Source: Spironucleus salmonicida (lineage: Eukaryota). Taken from it: a stretch of 64,000 nt of DNA. Position numbers and translations under genes: made by a program. The DNA lies in the NCBI RefSeq assembly GCF_000497125.1, contig NC_090601.1, positions 1,178,001 to 1,242,000 on the forward strand, written 5' to 3'. The notes under the pieces are model-generated. The model was not told the origin of the DNA. It searched no databases and saw nothing but the letters and a program-made list of their open reading frames with translations. This document shows, in pieces, positions 1 through 64,000 of the stretch; within the stretch, counting starts at the first letter, position 1; each line of letters starts with the position of its first letter.

Positions 1-3000
1 TAATAATACTAGATAATAAATCAATAAACGTTTCAGATTCCAATTGGTAATAAAATAAGAACTAGCCTTATAAAAATTTAAAAAATAATGGAGTACAACT
101 TTACTCAGATATATCGTTAAGCGGCGTATTACTAAATATATTATTTAAGATTGTTAAAACAAGAGTACATAGTAAAACAGAATTAAATTATTATTTTTAT
201 TTAATTTCTTATTAGAAAAACCTTAAAGTTCTTTACTATTTCATATTTAATAACTGATTAATAGCTTAAATAAACTAAATTGATTTTTACTCAGATAAAC
301 ATATTAAAATTCCCATCATAAAAGAAATAAAATTATTTTATGTACATAATTTGTCAACAATTTATAGATTAAAATCATATAAAGTCACAAAAATAATTAT
401 ATTAAATATCTTTTGCAGCATGTCTATTAAATTTATCGATTCATATGATAATATGAATTATATAAATGCATAAAGGCAATCTTATGTAGTAACAGTTGCT
501 TGAATAACAGTACTAATTTTTTACTGGTAAAATTATATATTACTCCTTTGTTACTGCATTTAAAATGAAATTTATTGAAAAATATATTCAATGATAGATA
601 ATTTGTTATCATAATCAATTTCAGAAATAAGAACGTTAGATAGTATTGATTCATCATAAATAAATAACTCCAAAATATCCTTTGACGTCAATATATGCAA
701 TTTTGTATTAATCAAATAACCAATATTGTTGGATAATGGTTAAGAGAAATTCTATATTTTTAACAATAATTATTCAAATAGTTACAATAGTTCTTTGTCA
801 TTAACTACGGAAGAAAAACTGTTTATAAAATCCTCATTAGAATCAGGATCATTTAATAGATTGATTATTAGGTTAACGTGATTAAATTACTCATGGGTTA
901 CAATTGAATATTATGATATATACAAGATAATTTACAACACATGAGTTTTTACTAAGTTAATATTATTAGTTTAATAAAATTCGGATAGTTTTATACAGAA
1001 TTAATTGTTAATAGTTGTATCTGTGATAATATATTGATTTTAGTTGATAAGTAACGAAATTACTAGAATTGTATCTGAATTTATTGAAAGTAACTATAAA
1101 ACTTCAAACATAACAAAAATATTTAGTAGTTAGATGTTGTCAGATTGTGATTATATAGATAATAATTCGATGTCTTGTAAATTTATCGTAGCTTTTTAGC
1201 TATCGAATAAATCAAAAATAAATATCTAACCTATTGATATTAAAATTTATTATAACTATTAGATATATATCAGAGATTAGTTGCTTTTAAGTTTACTAAA
1301 TAGTTAATTAATATAAAATCCTTAGTTATTATATATATCATTTGATAAATACTCTATTAAAAAACTATAAGTTTACTACAGTTATAATTATGTATGTATA
1401 ATAATAATTACAATAGAAGTAAGTTTTTAATCTTATGATTCTAATAAACGAATTAGCAAATTTATCCATTATTAAATATCTAAAAATTACTTAATAATTT
1501 CTATATCAATAATGCTGGTTAACTAAAAGAAATGAGATAATAAATCATCTCTATTCAAAAAAATTAGATTATAAATTTGTTAATAATATTATTCAATACA
1601 TTTTAAGTTAGTAATATCAATTTATAGATTTGATAAGTAAGATTCTATTTTTTGTAAATAATTAGTATAATCATTCAACTAAAGCTTTATCAATATATAT
1701 AATAACTGCAAATCCTAAACACCAAATTCTTATTTCTCAAAAATTAGCGTAACTAATTTGACTAATAATAGATTTTCTGAGTTTTCTATAAAAATATCTT
1801 TTAATACATCCAAAAGTGATGATGTAATAATTATTTTGTGATTTTATTCATTATCTAATAGATTTATAACTAATTTTAATAAAAAATATAGGATTTCATT
1901 ATAAATTTGATATGTTTCTTCACATAGACTGAGCTGAATAAAAATTTAACATATATAACTACCCAATTTGTTACTTATAACATGTTTACTTAGTTATTTA
2001 ATTTATAAAGATTAAATAATATTACTAATATCCTATTCAAAAATAACATCAGAATTTTAATATTAACTATTAAAAAATAAACTTATTAATTATAAACTTA
2101 ATATCAGTAATGTTTCTTATAAATCTTATGATACCTAGTAATTAAACTTTATATTATTAATAAATGAATGAATATTGAAAACAATTTAATAAATATCTTT
2201 TAAAACTATATGCAAGAAATGCCTTTATATTTAGGGCTCTTACATAAAATAATTCAAAATTTTAAATAGATGAGAAATAACTTATCCTTATTAGAAAAAC
2301 TATTATATAATTTGTTCCTATTAGTCATCTTGCTAAATTACTGTGTTGAAAAGACATAGCAAGTTACGCAGAAACTAAAAGTTGTTTGATTGCACTATAG
2401 TTTAGTCGAAAGTATTTTATTTTAATGATTTCTAAATATTATAAAATTCATATTCAATTTCTAAAATAAGAGATCTAAAAAAATAAGGCTCTATAATAAT
2501 TACATAATTAATAATATTTTGCATATAATATATATTCTAGAAGATTAATGCCCTTAGTAAACTTTATTATGGAATATCTAGCAAGGATGGATTAGTTTAA
2601 TCAAACTAATATATAAAGCTCTTTTCAGAATCAACTAAAAAATGCATATTTTTATTTAATGTACAAATAAAGCTTGAAATTTCTGACTTATTATCAGCAA
2701 AATCTTAATTACCTTCCATTTTTATTATAAATTGCAGCAAAAATAGTAAATAATTATAACAAACATCTTTATTAATGATAACTTAACATGTAATTGTATC
2801 ATAATAGATTATTCTATCTAAAATTTTTAAAAGTAATTAGATATTTTATTATTCAATGAACACTTAGACAAGTACTTATGGTTAGCTACTAAAAATAAAG
2901 TATAAAAATTTTATAATTCTTAGAAGTAAAACATTATTTAATGAGTTGTCAATAATTCTAAGTAATTTGATAACAATTAGTGAAAGCGTACTAGTTTAAA

Positions 3001-3478
3001 TTTTATTCTTTTAATACAATTAATATACTTAAGACACCAGTGAATAACAATTAGCATCATTAGCATTTTTATCTAATTATAATAAATCCTATATTACAGA
3101 ATAAGTAAAATCATTTTTTAATAATGTTTACGGTTGTTAGGATAAATTTGTAAGCAAGATAGTTGATTGCAATAGTTAGTCGTTTTCAATGTCTTTATCA
3201 GCTACCTATCTCTGTTTTAGCAAGGTGGTAAACTCTTATGCCTTGTTAGAATCTTTAAATTGAATTATTATATCGTGAAAGTAAACTAAATCTAATTTTG
3301 TACTTACGTAAAATTAAATAACTAATTAATAGACAAAAATTACAATATCATTATGCTTTACAAATAGCATAATTTTATCTTTTGCTGTATAGGTTGACAG
3401 TTGTCCTTGAATATTAGATAAAATAAATTGATTATTCTGAATAGTTAGAATCCTTACTTCACTGGTAAAATTATTCAT
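1..3478 (-). CDS. Large hypothetical protein (>1150 aa, runs off window start); helical/ARM-like composition
   Basis: Table-6 frame from ATG 3478 (MNNFTSEVRILTIQNNQF...) with no TGA in the stretches read, including 1-480; Leu/Ile-rich amphipathic segments; no family recognised. Confidence 0.75.
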
Positions 3479-3793
3479 TAAAATCTAGTTATTTGGTTAT
3501 AAATATTATATGCTGTACTAAATATAATATTAAAATATATTAAACAATAATAATTCTCTCAAATAATAGGTTAGTTTTTACTTGAAAATAATAGAGAGGC
3601 GGTAACATATTATATTTAATATTAATAATTAATATTTTTATATATATTTATCTGCCAAAAATTCATTGGAAAAACTATACATTTTATAATATTCCAAGAA
3701 TCTTCTAATATAACATTTTACTGTAAAAGAATTATCATTTAACTTATCATTAACTTATTCATATTAGTTATATTTATTAGATTATTTATAGAA

Positions 3794-5350
3794 ATGGAAT
3801 ATGTGTACTCAAAGACAATGCAACGAATTCCATTAGATTAAATAAATGATATTGAAAGAGTCTTACAAATACTACGTAGATATAAATTTACATACGGGGT
3901 TCTTAATTTTAACTACAGTACTGATTCTGAAAATTTAATTATAGAAAATGATTAGTATGATGAAGATTTATAACTATTTAAATAATAATACCGACTTATT
4001 ACTGTTTATGAAGCTGAATAATTTATTACTAAATGTATTATGGCGGCAAGATATGTTGCATTAAGTGATATCTTCTTAGGCGGTTATTGTTTAGATGATT
4101 TCTGTCTTATATATAAGGGTTTAGATTATGAGGTTAAAATTAAGGTTAAAGCGGACAAAATTGTTAATTTTATTAACAATTCGATTTAATTTGAGTATTT
4201 AGATGCACCTGAGTTAAAAATTGGTATAATAACAGAGAAGGCTGATTTCTGGAGTTTTGGAAAGTGTTTTATGGAGCTTGTAAAAATAAATAGTAATTAG
4301 CTTTTAAATAAATAATAGACATTAGAAGATTTGCTAGAATGTCTTGATATATAAGATTTGCGTTTACTATAATTATTAAAATCTATGATTGATATTGATT
4401 ACAAAAAACGACTAACATATAGTTAGTTTAAAAGACTATATATAGATGGATTAGTTTAAATTACATCAATTAATTCAAAGTACATTGGTTAAACATAAAT
4501 ATGTCCATCTTTTGACGCATTATTAAAATAAAGAAAATTAACGACTATTAAATAACTTGGAGAAGGATCATTTGGTACCGTGGATCTAGTTGAAAACGAA
4601 CTAGGTGAATAATTTGCAGCTAAGTTTATTAAGGTTTAAAACTAAAGATAAATGAATAAGGCCTCATCAGAAATGATAGCAATGTTTAAAAATTTGTAAT
4701 CAGAATACGTTATTAATATTTTATATGCTCATAAAGTTTTTATAAAATTTGATTGTTATGTTTTAGTGTAATAAGAATACGCTTCTAATGGCGATATGCG
4801 AAATTTTATGTTTAAATATAGTAATTAGTTAACAAATAAACATAAGTTGAAATTTTTTTATGATATTTCCTGCGCATTAGTTGCAATCAAAAAATAGGAA
4901 ATTATTCATAGAGACTTAAAGCCAGACAACATTTTAATTTCTGAAAACTTTACTGCAAAATTATCCGATTTTGGCTGTAATTAATTGACAATCAATACAT
5001 AAAGTTAAAGTTCTTTTTAAGGTACGCTTGGTTATATAGCCCCAGAGGTTATAACAAGTGGTAATATATCATTTTAAGTTGATGTTTGGAGTTTTGGTAT
5101 AATGCTTCGTGAATATTGCAAGGATTCTCCTTTAATTAAAGATTGTCTTTAAGAAAATCCTTAAAATAGGATTTCTATTGAGTAGATTTAGCTAGAACTA
5201 TCTATTTATAAGAATGCAAAATTTAACATAGAATTATGTGATGATAGTGACAGCATGGTTTCATTTGCTGATGACTTCTCTTTCACGAATATACTTGAAG
5301 ATAAGTTTAGTTTCAATGATTATAGTTTAAATTTAGAAGCTTCTCAGTGA
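3794..5350 (+). CDS. Ser/Thr protein kinase (NEK/CAMK-like) preceded by a degenerate N-terminal pseudokinase domain, 518 aa
   Basis: C-terminal domain: LGEGSFGTV, FAAK, IIHRDLKPDNIL, SDFG, GTLGYIAPE, DVWSFG. N-terminal domain retains only APE and TEKADFWSFG. Ends CAG TGA. Confidence 0.92.
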
Positions 5351-6020
5351 TTTATATTTATTATGATTCAAATTTATACTTTGCAAATATTACATCGTAA
5401 AGTAATATTCACTTAATTTGTTAATATATCACACTAATATATATCAATAAAGCAAAATATCTTATTTAATTTGAAATCCGGACGTTAGAATGATAATACT
5501 TAAAGCAGATTTGCTCTTTGTTAAACTTTAATTTTAAATTGCAAGATGAAATTTATATGAAATTTTACTAAAGTTAAATATTAGGGACTTCATTTATTTT
5601 TAATTAAATAAGAAGTTACAGTAATAAATTATAAGATCATATTTCATTAGATATTACTCTTAAATTATGACTAATATTTATTAACAAAAATTGACTGATA
5701 GATTCCAGTAGGCAAAACTTAAGTACATAATTGGTGAAAACTAGTAAACTTGAAACTATTTCGCAAGAATACTTATATATTGTACTTATTTGAATCATTT
5801 TCATGTATATTTCCTTAAACTAATAATGATATGATTATTTTATATATATTATAATTTTAATAAAATGGTATAAGTCACACATGTTATAGTCTTGTTCTGA
5901 TATATTTTAACATGATGGTAGAAGAATGAACAAGAAAGGTAAATATTTATAAATCTATAAAATTTAGCCTTTAATTTATTCAAGTAAATTATATCTTAAT
6001 CGTAATATTGACAAAATACA

Positions 6021-9000
6021 TCACCATTTCTTCTACTTGATATAGTCTGATGGGCCAGGGGCATCTTAAAATATTATATCTTACCGCACAGCTATAGTCT
6101 ATTATTTATTTAAAAGAGTGGATTATCCAGCATATTCTCCAGGCGCGGGTGTCACTTCTTTTTATGCCTTTGGAAATCTTTCATGTATAAGGAGTTCACC
6201 TGATTTTTATCGTGAGATTTAATAATCTCCTGGACCAGCTGTAATTTTTAAAGGTTTGACCTCAGACTGGGAGAAGGGCTGAACCTTGGCGTCGAAAATG
6301 CCCTCTCTGCTCTGGTCATACGCGCCTGGGCCGGGCTTCCTATCCTGGTGTGGATCCGCGTGGCGGTCACCAATATATGCGCCAGCCGCTGTGGGCTGAG
6401 GACGGACGTTATAGGGGCCAGGAGTAGGCTCGATCGCGGCCTCTCGCTTGTCATAGATCGCACCGCCCTTAGAAGTGAGGGTGGAGCCGGCTGCTATCAT
6501 GGGGATGTCATTTACCTCGGGGCGGGCGTTATCCCGGTCGCTCTAAGGCATCATGCCGCCTTTAGCTTCCCAGACTGCGGGGGCCTGGTAGTCGGCTGGG
6601 CCGGGACCTTAGTTCACGGGTGCATCGCGTCTGACGGCAATGGTACTTGGGTTCACCTCGCGCTGTTTCGCCTCATAGGCACCTGGGCCTGGAGTGGCCT
6701 TCTTGGCAGGTGCTGCCATTTTGTTTCCAATATTTCCGCCTAGGACACTGCGTTCGAGATTGGGGTTGTAGTCACTGGGGCCGGCCGTCTATCTGGGTTG
6801 CTTGACCTCAGACTGGGAGAAGGGCTGAACCTTGGCGTCGAAAATGCCCTCTCTGCTCTGGTCATACGCGCCTGGGCCGGGCTTCCTATCCTGGTGTGGA
6901 TCCGCGTGGCGGTCACCAATATATGCGCCAGCCGCTGTGGGCTGAGGACGGACGTTATAGGGGCCAGGAGTAGGCTCGATCGCGGCCTCTCGCTTGTCAT
7001 AGATCGCACCGCCCTTAGAAGTGAGGGTGGAGCCGGCTGCTATCATGGGGATGTCATTTACCTCGGGGCGGGCGTTATCCCGGTCGCTCTAAGGCATCAT
7101 GCCGCCTTTAGCTTCCCAGACTGCGGGGGCCTGGTAGTCGGCTGGGCCGGGACCTTAGTTCACGGGTGCATCGCGTCTGACGGCAATGGTACTTGGGTTC
7201 ACCTCGCGCTGTTTCGCCTCATAGGCACCTGGGCCTGGAGTGGCCTTCTTGGCAGGTGCTGCCATTTTGTTTCCAATATTTCCGCCTAGGACACTGCGTT
7301 CGAGATTAGGGTTGTAGTCACTGGGGCCGGCCGTCTATCTGGGTTGCTTGACCTCAGACTGGGAGAAGGGCTGAACCTTGGCGTCGAAAATGCCCTCTCT
7401 GCTCTGGTCATACGCGCCTGGGCCGGGCTTCCTATCCTGGTGTGGATCCGCGTGGCGGTCACCAATATATGCGCCAGCCGCTGTGGGCTGAGGACGGACG
7501 TTATAGGGGCCAGGAGTAGGCTCAATCGCGGCCTCTCGCTTGTCATAGATCGCACCGCCCTTAGAAGTGAGGGTGGAGCCGGCTGCTATCATGGGGATGT
7601 CATTTACCTCGGGGCGGGCGTTATCCCGGTCGCTCTAAGGCATCATGCCGCCTTTAGCTTCCCAGACTGCGGGGGCCTGGTAGTCGGCTGGGCCGGGACC
7701 TTAGTTCACGGGTGCATCGCGTCTGACGGCAATGGTACTTGGGTTCACCTCGCGCTGTTTCGCCTCATAGGCACCTGGGCCTGGAGTGGCCTTCTTGGCA
7801 GGTGCTGCCATTTTGTTTCCAATATTTCCGCCTAGGACACTGCGTTCGAGATTAGGGTTGTAGTCACTGGGGCCGGCCGTCTATCTGGGTTGCTTGACCT
7901 CAGACTGGGAGAAGGGCTGAACCTTGGCGTCGAAAATGCCCTCTCTGCTCTGGTCATACGCGCCTGGGCCGGGCTTCCTATCCTGGTGTGGATCCGCGTG
8001 GCGGTCACCAATATATGCGCCAGCCGCTGTGGGCTGAGGACGGACGTTATAGGGGCCAGGAGTAGGCTCAATCGCGGCCTCTCGCTTGTCATAGATCGCA
8101 CCGCCCTTAGAAGTGAGGGTGGAGCCGGCTGCTATCATGGGGATGTCATTTACCTCGGGGCGGGCGTTATCCCGGTCGCTCTAAGGCATCATGCCGCCTT
8201 TAGCTTCCCAGACTGCGGGGGCCTGGTAGTCGGCTGGGCCGGGACCTTAGTTCACGGGTGCATCGCGTCTGACGGCAATGGTACTTGGGTTCACCTCGCG
8301 CTGTTTCGCCTCATAGGCACCTGGGCCTGGAGTGGCCTTCTTGGCAGGTGCTGCCATTTTGTTTCCAATATTTCCGCCTAGGACACTGCGTTCGAGATTG
8401 GGGTTGTAGTCACTGGGGCCGGCCGTCTATCTGGGTTGCTTGACCTCAGACTGGGAGAAGGGCTGAACCTTGGCGTCGAAAATGCCCTCTCTGCTCTGGT
8501 CATACGCGCCTGGGCCGGGCTTCCTATCCTGGTGTGGATCCGCGTGGCGGTCACCAATATATGCGCCAGCCGCTGTGGGCTGAGGACGGACGTTATAGGG
8601 GCCAGGAGTAGGCTCGATCGCGGCCTCTCGCTTGTCATAGATCGCACCGCCCTTAGAAGTGAGGGTGGAGCCGGCTGCTATCATGGGGATGTCATTTACC
8701 TCGGGGCGGGCGTTATCCCGGTCGCTCTAAGGCATCATGCCGCCTTTAGCTTCCCAGACTGCGGGGGCCTGGTAGTCGGCTGGGCCGGGACCTTAGTTCA
8801 CGGGTGCATCGCGTCTGACGGCAATGGTACTTGGGTTCACCTCGCGCTGTTTCGCCTCATAGGCACCTGGGCCTGGAGTGGCCTTCTTGGCAGGTGCTGC
8901 CATTTTGTTTCCAATATTTCCGCCTAGGACACTGCGTTCGAGATTGGGGTTGTAGTCACTGGGGCCGGCCGTCTATCTGGGTTGCTTGACCTCAGACTGG

Positions 9001-12000
9001 GAGAAGGGCTGAACCTTGGCGTCGAAAATGCCCTCTCTGCTCTGGTCATACGCGCCTGGGCCGGGCTTCCTATCCTGGTGTGGATCCGCGTGGCGGTCAC
9101 CAATATATGCGCCAGCCGCTGTGGGCTGAGGACGGACGTTATAGGGGCCAGGAGTAGGCTCGATCGCGGCCTCTCGCTTGTCATAGATCGCACCGCCCTT
9201 AGAAGTGAGGGTGGAGCCGGCTGCTATCATGGGGATGTCATTTACCTCGGGGCGGGCGTTATCCCGGTCGCTCTAAGGCATCATGCCGCCTTTAGCTTCC
9301 CAGACTGCGGGGGCCTGGTAGTCGGCTGGGCCGGGACCTTAGTTCACGGGTGCATCGCGTCTGACGGCAATGGTACTTGGGTTCACCTCGCGCTGTTTCG
9401 CCTCATAGGCACCTGGGCCTGGAGTGGCCTTCTTGGCAGGTGCTGCCATTTTGTTTCCAATATTTCCGCCTAGGACACTGCGTTCGAGATTGGGGTTGTA
9501 GTCACTGGGGCCGGCCGTCTATCTGGGTTGCTTGACCTCAGACTGGGAGAAGGGCTGAACCTTGGCGTCGAAAATGCCCTCTCTGCTCTGGTCATACGCG
9601 CCTGGGCCGGGCTTCCTATCCTGGTGTGGATCCGCGTGGCGGTCACCAATATATGCGCCAGCCGCTGTGGGCTGAGGACGGACGTTATAGGGGCCAGGAG
9701 TAGGCTCGATCGCGGCCTCTCGCTTGTCATAGATCGCACCGCCCTTAGAAGTGAGGGTGGAGCCGGCTGCTATCATGGGGATGTCATTTACCTCGGGGCG
9801 GGCGTTATCCCGGTCGCTCTAAGGCATCATGCCGCCTTTAGCTTCCCAGACTGCGGGGGCCTGGTAGTCGGCTGGGCCGGGACCTTAGTTCACGGGTGCA
9901 TCGCGTCTGACGGCAATGGTACTTGGGTTCACCTCGCGCTGTTTCGCCTCATAGGCACCTGGGCCTGGAGTGGCCTTCTTGGCAGGTGCTGCCATTTTGT
10001 TTCCAATATTTCCGCCTAGGACACTGCGTTCGAGATTGGGGTTGTAGTCACTGGGGCCGGCCGTCTATCTGGGTTGCTTGACCTCAGACTGGGAGAAGGG
10101 CTGAACCTTGGCGTCGAAAATGCCCTCTCTGCTCTGGTCATACGCGCCTGGGCCGGGCTTCCTATCCTGGTGTGGATCCGCGTGGCGGTCACCAATATAT
10201 GCGCCAGCCGCTGTGGGCTGAGGACGGACGTTATAGGGGCCAGGAGTAGGCTCGATCGCGGCCTCTCGCTTGTCATAGATCGCACCGCCCTTAGAAGTGA
10301 GGGTGGAGCCGGCTGCTATCATGGGGATGTCATTTACCTCGGGGCGGGCGTTATCCCGGTCGCTCTAAGGCATCATGCCGCCTTTAGCTTCCCAGACTGC
10401 GGGGGCCTGGTAGTCGGCTGGGCCGGGACCTTAGTTCACGGGTGCATCGCGTCTGACGGCAATGGTACTTGGGTTCACCTCGCGCTGTTTCGCCTCATAG
10501 GCACCTGGGCCTGGAGTGGCCTTCTTGGCAGGTGCTGCCATTTTGTTTCCAATATTTCCGCCTAGGACACTGCGTTCGAGATTGGGGTTGTAGTCACTGG
10601 GGCCGGCCGTCTATCTGGGTTGCTTGACCTCAGACTGGGAGAAGGGCTGAACCTTGGCGTCGAAAATGCCCTCTCTGCTCTGGTCATACGCGCCTGGGCC
10701 GGGCTTCCTATCCTGGTGTGGATCCGCGTGGCGGTCACCAATATATGCGCCAGCCGCTGTGGGCTGAGGACGGACGTTATAGGGGCCAGGAGTAGGCTCG
10801 ATCGCGGCCTCTCGCTTGTCATAGATCGCACCGCCCTTAGAAGTGAGGGTGGAGCCGGCTGCTATCATGGGGATGTCATTTACCTCGGGGCGGGCGTTAT
10901 CCCGGTCGCTCTAAGGCATCATGCCGCCTTTAGCTTCCCAGACTGCGGGGGCCTGGTAGTCGGCTGGGCCGGGACCTTAGTTCACGGGTGCATCGCGTCT
11001 GACGGCAATGGTACTTGGGTTCACCTCGCGCTGTTTCGCCTCATAGGCACCTGGGCCTGGAGTGGCCTTCTTGGCAGGTGCTGCCATTTTGTTTCCAATA
11101 TTTCCGCCTAGGACACTGCGTTCGAGATTGGGGTTGTAGTCACTGGGGCCGGCCGTCTATCTGGGTTGCTTGACCTCAGACTGGGAGAAGGGCTGAACCT
11201 TGGCGTCGAAAATGCCCTCTCTGCTCTGGTCATACGCGCCTGGGCCGGGCTTCCTATCCTGGTGTGGATCCGCGTGGCGGTCACCAATATATGCGCCAGC
11301 CGCTGTGGGCTGAGGACGGACGTTATAGGGGCCAGGAGTAGGCTCGATCGCGGCCTCTCGCTTGTCATAGATCGCACCGCCCTTAGAAGTGAGGGTGGAG
11401 CCGGCTGCTATCATGGGGATGTCATTTACCTCGGGGCGGGCGTTATCCCGGTCGCTCTAAGGCATCATGCCGCCTTTAGCTTCCCAGACTGCGGGGGCCT
11501 GGTAGTCGGCTGGGCCGGGACCTTAGTTCACGGGTGCATCGCGTCTGACGGCAATGGTACTTGGGTTCACCTCGCGCTGTTTCGCCTCATAGGCACCTGG
11601 GCCTGGAGTGGCCTTCTTGGCAGGTGCTGCCATTTTGTTTCCAATATTTCCGCCTAGGACACTGCGTTCGAGATTGGGGTTGTAGTCACTGGGGCCGGCC
11701 GTCTATCTGGGTTGCTTGACCTCAGACTGGGAGAAGGGCTGAACCTTGGCGTCGAAAATGCCCTCTCTGCTCTGGTCATACGCGCCTGGGCCGGGCTTCC
11801 TATCCTGGTGTGGATCCGCGTGGCGGTCACCAATATATGCGCCAGCCGCTGTGGGCTGAGGACGGACGTTATAGGGGCCAGGAGTAGGCTCGATCGCGGC
11901 CTCTCGCTTGTCATAGATCGCACCGCCCTTAGAAGTGAGGGTGGAGCCGGCTGCTATCATGGGGATGTCATTTACCTCGGGGCGGGCGTTATCCCGGTCG

Positions 12001-13727
12001 CTCTAAGGCATCATGCCGCCTTTAGCTTCCCAGACTGCGGGGGCCTGGTAGTCGGCTGGGCCGGGACCTTAGTTCACGGGTGCATCGCGTCTGACGGCAA
12101 TGGTACTTGGGTTCACCTCGCGCTGTTTCGCCTCATAGGCACCTGGGCCTGGAGTGGCCTTCTTGGCAGGTGCTGCCATTTTGTTTCCAATATTTCCGCC
12201 TAGGACACTGCGTTCGAGATTGGGGTTGTAGTCACTGGGGCCGGCCGTCTATCTGGGTTGCTTGACCTCAGACTGGGAGAAGGGCTGAACCTTGGCGTCG
12301 AAAATGCCCTCTCTGCTCTGGTCATACGCGCCTGGGCCGGGCTTCCTATCCTGGTGTGGATCCGCGTGGCGGTCACCAATATATGCGCCAGCCGCTGTGG
12401 GCTGAGGACGGACGTTATAGGGGCCAGGAGTAGGCTCGATCGCGGCCTCTCGCTTGTCATAGATCGCACCGCCCTTAGAAGTGAGGGTGGAGCCGGCTGC
12501 TATCATGGGGATGTCATTTACCTCGGGGCGGGCGTTATCCCGGTCGCTCTAAGGCATCATGCCGCCTTTAGCTTCCCAGACTGCGGGGGCCTGGTAGTCG
12601 GCTGGGCCGGGACCTTAGTTCACGGGTGCATCGCGTCTGACGGCAATGGTACTTGGGTTCACCTCGCGCTGTTTCGCCTCATAGGCACCTGGGCCTGGAG
12701 TGGCCTTCTTGGCAGGTGCTGCCATTTTGTTTCCAATATTTCCGCCTAGGACACTGCGTTCGAGATTGGGGTTGTAGTCACTGGGGCCGGCCGTCTATCT
12801 GGGTTGCTTGACCTCAGACTGGGAGAAGGGCTGAACCTTGGCGTCGAAAATGCCCTCTCTGCTCTGGTCATACGCGCCTGGGCCGGGCTTCCTATCCTGG
12901 TGTGGATCCGCGTGGCGGTCACCAATATATGCGCCAGCCGCTGTGGGCTGAGGACGGACGTTATAGGGGCCAGGAGTAGGCTCGATCGCGGCCTCTCGCT
13001 TGTCATAGATCGCACCGCCCTTAGAAGTGAGGGTGGAGCCGGCTGCTATCATGGGGATGTCATTTACCTCGGGGCGGGCGTTATCCCGGTCGCTCTAAGG
13101 CATCATGCCGCCTTTAGCTTCCCAGACTGCGGGGGCCTGGTAGTCGGCTGGGCCGGGACCTTAGTTCACGGGTGCATCGCGTCTGACGGCAATGGTACTT
13201 GGGTTCACCTCGCGCTGTTTCGCCTCATAGGCACCTGGGCCTGGAGTGGCCTTCTTGGCAGGTGCTGCCATTTTGTTTCCAATATTTCCGCCTAGGACAC
13301 TGCGTTCGAGATTGGGGTTGTAGTCACTGGGGCCGGCCGTCTATCTGGGTTGCTTGACCTCAGACTGGGAGAAGGGTAATGATCTAGATAAATTAAAAAT
13401 TTATCTTTTATTTTCATAAGTTCCAGGACCTGGTATTCTTTACTTGTGAAGTGTCTCATGCTTCTCACCTATGAATCCACCAACAGGTGTTTCTTTTTTC
13501 GGGAAAAAGTAAAACCCTGGTGTGATATTTTGTTAATCTGGTAGCTTAGGATGTATATTCCCATGGGTATTTCGAAAAGTTGATTTTCCAGTGACATAAT
13601 CTTTTGGACCAAGATGATCTACATTGGCTCTAAGTTGTTTACCTGCTGATGATGTCCTACTTTAAAGCTTCTACTCCTTTTTCTTTTATATTGCATTTAA
13701 TTAAATCTAAGCTCTAATATCTTCCAT
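6021..13727 (-). CDS. Sperm-tail PG-rich (STPG/SHIPPO-repeat, ODF3-like) axonemal protein, 2568 aa
   Basis: Single table-6 frame from ATG 13727 to TGA 6021; recurring PGPGAY/PGPADY/AGPSDY/PTPGPY motifs inside and outside the tandem array. Confidence 0.88.
6256..13376. repeat. Coding tandem array: 13 units of 546 bp (182 aa) plus 23 bp, GC-rich
   Basis: ORF-track starts recur every 546 bp (6500, 7046 ... 13052); the only differences seen are G>A at 7308/7854 and 7524/8070. Confidence 0.98.
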
Positions 13728-14306
13728 ATTTTATAAATAGAAATAAATTTTATTATAATTATGTATAATATATAGGCTATTTATTTAGTTTTTCTTCAAT
13801 AACAATATTATTATTATTATTATATTGTGATATTTATAATTTTTTCTTATTTTAGTTAATATTTATATTTCATATGAAATAATAGGAATTTATTTGCTTA
13901 GGTTAATTTTGTAGACAATATTTATTATTTTTAATATAGATATTAACAAGATAATATATTTTATTATTATATTTTAGACAATATATTTAATAAATTTTAC
14001 GATAATATCTATAAACTGATAAATATACTTATTTAAAATTATTTAATATTAAATCAGGGATGTTCTTAAAACTCAACGATTATGATATACCTTGAATATA
14101 ATTGAATCTAGGAAATAAAAAGTAAGAGTATTACTTAGATAGGTAATTGTTAATATGAATATGGTTTTAGAATAGTTAATAATAACCTTTAACAATTCGA
14201 TTCAATGAAATTGCTTATATAAATTTTATTAATAATATAAACTTTTAGTTCTAAATTCTATTTATTATATACAATATATAATAATATTATCCATTCCATA
14301 ATTTTA

Positions 14307-16232
14307 ATGCTTTAGGCACTTTAAACAAAATCTATTCCATTAGTCAACGTTGCTTTATAATAAGACTTCAGATTGCCTTTCTATAATCTTAATTAATTAT
14401 AATAACTAATTTAACTTCTTTCATAATTTTCAGAAACGTCAACTCATGCCGTTATAGCAATATAAATCATCAAAAAAATATAGTATAATGAAAATGTCAT
14501 GTCAGATACTTCTTAACTTTTAACATAGCTATTATTATCTCTAATTAAAAAATTTGAGACAGACAAATAAGTAATTGTTGACTCAGTTGGAATACTTAGA
14601 GTCCTACTCTAAAGATTTTCTAAATTTGTATTTGGAAGCCTTAAGCTATATTTATAAGAAAATTAATAAAATAATACTATTTTAATATCATACGCTGCCC
14701 TTTTACCTCAGTTATTAAATGTAACTTAATAAGAGTCGCTATAACTATCAAATTAGATTAGAATAAAGCTATCAGAGTAAGATTTCTTATCTCCTGTAAC
14801 AAATGGGATTCTTTCATTAGTAGATACAGGTAAATTTTAGTTTCTTGATTCATAAAAATATTTTGATGATCTACACAATAACTACATTAATCGAATCTGT
14901 CCAACCTCTAAACAATAATAAGAGCCTCTCATTCACCCATAAATTACAATTTCTTAAAATGTTATTAATTTAGTTATATCACTCCAATAATTGGCAGAAT
15001 AATTAAACCCAGAAGCCCTTTAGATTTTTGCTGCTATATCAATCAAATCTACTTAAATATTGCAGATTTTTATTAAAATTCTTTAAAATTCCACTGCATA
15101 AAAATTAAATTAACAATAATATGAGTAAATATTAGAAATTATATGTTACTTTACAGTTAAAACTAATGTTCTGAATAGTGAAATTTTAAGAGTTTTCTAG
15201 TAATTCTTAAGATCAGAATTACTTCAAAATTGTAGCCTTTTAGCATAGTTACATATTTCTCGAATTTGCTAGATTATTGTTCAAAACCGAAATTTGGTAT
15301 AGAATAAATTTTTAGGTGACATTTTTTCATATTTGCATAAAGCAGTAATAAATATTAATTAACTGAATAATTTTGAGATCTTTGATAAAATTAAAAAGGG
15401 AATGGAAAGCTAATAATTCAACCCAATGCTAACCCCTTAAATACAGTCTTCTTAACCACCACCTGTTTAAAACAAACTTGTTCGTTCATTTATAATTTAA
15501 ATTCTTTTCAATATTTCTCTTCTTTCTGATTTTGATGGGTTCTAGTAAGAAATTTATGATTTGCTTTTCGAAATAAAAATAGTAAATTCAATTTCTGTGT
15601 ATCGACTTCTGGCTGGAGATATTATTGCTATAAGCGAAAAATCAATTTTTTTTATGAATTTGATGAAAAGTGGTGCTAGGGACCCATAATGGAGGTGTAG
15701 AAAATAGTCATTTTTGTATTTTAATTAAAATTTTACCAAACAGTTTTACGTTGTGCCATAACGATTAGATTTTCCATATTTTGAGTCTAAAAAACTAGTT
15801 TCTGAAACATTATTAACAGATAGTGATGTAACTGTCTTTTAGTGCTTAGTTGATCCTGTTAATATTATTCAGCAGTTAGGGATTACTTTAATTTAGTAAC
15901 AATATAATTAACTATTTAATGATACTACACCTTTGCAGTTTTAGAGTTATTTGACTTAGAATATATAATAATACATATAAATTAGTAATAGTGTCTATTA
16001 ACCTAGTGAAAAAGTGCTTTTTGCATTATAAGTGGCTAGGTGCTGTGCTATGATAAGTAAAATTTTAAGACATTCAACAAACTAATTTTAATCAATTTCA
16101 AGTATTCTTAGCGACATTTCTCGTGACTTTTACCAGTGTGTTTGCTGCGTTTATAGCTTTTTAGAGGAAAGAGGTGGTCCTGAATGGAAAGGTGAAGTAT
16201 TGAAAATTGAAAAAGAAGGGAGTGAGGTATGA
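14307..16232 (+). CDS. Hypothetical protein, probable armadillo/HEAT-type helical repeats, 641 aa
   Basis: ATG and TGA in the same frame; helical motifs such as VDSVGILRVLLQ; C-rich ATCCATTCC upstream. Confidence 0.7.
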
Positions 16233-16402
16233 TGAGTGGTTTCTTAAATTATACTTTTTTAAGTGTATAAATATATTAATTTACAAAAACTCGTAAAAAA
16301 ATAATATTGATAGATATTAGTATTAGTAGTAAATATGTTCGTGTAGAAATACTCACGATCATGTATTATCTATTAAATAATCATTTTAAATATTTGCCTT
16401 AA

Positions 16403-17278
16403 ATGACCCAGTCTACATGTTCTCTCAACCAGAACACATGCATTTCAAACACCCTGTGCAGTGCAACCCCCACAAGTCCCAATGATTAGTTATGTATATC
16501 ATGTGTAGAAAATCTATCACTAAGCATCGATTGCAACTGCAGAGATGGAACACCTTATGAAGGATGCTAAATTTGCTAAAATAGCACCTGCAGTCAGTGC
16601 AGAAAAGGATATTTCGCGTATGGAGATATATGCTAAGCATGCTCTTCTGGTTGTACCGATTGTGATAATAGCAGTTGTAAAGCCTGCAGCGATGGTCTTG
16701 TGCCAATTGATGTTTTCTGCGCTCCGACACAATGCAGAAATAAAGCAGACTGCAGAAACGAAAAACTTTTTTGCATAGAAGGCAAATGTAGGCAATGTTC
16801 AGTAGCCTGCGCTACGTGCGACTCCGATATGTACTGTGATAGGTGTACTCCAGGATTCTACCTATCAATCTTGGGAAAATGTGTTTAGACCTGCTTTCAG
16901 CACCCATTACAAGGGTAATTTTGTGATGATGGTACTGTTAAATCTTGCTATAGTGGTCAGTAGCGATAGTGTGAGTGTGGCGAGGCGGATAATTGTGAGT
17001 TCTGCAATAGTGACTTTTCATAATGTAGCTATTGCCTGATAGGCTTTAAAATGTAGTCTGATAAATGTGTTCAATGTGCGGATGGATACAAGAAGATTGG
17101 GACACTCTGTTTAAAAACTCATGATATAGATATTTAAGCTAAAAGTGGGATGTCTATAGGTTTTATCATTGGTATTGTGATGGCAATATTATGTGGTGTT
17201 TTGGGTGTACTTGGTGTTATGGTGTTCTTGTATTTCCAGAAGAAAAAGGGTTTGGTTGGGGAAGGCTATCATTAATGA
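16403..17278 (+). CDS. Cysteine-rich membrane protein (CRMP/VSP-like), about 291 aa (alternative in-frame ATG at 16361)
   Basis: Many CxxC/CxC motifs, C-terminal TM helix (IGFIIGIVMAILCGVLGVLGVMVFLYF) and short basic tail QKKKG. Confidence 0.88.
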
Positions 17279-17438
17279 CATTTAATGTTTTTTGCTAACT
17301 TAAGTGTTTGGATATTTAAAAATAAGAATCTTAAAACATTATTGGTTGTGATAATTTTATTTAAGAAATAAGAACCTTGTAATATTGTACTAAATTTTTA
17401 TGTTTTTAAAAATCAGTAAATAATACAATTTGTTAGTT

Positions 17439-17702
17439 ATGGATATTTTATCATATTATGGCATGGTTGAGTTATTATATTTAATTCAAGGTCTCAACCT
17501 TCCTGGAACTTATTTAATTTCCTATTTATTAACTTCTCCTCTATATGAAATCCCTAATATCATTTACAATAAATTAAACTAGGGATATGACCTACCAAAA
17601 ATATCTTCACCGATATTGCCACGTAAAATGTTTACACTTAAACCAAACTAGTCAGTACTTTAACAGAATGATTAAAACAGACTATTTTGTTTAGACATTT
17701 GA
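17439..17702 (+). CDS. Small hypothetical protein, 87 aa
   Basis: Table-6 ORF MDILSYYGMVELLY...; no motif. Confidence 0.3.
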
Positions 17703-18123
17703 AGTGGGATTATAGATAGAATAATATAATCTATATAAAATAAATCATTTTAAATCAAACTCTATATCAATTTTTACATATTATTATTTAGATAATATTT
17801 ATCAATAAAGAAAAATAATTTAAGCATATACAAAATATCAATATTTCCCCTAAGATAAATAAAAATAAATTTCAAATAAGAAAATAAGTATTGTCCCATT
17901 ATAATTACCAACAGTTTCTAATTGTGCTTGTTTGTTTTTTAAACTTATCATACAAACAGTCATGATATGAATATATGCATATTTCATTTAAAAAATTTAC
18001 TTTTCGTATTTATCATTTAATCTCTCGCAAAGTAAAAATTTATTTAAATAGTAATTCTTCTCGAGTGTCATATTTTAGATCTAAATATATTTTTAAAAAA
18101 TTACCTCCACGTTCTCCCACGCC

Positions 18124-18480
18124 ATGAACTCCTACCAACCCGGCAAATTCTACCTAACACCACTAGTTATCACAGTCATTTATCTCTGCAAACACTGGTA
18201 TGGTGGATCATCCAAGGAGTTGAACTGCAATTTCACGAGAACTACTTCAACGCCAGGTTTCCAGACATGCAGATCCATAGACATGCGTCATGCCAGATGA
18301 ACTGCATCTCATTCAACATCTATACATGCATCGGTTACACGCTATCCTAGCTCTGGTTTGCACCTCCTATGGTCAGTTTCACAGTTATTGCCTGCTCTGC
18401 AAGTTCAGATCCTGCTGGACTCCATGATTGCAGCTGGGAATTGTCGGTATATCTTAGGCGTTATGGATTAATCTCGAATC
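18124..18480 (+). pseudogene. Probable frameshifted relic of a formerly GC-rich gene
   Basis: Intermediate GC among very AT-rich flanks, C-rich box before ATG 18124, coding-like stretches in different frames broken by TGA. Confidence 0.35.
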
Positions 18481-18539
18481 ATTAGGTAGATTTTGCGAAA
18501 ATAGTTAAATTAAGATGTGCTATAAATACTAATAATTAT

Positions 18540-18850
18540 AATATTATTGTATCAATACACAAAATTATGATTTATGTATTACAAATATAAAACATTGTGA
18601 TACTTGTTTACAGAGCTTTAAAATACTAAATGTGCTTACTGTGCAGATTCATAATTTCTAGATGGATCTTTGTGCATGTAAAATTTTTAATAAAGTTTTC
18701 GTAAATTAAATGCAGAAACAGCATACTATAACGTATATTAATGAAAAATAGTGTTACTTTCTTCATTAGGTGGGAATTTATTAAATAGGTTATATGATGG
18801 TGGTTGTCTAATACTAATTAAAAATATTAAAAACAATTGGATAATTGGGT
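18540..18850 (+). pseudogene. Cysteine-rich membrane protein remnant
   Basis: CDTCLQSFKI / KCAYCADSQFLDGSLCM in two frames, resembling CSYCLIGFKM..KCVQCADG..GTLCL of the 16403 gene. Confidence 0.5.
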
Positions 18851-19405
18851 AATATTTTAATAATTACATGATATTGAAACAAATAACCAGAAAATATATT
18901 ATAAAAGAGATCTAAAACGAATTTTTAATAAACCTTCAATTATTTATTTCATCATTATATAAAGATGTATCAAAATTGCGTAGTTAAATGCAAACTCGTA
19001 TACATCATCAAAAAATTAATTTTAGAATTATTTAATTATGATTAATACTAATTATTAATAAACTTTATATAGACAATCAATGTGAGCAATTTATTTATCC
19101 CTATAAAATTAACAAAAAATAATTGTAATCTCTATTAGAATTTTTATTTTACATATATTTCTATTATATAATATTTATGGTATTTTAAAATTAGAATAGC
19201 ATTTCACAGTATTCTACTATACTTTACAAAAACTGAATGAGATAAAAATTACTATTTTATCTATACAGTTATTATTTTAGAAAATATAATATACTGATAA
19301 TAACTATTAAATATAAGTTTAACATTTATTATTTGATATATAAATATATTTGTATAATATTAATGTTAATAATTTTTACAAAACAAAAGTATTAATCTAG
19401 ATAAA

Positions 19406-19885
19406 ATGATTAAAAAATCTTTAGCCTACCGTGAAAATCTTATAATATTTAATGGTGGTTGCCCTGTAAATTAATAAAGATTAGATTTAGAAACTTGTGT
19501 ACAATGCATTAATGACTAAAGTTGTGGAAAATTCATGTTTTGTTATCATTATAAGTGTACTATTGCTGAAAATTTACCTCCTTTTGGTTAAAGATGTGAA
19601 ACTAACGAAGACTGCGGCTTACTTTCCTGTTAGTTAGGATAATGTACCTCGTGTATTGAAAATTAATCAATGGGGGCCATAAGATGTATTTTCGGAGCAT
19701 GGTAGGATGGAAGTTAACAATAACTTAACTTATACAACATTAGTTTCGCTGCAGTATTCACTATTTATTCATTTATTTGCTTTCTTTGTATAATAGTAAT
19801 TTTTAGGAAGTAAATAAATGGAAAAATTAATGAAAAGGTAATATCTGGAGTTATTGCTAAACCTGTTTTGGTTCAGCTGTTATGA
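19406..19885 (+). CDS. Small Cys-rich single-pass membrane protein, 159 aa (true start may be 19363 via a frameshift)
   Basis: CVQCINDQSCGKFMFCYHYKC and CETNEDCGLLSCQLGQCTSC modules, TM helix ISFAAVFTIYSFICFLCIIVIF. Confidence 0.75.
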
Positions 19886-20242
19886 GTTTTTAATTACATA
19901 ATTATTAAATAAAAATTATTTATTTACTTTATAATCAATTGAATTTTGTAGATTTGAGTAATTAAATTTGATTAGAATATGTTTTAGGGTGTCTTCCTTT
20001 TAATAAGAAAACACAAATACATTGTTATTATGTGAATTTATATATAACATATTATTCATTAAAATATTCTATTTAACAAGTTAGAACATAGAATTTAAAA
20101 AGTAATTAAATAATTTATACTTCGTTATAGTTAAATTTTCATAATTATTATATAAACAAAACAATTTAAAAATGACTCTAAAAATTCTATTATTTTCATA
20201 ATATTATATAATATAATAATCAAAATTTGTTAATTACCAAAA

Positions 20243-20464
20243 ATGAGTTCTGTGGGTGACCTTGCTGCAATAATGGAGTATCGTTAAGAAAGGATTGATA
20301 GTCAAAATAGGAAGATTATTATATTATATACCATATGTTTGCTTTCAATAGTTTATTTTATATATGAACTTTTCTCACTTTATGCAAGATCTTCTAACCC
20401 TAAAGATTACATTGACAATTTACTTAATTATTGGTATAGTATGATCATTAATAGAGGAGAATGA
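20243..20464 (+). CDS. Small transmembrane protein, 73 aa
   Basis: Table-6 ORF with hydrophobic IIILYTICLLSIVYFIYELF; ends GAA TGA. Confidence 0.6.
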
Positions 20465-21832
20465 TGAGTGTTTTATTATTTGCAATTTAGTTAATTTAAA
20501 AATTATATTTATACGTAAGTATTGAGATTATTTAAATGAGAACATTTTATGCTAATAAAGTATCGTGTATACTTATTAAGTAAATCTAAATCAGATATAT
20601 TAATATATTAAGAGATTATATTATCAGATATAGTTAATTTATCAATATTTTTAATTTGATTTAAGCTAATTGATAGCAACTTATATTGAGATAAATTGTA
20701 AAATATTTGATTAATTATTATAATAATAAGGCTAAATTATAAGATAGAAGTAAATATAATTTGGAATAACAAATAATAAATATAATTTCATATGATAATA
20801 TTATAACTAGTGAAAAAATATATAATTTAATATTACTGATTATCGTTTTTAGTATTGCATTAATTTTATCTTCATACAAAATAGGTACATAGTATATTAG
20901 TCTATCCTCGTACATTGAAGATCTAAATAAAAAATGAAAGAGTATTAAACAAGATATAAACCAATTTTGTATCTTAAAGTATTATTTGGTTTATATGCAA
21001 TAATAGCGTCAGCTGGTAGATTTTTAGTTATGAATTTGATGGTATAACCCAAAAATATAAATAATTCTGTTTTAAGGTTCCAGGTATTTAATTTTTCACT
21101 ACTGGAATCGGATGTTTGTTATCGCATTGTCTATAAATATCTATTGGCATTAATTTTCACTAGGTAATGCACCAAATATTCTAATGAATTCGATTTGTAT
21201 AGAAAGTTAATATCTATGTCTTGTAGTCTACTTTTCCCTTATTTTTACTTAATTTTTATTAATATATCATATGGAATAGTAATTTAGAGTAAACCATATA
21301 TATGTTATTTACTTATTTAAATTTTAAACCGTATAGTAGATCTATTTTCAGAATGCTATTAGTTGTAGCAATTTCTAAATCATGATACTATCTTATATTG
21401 TTCACTACTTGGGTAGATTTCGAAAAGATAAGGTTAAATATTACATGAGATTTATTTTAGGTACATATTAAATGAAAATTTTATTTCAATATACTAGAGT
21501 CCTGTAAATCGTTTTTAATACTTTTTCTTACGCAGGAAATACATTACTATGTTATGCAATAATTGAAAGTATTTTCCCCTATGAAACAAACAAATTGAAA
21601 ATTAGTAATATAGAAATTTTAACATATGCTAATTGTTTAACATAATTTTAAAACTTCATGTTTGAAACTTATGACAGATGAAAGGTTATATTATTATTGA
21701 TTTCTAATATAGTCTCATTATATTTAGTCAAAATTCATATTAAACAGTTATTATTTTCACTTTTGTTAGCAGTAGTCCCGTAAATATCGTTCTTATTCAA
21801 TATATCATTATTGTTTATTTTTATCATCTCTA

Positions 21833-22164
21833 ATGATTTATCCGGATTTACAACAAATTAGTTCGCAGTCAGAGCGTATTTTTGTAGTTTTTCATGCCGG
21901 CATACCTATAGAAATGCTAATTTATACCCAAATTTACTTCAACCTGCTAAATCGCCTGAACCTCATTGAGCTTGGTCATTATAAGACGTTTGTTCTTATT
22001 TTACTCTAGGTTGGTGTTTTGAGTTTCGTGTTTATGCCAGTTTCTGCTTCTACGAGGTGACTGCGCAGGTCATATTCGAATTTCAGCTCAGATGTGAAGC
22101 GTTCTTCAACAAATACAAGACAAAGCACATCCAGCAGTGGCTGCTCAAAAACCTGAAAAAGTGA
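21833..22164 (+). CDS. Putative small TM protein interrupted by an apparent -1 frameshift near 22030
   Basis: First frame stops at 22058-22060; the -1 frame is GC3-rich (YASFCFYEVTAQ...WLLKNLKK) and ends AAG TGA. Confidence 0.4.
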
Positions 22165-22175
22165 TTTTGTACATA

Positions 22176-23951
22176 TCATTCCTTGCCAAAGTACTTTTCG
22201 TTCAGCTTCTTCCTGGCCTCCCATTCCTTCACCAGCTTCTTGCCCCTGCTCTTCGCGATCTCCTCCCCATTCACCTTCTACGGAATGCCCCTCTCGTCGA
22301 AGTCGCCGTAGCTCTCGTCGTTCTTGAACATTTCTTCTGCTTTTTCGGCCGCTAAGAGCCTCTCGGCGTCTAGTTTCAGCTGTTTCTGCCTGTTAAACTC
22401 ATTCTGGCGGTCGGTTTTGGCCTACTTTTCGAGCAGCTCGCGCTGCCTATCAACCTTGTACTGGCTAGCATCGATTTGCTTGATGGTGATTTCTGCGGCA
22501 TCCTCGATCAAAAATCCAAGATTTGGCAGCTGATTGTCACGCAGGTCATCGCACAAGGCCAAAATCTGGCCATTTTGTAGGCTCTGTGCCTTGACATCTT
22601 GGCGGAATTTTGCCAGCACTCTGACAATTTCGAACTAGTCGTTTTGCCCCTAATTTTCAATTTTGAGCCCCAAAATTTCGAAGTTTGCCTTCAAAAACTC
22701 AACGGACTGGCTCAGTGGTAGAATGTGTGGGGTTCCATGCAAATACTGCTTGATTGTATCCAAAAATTAGAGCAGCTGCTTCAGAACGGATGGGTAGTCA
22801 AAATCCGCCTTAAAGGCGCTCAAAACTGAGCTTTTAACAGCAATTAGCTGCTTTAGAAGCTCATAGTCTGACCCTTTCATCTGAGCGTAGCCTTTTTGGC
22901 TCTGCTTGAAAACTTGCACATTTTAGAAGAATGAGCGGATTTTCGACTCGATGGAAACCGCGTTATCGAGCTGAACCAGCGTGTAGTTGATGTCAGAGGC
23001 GTATGGGACGTGTAAAAACAAGATTCTAATCTGATTTGCGCTGTAGTTTTCCAAGACGTCCTGGATTGTCTTAAAATTCATTTTAGACTTTGACATTATT
23101 TCGTTTTCAATCCTCAAGTGTCCGGAGTGCATGAAGCCTTAAATGCAGTTTCCGCAGAATTGAGTATCCAGAACTTCTTTGCCTAAAAATGCTTCTAACT
23201 GAGCGATTTCATTGGCGTGATGGGGGAATTGGAGGTCCTTTCCACCCAAATGGAGATCGAAGCCATCGAATTTGTTCAGTAAAACCTGCTATGACATCAC
23301 AGAGCACTCTATATGCCAGCCTGGCCTACCTCTCCCGAACTCTGATTCCCAAAACGGCTCATCTGGCTTGGCAGCTTTCCAGAGCGCAAAATCGAACGGA
23401 GAACGTTTCTCTTCGGTCCTGTTCTTCATAGACGCACCGTCAGCTGCATTATTAGCCTCAACTTAGTTCGAATTATCAAAAATTCTGAGCTTTGGGTAAG
23501 TAAAACCTGCAGCTTGGAATGCTTAAACATCAAAATAAACAGATCCGTTTGATTGATACGCAAAGTTGTTATCAATGATCTTCTTAATAAACTCAATTAT
23601 CTCGGGTACAAATTCAGTAACACGTGTAATGACTGATGGAGGGTTGATGTTGAGATCTTGTAAATCTTTGAAGAAAGCGTCTTCGTTTTACTTCACTAGG
23701 TCAGTAAAAGGAATTTTCATTTCATTTGAACGATTGATGATTTTATCATCAATATCTGTTATATTCAGTTGATAAATCACAGTTTTGTTAAACACTTTCG
23801 CTAAAATATTACGAATAATATCAAAAGTAATATAAGTCCTTGCATGTCCAAGATGGGAAGAGTTATATACTGTTGGACCACAAATATAAACACGAAGTAG
23901 ATCTTATTCTGGGATAGCTGTTTATGTATTGAAAAGGTTATTTTTATACAT
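22176..23951 (-). CDS. CARS: Cysteinyl-tRNA synthetase, 591 aa
   Basis: [61 protein letters not shown]. Confidence 0.97.
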
Positions 23952-23957
23952 TATTAG

Positions 23958-23975
23958 TGGAGTGGTAAGGAGCGG
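23958..23975 (-). promoter_or_regulatory. Tandem C-rich upstream boxes (CCGCTCC, CCACTCC) before the CysRS ATG
   Basis: The same CCRCTYC heptamer precedes several other ATGs (26634, 30167, 30574, 32137, 37027). Confidence 0.6.
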
Positions 23976-24476
23976 AGAAAGATACAAGGATATTTATATT
24001 AATATTTGTATAACAACAAAAGGTATTATAGAGAGTCACAATTAATTAAAAATAATACTATAATCTTAATAAAGATAAACATAGTCTTTGGTAAAAAACA
24101 AATAGAAAATGTAATTCTAACTAATTTTTAATTCTCATAATTAAGAGATAAATATATAAAATGATGTATAAATCATATAGTACATAAAGTTTCATTTTTT
24201 TTAATAACTAAGATAGACAATAAATTAAATTTAACTGTATAATAGCATTATTTATTAAAAATACGATGCTAGACCCGTAATTATAGGTTTTAGTATAGGT
24301 AGATAACAAATGATAATATTAATTTGTGATCGAAGCTAAAAATTGGTAGTATATTAAAACCGACGGAATGATTTGACTAAATATTATAATATTATATTAT
24401 AAAATATTTGATTAGTTTTTTGAAAACACTTTTATTAATAACATGATATATAAATTATTTTTTGATAACAATAAGA

Positions 24477-24650
24477 ATGCCTGTAAAGTCAATGAGCAAG
24501 AAATCATCAAAAGATAAAGACCTAACATTTGACATTGACAATGATTCGACATTTAAAGAATTATAAAACCATATAGATCTGAGCAAAAGCTAAAAAGCCT
24601 CGTTATCTTTAGGTAAAAATGATGATATTGATATTATTATAGATGATTGA
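24477..24650 (+). CDS. Small acidic hypothetical protein, 57 aa
   Basis: MPVKSMSKKSSKDKDLTFDID...IIIDD*. Confidence 0.4.
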
Positions 24651-24828
24651 TACTATTTTTACTACATTTAATGATAAAATCGAATTTCGTGATATTCTTT
24701 TATCTTTTTTTATTTTAAAAGTTATTATTATACAGTTAAACGTAAAATAACTCACCTACTTATTAGTATTATTATATTATAGTATTAAATATTTTGTTTT
24801 ATACTGCGCGCATTCCCCTTCTAAAAAA

Positions 24829-25503
24829 ATGCCCATGATGAATCCTCACACAAAATTTGATAACCGCTCAATAGTTCATGAAATTTCACTTCGTCCTGAA
24901 ATACCTGATCGTCAGCGTGCAATCGAAATTCTCACGGCCGCCATGGAAGCTCTTAAAAACCATGCTATGGACACTCTTCGCGCTCGCAAGGGTATTATCA
25001 TCCCTGGATTTGGTACTGCTTTTTACGAAAACTCTTTCGACAAAACATACGAAAAACCTGTTAGGTAGCTCAGATTTGTATTTGATACCAAATTCTTAGA
25101 AGATTTCAAACTTAAATCCCACATTTTGCAAAAGCAGTCGTCCTTCGACGTCCAGGGCATGGCATTTATCGACAAACACGGTCCCATGAACAGACTAAAT
25201 TTCAACGTTATCGGCTCCTTGGCAGGCTATGATCCCCGCGACTGCAAAGAGGGCTACGAGCTCTTTATGCTGGAGCTGAAGAGATTTTTGCGCGCTGGAA
25301 GAGACGGAAAAGTCGAATTCGGCTTCGGAACCTTAACAATCGACAACTATAACGCAAAATTCGAAATCAACAAAATGTTGCTGCAGGAGCTCGGCCAAAC
25401 CGGCGTTCTGTGCACCGTGAAGACTGCGCAGGCATTGGTGTCCACGATCGGAACTTTTAGGCCAACCGAGAGCATGACGGGCGTCTTGTGCGTCAAAAAA
25501 TGA
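24829..25503 (+). CDS. CCDC81-like protein with two HU/IHF-like domains, 224 aa
   Basis: Two standard-code ORFs joined by TAG=Gln; GIIIPGFGT...LRFVFDTKFL and LNFNVIG...VEFGFGTLTID..AKFE fit HU-CCDC81 domains 1 and 2. Confidence 0.72.
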
Positions 25504-25521
25504 TTTTTATCCATTCCTCAC

Positions 25522-26562
25522 TCATACCCTCGTGTCCATGGCGACCGCGAACGCCTCGCGCTTCCCGCCGCTCAGAACCCTCAGAATCCTTGCTTTTCCC
25601 TCGAACTCCGCGCCGTTCTTGACGACCACCCGGCAAATCGACCTGCCGAGCTCCACGACCCTTATATCACCACTCCCAACAAGCTCCTCGGCCCAGTTCG
25701 TGAAAATCGCGCTGTCGCCGACGATTTGGGCCACTTTCTGACTCTTGCAGCACACAATCAGGAATTCTACGAGAATAGGAACGGAATTCGAGTCGTCTAT
25801 ATCAGTTCCGAGCTCGCTGATGAAGCGTACCAGCCCCGTCGAGATGCTCTTCTTCTGGCCAAGAATTTCGTGCAAAAAGCGGTCCTGGAAGGGCAGGAAC
25901 TTGGTGTGGATTTGCGTCAAAACTGCAGCTAGAACTGAGAGCAGCCAGTCGCGCGATTTCGTCGAAATCTCGACGATCTCCTTCTGCTGACCGTTCAAAA
26001 CTACGGCCAAAAGGAGCGAATTTGAGCAGGAAATTGGGATTTTGATGCACAGGCTGCTGATCTGCTCCTGGATAGCTGTGCTGTTCAGTTTCGCCGCCCG
26101 CATGTAAAAATTGTACGCAAAACTACAGTAGAAAGAAAGAGCGAAATCTTAATATGAAGATATCATAATGAAGTTGTCTGCGAGAAAATCTGCCGCTCCG
26201 TCGATCAAAAATTTCGATGCGGCAGCAGTAGCAAGAGAGGTGTAGATTGCTGAGTAGTCAGGCGCTAGGAAGTCGCGTTTTGCCGTTTAGTTGGACAGTT
26301 TTGGGTCTGTTTCTACCTGCTGCTCAAACTCAAGCTAGGATCGTTTAAAATGGGAAGTAAGAACCTGTAGCATCTCCAATTGGAAAAAAACCTGATCTAA
26401 TATAATAAATTCATCGAAAAAATCCAAAAAATCGTCCAAGTTTAACTGTTCTAACAGAGGAACCGGGTCAATTACATTTTAATGGATATACTATATAGCA
26501 GAAAGAAGATCTGGAAAAGGCTCTGGTCTAATTGACTTAAAATACTCAGCTAAAACGTCCAT
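25522..26562 (-). CDS. Hypothetical helical-repeat protein, 346 aa
   Basis: Table-6 extension of the 193-aa ORF back to ATG 26562; GC3-rich 3' half. Confidence 0.8.
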
Positions 26563-26633
26563 TTATAGAGGTTCCTGAATGAAATATTATATTATAAATA
26601 TAAATAAATTGTGATTTTTAAACCACTTCATAA

Positions 26634-29102
26634 ATGTACCCAATTCGAACACTCAGTTCAATTTAGTCTGACATTGGATAAGATATTGATACTACATTAA
26701 CTGCAAATTTATTACGTATGAAATAAGTGCAGCTAATTACGGGGTCAACATCTGGTAATATATAGATTTTTAAGGTATCGCAAACACCTTCACCGCAGGA
26801 TTTGCTTATTAACCACTAAACTTCGTCTGCTATTGTTGGATTACAAGTTGGATTTTTTTCATCTATGCATAATTCCTTGGATGATTCTGAACGATTAGAG
26901 CTAGCTGTTATTCATCCAAATTCTATAGAAATTCTTTAACCAAAAAAGTCATAGACTAATTCAATTGAGTTATAATAATTAGTATCTATTTAAATAAATA
27001 AAATAGGTTCATTTACAGTTGCACATAGACCTTAAACTTAACTAGACGAAAATAAGAACAAGAGAACATTTATTAGTTCCTATCTTATTATTAAAACTTT
27101 TGACTCACAATTACTATTAATTTAACGTAAAATTCTAGCTAAGCTTAAACTTTCTTTTAGGTATTCTCTCCCTTCACCAATATCATATTCACCGCTTTCT
27201 GATACTTTAATTATATCAACTTTCGAATATTCAGTACTTGCTATAGATTTTTAAGATTTACTAACATAGCAGGATAATTCTTTAGCATCACAAGATGAAG
27301 AAAAATTAAAGGTCAAATTTGAAGTAGTATTAAATGATAGAATATAATAATTACATTGTGGAAGATTTTTCCGTTCAGATTCGTAAAAGACAGGAGAGAT
27401 TTGTGTAGTAACACCACGTAACATAGTATTCTTCGATTTAACTGGAAAATTAGTTAAAGAAGTTAAAATAGATAACCTTGTAGTTAAACTGAGTTTTATT
27501 TATAGCCAGAGTACAAAATATTCAGAAATAATATCTACCTTGATTTTAACTTAAAATTCTATCTAAATCTTAAGTTCTGGAATAATTAAATGGAAAGGCA
27601 TTTTTAGTGAAAAATTAGTTGTACAAACAGTAAAAGACGACTAGTCTCTTAAAATAGTTAAATAAGAAGAGGAGAAACCTTAAGAGAACGAAGATGAATT
27701 TATTATTACCCCAAAACATTAAATATAACAAAAATAAACATTTAAAGCTCCTTTAAAAGCATAAACTGCAACGAACTTTTAACTTAATTAGGTATTGTTT
27801 CCTATCTGTATTTCAACGTCATTTTCAATATCTCAATAGTTTCATGCATCAAATATGAAAAGCTCACCTTTAATTTTAGATTAACCTGGATATTTTATTT
27901 TAACATATTCAGAAGGATTGTAATAAGTTTCCTTTTTCGGTACAACCTAATAAAATTTTTCAAAATTTTAACCTATTGCTATTCCAACTTCATAAATTTC
28001 TAAATAGATTAAAGAACAGTTATAATAAGAACTTTAGCAGACAAATCAAGAAAATAAGGAGAACGTAGATTAGCATCTTAATATAAAAATTGCTAATATA
28101 ACACCAACATAAAATGGAATTGAAACTTAATTTCAGATTGAATTTGAAAGTTCTTTAAATGTTACAAATCTTACAATTTAATTATCTGCTTTTAATTAAA
28201 ATTTTACAACCAGTTTTGATAATAAGGGCTCAATATTTTAAATTGATGAAGTACGTTCTTTTAAAAAGATAAATACAATATGTACTATTACATTCCCGTT
28301 AAATTTCTTTGTCTCTTATCAAGAAATTGGATTTTTAGCCTGCTCAGAGTATAATTTTTAGAGTTTAAGAACTTCAGTTTTTGTTCCATTATCATTATTA
28401 TCATATAATGTCTTTGGACCTATTCCAACACAATAGTTTGCATATAAAATAGATTTATAATTTGAAATTCCATTCTAATCACTAAAGCACTTTTTAGCTC
28501 AAAAATCATTCCCTGAGGAAATATTAAACGAATTGGAAACTAAAAGCTTAGGTATAAAGAATTTAGATGGATCAATTGCTTAAATATCACAATTAAACAA
28601 TTCTACTCTCCAAGTATCTTCAAACAATATAGAGTAAATATTTCCAGGACTTGATTTTCTTCTTAGTTATGAATTAAATTATTTGTTTAACTTCGATAAA
28701 TCTATAATAATTACAGCTATAAGTAATTTGAAAAACTAATCTAAAACATAAAATGTAGTTAAAATTGAAGATGTTTTAGCTTAAATATTATAAAAATTTG
28801 GAGCAGAAAATGAAAAAGTTTCTACAAATTTGAATGGAGTATATAGCGAAAGGGAAAACTTTGGTGAAAATATTGAAGTTATAACCGATTATATAGAAGG
28901 TCTATGTAGTAGAATTACTAGTGGAGATAATTCTGGAAAAATAGAAATAGAAAGACTGCGTGGCGTGGCATGTTTATTATGTTGTCTAAAGTATAAATAG
29001 GTTGATGTAATTAGCTAGGAGCGAAAAATTAAAACTGGATTTGGGGATAAAGAAGGCTTTGAAGGTATTTTTGGAACTAAACTTGAAAATTTTTTAGACT
29101 GA
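26634..29102 (+). CDS. BBS9: BBSome subunit BBS9 (PTHB1), 822 aa
   Basis: LITGSTSGNIQIF..QDLLINHQ..AIVGLQVGFF..LELAVIHP and LPSPISYSPLSDTLIIST match the PTHB1 N-terminal propeller pattern; length fits. Confidence 0.82.
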
Positions 29103-29207
29103 TTGGAAATTTTCATAATTTACATATTAATATAACAGTAAGTAAAAGTCTAATATATGAAATTATATATATGAGCCATTTTTATATGATTACTGAAAAA
29201 TTTAATT

Positions 29208-29621
29208 TCACTTAATAAAAATTCTTGCTAATGGAGATTAGTTGGGCTAACTTTAAGAATTTTCATTTCTTATAACAAAGTCATTTTAGTTTAAAAAATC
29301 ATTTATTTTAAGTACGGTAGGTTCAAATGTAGGAGTATTTGTAGAATTCTTTTGAGATATTGCCTCTTCACAATAGGAGAACGAGCAATCTATATCACTT
29401 AGTATAGGTTTAAATTTTGTAGTATATGTATTTTCATTTATCGAAAAATTACTAGTGTTCTAAAATAAATTTGACTTAACTTTTTATTCCATTATCACTA
29501 AATGAAATGAATAAGTAGAGAGAAATTTAGTGTATATATCATCATTTTTTAATAATATCTATAAATTATGCTTAATGGCTGCTATTGGCAGTAAATCTGC
29601 TGCTTTAATGTAATGATTCAT
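29208..29621 (-). CDS. Hypothetical protein, 137 aa
   Basis: MNHYIKAADLLPIAAIKH... ending AAG TGA. Confidence 0.55.
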
Positions 29622-30166
29622 TTTATAATAATATTTGTAAAACTCTAATCTATTTTTATATGTATTTATAAAGAACTAATTATTTCTATTTTTAACATTT
29701 TAATTCCTTTATAATTATTTCTATAAATAATAAAGTTATATGATTTGTCATTTTATACACAAGTTCTCTAATATTTTCATAAATATGTACTACATGAAAT
29801 TTTTATGAGAATGGTTTGGTTAGTAAATAAAAATAGGAGTGAATAGTAGGATTAAATTTTTCTGTTTTTGGATAACAAGTTAAAATTAAATATCTATTTT
29901 AATCGATAGAACAAACTTTCTAAAGTAAAACTTATTTTTGAGAGTGGGTAAGTAAATATAAATACTATACTTTGCCTATACAGTCCCCAAAATTTTACAA
30001 AGCTACTTATTAGTACAATTCCGGAGATGTTCATACTCTGAGCGCAGGTCCGGGAGTTTTGCAGGTGTTGGGCGGCGGTGTTACTATTTTGCGCCCAATA
30101 TATACTTTCGCGAATACCGCCGTATATACCTCTGTATGCGGTATTCCACTTCCCTAATTATTCAAA

Positions 30167-30553
30167 ATGCAGTCGGCCCAGTTCGTCGCATACTAGGCCC
30201 GGCCCCAAAACCAAGTGCAGTGCAACTGCAACGTCTTCTACCTCTGCGACACCAGCGGTGCATGCGTGCTCAGGCGCGACCTGGCACTGGGCCTGGCCGC
30301 CGGCGGTGCTGTGCTGGTCCTGGGCGTGGGCGCGTGCTGCGTCGTCTTCTGCCTGAACCGCAGGCACCGCGCGCCGAAGCAGCCCGAGCACGTCCCCCAG
30401 GAGCGGGTGCTCCAGGCGCAGTCCGGTATCGTCCGCCTGGGCCGGTCCCTCCCCGCAGCGCCCCGAGCCGGCCACGCTCCCAGCCTCACGGGGTCCGCGA
30501 GCGTGGAGGTGTTCGGACAGAGCCTGCCGCGGGGCAAGGTATTCATAATCTGA
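30167..30553 (+). CDS. Small Cys-motif single-pass membrane protein, 128 aa (copy 1)
   Basis: MQSAQFVAYQARPQNQVQCNCNVFYLCDTSGAC..TM..KVFII*; C-rich box upstream; resembles 43263-43559. Confidence 0.8.
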
Positions 30554-30573
30554 GGCGGCACCACTCCACCGCA

Positions 30574-30867
30574 ATGCGCGACCAGTTCTCCACGGCCAAG
30601 TCCTACGCCTGCAACACCGCCATCTCCCGCCACTACCGCAGGCGCCCCCTGCCGCCGCCCGAGGTGCAGGCCTTCAGCGGCCACCGCCCCGCGCCCTCCT
30701 TCGACCGCCAGACGGACCGCTCCTTCCACGTGTGCTTCGTCCCGCACCGCGGCATGGGGCGCCAGCTGCAGTGCGCCTGGGGCCAGACGGAGCCCTTCCG
30801 GCCCTTCACGCAGGACGCGCGTCACCGCGGCGGCTTCCTGGGCGAGGGCTTCGAGTTTGTCGAGTGA
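30574..30867 (+). CDS. Hypothetical protein, 97 aa (copy 1)
   Basis: MRDQFSTAKSYACN...GEGFEFVE*; very high GC3, CCACTCC upstream, GAG TGA. Confidence 0.75.
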   Translation: MRDQFSTAKSYACNTAISRHYRRRPLPPPEVQAFSGHRPAPSFDRQTDRSFHVCFVPHRGMGRQLQCAWGQTEPFRPFTQDARHRGGFLGEGFEFVE

Positions 30868-30925
30868 GGTTGACTGTGTCGCGTAAATACCCCGCGTGGT
30901 ACTCCGAGTGAGCCAAGAACGTCCC

Positions 30926-31885
30926 TCACTCGCACGCGCGGTCCAGCTCGGGGCCGCCCCACTCCTGCCGCACGCGCAGCACGCGCCCCGCGTTCCTGGC
31001 GTAGAAGCCCTCCACCTCGAGGCCCCGGGCGCGCAGCTCGGCGCAGTTGGCCTCCAGGCGGGCGCGGTCGCGCACCAGGTCCAGCAGCACCTGCACGAGG
31101 GCGGGCGGGGCGCTGGCGCTGAAGCAGTACCCGAGGCCGCCGTAGCGCTGGTTCTCCACCAGCAGGCGGCTGCCGCACACGAAGCCGCACGAGACCCCGT
31201 ACGCCGCGTGGAAGCAGCCCGCCACGAGGTCGAAGTTCCCCAGCTCCGGCTGCAGCGGCGCCATCAGGTTGTTCAGCAGCACGCGCACCCCCAGCGCCGC
31301 CCCCACGCGCTTCGCGAGCAGCAGGTCCGCGGGCACCGGGAAGCCCGCCTCGAAGCGGTGCGAGTCCACCGCCAGGAAGGGGCGCGCGCCGGCCAGCTTG
31401 CAGCGCAGGGCCGCCATCTCCGCGGCGAAGGCCTCCGGCGCGAGCGCCCCGAGCCCGGACAGGTCCAGGCCCACCGCGCGCTGGGTCTCGGCGCAGCGGG
31501 CGAGGTTGGGGGAGCTGCCGGGCTGCAGCAGCACGGTGTCGCAGCCGCACGCCCCGAGCGCGCTCTGCACGGCGGTGCTGGAGCAGCTGTAGAGCACGCA
31601 GGGCAGCCCGTGGAGCCGCTCCAGCGCCATCTCGAGCTGCACGTGCGCGGCGAAGGTGCCCAGGAAGCCGCGCGGCCCGCAGGACCCGAGCGAGTAGTGG
31701 CGCAGGTAGCACGCGAGGCGGTCCAGGGTCTGCTGGCGGAGGCCCGCGGGTTCCAGGAACGCGTCCGGGGCGGCGCTCTCGGGGGGCTGCACGGGGTCCG
31801 CGGAGTCGGGCTGGCGCAGCTGGCGGCGCACGGACTGCGATACCGCGAGGAGCGCGAGCGAGGCGATGGCGAGGGGCCTGAGCAT
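30926..31885 (-). CDS. LCB1: Serine palmitoyltransferase subunit 1 (LCB1/SPTLC1)-like, 319 aa (copy 1)
   Basis: YSLGSCGPRGFLGT..HVQLE and QRYGGLGYCFSASAPP are LCB1 signatures; hydrophobic N-terminus. Confidence 0.85.
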   Translation of the reverse strand: MLRPLAIASLALLAVSQSVRRQLRQPDSADPVQPPESAAPDAFLEPAGLRQQTLDRLACYLRHYSLGSCGPRGFLGTFAAHVQLEMALERLHGLPCVLYSCSSTAVQSALGACGCDTVLLQPGSSPNLARCAETQRAVGLDLSGLGALAPEAFAAEMAALRCKLAGARPFLAVDSHRFEAGFPVPADLLLAKRVGAALGVRVLLNNLMAPLQPELGNFDLVAGCFHAAYGVSCGFVCGSRLLVENQRYGGLGYCFSASAPPALVQVLLDLVRDRARLEANCAELRARGLEVEGFYARNAGRVLRVRQEWGGPELDRACE

Positions 31886-31915
31886 TTGTGGCCGCGTAGG
31901 GTGTAGGGCAACCGC

Positions 31916-32137
31916 TCACTCGCTCCCGGACAGCGCCGCCTCGCGCCCGCGCAGCACCTGCTGGTAGCGCGTGGCCAGCGCCACCTCCGCCCGCGCCGCC
32001 GTCGCGTTGAAGGCCGCCACGAGCTGGTCCTGGCGGCGCGCGAGGTCCGGGGGCAGCAGCACCGGCACGGGGGCGCCCAGGGCGAGGTGTGCCAGCTGCT
32101 GCCTAGCCTCCAGAAGCGACTGCTGCAGGACGTTCAT
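31916..32137 (-). CDS. Hypothetical protein, 73 aa (copy 1)
   Basis: MNVLQQSLLEARQQL...; CCGCTCC upstream, high GC3, GAG TGA. Confidence 0.7.
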   Translation of the reverse strand: MNVLQQSLLEARQQLAHLALGAPVPVLLPPDLARRQDQLVAAFNATAARAEVALATRYQQVLRGREAALSGSE

Positions 32138-32152
32138 TGTGGAGCGGAAACC

Positions 32153-35100
32153 TCACTCGACCAGCAGGTCATACAGGAACTCGACGAACGGCTGGCGGGA
32201 CCCGCGGAGGCGCACGTTCGCGCCGTCGAGCTCCACCTCGACGCGCTGCAGGTTCACCTCGAAGACGAAGCCGCCCAGCTTGATGATTTTCAGACCCGGC
32301 ACCGCGCAGTCGCGCTTCCCGAGCTCTTTCAGCAGCGAGCTCGCCTCCCGCCGGACCGCCTGGTCCACGTGCTGGAACTCGTCGAAATTCACGAATGCAA
32401 GGCGCCTGACGTCCCCGGACAGGCTCAGCGGCTCCTCCTGCTGCGTGAACAGGCGCTTCAGCTGGGCCGCGATTTCGGAGTGCAGCTCCGCCATACCGTC
32501 GCGGAGCTGCTATTGTTCGGCGGATACGGTTTCGTAGTTCGCCTGCAGCCCCTCCCGCTCCTTTTCGAGGCTCACAATCGCCTGCGAAATCGCAGTTTCC
32601 AGCCGGTTAGAGCTCTTCGAAATCTCACTCCGGAAGCCGCCCGTGATCGTAATGGCCGTGTCCGCGGTTTGCTGAATCGCGTCCACCTGGCTTCCGATTT
32701 CGGAGATCTAGCCCTTAAATTTGGCGTAGATCTGCTCGTTCGCTTCGCGCTGCTGCTCCGTTCTCCTGATAAAGTCATAGATTTGGTCCGCCAGCTGGAG
32801 CTTCATAACGCCGAAATCGTCCATAATTTGGCTAAATCCAGAGCCATAGCCACTCATAATGGCAGTGAAATGCTGCAAATTGGCGCCGTTGATAGCCTTC
32901 ACCTCCTTGCGGACGTCCTCATTGAATTTTAGGACTTCAGTGCTCACGGTTTCAAAATTGTTGTCTATTTCACTGCGGAAACGGGCCAATTCCCCCTATT
33001 GGAGCTCATTCAGAGTACTGCTCTGGCGCATAAAAGTGTCCATTTATTATTCGATTTTAATGTTGTTTTCAGTGTTAAATTCTTCGAACTTTTGCAGAAG
33101 GAATTCTGCTGAATCACGTTGATTTTGTACTGATTTATGGTATTGAGTAATAAGTTGCGTATTTGCATCAGTTTTCAATGTTAACTGGCTCATATGAGAT
33201 TGGAATTTATTTGACATCAATTGCTTTTGTTCTAATAGCTGTTAGTTGAATAAATTTTGAACTGACTCAAACTAGGTGTTTAAATCAGCTCTAAATCTGC
33301 TAATAAGCTCTGAGTAAGTTTCAAATACACTCAATGCATCTTATTTTAACTGGAATTAAAGTTTTTCGTTAGTTTAGGCTTTCGCTTCACAAGATCCTTT
33401 CATAACTGAAAGTTGATGTTCTAAGCTTGAAGTTTGACTGAATACTACAGATACTCGCTATTCAAATTTCTAATCTAACTCTATTGCTTATAACGTATTA
33501 TTATTATGAACTTATGTGAATTAGTGTCCAAACTCTTAGAATTTATCTTGGACGTGACCAGTTAATACATCTAATTTGCCATTAAATTCTACAACATTGT
33601 CAAACGCATATTTCATTGTCTAACTTAATTACTCTGCATTTTATTGTTAAATTGATTTAACTGCATCAGACAATAAGCTTGCCACTAAATGCCTTTTTAG
33701 ATGTTCGGTATCAGCTCTTATTGTAGCTAGTGGATTTTATATCACAGACACTGTGAAGTCTGTTTAAACATAGGTTTTAAAATCGCCAAACTAAGTTCCA
33801 AGTAGATCAATCTTAGTTTATGATGATCTTAATGATTATTAAAATTTTTATATTTGCTATTATATAGAATAGTTGGAATGACTTTCTTCATATTGTTAAA
33901 CTAATGATGCAAACTAAATTTGTTGATCTAAAGAATTTTATTTTTGAAGTTAGAACTATTGTTCTGCATCTTTAAACATTCGTGTTATTCGTTCAAAGGA
34001 TTTATCTGATGTTCTTAATACTAAACTAATTTCGTTTTAGAATGTATCTATGAAAGATTATTATTATTACAACTTTTCTGCTAACGGTGAAATTGTCGAT
34101 ATCTGTATATTGTTATGCTCTATCTTTGAGTCAATAAGCTTTGTAAATGTTTTTTCGATGATATCTGGAACAGATCTTTTGAAAGCTTTCACAGATGAAA
34201 TTTAATCCTAAATAATAGTATCAAGCTTATTAATATGGTTATCAATAGTATTGAATTATTTATTATTTTCAATTATAATTTATGATATGCTATCGGGTAT
34301 CTATTCGAATTCTTCTTATTTAACATAACATACTTTAGAGGATAATTAGTTTAATTAAGCATAAATAGAATCTAGAAGGGTATCTTTAACTAGCCGTTCG
34401 CTTACTGACTCCTTTGCCACAATCATCAATTAAGAAAACTCATGCTTCTGATTATGATGTGACTCTACTATATTATGATAGAAAGTTTCATTCTCAGTAC
34501 GTGTCATATTTGCAGATGATTCAATTTTATCTAAAATCTAACTCTACATATCCGGTAATATTTACTTAACCATTTACATATTCTTTTTTATTAATTACTA
34601 AAGTATTTTCATTATTGCATCAGTCGACTCATCTACTGATGTCTCTATTTCTTATGCATAAGTAGCATATTGTAATTTTGATTATTGTTATGCCTTATCA
34701 AAAAGTTTAAATAACTCTTTCCTTTATCTACTGCATTCCTCTACTACATCAATATATGGTTACAAATGTTAATTTTCTGGTACTAAAAACTTTTGAAATT
34801 AATTATAAAGCATAGAAACCTACTACTAAAGGTTACCTAAATCTTTCTCAACTACATCATCTACTCCAATTTAAGGTCTTGTACTGCTAATTAATTAACG
34901 ATTTATTTCCGAATAATTTTTAGACATATGTAAATTTACACTTTCAACTTAGCATTAACAGGCTTGCAACGCTGCTTTATATTTTGCAAATTCTGATTAA
35001 ATTAAGCCTTATGAATTTTAAAGAATTAGCTTTGTCGAGTTGTTATCTGATATTATACTTTCGTAACTATCTCGTAATTGTATAAATTATTGCCCTATTG

Positions 35101-37027
35101 TAGAGACTTCATGCAGTGTACTTTCTTAATAAATCTTCTGCTTCAAACTCAATTGTTCTATTTAATCCTAAAAAACGCTAATTTGATTATCGTAGATGTC
35201 AGAAAGCGATTTAATGACCTCGCTGCTGCACTAAACCTTAAAATCATCAAAAAGCAGCTAATCGTCCATCTTCACTTTATTCACGCTAGTTTTCGCCCGC
35301 TCTTCCTCCAACAAGTCAATCATGTCAATTTTCAAGCTCTTAGCTTGACTATGCAGCTAATTGAGAATGTTGATTTTTGTAGTGTTTATATCACTTACTT
35401 ATTTAGACAATTAATCGTCCACTGTCGCCCTCTAATCCTTCAAATCAAGCGAAACCTACTGCATCTGCTGACTCAAATTGCGTAATTATTCTTCTACTTT
35501 GATCTGGTACTCATTGAGAATCTGCTTGCCTTTAAACTCGCTATTCTGCGAATCCAGGTCGTACTTTTAGCTCATTTTTGCGGTCTGGACTTGGATTTGC
35601 TCTACGATTTTGCTGTTCTCGGAGACCAAATTCTGGAGCTCCTGCTGCCTGATTTGCTAGAACTGGAACTGCTGCTGAATCTACGATTTCACCTCTGCCT
35701 CGTTGTGCTCCTAGTTTTGCACTAGCTGCGCTACAAACTGCGATTTGACGCTATTCAGCCCGTTCAGTTGCCCTACTTAGATCTCCTTCAGTTTCTGTTC
35801 GTTTTGGAGCACAAAAGCGTTGAAATTGTCGATTTTGGTCGAAAACTGGCCCGTAATTTCCGCGCTCTTCTCCTCTGCTTTTGCGATGAATTTTTCGAAT
35901 TCCTGACCGATCAGGCTCGATTTGAAGAATGTGACGTCGTTAAAAGCAGAATTTACGTTTAATTGGACCATCTCATCAATATCGCTGATCTGGGCCTTAA
36001 ATTGGCTGATCTGTGGCTCGTTCACGTTCTGCCAGCTGAGTACCTCCTGCAACTTGCCCAAAATCTCCAAATTCTGGGCTTCGAGGCTCGCAATTCGCGC
36101 ACTTTAGCTGTCGCCGACGACAGAAACGCGGCCGTGCAGCTCCTCTAGCTTCGCACTGAGGCCCAAAACGGGCTCGCGTACGCTGTCGAAGCGCAGATTC
36201 AGGTTCTGGAAATCGCGCCGCATCTCGATTTGGGCCTGGCTGAAGCCGTTCAAACTAGCGTTTTGGTTAGTGATTTGGTCGTTGATTTTCGCTTAATTCT
36301 CCTTGATCAGGACCTGTGCGTTTTCGACAATTTTGTCTAGCTTCGCGAACTGCTGGTGCACGGTGAGTTCGTTGACCTGGATCTTCTGGTTCTGGGAGAG
36401 CAGAATGTCGCCCGTTTTGCTTGCGTTGCTGTCGATTTTTTGCTGTATTTGAGCCTAGAAAAGGGTATTTTCTAGCTAGTGATTTTAAACGATTTTGTAT
36501 TGTGTTTAGAGCTCAGTAAACTAGGTTTATACTTATGAAGATTCGTTTTAAATTATATTTTTTACTTCTTTTAGAGTTTGTTTCAAAGTATCTTTTGAGT
36601 CGATTAATTGGAGAAGCTTATCGTTAAAAATGCTAATTTACTATTCAATGTAATTTTGGATTATATCTTGTTGGTTCTAGTTGTTTAGTTCGAACTGAAT
36701 GTCTATTCTGTCTTGAGTTTCGTCTTTAAACTAGGTAAATGCTTAAAAGGACTATGATAGCTACTATTTTCCAGTTTAGATTTCAGTTTAAAGCAAATTA
36801 TTTTATTTTAGCTATTCTTATCTTAAATGTGTAATGTTTTGGGTGAATTCATCAGATTTGTTCGTGAGTAATTCAATTTTTTTATTTAGTTTCTACTCTG
36901 ACAGCTAAATTTATGACAAGGTCATATTATGGTCAGAAATTGGTACCTATACCATGTCCTTAAATTCTTATAAAGCTGAGTAAAACTCTTGCTAAAGTGA
37001 CAAAACCATTGTTTCTAAGGTAGTCAT
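32153..37027 (-). CDS. Large Gln-rich coiled-coil protein, 1624 aa
   Basis: Table-6 frame joining ORF fragments 32153-32494, 32708-32989 and 35777-36070; ATG 37027 follows CCGCTCC; ends GAG TGA. Confidence 0.85.
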
Positions 37028-37136
37028 TATTGGAGCGGTAATTAGAATTTATTATTTAGGGTAACCATAATATAATAAAATATTTTTCACATTGTTAAAG
37101 TCGGTAATAATTATATATAACTCTGATCTAAATAAT

Positions 37137-37577
37137 TCACTGAAAATTTTCATGTCGCTATAAAAATATGTCATAAATTTGCATAAATTGCTCTGCAACA
37201 ATGTAATTGATATTAAAGTAACCTAAGTGTTGTTCAATATTCCTTAACAAACCAGCAATGTCTGTATTATTGCTAACAAAATTTTATAAAGTAGCACTGT
37301 TAAGAAAATAAACAGAATGACTTTTTTTAAGACTTTTTTATGCGCGTTTTACAGATTTTGGGGTGAACTAAATTATTGGTATAACTATTAGTGACGCATT
37401 ATCTGGAATCGATGTACCAATACGTTTTCGTGAGTACGGAATATCTTTTCCATTTGCAAGAACTCTAATTTACTAAGATTCGAGTTTTATTTATAGCGAA
37501 AGTTATTTAAATAGTGCAGCTATTGTTGTTTTCTTCTCAAATTAAAGAGTTTAATCTTTATAATGTAAGTTAATCAT
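37137..37577 (-). CDS. Protein with N-terminal ubiquitin-like domain, 146 aa
   Basis: MINLHYKDQTLQF..TTIAALFKQL..QQIRVLANGKDI..IPDNASLIVI fits a beta-grasp pattern; ends CAG TGA. Confidence 0.6.
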
Positions 37578-37849
37578 TTATGAAGTGAGCTGTATTATAT
37601 AATTATTATATATAATAATAAAATTTAGTTTGTTTGTTTATCTTATTATTCAAATAATATAATTATTAAACCTGAATATATTCAAACTCTACTTGATCAT
37701 AATTTCAAACAATCAATAAATATATGATAATAACCTTGAATCTTATCTTTCCAGCTGTATTAAACAAAGTTTACTCTTTTATGCAAATTTTATATTTTAT
37801 TAGATAAATATTATTATATAGAATTAATAATAAGCACGTACATAAATCA

Positions 37850-39892
37850 ATGGAGTCAATTTAATTCTTTTCGACGCCTACAGATGATAAATTTTTTATT
37901 TTAACCCTGCGTGGTATGGTGTATCTAGTATTTTTAGATAGTCTTTATTAGCTACCTTATTATTATATTTAATTTGATACTTTATAAGAGTCGTTATTGT
38001 TTTGTGTTACGCTCTAATCAATTATAGTTACTTAGGCAAATTTTTTACTTGGGGTAGAAAGACAAAACTCTTAGTCTTCGTATCTCCTTGCTACATGCAA
38101 ACAAGTTAATTCTGTATTTTAAGTAACAGATATCTTCAAGCTATCTTTTAAGACTAAACGACCACATCAAGTATTTTCAGAAGAATTAGTTAACATTTTG
38201 TTAATAAAGCCTGAATTCTATATCATTCAGGATAACCTATTTCCATTAGAATTTGAGGTAAATAATTTTTTAAAGCAACCATTTGATTAAATAGATATTA
38301 ACTTATATAGTCTTTACTTAGGTAAGCTTACAAATTGCATCACTATAAAAAATTAAAGATAAGAACTATTTATGGAACGCAAACTTGACTTCAATTTCAA
38401 TTTATTAGAGATTTCTACAAATATGAAAATTTGTTAAGATAAGTAGCTTATTTTACTCAATAATTAAATACAGTTACCAAATTCTGGTCCCTTTAAATTA
38501 TTATAAAGACTCTCAAATATATTAAAATTAGACACTAATATCTTTACAAATGATATTTTCTCAGCAGAATTGGCTGGTTTTATTTGCTCTAAAGTGGCAC
38601 AGTTAAAAGTACTTTTTGAGTAACAGTCTTAATTAGATATATAATATCAGTTTTATTATGTTCCAATTTCATCTGAAATACCAATATTAATAAAAGAAAT
38701 AAACTAGCTAAAAGTTTCATTTAAAAATTTTGAGAGACGTGTTTTCATGACTCCTTAGCTATGTAAAATTAATCAATTAATTATCTAGAATAATGATAAT
38801 ATAGGAAAAATCAGTATTTATTTCGGAGTTTAAATATCCGATCTATAATTAGTTTTCTCTGGTAACTTAAATAGCAGTTATATTCAGAATTTTAATATTA
38901 CAATTAATGACAAGGTTACTAACTTCTTGATTATTGATAGTAATTCATCTAATTATGATATTTTGGGGATTGGAGAAACTATACAACGCAGATTTGGGTT
39001 TACAGAAGTTTAAAAATCTTTAGAAATTAGTACTATAGATATGAAAAATACTACTATTATTGATACTAATTTACCTAAATTAGAATCTCCATAAACTCCT
39101 GTTAGCATCAATTCATTAAATAAATCAGTTTTTTATACAGGAGATTTAGAATTAAAAATCAATTGTAAATAATGTATATAATAAGAAATTTTATGTATTA
39201 ATGCATAGAAGAATATAGAAAATAGTCTTTATGATTCTAAATTATTACATATTTTCGGATTTAACTTGATATCAGGAGGTGCTTCGATACTAAATAATCT
39301 CCTATGTAGTGAAGGTTTTGAGGTAAAAACTAACTCTCCTCTGACTTTTTAAATAGCATCAATATATGATATTTTTGATGCTGAAATTTTGACTTCAAAT
39401 AAAGTATTCATGAATGGTTAAGAAAGTAATAAATTAGACTAAATTAACTAGTTATTAACTGTTGAGGTATGGCCCGAAAATGATGTTATTAAAATTTCAA
39501 ACATGATTTTTTCGAAGTGTTAAAGTAATGTTTTATAAACTATAATTAAAAATAAATAAAAATCTGTTCCAGTGTTAATTCAACATCAAGGAATAGAAAA
39601 AAATGGAAAGATACAAATCCGGTTAAAGCGATACTCTATCGTGACTGTCCTAGATTTTAAAATATAATAATAATAGAAAGTCTAAATTGAATTTCTGAAA
39701 GATTCTGAAGGCCGTGGATTCAGTTTTTTAGAACATGGTCCAAGCGGGAACGAAAAATTTGAAATTTCATAAGTGCACGAAATAACTGTGTTAACAAGCG
39801 GTAAGTATGAGTTACGACCGCCTGTACGTAGTCGAAGATTTAATATAATTGGTGCTTCTTAGGTGCAAATTTTCGGCTGTGAAGAGAAATGA
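37850..39892 (+). CDS. Hypothetical protein, 680 aa
   Basis: ATG and TGA in the same frame; no recognised motif. Confidence 0.75.
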
Positions 39893-40079
39893 TGTCAATT
39901 AGATTTATGCACAGTAGTGTATTCAAGATTTTATATAACATCCTAGATATCATTAAAGTATATAGTTTTAACAATTCAAGGCTTGTTAAACATATATTCA
40001 TTCTATAATTATTTAGATATTTGTAAAAAAAATTATTTGCATTTAAAAATAATCATAATTCCAACACAAATAATAATAA

Positions 40080-40874
40080 ATATAGTTATACATGGACCGC
40101 AATAAAAAATAGTATTAAGTTTTGTTTCCTCAGCTGATTACTAAAAATTCTCAGCCCATTTTATACAAAATTATTCATATTTGAAACCTCAGTTAGCACT
40201 TATTATGGATTATTTTCCTATTTTTCTAAAGTACTTCAGATATATACTACAACTATCTGTTTTCTTATCATAAGTTGAACAGTTGTCCTACTGACAAAAC
40301 TTGCACTAACGTAATTATCCAATATATCAAGATTTTATTTCGCTATATATGTAAACTTATCCTTAATCACTATAAGAGGAACGCTAGCATTAGCATTATC
40401 CATTTCTATCAAGTTAAAAACCACCATAAGACGTCTCACAGTATTATTTAGATTCACAATATTAACAAGTCTTTAAACATTTCGTACATCTATTATGTTC
40501 TAAATCACAATAAAAGTATGGATATTTACAATCATCACTAATATTAGAAGCGGTTGGGATATAAAATTATCTGTTACTCTCAAAACCTTCATCACATATG
40601 ATCCATCTATTCATATTACACTATAAGCAATTACTTAAGTGTTTGATATATCTATTATTTTTAATATATTAACCAGTATGAAATTTTGACCTTTTTTAAT
40701 TACTGCACATCTAACATCCATAATAGGTAACCATGGCGTGCGGTTACAAAATTATTCAGGTTCAGATTAATCTGATCATTTTGTACATGATTATTGTTTA
40801 TTTATGTGGTCTTCTATATTGTAAAATCTTTATGCATGTCATAAATAAATGCCAAGTGAGCATATAGTCGTCAT
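40080..40874 (-). pseudogene. Degenerate cysteine-rich membrane protein (3' boundary approximate)
   Basis: MTTICSLG then an early TGA; internal CKYPYFYCDLEHNRCTKCLKTCQYCESKQYC..GFQL..GQC parallels the intact 16403 gene; frame breaks and lost Cys residues. Confidence 0.65.
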
Positions 40875-41166
40875 TTTACAAAAAAGTTTCTGTAATAGAT
40901 ATCTTATATATACTAAATATTTTAGTTTTGAACTAGTTAATTATTTAGTAAATTAGATGAGATTAGCAATAAATTAGAATTACATAAATTGGTTATTAGA
41001 ATAAATCCTACCCATGTTGAAACAATAATTTTGAATTAAGTATGTTGATCCCAATCTGGTTTTGTTTTTATACACATAAAATTAATCAATGTTAATGATA
41101 ATGTCTATTTTTTGTTTATTTAAGTTCCTGTATGACCTGCTGGTCGAGTGAGGTTTCCGCTCCACA

Positions 41167-41388
41167 ATGAACGTCCTGCAGCAGTCGCTTCTGGAGGCTA
41201 GGCAGCAGCTGGCACACCTCGCCCTGGGCGCCCCCGTGCCGGTGCTGCTGCCCCCGGACCTCGCGCGCCGCCAGGACCAGCTCGTGGCGGCCTTCAACGC
41301 GACGGCGGCGCGGGCGGAGGTGGCGCTGGCCACGCGCTACCAGCAGGTGCTGCGCGGGCGCGAGGCGGCGCTGTCCGGGAGCGAGTGA
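41167..41388 (+). CDS. Hypothetical protein, 73 aa (copy 2)
   Basis: Same translation as 31916-32137. Confidence 0.7.
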   Translation: MNVLQQSLLEARQQLAHLALGAPVPVLLPPDLARRQDQLVAAFNATAARAEVALATRYQQVLRGREAALSGSE

Positions 41389-41418
41389 GCGGTTGCCCTA
41401 CACCCTACGCGGCCACAA

Positions 41419-42378
41419 ATGTTCAGGCCCCTCGCCATCGCCTCGCTCGCGCTCCTCGCGGTATCGCAGTCCGTGCGCCGCCAGCTGCGCCAGCCCGACT
41501 CCGCGGACCCCGTGCAGCCCCCCGAGAGCGCCGCCCCGGACGCGTTCCTGGAACCCGCGGGCCTCCGCCAGCAGACCCTGGACCGCCTCGCGTGCTACCT
41601 GCGCCACTACTCGCTCGGGTCCTGCGGGCCGCGCGGCTTCCTGGGCACCTTCGCCGCGCACGTGCAGCTCGAGATGGCGCTGGAGCGGCTCCACGGGCTG
41701 CCCTGCGTGCTCTACAGCTGCTCCAGCACCGCCGTGCAGAGCGCGCTCGGGGCGTGCGGCTGCGACACCGTGCTACTGCAGCCCGGCAGCTCCCCCAACC
41801 TCGCCCGCTGCGCCGAGACCCAGCGCGCGGTGGGCCTGGACCTGGCCGGGCTCGGGGCGCTCGCGCCGGAGGCCTTCGCCGCGGAGATGGCGGCCCTGCG
41901 CTGCAAGCTGGCCGGCGCGCGCCCCTTCCTGGCGGTGGACTCGCACCGCTTCGAGGCGGGCTTCCCGGTGCCCGCGGACCTGCTGCTCGCGAAGCGCGTG
42001 GGGGCGGCGCTGGGGGTGCGCGTGCTGCTGAACAACCTGATGGCGCCGCTGCAGCCGGAGCTGGGGAACTTCGACCTCGTGGCGGGCTGCTTCCACGCGG
42101 CGTACGGGGTCTCGTGCGGCTTCGTATGCGGCAGCCGCCTGCTGGTGGAGAACCAGCGCTACGGCGGCCTCGGGTACTGCTTCAGCGCCAGCGCCCCGCC
42201 CGCCCTCGTGCAGGTGCTGCTGGACCTGGTGCGCGACCGCGCCCGCCTGGAGGCCAACTGCGCCGAGCTGCGCGCCCGGGGCCTCGAGGTGGAGGGCTTC
42301 TACGCCAGGAACGCGGGGCGCGTGCTGCGCGTGCGGCAGGAGTGGGGCGGCCCCGAGCTGGACCGCGCGTGCGAGTGA
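41419..42378 (+). CDS. LCB1: Serine palmitoyltransferase subunit 1 (LCB1)-like, 319 aa (copy 2)
   Basis: Same motifs; differs from copy 1 by L2F and S>A in LDL(S/A)GL. Confidence 0.85.
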   Translation: MFRPLAIASLALLAVSQSVRRQLRQPDSADPVQPPESAAPDAFLEPAGLRQQTLDRLACYLRHYSLGSCGPRGFLGTFAAHVQLEMALERLHGLPCVLYSCSSTAVQSALGACGCDTVLLQPGSSPNLARCAETQRAVGLDLAGLGALAPEAFAAEMAALRCKLAGARPFLAVDSHRFEAGFPVPADLLLAKRVGAALGVRVLLNNLMAPLQPELGNFDLVAGCFHAAYGVSCGFVCGSRLLVENQRYGGLGYCFSASAPPALVQVLLDLVRDRARLEANCAELRARGLEVEGFYARNAGRVLRVRQEWGGPELDRACE

Positions 42379-42436
42379 GGGACGTTCTTGGCTCACTCGG
42401 AGTACCACGCGGGGTATTTACGCGACACAGTCAACC

Positions 42437-42730
42437 TCACTCGACAAACTCGAAGCCCTCGCCCAGGAAGCCGCCGCGGTGACGCGCGTCCTGCGTGAAG
42501 GGCCGGAAGGGCTCCGTCTGGCCCCAGGCGCACTGCAGCTGGCGTCCCATGCCGCGGTGCGGGACGAAGCACACGTGGAAGGAGCGGTCCGTCTGGCGGT
42601 CGAAGGAGGGCGCGGGGCGGTGGCCGCCGAAGGCCTGCACCTCGGGCGGCGGCAGGGGGCGCCTGCGGTAGTGGCGGGAGATGGCGGTGTTGCAGGCGTA
42701 GGACTTGGCCGTGGAGAACTGGTCGCGCAT
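42437..42730 (-). CDS. Hypothetical protein, 97 aa (copy 2)
   Basis: Copy of 30574-30867 with one S>G change. Confidence 0.75.
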   Translation of the reverse strand: MRDQFSTAKSYACNTAISRHYRRRPLPPPEVQAFGGHRPAPSFDRQTDRSFHVCFVPHRGMGRQLQCAWGQTEPFRPFTQDARHRGGFLGEGFEFVE

Positions 42731-42750
42731 TGCGGTGGAGTGGTGCCGCC

Positions 42751-43137
42751 TCAGATTATGAATACCTTGCCCCGCGGCAGGCTCTGTCCGAACACCTCCA
42801 CGCTCGCGGACCCCGTGAGGCTGGGAGCGTGGCCGGCTCGGGGCGCTGCGGGGAGGGACCGGCCCAGGCGGACGATACCGGACTGCGCCTGGAGCACCCG
42901 CTCCTGGGGGACGTGCTCGGGCTGCTTCGGCGCGCGGTGCCTGCGGTTCAGGCAGAAGACGACGCAGCACGCGCCCACGCCCAGGACCAGCACAGCACCG
43001 CCGGCGGCCAGGCCCAGTGCCAGGTCGCGCCTGAGCACGCATGCACCGCTGGTGTCGCAGAGGTAGAAGACGTTGCAGTTGCACTGCACTTGGTTTTGGG
43101 GCCGGGCCTAGTATGCGACGAACTGGGCCGACTGCAT
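42751..43137 (-). CDS. Small Cys-motif single-pass membrane protein, 128 aa (copy 2)
   Basis: Copy of 30167-30553. Confidence 0.8.
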
Positions 43138-43262
43138 TTTGAATAATTAGGGAAGTGGAATACCGCATACAGAGGTATATACGGCGGTATTCGCGAAAGT
43201 ATATATTGGGCGCAAAATAGTAACACCGCCGCCCAACACCTGCAAAGCTCCCGGACCTGCGC

Positions 43263-43559
43263 TCAGAGTATGAACATCTCCGGAATTGTACTCGTCTGTA
43301 TTACCGTTATGTTCCCCGCTCTACCTTTCCATAGCGCTGCAGAGTTTTTGCGCTACTAGACTTTCTGCTAATTTTTAAATTGTTAAGGTAAATCTTAATG
43401 AAAATATGGTGGTCTAAAACAAAATGTACAAGTAGCGGCTCCTAAAAAGATGAGAACTAGAGTTATAGAAATTGCTACAATTATAGTAAGCTATGTATTC
43501 AGTTAACATTTATTATTTTAACACATTTGAAACACTGTACATGTTATTATGCAAGACAT
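43263..43559 (-). CDS. Small Cys-motif single-pass membrane protein, 98 aa; tandem paralog of the 128-aa gene
   Basis: MSCIITCTVFQMCQNNKCQL..TM..STIPEMFIL*; last 9 codons and the stop lie inside the inverted repeat. Confidence 0.78.
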
Positions 43560-43930
43560 TATTTAAATTTTTATAGGCATTATATTATAATTACATAATA
43601 TATTGATAATGCTAAGTATCTATAGTATTAATATATAATATAATACAAACGATAATGTCACTTTACTAAGAGTAATATTCTATTAGTTTTAAATTTTAAG
43701 TATTTTACTATGTATATATACTATATATGCGTATATATAAATTGATAGAAGGAAACACTCATATTTTAAAATTATTAAATTATTAACTATAGAAACAATT
43801 AAACCTACCAATATACTAAAATTTGTCTAGGTCTTTAGCTCTAAACTTAATCCATATCATTATTAAATTAATAATATTCTATTGATTCTGCTAATAAACT
43901 TACAAACTAGAAATTATGTATTTTAAAAAA

Positions 43931-45601
43931 TCAGACAATCATCTTCATCTTTCTCTTAGCCTTTTATTATGCCATTACTTTTACTTTCTTTGTAACCATA
44001 ATATACTTACATGGGTATTTACAACCATATAATAGACTAAAGCTTGCAACGAAAATTGCAATAACAGTCAAAGTGAAAATCCACCAATGCTGACTAACCC
44101 AAGTTTTATAGTTATAGTTCCTAGTTTCAAAAGCAGCTTGTTAAGCTTGCTCTAATTATAATTCATCGCTAGAAATATACTAAAATGGAATGTATTATTT
44201 TTAATCAGCTACTACATTACGTTTAAATGAATATTTTGGTGATAATTTACTAGTAATATCTCCAGAACCTTCATATTCGACACCTAAAAACATATCAAAA
44301 GTATCCGCTGAACCAGTGTTTTTATAATTTTGCCAAGTAGTTGCATAACCACTTACTTCGCTTGCAGATGGGTCACAGAATTGTTTTGAAATGGCTATTA
44401 CTTTATTACCTCTTTTCATCACTAGATCAGCTGTAAATAAGCAATTTGCTAGCAATTTTGGTGTGATAAAAAGCACATTTTAAGAATTTCCAGTAAACTT
44501 CAACTAAACTTAATCTAATAGGTCATACTTTAAAAATTAAGAATTAAAATCAAAAATGAGCTGATTTTATCTGGATTTAATATAGACAAATGGAAGATTT
44601 GGCAAAGCTATGAAAACTCCTATAAACGGTATACATAATGCAGTTGCTGTCTCAATAGGAGCAACGTAGCCAGTAATATTATAATATGGCTTCTCAACGT
44701 ATAATTATGAAATCGTCTGATTACAATAAGGGAAATTTCGTTGTATTTAATCTAATGTTATTATAAACAAATCCTCTTGTGCGGAAATAAATGTAGTTGG
44801 ACTTACGACTGTCATAGAAATCTATAAAGTATTAGCTGTACCTGTATTAATTGCAAACTAATAATAAATATGTTCAATACTTGAAAAACGCAACGACAAA
44901 GCTGAGCCAGCTGCTTATATTGGTACATTACAATAACAATCAACTAATGCTGTGGGCCTTATATATAAATATGCATCAGTTTTAGTTAGTTCATATGATT
45001 TAATGCATGGTTGAGCACTTGTAATTTCAGTGAGATTATATTTCCGGCCTAAAAATTATAAGTATGCATATCTAATATTTTATGTAGTAGTTGTAGCTGG
45101 ATCAATAGAAATATTGAAATTAAGCTCAAATTATGTTGCTCTTGTTGTAATAATCAAATCATCTCCATTTATACCTAATCTTCTAATGAATACTCTATAA
45201 GAAATATCAGTGAAATTATACGGCTTGCAATCATAGTGTCTTGGAAACACTAAAAACTAATACAGTTTATCACCTACTAATCTTCTAGTCATTGCGTACG
45301 TACATTCAGGTGAATATTGAATTCCAACAATTTGAGTTTTACCATTAAGTGTCATATTCCCATAGATATGCGCTGATTTTATTTTAGTAAAATCTACCAT
45401 CCTAGTAAAATCAAATGATGTTAACTCAGTAGTAATAGTCATATTTTTAGAAACAAATTTCTATTCTTGTCCAGCATTTGTCACAAATATTATAGAAAGT
45501 TCTCCACGACTAGTAGTAGGGCAGTTTGTTACAAATGGTATAGGATTTGGACCAATAAACTCAACTACTGAAGGAAGAGTGCATTAAAAAACTAGAAACA
45601 T
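43931..45601 (-). CDS. Type I membrane protein of unknown function, 556 aa
   Basis: Hydrophobic N-terminus, C-terminal TM (WWIFTLTVIAIFVASFSLLYGC) and basic tail; joins ORFs 45257 and 44201. Confidence 0.82.
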
Positions 45602-46016
45602 TTTATTTAAAAGTTTGATGATATTTTATATTTAATAAAATTATACTATTTTTTAGTTTTTGATTATCTTAATTTATACTTAATACATAATTATTATCAT
45701 ATAGGTTTACCATTTATTATATATATTTATGTTACTTTAGAGTATTATAAAAACGCGCCAATTGTTCAACCAAATAAATTTATTATATAACATATCGCTA
45801 GCTGTAATCGGACAGATTACAATTACGATAATTGCCCTGGTTACTTCATCTATCTAAATTAACTACAATTTAAAATTTGCAGCTAATAATTTATTTCACG
45901 TATTATTAACGCTGTAAACCAGCTCTCACGATTTTCATAGATAATAAAGCACAATCAAGCTAAGATTTAAAAACTAATATCTCTTTTTACGCGCCGTAAA
46001 TTCTAAACCGCATTTT

Positions 46017-47540
46017 TCAAAGCTCACTCTCGTCAACAATACGCTCTAACTAAACAACCGTCTCAACATGCTCACATCCTGGAAACGCGTTAAACGCCTT
46101 AACACTACACACCCTAAATGGCATTGTTTCTTTCACTTTGCCACCGCTCAAAGCGCATAATTAGAACAGATCTTTTCCCAAACTCTTAGGATTGCAGCTA
46201 ACATACAAAATCTATTTCAGCGATCCGCCTCTCAGGCTTTTCAGCACTTTAGGATGAATACCGCTTCTAGGAGGGTCAATTACCACAAAATCAACATCCA
46301 GCAGCTCCAAATTGTCTTCAATGGCCCCGCACACGTACTTGATATGCTTAAAGTTTCTTGCTGCTGCAATCGATTCCTCGCAAATATCAATTCCAGTGAC
46401 CTCTATTTCTGGCCGCATTTGCTTAATTACAGCTCCAATCACACCGCTGCCGCAGCAGCAATCGAGCAAAGTTTTGGCGGAGCCCGAAATCTATTTTTAG
46501 ATATACTCGAAAATCTGCACCGCCGACGCAATATTCGACTGGAAAAACGAGTTTTCGTAAATCGTAAATTTCATGCCGAAAAGTTCTTGCTAAATTGAAG
46601 CTTGAAATGGATGAGTTTTTACGTCCAATCCGCAATTCAGTATTAACGATTTTAGCGCTGGGAACTTGGCCTACAATTCGTCGAGCGAAATCTCCTCATC
46701 TACGTCGATTTTAAGCAAAATCTCCTTGACTACAAATTCGTCTCCTACAACTTCGCCAGCACATCTGAAAACGATGTTTCCGCTGGCTGTTTCGCTCATT
46801 TTCCCTTCTAAATACTCACAAATGTCACTTACTTACTTTGCATGAATGCGCGTTTTTCGTGTCTCAGCTGCTGAAAATATGAACTTATCTTCGTTTTTCC
46901 TGCAGATTGCTCCAATTTTCTGCCCTTAAATCGCAAATTCTGACTTTGTGCGATAATTATAAAGAACGGGAGAATTGATGATTTCTGGCATTTGATAAAT
47001 AATTGACTTGTGATTATGATCTTGGAGATACTCTGGAGACTGTTTAAAATCTTACTGTTTTGCTGTGTTCGGCATCTTGTGAGTTGTCAGAGTTTGACCT
47101 TTTATGATGCGGACAAATTACGACTTTATCTGGTTGCGAATTTGGCGCTATTTTTGTAGAAGTTCGTCTTTATCATTTTCAGGACTGTAATATGGAGCAC
47201 AGAAAAACGCGGAAGATGGCGGAAATTGAACAGATTCTTCACTAGACTCGGTATCTTGCTATTTTGGCTGTTTTCTAGGTCTAATTATTTTTTCTGTTGG
47301 AACAAAATCTTCAAAAAGATTTGTCCTATATGGTTCGTTTTTGTAGTTCATTATGGTTTCTAATTTGGATTTGGCTTATTATGCAGATTCAAAATCTGCA
47401 AAAATAAGCTCGATGAACGCATTTTATGTAATATTGAATTAAATCTAAGAAGGATTTATTTCCTGTAATTGAAGTAACTACTTGAATTTGGAAGGTTTGA
47501 TAAATTTTCCAGGATTCAGAATGTGGAGTCCCGAAACCAT
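46017..47540 (-). CDS. TRM2: tRNA (uracil-5)-methyltransferase, TRM2/TrmA/RlmD family, 507 aa
   Basis: SFFQSN, LLDCCCGSGVIG, VIDPPRSG, YVSCNP, AFPGCEHVETVV. Confidence 0.9.
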
Positions 47541-47612
47541 TATATTATAGAAGTGAAAATTAATTTTAAACTGAAAATTATATCCTAATATTGATTATTA
47601 TTTTCCGCAAAA

Positions 47613-48719
47613 ATGGCATAGATTGATCCTGAATTTGGAGCAATCCGCGCCATATACTCTCCCGATGGTTCTGCTTATAAAGGTACATGGTTAAAAGCTC
47701 TTAGGCACGGTCGTGGTACGCATGTATATCCTTAAGGAGATGTTTACTCTGGAGAATGGAGATCAAATTAGCCATGTGGCTGGGGATGTCTGTATACAAG
47801 GATAGAACCTATTTTACCTGCAGATAAAAAATAAATTCCTGAATTTCCTGATGATGACACTACTCTTATTTTAACATATGCAGGAAATTGGGATAAAGGT
47901 CAAAGATAGGGATTTGGTCGGTATTTTTATAGCGAAAAGCAATTCTATGTTGGTTATTGGCATAAACGATTGAGGGAGGGTGCTGGATGCATGTTCTACG
48001 CTCCAGAAGTGGATAGAGAATCAATTTTGTATCAAGACTAAACTTGCACGTAAACTGTAGTACGTATAACATAAAAATCAAAAATTGAGCATTTTACAAC
48101 TGATCTAGGTTCTCTTTACATCGGAGCCTTTTCAAGAGATTTTAGAGAGGGTCCTGGTAGAGTTATTTTTGGGAATGGTGATATTTTTGTAGGTGAATTT
48201 CTAGACGGTGCAGCATAAGGTCCTGGAATAACATATTATGTTTAAAAGCATATTAAGTCTTAAGGTTTCTATGATTAAGGCCATTGTACCAGCTCATAGT
48301 CTTCTCAAGAATGGATAACAGAAGATTATAATTTAATTTGTCAAACATGGGCTCATCCATGTGGTGGTTATGCTAATTTGTCTATTTCCTGTTTTAAGTT
48401 CTTGTAAAAGTACTTCTAAACAGAAACAGCAAATTATAATGAATATTTTGTAGATGAAAGATTCTATAATGATGAGACAAAATACCCTTATAGTTTACGA
48501 CCTGATAGAGATTTTTCGGCATAGTCTATACCATAATTAGAAGGAATAGAAGATGTAGTTTAGCTTGCCTAATATCTTCCCATAAAAATGCAGGAATAAA
48601 TATCGGAAATAGCATCACTATTAAATTTGCCATTATAAGATAATGGTAGGACACTACCAAAAAACATGCTTATTGATCCTATTAGTGTGATGGTTGGTGA
48701 TGTTGGGAGCAAATAATGA
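47613..48719 (+). CDS. MORN-repeat protein, 368 aa
   Basis: YKGTWLKALRHGRG, YSGEWRSNQPCGWG, YAGNWDKGQRQGFG, YIGAFSRDFREGPG. Confidence 0.9.
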
Positions 48720-48801
48720 GTTGATTCAAATTATTATCTTTAATTAAGTTTTATTAAATTCAAATTTAGATATATTTATATAATATTTAGTATCTTTGTA
48801 A

Positions 48802-50484
48802 ATGAACATAATATCACAATTATTGAAAAATTAGCTAGAAAAATAATTTACATTATCCAACTTACAAATTGATATGAAATAAAAAATTTCTATTCTATAT
48901 CCAGCATATTTGGCAACTTATATCTCACAGCCATCGCATATTATTCTTTATCCTTAAAATACAATAAAATAAGCATTTCTTCTAAAGCATCCTTCTATTA
49001 TCAATATTTAGTAATTTAAATAGGTAGATATTGATGGAATGAAGAGCTAGGCTGCATTAGTTCCATTTATTTCTGATATCAATTTATAAGGTCCATCTCT
49101 TTTAATTGGTTTAAAATCTTTATTAGAAGCAGTTACATTTATATATTAAAATAATATGCAATTATCACAGTTTTCACTACATACTTTAAAACTTTAGCAA
49201 AATAAAATTGTATTTATTGCATTAGATACTATAACCTAAAATGGTCTTTCAGAATAATAACTATGTGACATAATAAAAACAGAGTTCTAAACATTGAAAT
49301 AATTGAAGATTATTTTCAATAGCACATTTGAAAAAACTTTGAATTAGCAATAACTGAAAACTGATTTATTTGAAATTATTAGTAATTTTTAAACTCCAGA
49401 TATTATTTAAAAAATATCATTTTTAAATTAATTAAATTTACTTTCTAAAACTTAATCTAATGAAGTTTTAGAGCAATTTATTTTAATACCGTTTTTTAAT
49501 GCTTTAAAATAAATGAAATAACCAACAGTTGACATGTTTACTACGTTTGCAAATTTAATTAATGCATCATTACCTAACTTGTAAGTCTAAATATTGGAAT
49601 ATTATTTTTAATAACTAATAAATTCACCTTCTCTATTGCAGTCAATAGCATCAATCAAAAATATTGAGAACTTTAATGATAATCATAAAAAGCCATTGCA
49701 GCATCTGTTAACCTGGGCATTTTCCAAAACAAATAATACATCATAAATATTAGAATTATAACTGCTGTGCAGTTAAATTTTTTCAAAAAATTGTGAGTAT
49801 TTAATAGAAAAGCATAATCAAAAATAGTTTTTTAATTCTATTTAAGCACTTTTATTAAGAACACAAAAATTATAAAATTACCACATTTCCTGGAATATTT
49901 GGATAGGCTTAATCAATTTAATAAAACTTTACGATAATTTGAGGTCTAAAAGTACGAATTTTGAAGAGATTCAATAGAATAACTTTACTGGATTATCAGA
50001 ATAAGTATTTATTGATTATTTTAAAACTGCATGCTTATAAAGTTTAAATGCATATGATTGTCCGGTTGCAGCTGTTTGTATGTGTAATAAGGAAACTATC
50101 AGTTTACTTAATTTACAAGATTTATTTTTATTTACTAATGCTCTTCATTAATAGTATAGCTTAGAAAATCTAGTGTATAGTGTCGATGAGAAAAGACGAG
50201 AATTAGGACAAAAGTTTGTTTCTATGCTTGATTTCAGAATTAAATAATTAGTTTAAGTAAAAGATAGTTAAGTTGTATTACAAGTTTAAAACTAAAATGA
50301 AAAGTTACTAGAGAATGTTATCATATAAAATTAGTATAAAGAGTTATAGTAAGTTGAGAAAACAACAGCATAAAATATCATTCTAAAAAATAATTAAGAC
50401 AAATGGGATGATACAGAAAGTGAATAGGAAGAAATAGTTATTAAATCGAAAAATAATATTTAGTGGGATGATTCAAGTGATTGA
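48802..50484 (+). CDS. SCY1-like (SCYL1/Cex1) pseudokinase with HEAT region, 560 aa
   Basis: LKHPSII, LIGLKSLLEAVTFI, helical centre, acidic WDD motifs at the C-terminus. Confidence 0.6.
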
Positions 50485-50776
50485 TAAAATGATATATCAG
50501 GATTCTAAATATCTTCTGCAATTTTATATTGATATCGTTTCTAAGCTTTAATACGATTTGAAGCAAATATTTTATTCAACCCATTCTTAGAGCTACTTTG
50601 CACACATAATTTATTTATGTTGCTTAGATGTAATTTATCATAATAAAATTACTACTTAATGTAATATTTCGATTTACTCCTTTTAGAGCTAAACATTCTG
50701 TATCAAGTAAAATAAACCATATTTTTCTATATTTTCTTAATATACATAATATATGATTATAGTAAATTAATGATAA

Positions 50777-51151
50777 ATGAACCCAATGGCTAAATCTTCA
50801 TAATTTGATATTTCTGTTGATGATTTATATACAAAATCATCTTTCAATACTCTAAGATCAGTATTCTAACCAGCAAACAATAATCAATAATTATTAGACA
50901 GAGGTATGTCAGACTGGCAGCCATGTTTTTCTGTTAATACGCCTCTTAAAATCAAGCATTCTAACTTTGAGAAATTTGATATTTTCTCACTAATTTGGAT
51001 TGCTTAACAGGGATTAGATGTGTTTGAACGTTACTAAGCACTTTCTTAGTTATAGAAAAGAGGCTGGATTTATTAAGAACAATTTGATTGGATTAACATT
51101 TAATAAAATATGGCATTAGATAGTTCAACTTGGTAATTGAAGAAAAAATGA
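50777..51151 (+). CDS. NOT2/NOT3/NOT5 C-terminal (NOT-box) protein, 124 aa
   Basis: FEKFDIFSLIWIA..ERYQALSQLQKRGWIY fits the NOT box. Confidence 0.68.
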
Positions 51152-51272
51152 TATATTCTTATTATTTTATGGTTATTTAATTCTAACAGTTACATTATTT
51201 TGAACCTACTCAATTTTTCCACTTTTTTATTTATATTGGCTTATAAAGTCAGTATATAAATCAACTTATAAT

Positions 51273-53699
51273 TCACTCAAGACCCTAAAACTCCAATTTT
51301 ACATCCTCTTCATCTTCTTCTTTTACCTCTCCGTAACTTAACTAAAGTTGATTTTATTCAGTACTATCTTCAAATTACTACTTCTAGAAGTCCTTTACAT
51401 TTAACATTTCTACTTATAGTTCATCACTTTTACCAACATCAGATACCTCACGAAGCTGGATTTCATCATCTAATTTCATTGTATTAAGAATTTCATCATC
51501 TTAAACACAATCCAAAAATTATTTTTAGTTTTCTAAATCGGATATTTTTTATTAAATTTTCATTGATAAATCTTATGAATTAATGAGATCTTGTTCTTTT
51601 TATGAAACTTCGTAATTTGGAATTGGAATTTCCAGTTTGAAAACTCGTCCAAAGCGATCTTTTTATTAGAACTACTCGTTCCTAGCATCAATTTTAAACT
51701 AAATATCATTCCAAGTTTTACCTTTCTCCGTACGCATTTCTGTTAAAAAATTACTTTAAGGCACAGCTGGTACTTTTATTTACTATTATGCTTTTGCATT
51801 GTCAGATAAAGTTTACATTAATTCATTATCATGTGCTTGATTTTAGAAATTTATCTCTTTTTCACACTAATCTATTTATTATTTAAGATCTTCTTTTATA
51901 GATTCTACATCAAGACTAGATAATTTTGTGAATATAGCTAATTATGGAAACTTTTATACAGCAAATTAAGCAGTTTCTAATTGCAAACGTTAATTTTTAA
52001 TCCAGCGAACATTTTCTGGTGTAATTGGACGAGGTTTAATGAGAGAAAGCTTATATAACCTATCTGCCTCAATTTATTCATGAGTTTAAAGTTTGTCAAA
52101 AGGCTTTGATAAAGGATTCAAGGCTTACCACTTTTATACAAGATTATTTTTAGTATTCTAAGATGTAATTAACGCCGAAAAAGATATTTCATCAGGTATA
52201 ACTTCAGCTATGGGCTAGAGTATCGTTTCTGGTTATTCTATTTGTCCTAGTTCATCACATAGATCAAAAAATTCAGATGGTAGTGGTGCATTTCCAGGAA
52301 TCAGCATTTATTTCTAAATTAAATGTAATTTTTTTAAATATTCTATCTAGTCTTACACTGGTGCATCTTAATCAAATTCTAAAATCGGAGGTGGTCTAAA
52401 CCCATTTTTCTCAATATCTTAGATTTCATTATTAGTATCCAAATCTTTGTTAGTAAGCTTTTCGATTGGTAACTCGATTATCTATTCCGGTTCTACTGAT
52501 CTATTTGTTTTTACTGAAGCAGCTCTAGCGTTTTCAATTACTTTATTTTACAATTTTATTTTAAATTGATCTAAAACATTAAACCCAGTTGATTTAGCCC
52601 GTTCTACCTATGGTTTTTCACACTCTTTACCATCTACACCAATTTAGTTCAGTCCTTTATAAATAGGTTCTCTATACATATTTTTTAGTTACGAAATCCT
52701 AAATTATTTCCAATTTTCTGGGCCATCTTCATTTCTTTTCATACCACAACTCTTAGATCTTTCATATTCACGACCAATACCTGTAAATTCTGGAATTACG
52801 TCTATTTTTGCTTCACTTTCTAACTTAACACTCTATAATTTAGATTTAAACATACGTTATCTGAAACCCCTTTGGCCTTCTTTTATTAATTTTTATTTTT
52901 CCATTATAGCATTCATATTTACATTTTAATTCCACTCTTAACCTTTATATTTTCGTAAAACTGTCCAAGTCTTATCGAGTTCACATATAGCTTTATCATT
53001 TCCATTTACTAGGTATGGATCCTAACCAGCTTATACTAAAACTTAATCTAATTTTGTATCTTTCATTATTTCGTATTTACTTACTTACACAATTTCTCGC
53101 CAAAATTACTTATGTTACCTTGCCTCATACCTTTCTTTGAGTGATTACTGTTTCATATTTTAAGGAATAATCTACATATCAGTAACCGCATTGTTTATAT
53201 TTTACATTTTGAAATTTTAGAATAATATTGAACTAGGAACAGCCTGACTTCTCAATTTAGGATTTTAGTATAAATCGGCTCTACCAAGTATCTATGATTC
53301 TGTATTCAAAGAAGTTTCAGCTTATGCTATTTGAGTAATTAACTAACTAGAATTAATTGCATCTAAGTCGATTTATGCTCCTTTTGCTTCCGAATAGTCG
53401 CGACATGGTACACGAAATCCTGCAACTTTTCCGCGAAATTTTGCTTTTTATTGATTATTAATTCCTGGCGAATTAAGGTATGCCTTGTTTAGCAAATGTG
53501 TTGTAGAAAGTAATGGAACTGCTGGTTAATTACCAACTGATTTTGACCTTTTTACGAAATTTGGAGAAATATCGAAATTTCTACGTACTTTAAGTGCTAA
53601 ATCTGAATATTTTGCAGCTGCCATAAGTTCATTCGCAATACGAGTTTGATGAGTAAGATAACCATCTGCCTTTTGCATCTATGTAGGTATAGATTACAT
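51273..53699 (-). CDS. Hypothetical charged protein, 808 aa
   Basis: Start and stop in frame, acidic C-terminus, ends GAG TGA. Confidence 0.78.
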
Positions 53700-53795
53700 A
53701 ATATGGAAAAATAAAATAATAATAACATTATATTATATTAGTATATTAACTTTTTAATAAATTTGTTGAAATAACATGTTAACATTATACATCAT

Positions 53796-55692
53796 TCAGA
53801 ATATGAATCGATTACATTTTGCAATTTCACTTTCAACTTCAAACTAAACTGTATTGATTTACTATATCATCGCTTATATGTCGAGTAATATTTTAAATCG
53901 AATATTCCGATAACGAGTGTTAGACCTATAATGATCTTCAAACCAAAATGGAATAAAATTATTTGTAAATGCAATGTCACTACTAATATTTTCTATAATA
54001 AATGGCCATTTCTACTGTTGCAAATTGATATTTATTACACTTTCGTGTATTTCTAATTTCTACATATTAGCAGGTAGAAATCCTTTAAATAATGATATTT
54101 ATGATGCAGTAATAGTCAGATCAGTCAAACTATTGAACTAAGTCAAATTTAATTGACTAATTACATTATCACCAATATTTAAATATTTAACACAATATGG
54201 TATGTAATCATTTACTAGTTATATTTATTATTTTTATATTAAAATAAAAGTTTTAAGTTGGGAACAATTTCTGAGGTCTAAATTTTATACATTACAATGA
54301 ATTAATTACAGGGAAAACACAAAAGTTGGAATAAAAGAATTGGAAAACCTTAAATTATCAGAATTTCTACATTTTAACACTTATAAAGACTCTGCTATAG
54401 TAAGATCGAGATGTTTAATATTTGAATTAGAGAAATCAGCCTATATTAACGTATCTGGCAAAAGGGCACTTGTTAATAATATATTTGTGCCTGGTACATT
54501 AAGACTAGTTAGTTTAGTGTTTGTAGGGTTAAAATAAATTGGCTCTTATTTGTATTATTAACAGTTTGTTAAATATAACTTTTCTAACAATAAAGAATTA
54601 GCAATATTTACACCAGTAATATTACTATTTTATGCCGAAAAATAAAGCAAATTTGGTGGTAAGCCATCAATTTTAATTTCAGATGATTGATCTAAATGAA
54701 TTTCTTCTAATTTAATACAATTTTTAACACATAGTTTCAAATTTTAAATTTTATTAGCTTATAAAATTCGTAGCTGAGATGGTATAATACCATTTTATAT
54801 TTTTAATTCTTCACAACAATCAATATTAATAATTTATAGCACCTTACAATATTAAAGATTAATATTAATGTACTTACAAGTTCTAAGGAATAATTTTTCC
54901 AAATAATTTGGTATAAAATCGTTCTTAAAAACCATACCACTGCAATCATCATAATGAATATCTTTAAGGTTTACTGAAATACTCAAATCTAATGTAACTA
55001 TACTTGACTATTATGCAGTTACTGTTAAAATAGATGGTAATTATTAAGTAAAATCGATTAAACGCGATTACTGTAAATGTATTTATTTCAGCAACACGAA
55101 CTATGAAGAAATATTAATATTATCTGAATTAATAATTGAGAATGCTATAATATTAGATGGGCAGTTACACTATATATTATCACATCGTTCAAGGATAAGA
55201 GTTTATAAATTCTTATTTAAATTAATTGCTGATCGTTCACTGTGGATTAACACTAGTTATTATAACTAATCTGGTGTCTTTATTGCCAAGTCTTTGCTGA
55301 ATAGTTAGCTTTACTAAATTTACCAACGTTATATATCTTTAAAATACACTAAATGATAATATGTCGAATACTGTCAGTTCCTTCAAGCTTATTGGAAACG
55401 TACTTACTAATGAAAGACTGACATTATGACATAATTTTAAATATTCTAATTAAGATCCTTCAAAATTTATTAGTTCAATAGTACATCTCGTTATACTTAA
55501 GTCTTTTAAATTTTCTGTAACTGTAAATTCTTACAATATACATTAAGATAATTAAACTTTTTAAAGATTTTAATAAAAATCAGATTTAAAACATATTATA
55601 TTACAGTTAATTAAATCAATATTACTTCCTTAAAATTTATATTACGCTTAGTTAAAGTCTTCGCTAGTCAAGCTTAGTAAATCATCTTCCAT
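53796..55692 (-). CDS. Leucine-rich-repeat protein split by a +1 frame change near 55295 (pseudogene, sequence error or recoding)
   Basis: LxxLxL-type repeats on both sides; the ATG frame ends at TGA 55237-55239 while the adjacent frame is open from 55373 to 53796. Confidence 0.65.
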
Positions 55693-55755
55693 ATAATATT
55701 ATATAAATTATACTATAATATATATTGTCATTTTTATTTTTCCTTCCTAGATTAA

Positions 55756-57318
55756 ATGTCTAGCAAATAAAATTGGTCTAAATCATACAAAAAACCTTAA
55801 TAAGAAGACAAATATATCTAAAGGCTTCCATTTTTCTTCCGTCATTTGCCTGAATCTGAAATATAAAATTTAAAGTTACCACCACATGCTCCATACTCAG
55901 TGTCATCTTTTGATGACGCGTTTTAAAATGCATATTTTCTTTCAAAGGTGCTAAAAACTACCAAACTAGTAGTAGATCTTACTGCATGTTCAGGAGTTGA
56001 CTCCATTTGTATGGCAATGGTTTTCTAAAATCTTATTAGTTATGAAATAGATACTCCTGCTTTTGAGTCACTCTAAAATCATTTTTAGATTGCGAAAATG
56101 CAAGGTTACAATATTGGTAAGTATGAACTCAAAAACGAATCTGGTGCAGCTGAAATAAGTATTTCTCGTTAGAACACATTGTATTTTTTGGACCCTCCTT
56201 GGGGTGGTCCTGACTATAGAAACAAGTAAAATATTAGGTTAGATTATGGTGAGTATATAGTTGATGAACTAGCGAAAAAACTTAGTACAGATAAAACTAA
56301 TTCTGTATTTTTAAAGTTACCTAAAAACTACGATATGTCTTAGTTTGACTTACAAAATAGCATTATTTTTAAAGAACGGAATCAGATATTTGTGTTAATA
56401 TCTGATTAAGCTAATATTGCGGTTGCTAAGCAAATTAAGGAATCTGTTTATGATAACTCTGGGAGAAAAAAAATATAATCGTTAACCAGCTTAATTTAAT
56501 AAAATATTGGGGATCGTAAAGGTTTAACTGAAGCATTTAAGGATAATATGTTAGCACAGTAAGCTTAGCTAATGAATTAAAAATTAAATAAATATCGTAA
56601 ATTTAACGATTTTGGTTTTTTCCATTCTAAGTAGGTTAGTTTCGGGGTTATAACTGGTTTTGTAATTCCAGAAGCATAAAAAGGAGAAACTGATGGTCCT
56701 TCTGGAGCTATTAGACTTGCTATCATGCTTGCATTGAACTATAATGTAAAAATAACCATTTTTACTGAAAATATTCTTATTACACCCATATAAGAAATGC
56801 TTAAATACGTATATGGAATATTTCCATTCCTACCTTAATTTGAACTTATTTCTCCATCTAATCCTGAGATTAATTCTATATTTAAGCGATAAAATGTACT
56901 TTTTTATGTAGAAAAAGTAGGTCCTACTGTGTCTGGAAAACCACTATCAATGCGTGGAATTGATTGTTCTGAATTTGTTTCTGAATTATTTTCATCTATT
57001 GATGTACTCAGTTTTGGAATCGGTGATGGTGGAAATGAAATTGGTTGTGGTTGTGTAAATCCCGATATAAATTGTGTAATAAAGACAGATTTTGTTGTTT
57101 TATCTGATATAAGCAATTATGGTGCCGGATGGCTTTCAAGAATTATAAATTAACGCTGTTTTGCTAGATTTTTGATGTTAAACTTAGATGAACGTGAACT
57201 AGTATAAAGTGGAGTTAAACATGGGCTTATAGATGGTGTGACTTGTAAAAATGAAATTAGCGTTGATGGTGTTGACTTTGACATGTATTAATAAACGATG
57301 AAATAATTATATGAGTGA
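55756..57318 (+). CDS. Fusion: RNA cap guanine-N2 methyltransferase (Tgs1/Tgs2 family) + DUF4392/D-glutamate-cyclase-like C-terminal domain, 520 aa
   Basis: YSVS, VVDLTACSGVDSI, DPPWGGPDY (56191), LKLPKNYD; then VITGF..GETDGPSGA (56686), VEKVG..SMRG, GIGDGGNEIGCG (57016), SNYGA, GLIDGVT..SVDG; linker in frame with no TGA. Confidence 0.88.
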
Positions 57319-57342
57319 AATATATACTTAATAATATATAAA

Positions 57343-58473
57343 ATGAAAGAGAATGAGATTATTTTATATAAAAATTGTGAGATAACAATATCTGAAAATA
57401 ACGCAGTTAAACTTTAAATTAAATAATAAAATAATATATATATTGATGAGTTATTAGATTTACCCAAACTATAAGGAATAAGTGTTTAACTAAAAAATAT
57501 TTCGTAATAGTGCTAGTCAACTTTAGATTTACAGAAGTCGCTTCAGTAAAACAAGCTGCGTATTATTATCGTTAATAGTAGTTTTATATGTAACTAACTT
57601 TATGGATTTATGTTTCTTTATTTTTTAGAAATTAATGATTGTTTAGATAGAGATCATTCATTCTTAGATCTTCCTATCTCTTTAGTTTAATTAAAGATTG
57701 GTACACCTACTATTAAATAATTAAATACGTATTAACTTATCAACCTTGAAAAGCTACATATTAATACATTTGAGATTTCTATTTTGAATAATAATAAATT
57801 AATAAAGAATTAATAGGTTATTTCTTTTGAGTCTAGTTCAATAAAATAACTTGTTTTGAGCCTTTCCTCAGAAAATAAGATAGCTTATAAATTTATTTTC
57901 CCGTAATAATTATAAGAAATTACTTTTAACACTCATTCAAAAATATTGTTTCCTTTTATTCCAGCCGCAATAGAAATTGCAATATTTTAAAATGCAAACA
58001 TATCGACTATATAATTTAAGTAAAATAATAAGTTAAGACTATTATAATGCTAAAGCTGTACAATAAGTTGTTTAAATCTTTCTAATAAACAAAATTAAAC
58101 ATAATTTAACTTTGATTAAACATTTGTTTAAAAAGTTATATCAAAGTAATAAATAATTGATATTAGTCAATTTTAGGTTTAGAAACTGCTTATTTTAAAC
58201 TAATATTAATGCTAGCTTATAATTAAAAAATATAAATAGTTATAAAATTTAAGTATTTAAAATTACTATTTACCTTCTAATTTTTAAATTAAAATATGTC
58301 CTTCATTAAACCTATATACACTAAATAATATTTAAAATAGGAAATTATCAATATTGTGCCCACATATGTTCTAATTTAATAGATTAATTCAGTTAAATTA
58401 GTAGATTTATTAGATTTATGTATTAATCAAATAATATTAGTAAATTTTAAAAGATTTAACATATTTTTATTGA
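57343..58473 (+). CDS. Divergent LRR-like hypothetical protein, 376 aa
   Basis: LPKLQGISV, LPISLVQLKI, LINLEKLHI, FPQQLQEITF repeats. Confidence 0.62.
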
Positions 58474-58478
58474 AAATA

Positions 58479-59423
58479 TCATTCATTTGTAGATAAAAGC
58501 ATTGACATAACATTCATGAATTAATATCTAACTACAAGTTATTATAAACTTATTTTTTATCCACCAAAATTAATATTCTTTTCGCCTCCACAAAATTAGT
58601 CAATTATATGATAATATTCATGTTCAAATATATGGAAATATTCAAATGCCATTAATAACAAAGAATCTCGATGAATCTACATTTCAAAATCAAAATCTAT
58701 ATACACTTTAAGTTTATTCAACAGAAAATTAGCCAAATTACTATATACTTTTATGTCTTTATTAAATAGTATTTCGAATTTATCATAATATATTTCACCA
58801 CCTTTCTTTTAAACTAATTCTTCAAATTACTTAAGATCATAAAAATCAAAAATTTTACATTTTATTGACTATCTGTTAAAAAATAACGGTGATATTTGAG
58901 TGTAGTTCTAAATAGGTTTTTAAGATATTTTTTCTACCTAGTTTTAGGAATTTTGTATTCTACTACGACTTTAACTAACCAATTATTGCGATATTTCTAC
59001 TTATTTAGCTTATTCAAGTTACGAGCCGACTTTTTCTAAATCACTAATATTATTATCAATAAGTGTGTCATCTTTTTCTATAAATATGATATCTTTTTTT
59101 TCAGCAATAGGACTAAATTAGGTTACATTTTAAAATTTATTATGTTCATGATTTAGATGCGTCATTTTTTAAATAATTACTTGTTTTTGTTCTCTTTTGG
59201 TATGTTAAATCATTCTAATTTCATTCTTACATAATCTATTAATATTTTTAAGTAGTATTGGATTCTTCATTACATTGATCTTGTCAAATTTTGCAGCTTT
59301 AAGTGGTTTTCCATCTAGCATCCTCAAATCCGATAAATGAATAGATTTTTAATTTTTACATTCTGCAAACGATCCTGATGACCAGTATGAACGATAAGAC
59401 AATACTGACTGATATTCGTCCAT
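58479..59423 (-). CDS. Hypothetical protein, 314 aa
   Basis: MDEYQSVLSYRSYWSSGSF... to GAA TGA, convergent with the previous gene. Confidence 0.7.
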
Positions 59424-59589
59424 TATTTAAAATTTGAAATCATATATTAAATAATTTATAATAGTTATATATAATAAAGTAAGGTTGTAATCAATATTAT
59501 ATTATAATATCAAGACTTTACAACAATTGTAAATACTATATCATTTATTATATAAAGTTTAATCTAAGATTATCAAAAATTTACAAAAT

Positions 59590-60906
59590 ATGGAAACTAT
59601 CAATTAGGAAAAACCTCCCAACCCATATATTTCTAAACGATACTAAATACCAGATGAACCTATTTTAGTACAATAAATATTAGAAACACCTGCAAATAAC
59701 CTTGCAAACACATAATACCATAAAATTCTTAATAAGGAATCACCATCACGCAGCAAAACCATTATCACGTTATCATCTCCACGACTCATAAAAATATTTA
59801 ATAAATAAATACTTCTAACTTTTGATATTCCAATTCCAACTATTATCCTCGCCTTGATAACAGTTTTACTATTAATACTATAAATAGTTCTAGTTATGCT
59901 AGCAGAACGACACCGTCCTTCATTTTCTCTATTTTAAGTTAAAAATATGATCGTTAAAAACTAATTTATAGTATCCAAAACGATATAAAAATCAGATATT
60001 TTAGTAATCCCCCCAATGACTTCAATAGGTTCACGTGCAGTACCTTCTATTGTTGCCAAGAATATTTCATCAAATAACATTCAAGTATAAGTATTAAATA
60101 GAAACTAAGCACTCACCAATGTGCTGGCAACTACTGCCTCAATTATTTACAGCAATCGATTAAATGTTGATAATCTAATTGCGAAAACTGCTTTTTTGAA
60201 AGGCCAAAATACGAATATTAACTCAATTCATTTTTCTAATTCTCATTTGATGGATTTCAAAAATGATTTTAATTTTACTGGTAATGAGAATCTCAAAGAG
60301 TTAGTTTGTGATAATTTAGTAGTCTAAAATTGCTAAATTAATGCACTTAAAGGAAATGGTAAAATAAATTCATTAAGAATTCCTGAAATTCAAGTATAAT
60401 CATTAAATGCAGAGAATTTGACTGTCTCGAAGTTCGCTCTTGAGTCACTGAACTTGGCGTCTATTATTGTAACTTAATCCGCAGAATTCAACACCATTGA
60501 TATTAGTACTTTAAAAAATCTAACAGTTGACTTATTGACTGTTAATGGAAATATGGAATTAGGTTAAAATGTATATAATAACAATAAGTTTGAAATATCT
60601 GGTTAACATATCGATTTTACAGGTAACATTAATGTAAGTTCTATTGTAACAGATGACCTGAATGTCAATGCTGTAACAACTTCAAAATTTAATGTTAATT
60701 AGTCGGTGGTGGAAACATTGTTTGCAGATGTAAAGGTTGTAGCAGATTCACTTAATGCAGCAAACTGTGATATATAGACTATGAAAATCGAAAATTAGGA
60801 TTTAAGTAATATTAACTTTATATAGGTTAAAAACTTAAACTTAGTAAACACAACAGCAGTATAAGCTGGTGATACAATAAGTTATAAGACATTAAATTTA
60901 AGGTGA
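59590..60906 (+). CDS. Single-pass membrane protein with a long Asn/Val/Ile/Thr-rich beta-repeat C-terminal region, 438 aa
   Basis: TM IILALITVLLLILQIVLVML, then short-period repeats such as LNVDNLIA, LVCDNLVV, LTVDLLTVNG. Confidence 0.78.
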
Positions 60907-61326
60907 CTTTGTATTCATTTCTGCACGTATTATTGTTAAATTTGTATAAAAATTCTATTCAAAATGAAAGCTTAAAATTTCACATCCTTAATCTTTATAT
61001 GACTAAACCAAATTCACGAGTGAAATATCAGTATCCACTCATTTTTTTAATTTAGTCTATTCCCTAATCCAATTTATTCCTTTTTGATATTCATTAAGTT
61101 TGAAGTTATTGTATCACAAATTTATAAAAACTTTCTTTTCAACCCCTTCTGTACTAATATTTTATAAAATATTCATCTATTTTAACTAATGAAGAAATGA
61201 AGGTTAACACTATATTTATCTTTTTCAATAATTTTGAACACACGCTTATTGGTGCATCCATATTATCATAATACCATAAACAACTCTAAAGTGCAACAAT
61301 AAAAATTACAAATATCTCTCCCTTCT

Positions 61327-61743
61327 TCAACCATCCAGTACGTCAGCCACATCTTCGTCTCCGGAAACTATAGTAGTTCCCTAGTAATTCACGTCCCGTG
61401 ACCGCTCAGCCAGCCTCCAGATTTGCCCCCAGTAGCGCGAGAATACCCTAACCGGTACATCTCGCCTCATCGCATTCTGGGCAATTTTAAAGGCCTCAGT
61501 TTTGTCAAAAACAGATAAGATTGCCTTTGCACATCTTCCCCGCTCTGCGGCAGTGAGGCCTGGCACGCACTTTTGCTGCAGATTCAGGTAGGTCTGCACC
61601 GTGCGCCGGTCGAACACGGCCTTGATTTCCGGCTCCAGGTCGTGAGACCGCACCAGCTTCATCAGCAAGCGCGGCGTTATGAGCTCGAATTTGATGTTGA
61701 GCCTCCTAGACACGTAGAATCTGAGGCGCTCAATCGACGGCAT
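61327..61743 (-). CDS. Hypothetical protein, 138 aa
   Basis: 120-aa ORF extended through TAG=Gln to TGA 61327. Confidence 0.72.
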
Positions 61744-61770
61744 TTGGACGGTTCGTAGGCTAAAAAACAG

Positions 61771-62910
61771 TCACTTCGCGTTCGTATCCTCCGTCCCCAT
61801 CCAGAAGCGCTCGAGCTCCCACGCGTCGCTGGACTCGCTCATGTACCGCTCTGCTAAGTCATCGTCGACCTCCCAGACCTGGTCCTTGAACAGCAGTTTC
61901 ACGGTCCTGGGGCCCACAATCTTCTCCTTGGCCTGGAAATCGAATGCTAGGCGATCCTCATGTACCTCGTGCGTTTGCGACCCGAAATGGTCGCCGAATG
62001 CTTGTGCGAGCTAGAAGTCGCTGAAGCTGTTGTAGAAGCGCATTTTCTGATTGAAATTTAGCTTCATTCCGAGCGTTCGCACCGCTCAGCAGCTCAGTTC
62101 CTCGTCGATTAGCATGTTCTGCTGAGCGACCTTGCTCACCTGGCATACCTGCTGGTAACTTACGTCATACTCGCTGCACTTGTCGCGAACGAAGCCCGAG
62201 ATACGCTCCCCACGCGATTTCGCGGCTGCCAGTAGTGCAGCCAGTCCCTATTCGAACGCTGTAACACCGATAAGCTTCTCGTCCTTAACCAGCGAGTGTA
62301 GCGTCCTGCTAGCACGGCCCAGCAGGTATACCAGCCGTGAATGGTCGTTCGGGCCGTCCAGAGGCGTCTCGGGGCGTGAGTTTCCCAGCATTGATTCGTC
62401 TAGCTGATTAGCTAGTACCTCTATTACGTTCAGCGGCCCCGGCCGGCACACCTGAAAATCTAGGGTTTCTAGGACCAAAGTTTCCGTGTTTAGGAGCTAT
62501 TTTGCGGTGATATTGAAGGATTTCAAGATTGATCGCGCGATTCCTGTAGAGGCCTCTGTTTTCGCTGCAATATCGTAGACTATGGCGGCTGCGAATGTAT
62601 AATTGTCAGATTTTGGAACTTCGAATGCTGGATGCTTGTAGATTGAAGTTAACTTCGAGAGTAATGAGTCAAATAGTGAGATTGCACGTAAATCCACTGA
62701 GGGGGAGAAGTTTTTTTAGATAGTCACCTGGTGAAACCAGTCGATTAATTGGACACGTAACTACGGCTTAAAATGATCAGTTTATGTTGTTTTAAAATAG
62801 TTTGGATGCGCTGTCTAAATCTATGCCTATTTAAGTATATAAATAGCCTGTTCTTTTTCGTAAGGGTTAAATACAGACGACGAAAACCCCAACTCATATT
62901 ATTCCTGCAT
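61771..62910 (-). CDS. Cyclin, 379 aa
   Basis: Cyclin box LRVQLIDWFHQV..RAISLFDSLL..IAAKTE..ETLVLETLDFQV; ends AAG TGA. Confidence 0.85.
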
Positions 62911-62967
62911 TCGAAAGGAAGTAAAATATTAGAAATTATATGGTACAAATATATAAAATTATCGATT

Positions 62968-64000
62968 TCACTCTACATCAGCCTTTTTATCGCTGACTTC
63001 TGCGTCATCATCCATTAAAAGAGCTTTCTCTTCATCAGATTTCTAAGTTTTCTTTTAGCTGCAAACAACACCAAACCAGACTATGAAACCAAGGATAAGA
63101 GTCGCAGATGGGATTCCAATAGCCATACCAATGTATAAATCATTTCCACTCCAAACACATTATCTCCCAATTAATTTAAAACCATTAGAACATTTTGTGC
63201 ATGTTTTGTCGAAATTATCAGGACATATATCGCAATAAATACCTGCAAAGAAATCTTCGCATATACAGCTTCCACTTTAGCAGGATCCATGATTACATGC
63301 CATATCGTTCTCTAAGCATCCATAACTAAGCGTTTCTGCCCAAATATTAGGGAAAATATTGTAATAACCTTCCGGTTATTTTTTAGCCTACGTAGAAAAA
63401 TCAAAAGGAGGAATTTCCGACTTTCCACCTTATATCGCACCAACAACAAAGTCAAATACTAAAGCATGTGCTTACAGTAAGTTAACAGTCTTAGAATCCG
63501 TGGCACCCATCAAAGAACTTTCACGATGAGTTACCTCAAAATCACGTAAATCATAGCGAGAAGAGATAGATTATCCAGGATCTTAATTAGAACATGAATC
63601 ATGCTTATAATCATTATAGCGCATAAAACTCTTAAATTCTTCGTAGTTATATACTTTATGTAATTATTTAAATGCAATACAATATCTTGAAGAACGGTTG
63701 TAGCTCCAATAGTCTTCATTTTTAGCATTATAGCCTGCTAATTCAAGAAGGTCCTCATTTGTAGGAACATTAATTGATATATAAAATTTTTATTCTAATA
63801 GAGTGTCAGTGGCATCCCAGAACATTGGACTCGTAGGAACTACTTCTAATGTATAAAGGAGAGATAAATCATGTGATTTAACATAATTAAACCGGTCGCG
63901 CTAATTAGTAGCAGAATCTTTCATTTCCTAAATTGCTAAATAGTCTAAGAACAAATAGTTATTATTATAAGTATATGATGGCTCCGTATTAAATGATTAG
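62968..64000 (-). CDS. Phospholipase B-like (PLBD, Ntn-hydrolase) protein with C-terminal EGF-like module and TM helix; 5' part outside window
   Basis: SYTYNNNYLFLDY, SINVP, FMRYNDY, SISSRYDL, GATDSK, IPPFDFS; then CNHGSCQSGSCICEDFFAGIYC and a TM helix. Confidence 0.88.

Follow-up and report, generated by a model that had tools for sequence, protein, structure and literature searches.

Does a single gene of the diplomonad Spironucleus salmonicida encode both an RNA cap enzyme and an orphan catalytic domain on one polypeptide chain, and if so, what joins the two? The question is raised by a frame of 520 codons within the analysed window of 64,000 nucleotides. An earlier note, made from the sequence, had described it as a cap guanine-N2 methyltransferase (Tgs) fused to a DUF4392 / D-glutamate-cyclase-like domain. 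DUF4392, for which a structure but no physiological substrate is known, is widely conserved: it occurs in archaea, in bacteria and as the C-terminal half of human DGLUCY.

Reading frame and transcript

55756–57318, + strand: complete reading frame of 520 codons with its TGA (table 6 translation; RNA-type contigs in 4 runs)
57316–57318, + strand: TGA stop codon (sequence)
57319–57331, + strand: 3' UTR of 13 nt, up to the poly(A) site (contig ends; A11 tail in run X1)
56401–56484, + strand: short linker, aa 216–243, partly helical (sequence; AF2 model)

Translation of 55756–57318 on the + strand with table 6 gives 520 residues followed by a TGA stop, and each of the motifs attributed to the frame is found in the product, i.e. 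YSVS, DLTACSG, DPPWGGPDY, KLPKN, ITGF, ETDGPSGA, SMRG, GIGDGGNEIG, SNYGA and DGVT..SVDG. The frame holds 29 in-frame TAA or TAG codons, which are read as glutamine (13 in aa 1–235 and 16 in aa 236–520). Table 11 interrupts it 29 times, confirming that the fusion is hidden by the standard code. In this respect the locus is an example of TAA/TAG = glutamine genes that escape protein catalogues built with the standard code. An in-frame ATG further upstream at 55426 would give an alternative product of 630 aa, but 55756 is the likely start because positions 54939–55757 lack coverage by RNA contigs. In the whole window, Rfam yielded no match at gathering score. TRF reported no rows at 5500–14500, because the repeat period exceeds 500.

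Since TGA is the sole stop, long open frames arise frequently by chance in this AT-rich window, and many overlapping ones are found in the ORF list. The status of 55756–57318 as a gene is therefore founded on homology and on RNA contigs rather than on the openness of the frame. One contig per run, 1554–1585 nt in length, spans the whole frame in four runs, which all belong to one study and whose contigs we take to be RNA from their boundaries and an A-tail. All four carry a tentative RNA label, and none of the runs listed has RNA in its record. These contigs start at 55758–55775 and end at 57319–57331, with no mismatches, no gaps and no joints. Three of the four terminate at 57331. The contig of run X1 stops there with 11 loose, non-templated A residues (A11), while the genome has a T at 57332; the poly(A) tail in this run thus begins 13 nt past the TGA. 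The flanks (54939–55757 and 57332–58381) are uncovered in all four runs, although separate contigs cover neighbouring genes. Because gapless contigs span the frame, the flanks are bare and an A11 tail is present, we conclude that the locus yields a single intronless polyadenylated mRNA. No loose contig end falls into the linker in any of the four runs. The earlier note had proposed a search for reads across 56350–56550, and the contigs pass through this stretch without an end near 56400. The fusion is transcribed as one mRNA; two overlapping transcripts are formally compatible with the contigs. The next gene starts with an ATG at 57343, leaving 11 nt between the poly(A) site and this codon.

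The linker comprises 28 residues and contains neither a TGA nor an ATG. In the model it forms a helix at residues 218–231, and it is inside this stretch that stand-alone relatives of the Tgs half end and stand-alone DUF4392 relatives start. These data bear on the explanation that two genes, or a mis-assembly, are read through in frame since TAA and TAG are no stops. Such an artefact is suggested by the abundance of very long chance frames under table 6 in AT-rich DNA. However, the gap between the end of Tgs and the start of DUF4392 is free of TGA and ATG, and the junction is exact in RNA-type contigs of four runs whose ends are those of the whole frame, which makes an artefact scarcely credible. 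Hence 55756–57318 is very probably a real, expressed and intronless diplomonad gene with TAA/TAG as glutamine codons (Hexamitinae type), whose product carries two complete catalytic modules in one chain.

The N-terminal Tgs-type half

55756–55962, + strand: N-terminal extension, aa 1–69, with F28 and Y47-S48-V49-S50 (38-sequence alignment; AF2; 3GDH overlay)
55963–56400, + strand: SAM-dependent Tgs-type core, aa 70–215 (Pfam PF09445; PDB sequence match; Foldseek)

The proposed assignment to the Tgs and DUF4392 families held for both halves, as PF09445 and PF14336 were matched above their curated cut-offs. PF09445 (Methyltransf_15) covers aa 70–215 (E 1.9e-11, 44.3 bits at a cut-off of 22, profile positions 2–148 of 165). 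The core contains VVDLTACSGVD (72–82; DLTACSG at 74–80), E97 within ISYE, N109, DPPWGGPDY (146–154) and LKLPKN (186–191; KLPKN at 187–191), and YSVS is located at aa 47–50. Thus, the AdoMet-binding motifs are present, namely motif I with D74 and D82 and the acidic E97 in a VAIE-type motif, as is the (S/D)PPWGG motif with the cap-stacking Trp, of which D146, W149 and G151 are invariant in a 38-sequence alignment of the subfamily. All ten invariant columns of this alignment are kept (M1, G80, E97, L106, D146, W149, G151, K187, P189 and N191). As a deviation, Val81 replaces the second Gly of motif I, a position occupied by Gly in at least 90% of the subfamily.

The AF2 model of this half has a pLDDT of 89.9, and values of 85–95 are reached from about aa 21 in the N-terminal extension. 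A sequence search of the PDB detected human TGS1 (E 1.6e-4), and the best PDB match in Foldseek was 3GDH, i.e. human TGS1 with m7GTP and AdoHcy (E 1.7e-10, TM 0.68–0.77 over 215–220 columns). The model overlays this active form of the human enzyme, in which the N-terminal extension is folded. Y47-S48-V49-S50 corresponds to the F-S-V-T motif of the cap pocket, and judged by motif and spacing F28 and S50 would be equivalent to Giardia F18 and T40; the roles of residues in the extension are described in PMC1865056 and PMC2709555.

Tgs2 of Giardia lamblia and the cap guanine-N2 methyltransferase of mimivirus (cited in PMC2709555), both DPPW-type Tgs enzymes, resemble the protein in that they have DPPWGG with Asp rather than Ser, a Glu in the VAIE-type motif and an Asp ending motif I. 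The essential or important residues of Giardia Tgs2 (F18, T40, D68, D76, E91, N103, D140, P142, W143, Y148 and P185; PMC1865056) correspond in the same order to F28, S50, D74, D82, E97, N109, D146, P148, W149, Y154 and P189, a mapping made from the motifs and the residue numbers given in that paper and not from the Giardia sequence. The exchange T40S leaves Giardia Tgs2 with 41% of its activity (PMC1865056). In contrast to the Giardia and mimivirus enzymes, the present protein carries a C-terminal DUF4392 domain of 285 residues and Val in place of the second motif-I Gly. With human TGS1 (3GDH, 3EGI) we find the equivalences W149=W766, P148=P764, S48=S671, S50=T673 and D74=D696, and in addition E97=D719, P189=P806 and K190/N191=R807/N808 (PMC2709555). 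Compared with human TGS1, Asp146 replaces Ser763 and Lys187 replaces Phe804; the protein also lacks the long N-terminal region and possesses the C-terminal fusion.

By homology, the first module (aa ~20–215) would bind AdoMet through D74, D82 and E97 and stack the m7G base on W149, with D146 acting as proton acceptor while the methyl group is transferred to N2. Giardia Tgs2 adds one methyl only, as the earlier note had stated in agreement with PMC1865056, and Phe804 of human TGS1 forms the pocket for the first methyl (PMC2709555). From Asp146, which is Ser in Tgs1 enzymes, and from Lys187 at the position of Phe804 we infer that the module makes 2,7-dimethylguanosine and stops, with no further methylation.

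The relatives of this half are short stand-alone proteins, many of them on giant-virus contigs, as for 427 of 456 pattern matches in IMG/VR, and the best viral fold matches are cap N2-methyltransferases of Megaviridae. The same Tgs subfamily also occurs as a module of larger RNA-processing chains in the Pithovirus RNase III-Tgs proteins, and it shares the chain of P0175 (1422 aa) with a guanylyltransferase and a cap N7-methyltransferase, a fusion that ties the subfamily to capping. The partners in these fusions are known RNA enzymes; the one in the present protein is an orphan domain. The N-terminal half can be classed among the cap guanine-N2 methyltransferases of Giardia-Tgs2 / giant-virus type, with predicted activity.

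The C-terminal DUF4392 half

56485–57309, + strand: two-metal DUF4392 / TON_0340-type domain, aa 244–518 (Pfam PF14336)

PF14336 (GLUCM-like_C/DUF4392) matches aa 244–518 over profile positions 2–290 of 291 (E 4.4e-34, 118.7 bits at a cut-off of 27.9). Of the designation 'DUF4392 / D-glutamate-cyclase-like' the first part stands; the second does not extend beyond a Pfam label, as the cyclase domain PF07286 (D-Glu_cyclase/DUF1445) is absent. It had no match in the 520-aa protein at E ≤ 1, and tblastn of the window in table 6 with two prokaryotic PF07286 proteins returned nothing better than E 0.12. The animal D-glutamate cyclase DGLUCY/C14orf159 (DUF1445 + DUF4392) likewise has a C-terminal DUF4392 (PMC5132392; PMC5339696), but in the present protein a Tgs domain takes the place of PF07286. 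DUF4392 itself need not be the cyclase.

The sole characterised DUF4392 protein is TON_0340 of Thermococcus onnurineus (PDB 4DWZ, 4FC5, 5GKX and 5GL2-4), for which a weak Mn2+-dependent phosphatase activity and a DHH/RecJ-like fold are the only biochemistry on record for the family (PMC5132392). The C-terminal half has the TON_0340 fold. Its six acidic metal ligands are intact, with E311, D313, E386, D424, E428 and D504 corresponding to E59, D61, E115, D157, E161 and D246 of TON_0340, and so are the near-invariant stretches ETDGP and GDGGNEIG. By homology, the second module (aa 244–518) would hold two Mn2+/Mg2+ ions on D313, E386, D424, E428 and D504, and E311 would activate a metal-bound water, leading to hydrolysis, within a small conserved cavity, of a substrate that is likewise small. 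Catalytically dead domains usually lose their catalytic residues. The preservation of the six ligands and of both stretches, together with that of all residues equivalent to the essential ones of Tgs2 (PMC1865056), argues against one module being a dead scaffold. Such a role, e.g. DUF4392 dimerising the methyltransferase, is suggested by the dimers that TON_0340 forms in solution (PMC5132392), and we consider it very improbable. Both modules are predicted to be active.

TON_0340 is a stand-alone protein, unlike the present domain, which forms the C-terminal part of a methyltransferase and belongs to a different clade, recognisable by GNEIGCG and VEKVGP. In the tree of the C-terminal half, this domain groups with a Hexamita inflata protein and three sequences without a label, separately from the prokaryotes sampled (SH-aLRT 95). 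Because of this grouping, the similar GC contents of the two halves of the gene (0.309 vs 0.301) and the TAA/TAG glutamine codons throughout both of them, a recent lateral transfer of the C-terminal half finds no support.

Rarity of the pairing and possible coupling of the modules

Among the best 150 of 1859 matches in 1.84 billion representatives, both catalytic domains were matched by the query alone. In a further listing, PF09445 was absent from all 119 other proteins. The pairing had been presented as lacking an earlier description, and a literature search likewise found none. The fusion is a new architecture made of known domains in one lineage. The best match of each half is a protein of H. 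inflata, in accordance with the presumed diplomonad affinity. A search of other diplomonads for the same architecture had been suggested. In H. inflata, Tgs (P0130 and relatives, 408–492 aa) and DUF4392 (P0002 and relatives, 320 aa) are separate proteins encoded on different contigs, as the contigs of one set all differ in length from those of the other. P0130 has a C-terminal extension of 200 residues, and a decayed DUF4392 in it would make the fusion ancestral; this candidate was rejected, as the profile-profile probability was 0.1% and BLASTP aligned only aa 20–193 of the query. A metagenome scan with the protein produced 39 pattern matches, none of them confirmed. With the alignment of the five clade sequences as query, a second scan yielded 80 loci, all with ≤33% identity, prokaryote-like and without Tgs, so that neither scan recovered a close environmental relative. 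Most protein sets from metagenomes are predicted under the standard code, so that fused relatives in other organisms with TAA/TAG as glutamine would be missed. Known from one genome, the fusion could be young and neutral.

Elsewhere, the D-Glu_cyclase gene adjoins DUF4392 in 22 of 67 prokaryotic loci, and NlpC/P60 is fused to DUF4392 in four proteins (P0141, P0153, P0212 and P0262). Atlas clusters, taken from the structure rows of the Atlas feature search, show fusions of DUF4392 to a MurD-like ligase and to D-Glu_cyclase, which serve as leads only; the best score of this search was 0.83 and thus below the counting level. D-Glu_cyclase, NlpC/P60 and MurD-like ligases all act on D-Glu or gamma-glutamyl bonds. 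The surroundings of DUF4392 in other proteins and loci suggest a part in the chemistry of D-glutamate or of peptidoglycan peptides and not in that of RNA caps.

These partners are in line with a neutral fusion, in which unrelated genes were joined like beads on a string, e.g. by loss of a TGA, and kept their old jobs, the C-terminal module performing chemistry related to D-glutamate or gamma-glutamyl compounds. The occurrence in one genome only and the minimal linker between two complete domains fit this explanation, as does the spacing of genes: they lie about 10 nt apart, and with 11 nt between the poly(A) site of this gene and the following ATG, adjacent genes could be fused if a stop codon disappeared. 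However, the H. inflata homologues reside on different contigs, so there is no known conserved neighbourhood for read-through, and a PF07286 partner is missing from the protein and the window. Moreover, diplomonads have no peptidoglycan of their own, and proteins that become stably fused are as a rule linked in function (Rosetta-stone principle). On balance, a neutral fusion is quite possible, if just short of probable.

Functional coupling of the two activities, in comparison, is possible but somewhat doubtful. If they are coupled, the form we favour, tentatively and with a good deal of reserve, is that the C-terminal module would be a phosphohydrolase whose substrate is a nucleotide-type ligand from the cap/AdoMet reaction, e.g. 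cap-derived m7G or m2,7G nucleotides. As an explanation of the locus, this would mean a Mn2+-dependent phosphohydrolase using a ligand or product of Tgs, for instance the cap itself or the mono- or diphosphates of m7G and m2,7G that decapping releases, so that methylation would be followed by dephosphorylation. The phosphatase rate recorded for DUF4392 is, however, very low, and fold scores of 9–11 barely exceed the Rossmann-like background (8–9). The D-Glu context of the domain points elsewhere, and the genomic neighbourhoods offer no link: DUF4392 occurs within 3 kb of giant-virus Tgs in none of 80 loci, and Tgs at none of 80 prokaryotic DUF4392 loci. A cap/nucleotide enzyme of this kind is thus rather unlikely.

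A further-reaching version, which we regard as improbable, takes the fusion as a Rosetta stone for the whole family: the substrate of DUF4392 would be an adenosyl or guanosyl nucleotide-type conjugate, and two-step cap methylation and nucleotide clearing would be combined on one chain. Candidate conjugates would be a cap-derived methylated guanine nucleotide or an adenosyl-amino-acid by-product of methyl transfer. If this were true, the D-glutamate-linked relatives of DUF4392 would act on nucleotide-activated or phosphorylated glutamyl compounds.

Should the halves be uncoupled, the fusion would be a lineage-specific curiosity. Its significance for the family lies in the fusion of DUF4392 to an enzyme with defined ligands (AdoMet and m7G nucleotides), which narrows the candidate substrates to a few that can be tested. 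For diplomonads, it adds an extra catalytic module to a Tgs2-type enzyme, in a lineage whose cap hypermethylation is already unusual.

Reading frame, domain content and transcripts

Translation with NCBI table 6 yields a single frame of 520 codons at window 55756-57318 (+), which is closed by TGA, and all Tgs (RNA cap guanine-N2 methyltransferase) and DUF4392 motifs quoted in the earlier note were found in the product. The frame contains 29 in-frame TAA/TAG codons that specify glutamine, of which 13 fall within aa 1-235 and 16 lie C-terminal to this part, and translation with table 11 interrupts it 29 times, confirming that the fusion is hidden under the standard code. Each half matched the family expected for it in Pfam-A: Methyltransf_15 at aa 70-215 (44.3 bits, cut-off 22, E 1.9e-11) and GLUCM-like_C (formerly DUF4392) at aa 244-518 (118.7 bits, cut-off 27.9, E 4.4e-34), the latter covering positions 2-290 of the 291 in the profile. 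No further Pfam-A domain was detected in the protein at E <= 1. The two domains are separated by 28 residues, a stretch that contains neither TGA nor ATG. Long chance frames are common in the window with table 6 because TGA is the sole stop codon. Openness is thus uninformative, and the case for a gene is made by homology and RNA. The following features were considered:

55756-57318 (+): fused gene, N-terminal Tgs and C-terminal DUF4392 domain
53796-54935 (-): flanking frame
55237-55731 (-): flanking frame
57343-58473 (+): flanking frame, next downstream
6021-13727 (-): repeat-containing frame of 2568 residues
30926-31885 (-): 319-residue frame, first copy
41419-42378 (+): 319-residue frame, second copy, inverted

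The three flanking frames have a leucine-rich-repeat look by eye; a scan of 53796-54935 (-) and 57343-58473 (+) gave no Pfam match at E <= 0.001. The 2568-residue frame forms an island of 58-60% GC in DNA of ~25% GC, comprises many near-identical P/G-rich repeats of ~220 residues with a Pfam match to SHIPPO-rpt (sperm-tail PG-rich repeat) and carries 56 TAA/TAG codons; TRF called no repeats there, because their period exceeds 500. The inverted copies agree in 317/319 residues, have 76% GC and lack TAA/TAG codons, a composition in sharp contrast to the surroundings, and they gave no Pfam match at E <= 0.001.

Transcription was assessed over window 54800-58600 in four public runs of one study, whose RNA type is a guessed label (“RNA?”). 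Of the sampled words of 55400-57700, 67-69% were present in the runs, the coding sequence making up ~68% of that stretch. In every run one contig of 1554-1585 nt extends across the fused gene, starting at 55758, 55767, 55771 or 55775, with 0 mismatches, 0 gaps and 0 joints; three of these contigs end at 57331 and the fourth at 57319. The contigs cross the linker unbroken and none of the four runs has loose contig ends there, as expected if the fusion reported earlier is transcribed as a unit. In run X1, the contig continues with eleven A beyond 57331, while the genome has T at 57332. These A residues, 13 nt downstream of the stop codon, represent an untemplated poly(A) tail. The stretches 54939-55757 and 57332-58381 are uncovered in all four runs, while nearby genes have their own contigs. 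Such gene-wise cover with silent stretches, which serve as a control, is a pattern of RNA and not of DNA. The upstream in-frame ATG at 55426 falls within uncovered sequence, and therefore 55756 is likely the start codon, preceded by a 5’ UTR of few bases. We conclude that the fused gene gives rise to one intronless polyadenylated mRNA, with the reservation that all runs are from one study and that contigs would formally also fit overlapping transcripts. Gene spacing is extremely compact: the downstream frame (57343-58473, +), which is without cover in the four runs, opens with an ATG 11 nt after the poly(A) site at 57331. Taken together, the locus very probably encodes a genuine expressed two-module enzyme, predicted to combine a Tgs2-type cap N2-methyltransferase with an intact DUF4392 two-metal hydrolase module.

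The Tgs2-type N-terminal half

By sequence, the sole PDB match of the N-terminal half is human TGS1 (E 1.6e-4). Alignment with 37 relatives defined a subfamily whose members are short and share the pattern YS-I/V-T ... TD-TA--GGD ... E-D ... NN ... DPPWGG-DY ... LKLP-NYD. The window protein retains 10/10 invariant columns, and one near-invariant Gly is Val81. The motifs described for Giardia Tgs2 are 66-VIDGTACVGGD-76, 88-VAIE-91 and 140-DPPWGGVDY-148, and F18, T40, D68, D76, E91, N103, D140, P142, W143, Y148 and P185 are listed as essential or important (PMC1865056). Their motif-based counterparts are F28, S50, D74, D82, E97, N109, D146, P148, W149, Y154 and P189. The sole change among these listed residues is Thr to Ser (T40 to S50), and the T40S mutant of Giardia Tgs2 is reported to keep 41% activity (PMC1865056). 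The Asp in DPPW corresponds to the state described for Tgs2 and the mimivirus enzyme, whereas Tgs1 enzymes are described with Ser (PMC1865056; PMC2709555). In addition, Phe804 of human TGS1, which is proposed to form a pocket for the first methyl group and to permit the second addition (PMC2709555), aligns with Lys187, which is invariant across the subfamily. From the DPPW Asp and Lys187 in place of Phe804 we infer that the protein is a putative one-methyl (m2,7G) synthase, as Giardia Tgs2 is.

Modeling of aa 1-235 with AlphaFold gave pLDDT 89.9 and pTM 0.86. The top PDB match of the model was 3GDH, human TGS1 in its active form with m7GTP and AdoHcy (E 1.7e-10, TM 0.68-0.77, 215-220 columns), and its top viral fold matches were cap N2-methyltransferases of Megaviridae. 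Tgs relatives are plentiful on giant-virus contigs (427/456 pattern matches confirmed in IMG/VR). In the NCBI relative P0175 (1422 aa), one chain unites mRNA guanylyltransferase, cap N7-methyltransferase and a Tgs domain that belongs to this subfamily, which ties the subfamily to capping. In effect, P0175 is a complete cap-to-hypermethylated-cap enzyme. A further Tgs fusion, in giant viruses, is seen in the Pithovirus BFVD proteins A0A481Z646, A0A481Z8X6 and A0A481Z6A4 (530-865 residues), which are named “Ribonuclease III” and include a fold of Tgs type that was matched by the model of the N-terminal half (E 9e-11 to 2e-7).

The DUF4392 half and its partners elsewhere

The C-terminal half matches TON_0340, a structurally characterized DUF4392 protein of Thermococcus, with E 3.2e-13. 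Counted along the pairwise alignment, the counterparts of its six metal-site residues are E311, D313, E386, D424, E428 and D504, all of which are invariant acidic residues in an alignment of 24 DUF4392 sequences. Designation of this half as D-glutamate-cyclase-like in the earlier note did not hold: PF07286 (D-Glu_cyclase, formerly DUF1445) is absent from the fused protein and from the 64-kb window, so that the name reflects nothing more than an association. For animal DGLUCY, which carries both domains, the available text of the mouse study leaves undecided which of them is the cyclase (PMC5339696).

Of 80 metagenomic DUF4392 loci, 67 gave a usable tblastn match. A D-Glu_cyclase gene adjoins DUF4392 in 22/67, on the same strand in 21 of these 22, and biotin carboxylase is near in 10/67. 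An RluA-type pseudouridine synthase gene lies upstream in 14/67, eight of which have it directly adjacent (3-26 nt), and both genes occur together in seven loci. The synthases are 59-85% identical to each other and thus belong to one related group. In L082, L099, L108, L110, L120, L125 and L134 the recurring prokaryotic order on one strand is pseudouridine synthase, DUF4392, D-Glu_cyclase; DUF4392 of bacteria thereby has an RNA-modifying neighbor, though inside one related group. Further relatives (P0141, P0153, P0212, P0262) are fusions with NlpC/P60, and Atlas clusters unite DUF4392 with D-Glu_cyclase and also with MurD-like ligase domains, which are leads only. D-Glu_cyclase, NlpC/P60 and MurD-like ligases handle D-glutamate or gamma-glutamyl bonds. 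These partners point away from caps, whereas phosphate and nucleotide chemistry is suggested by the structure of DUF4392 and its sole biochemistry. There is nearly an even chance that the fusion is uncoupled and that the C module retains a function of D-Glu type. Functional coupling of both modules is slightly less likely than this, and a predicted role of the C module as nucleotide- or cap-related phosphohydrolase somewhat less likely again.

Rarity, origin and meaning of the pairing

A complete HMMER search across 1.84 billion representatives returned 1859 matches at E <= 1e-3. A fused relative would sum both scores and should therefore rank high; among the best 150 of the 1859 matches, the query alone has both catalytic domains. 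Among the matches listed by word-indexed search, PF09445 (Methyltransf_15) was present in 0 of 119 other proteins. The word-indexed search with the N-terminal half returned only P0121, with a glycosyltransferase partner, in the 286-910 aa range, plus three shorter proteins. DUF4392 was found within 3 kb of giant-virus Tgs in 0/80 loci, and Tgs at metagenomic DUF4392 loci likewise in 0/80. The literature search agreed with the earlier note, as it found no published description of the pairing. Public protein sets are mostly standard-code calls, which shred genes using TAA/TAG as glutamine codons, and therefore the same fusion could sit unseen in other Hexamitinae. The short DUF4392 relatives P0125 (242 aa) and P0126 (196 aa), both on ~1-kb contigs, may be fragments of such genes.

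For both halves, the best relative comes from Hexamita inflata. The DUF4392 protein P0002 (37% identity over aa 246-520) has 320 residues in all three near-identical copies and lacks a Tgs part, while the Tgs protein P0130 (33% identity over aa 20-193) has 408 residues and a cluster mate of 492. The C-terminal extensions of ~200 residues on P0130 and on P0276, another H. inflata Tgs, have no Pfam match and are unlike DUF4392; a decayed DUF4392 in the P0130 tail was ruled out by hhalign (probability 0.1%). The three DUF4392 and three Tgs copies of H. inflata lie on contigs that differ in length and are thus unlinked. Both sets share the product name “RNA cap guanine-N2 methyltransferase”. According to the annotation procedure described for this genome, names were drawn from other diplomonad genomes first and from a Trepomonas transcriptome next (PMC11787283). 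Since the DUF4392 set bears a Tgs name, transfer under this procedure suggests that the fused protein, named by its Tgs half, is probably already in some reference annotation.

The fused gene uses the TAA/TAG glutamine code described for Hexamitinae (PMC11787283), is intron-free and has tiny UTRs. Other genes of the window have a eukaryotic, flagellum-related character and encode a SHIPPO-repeat protein, a CCDC81 protein and cysteinyl-tRNA synthetase. Together with the H. inflata relatives, these features suit a diplomonad of Hexamitinae type. GC content is 0.309 in the N-terminal and 0.301 in the C-terminal half, near the values of neighboring genes (0.20-0.29), and TAA/TAG glutamine codons are abundant in both. 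A quick maximum-likelihood tree of 42 DUF4392 sequences was built from the C-terminal half and 41 sequences hand-picked from the word-indexed and HMMER match lists (highest-ranked matches, the few with a taxon name, multi-domain ones). In it, the C-terminal half forms a five-member clade (SH-aLRT 95), separate from the prokaryotes in the sample, with P0125, P0126, the protein of H. inflata and P0127, a complete stand-alone DUF4392. Of the lateral acquisition suggested earlier, a recent transfer is therefore not supported.

The novelty is a domain architecture made from known parts and known from one lineage; an annotation probably contains it already without comment. It is valuable mainly as an inexpensive, testable hint at what orphan DUF4392, a domain that extends to human DGLUCY, acts on.
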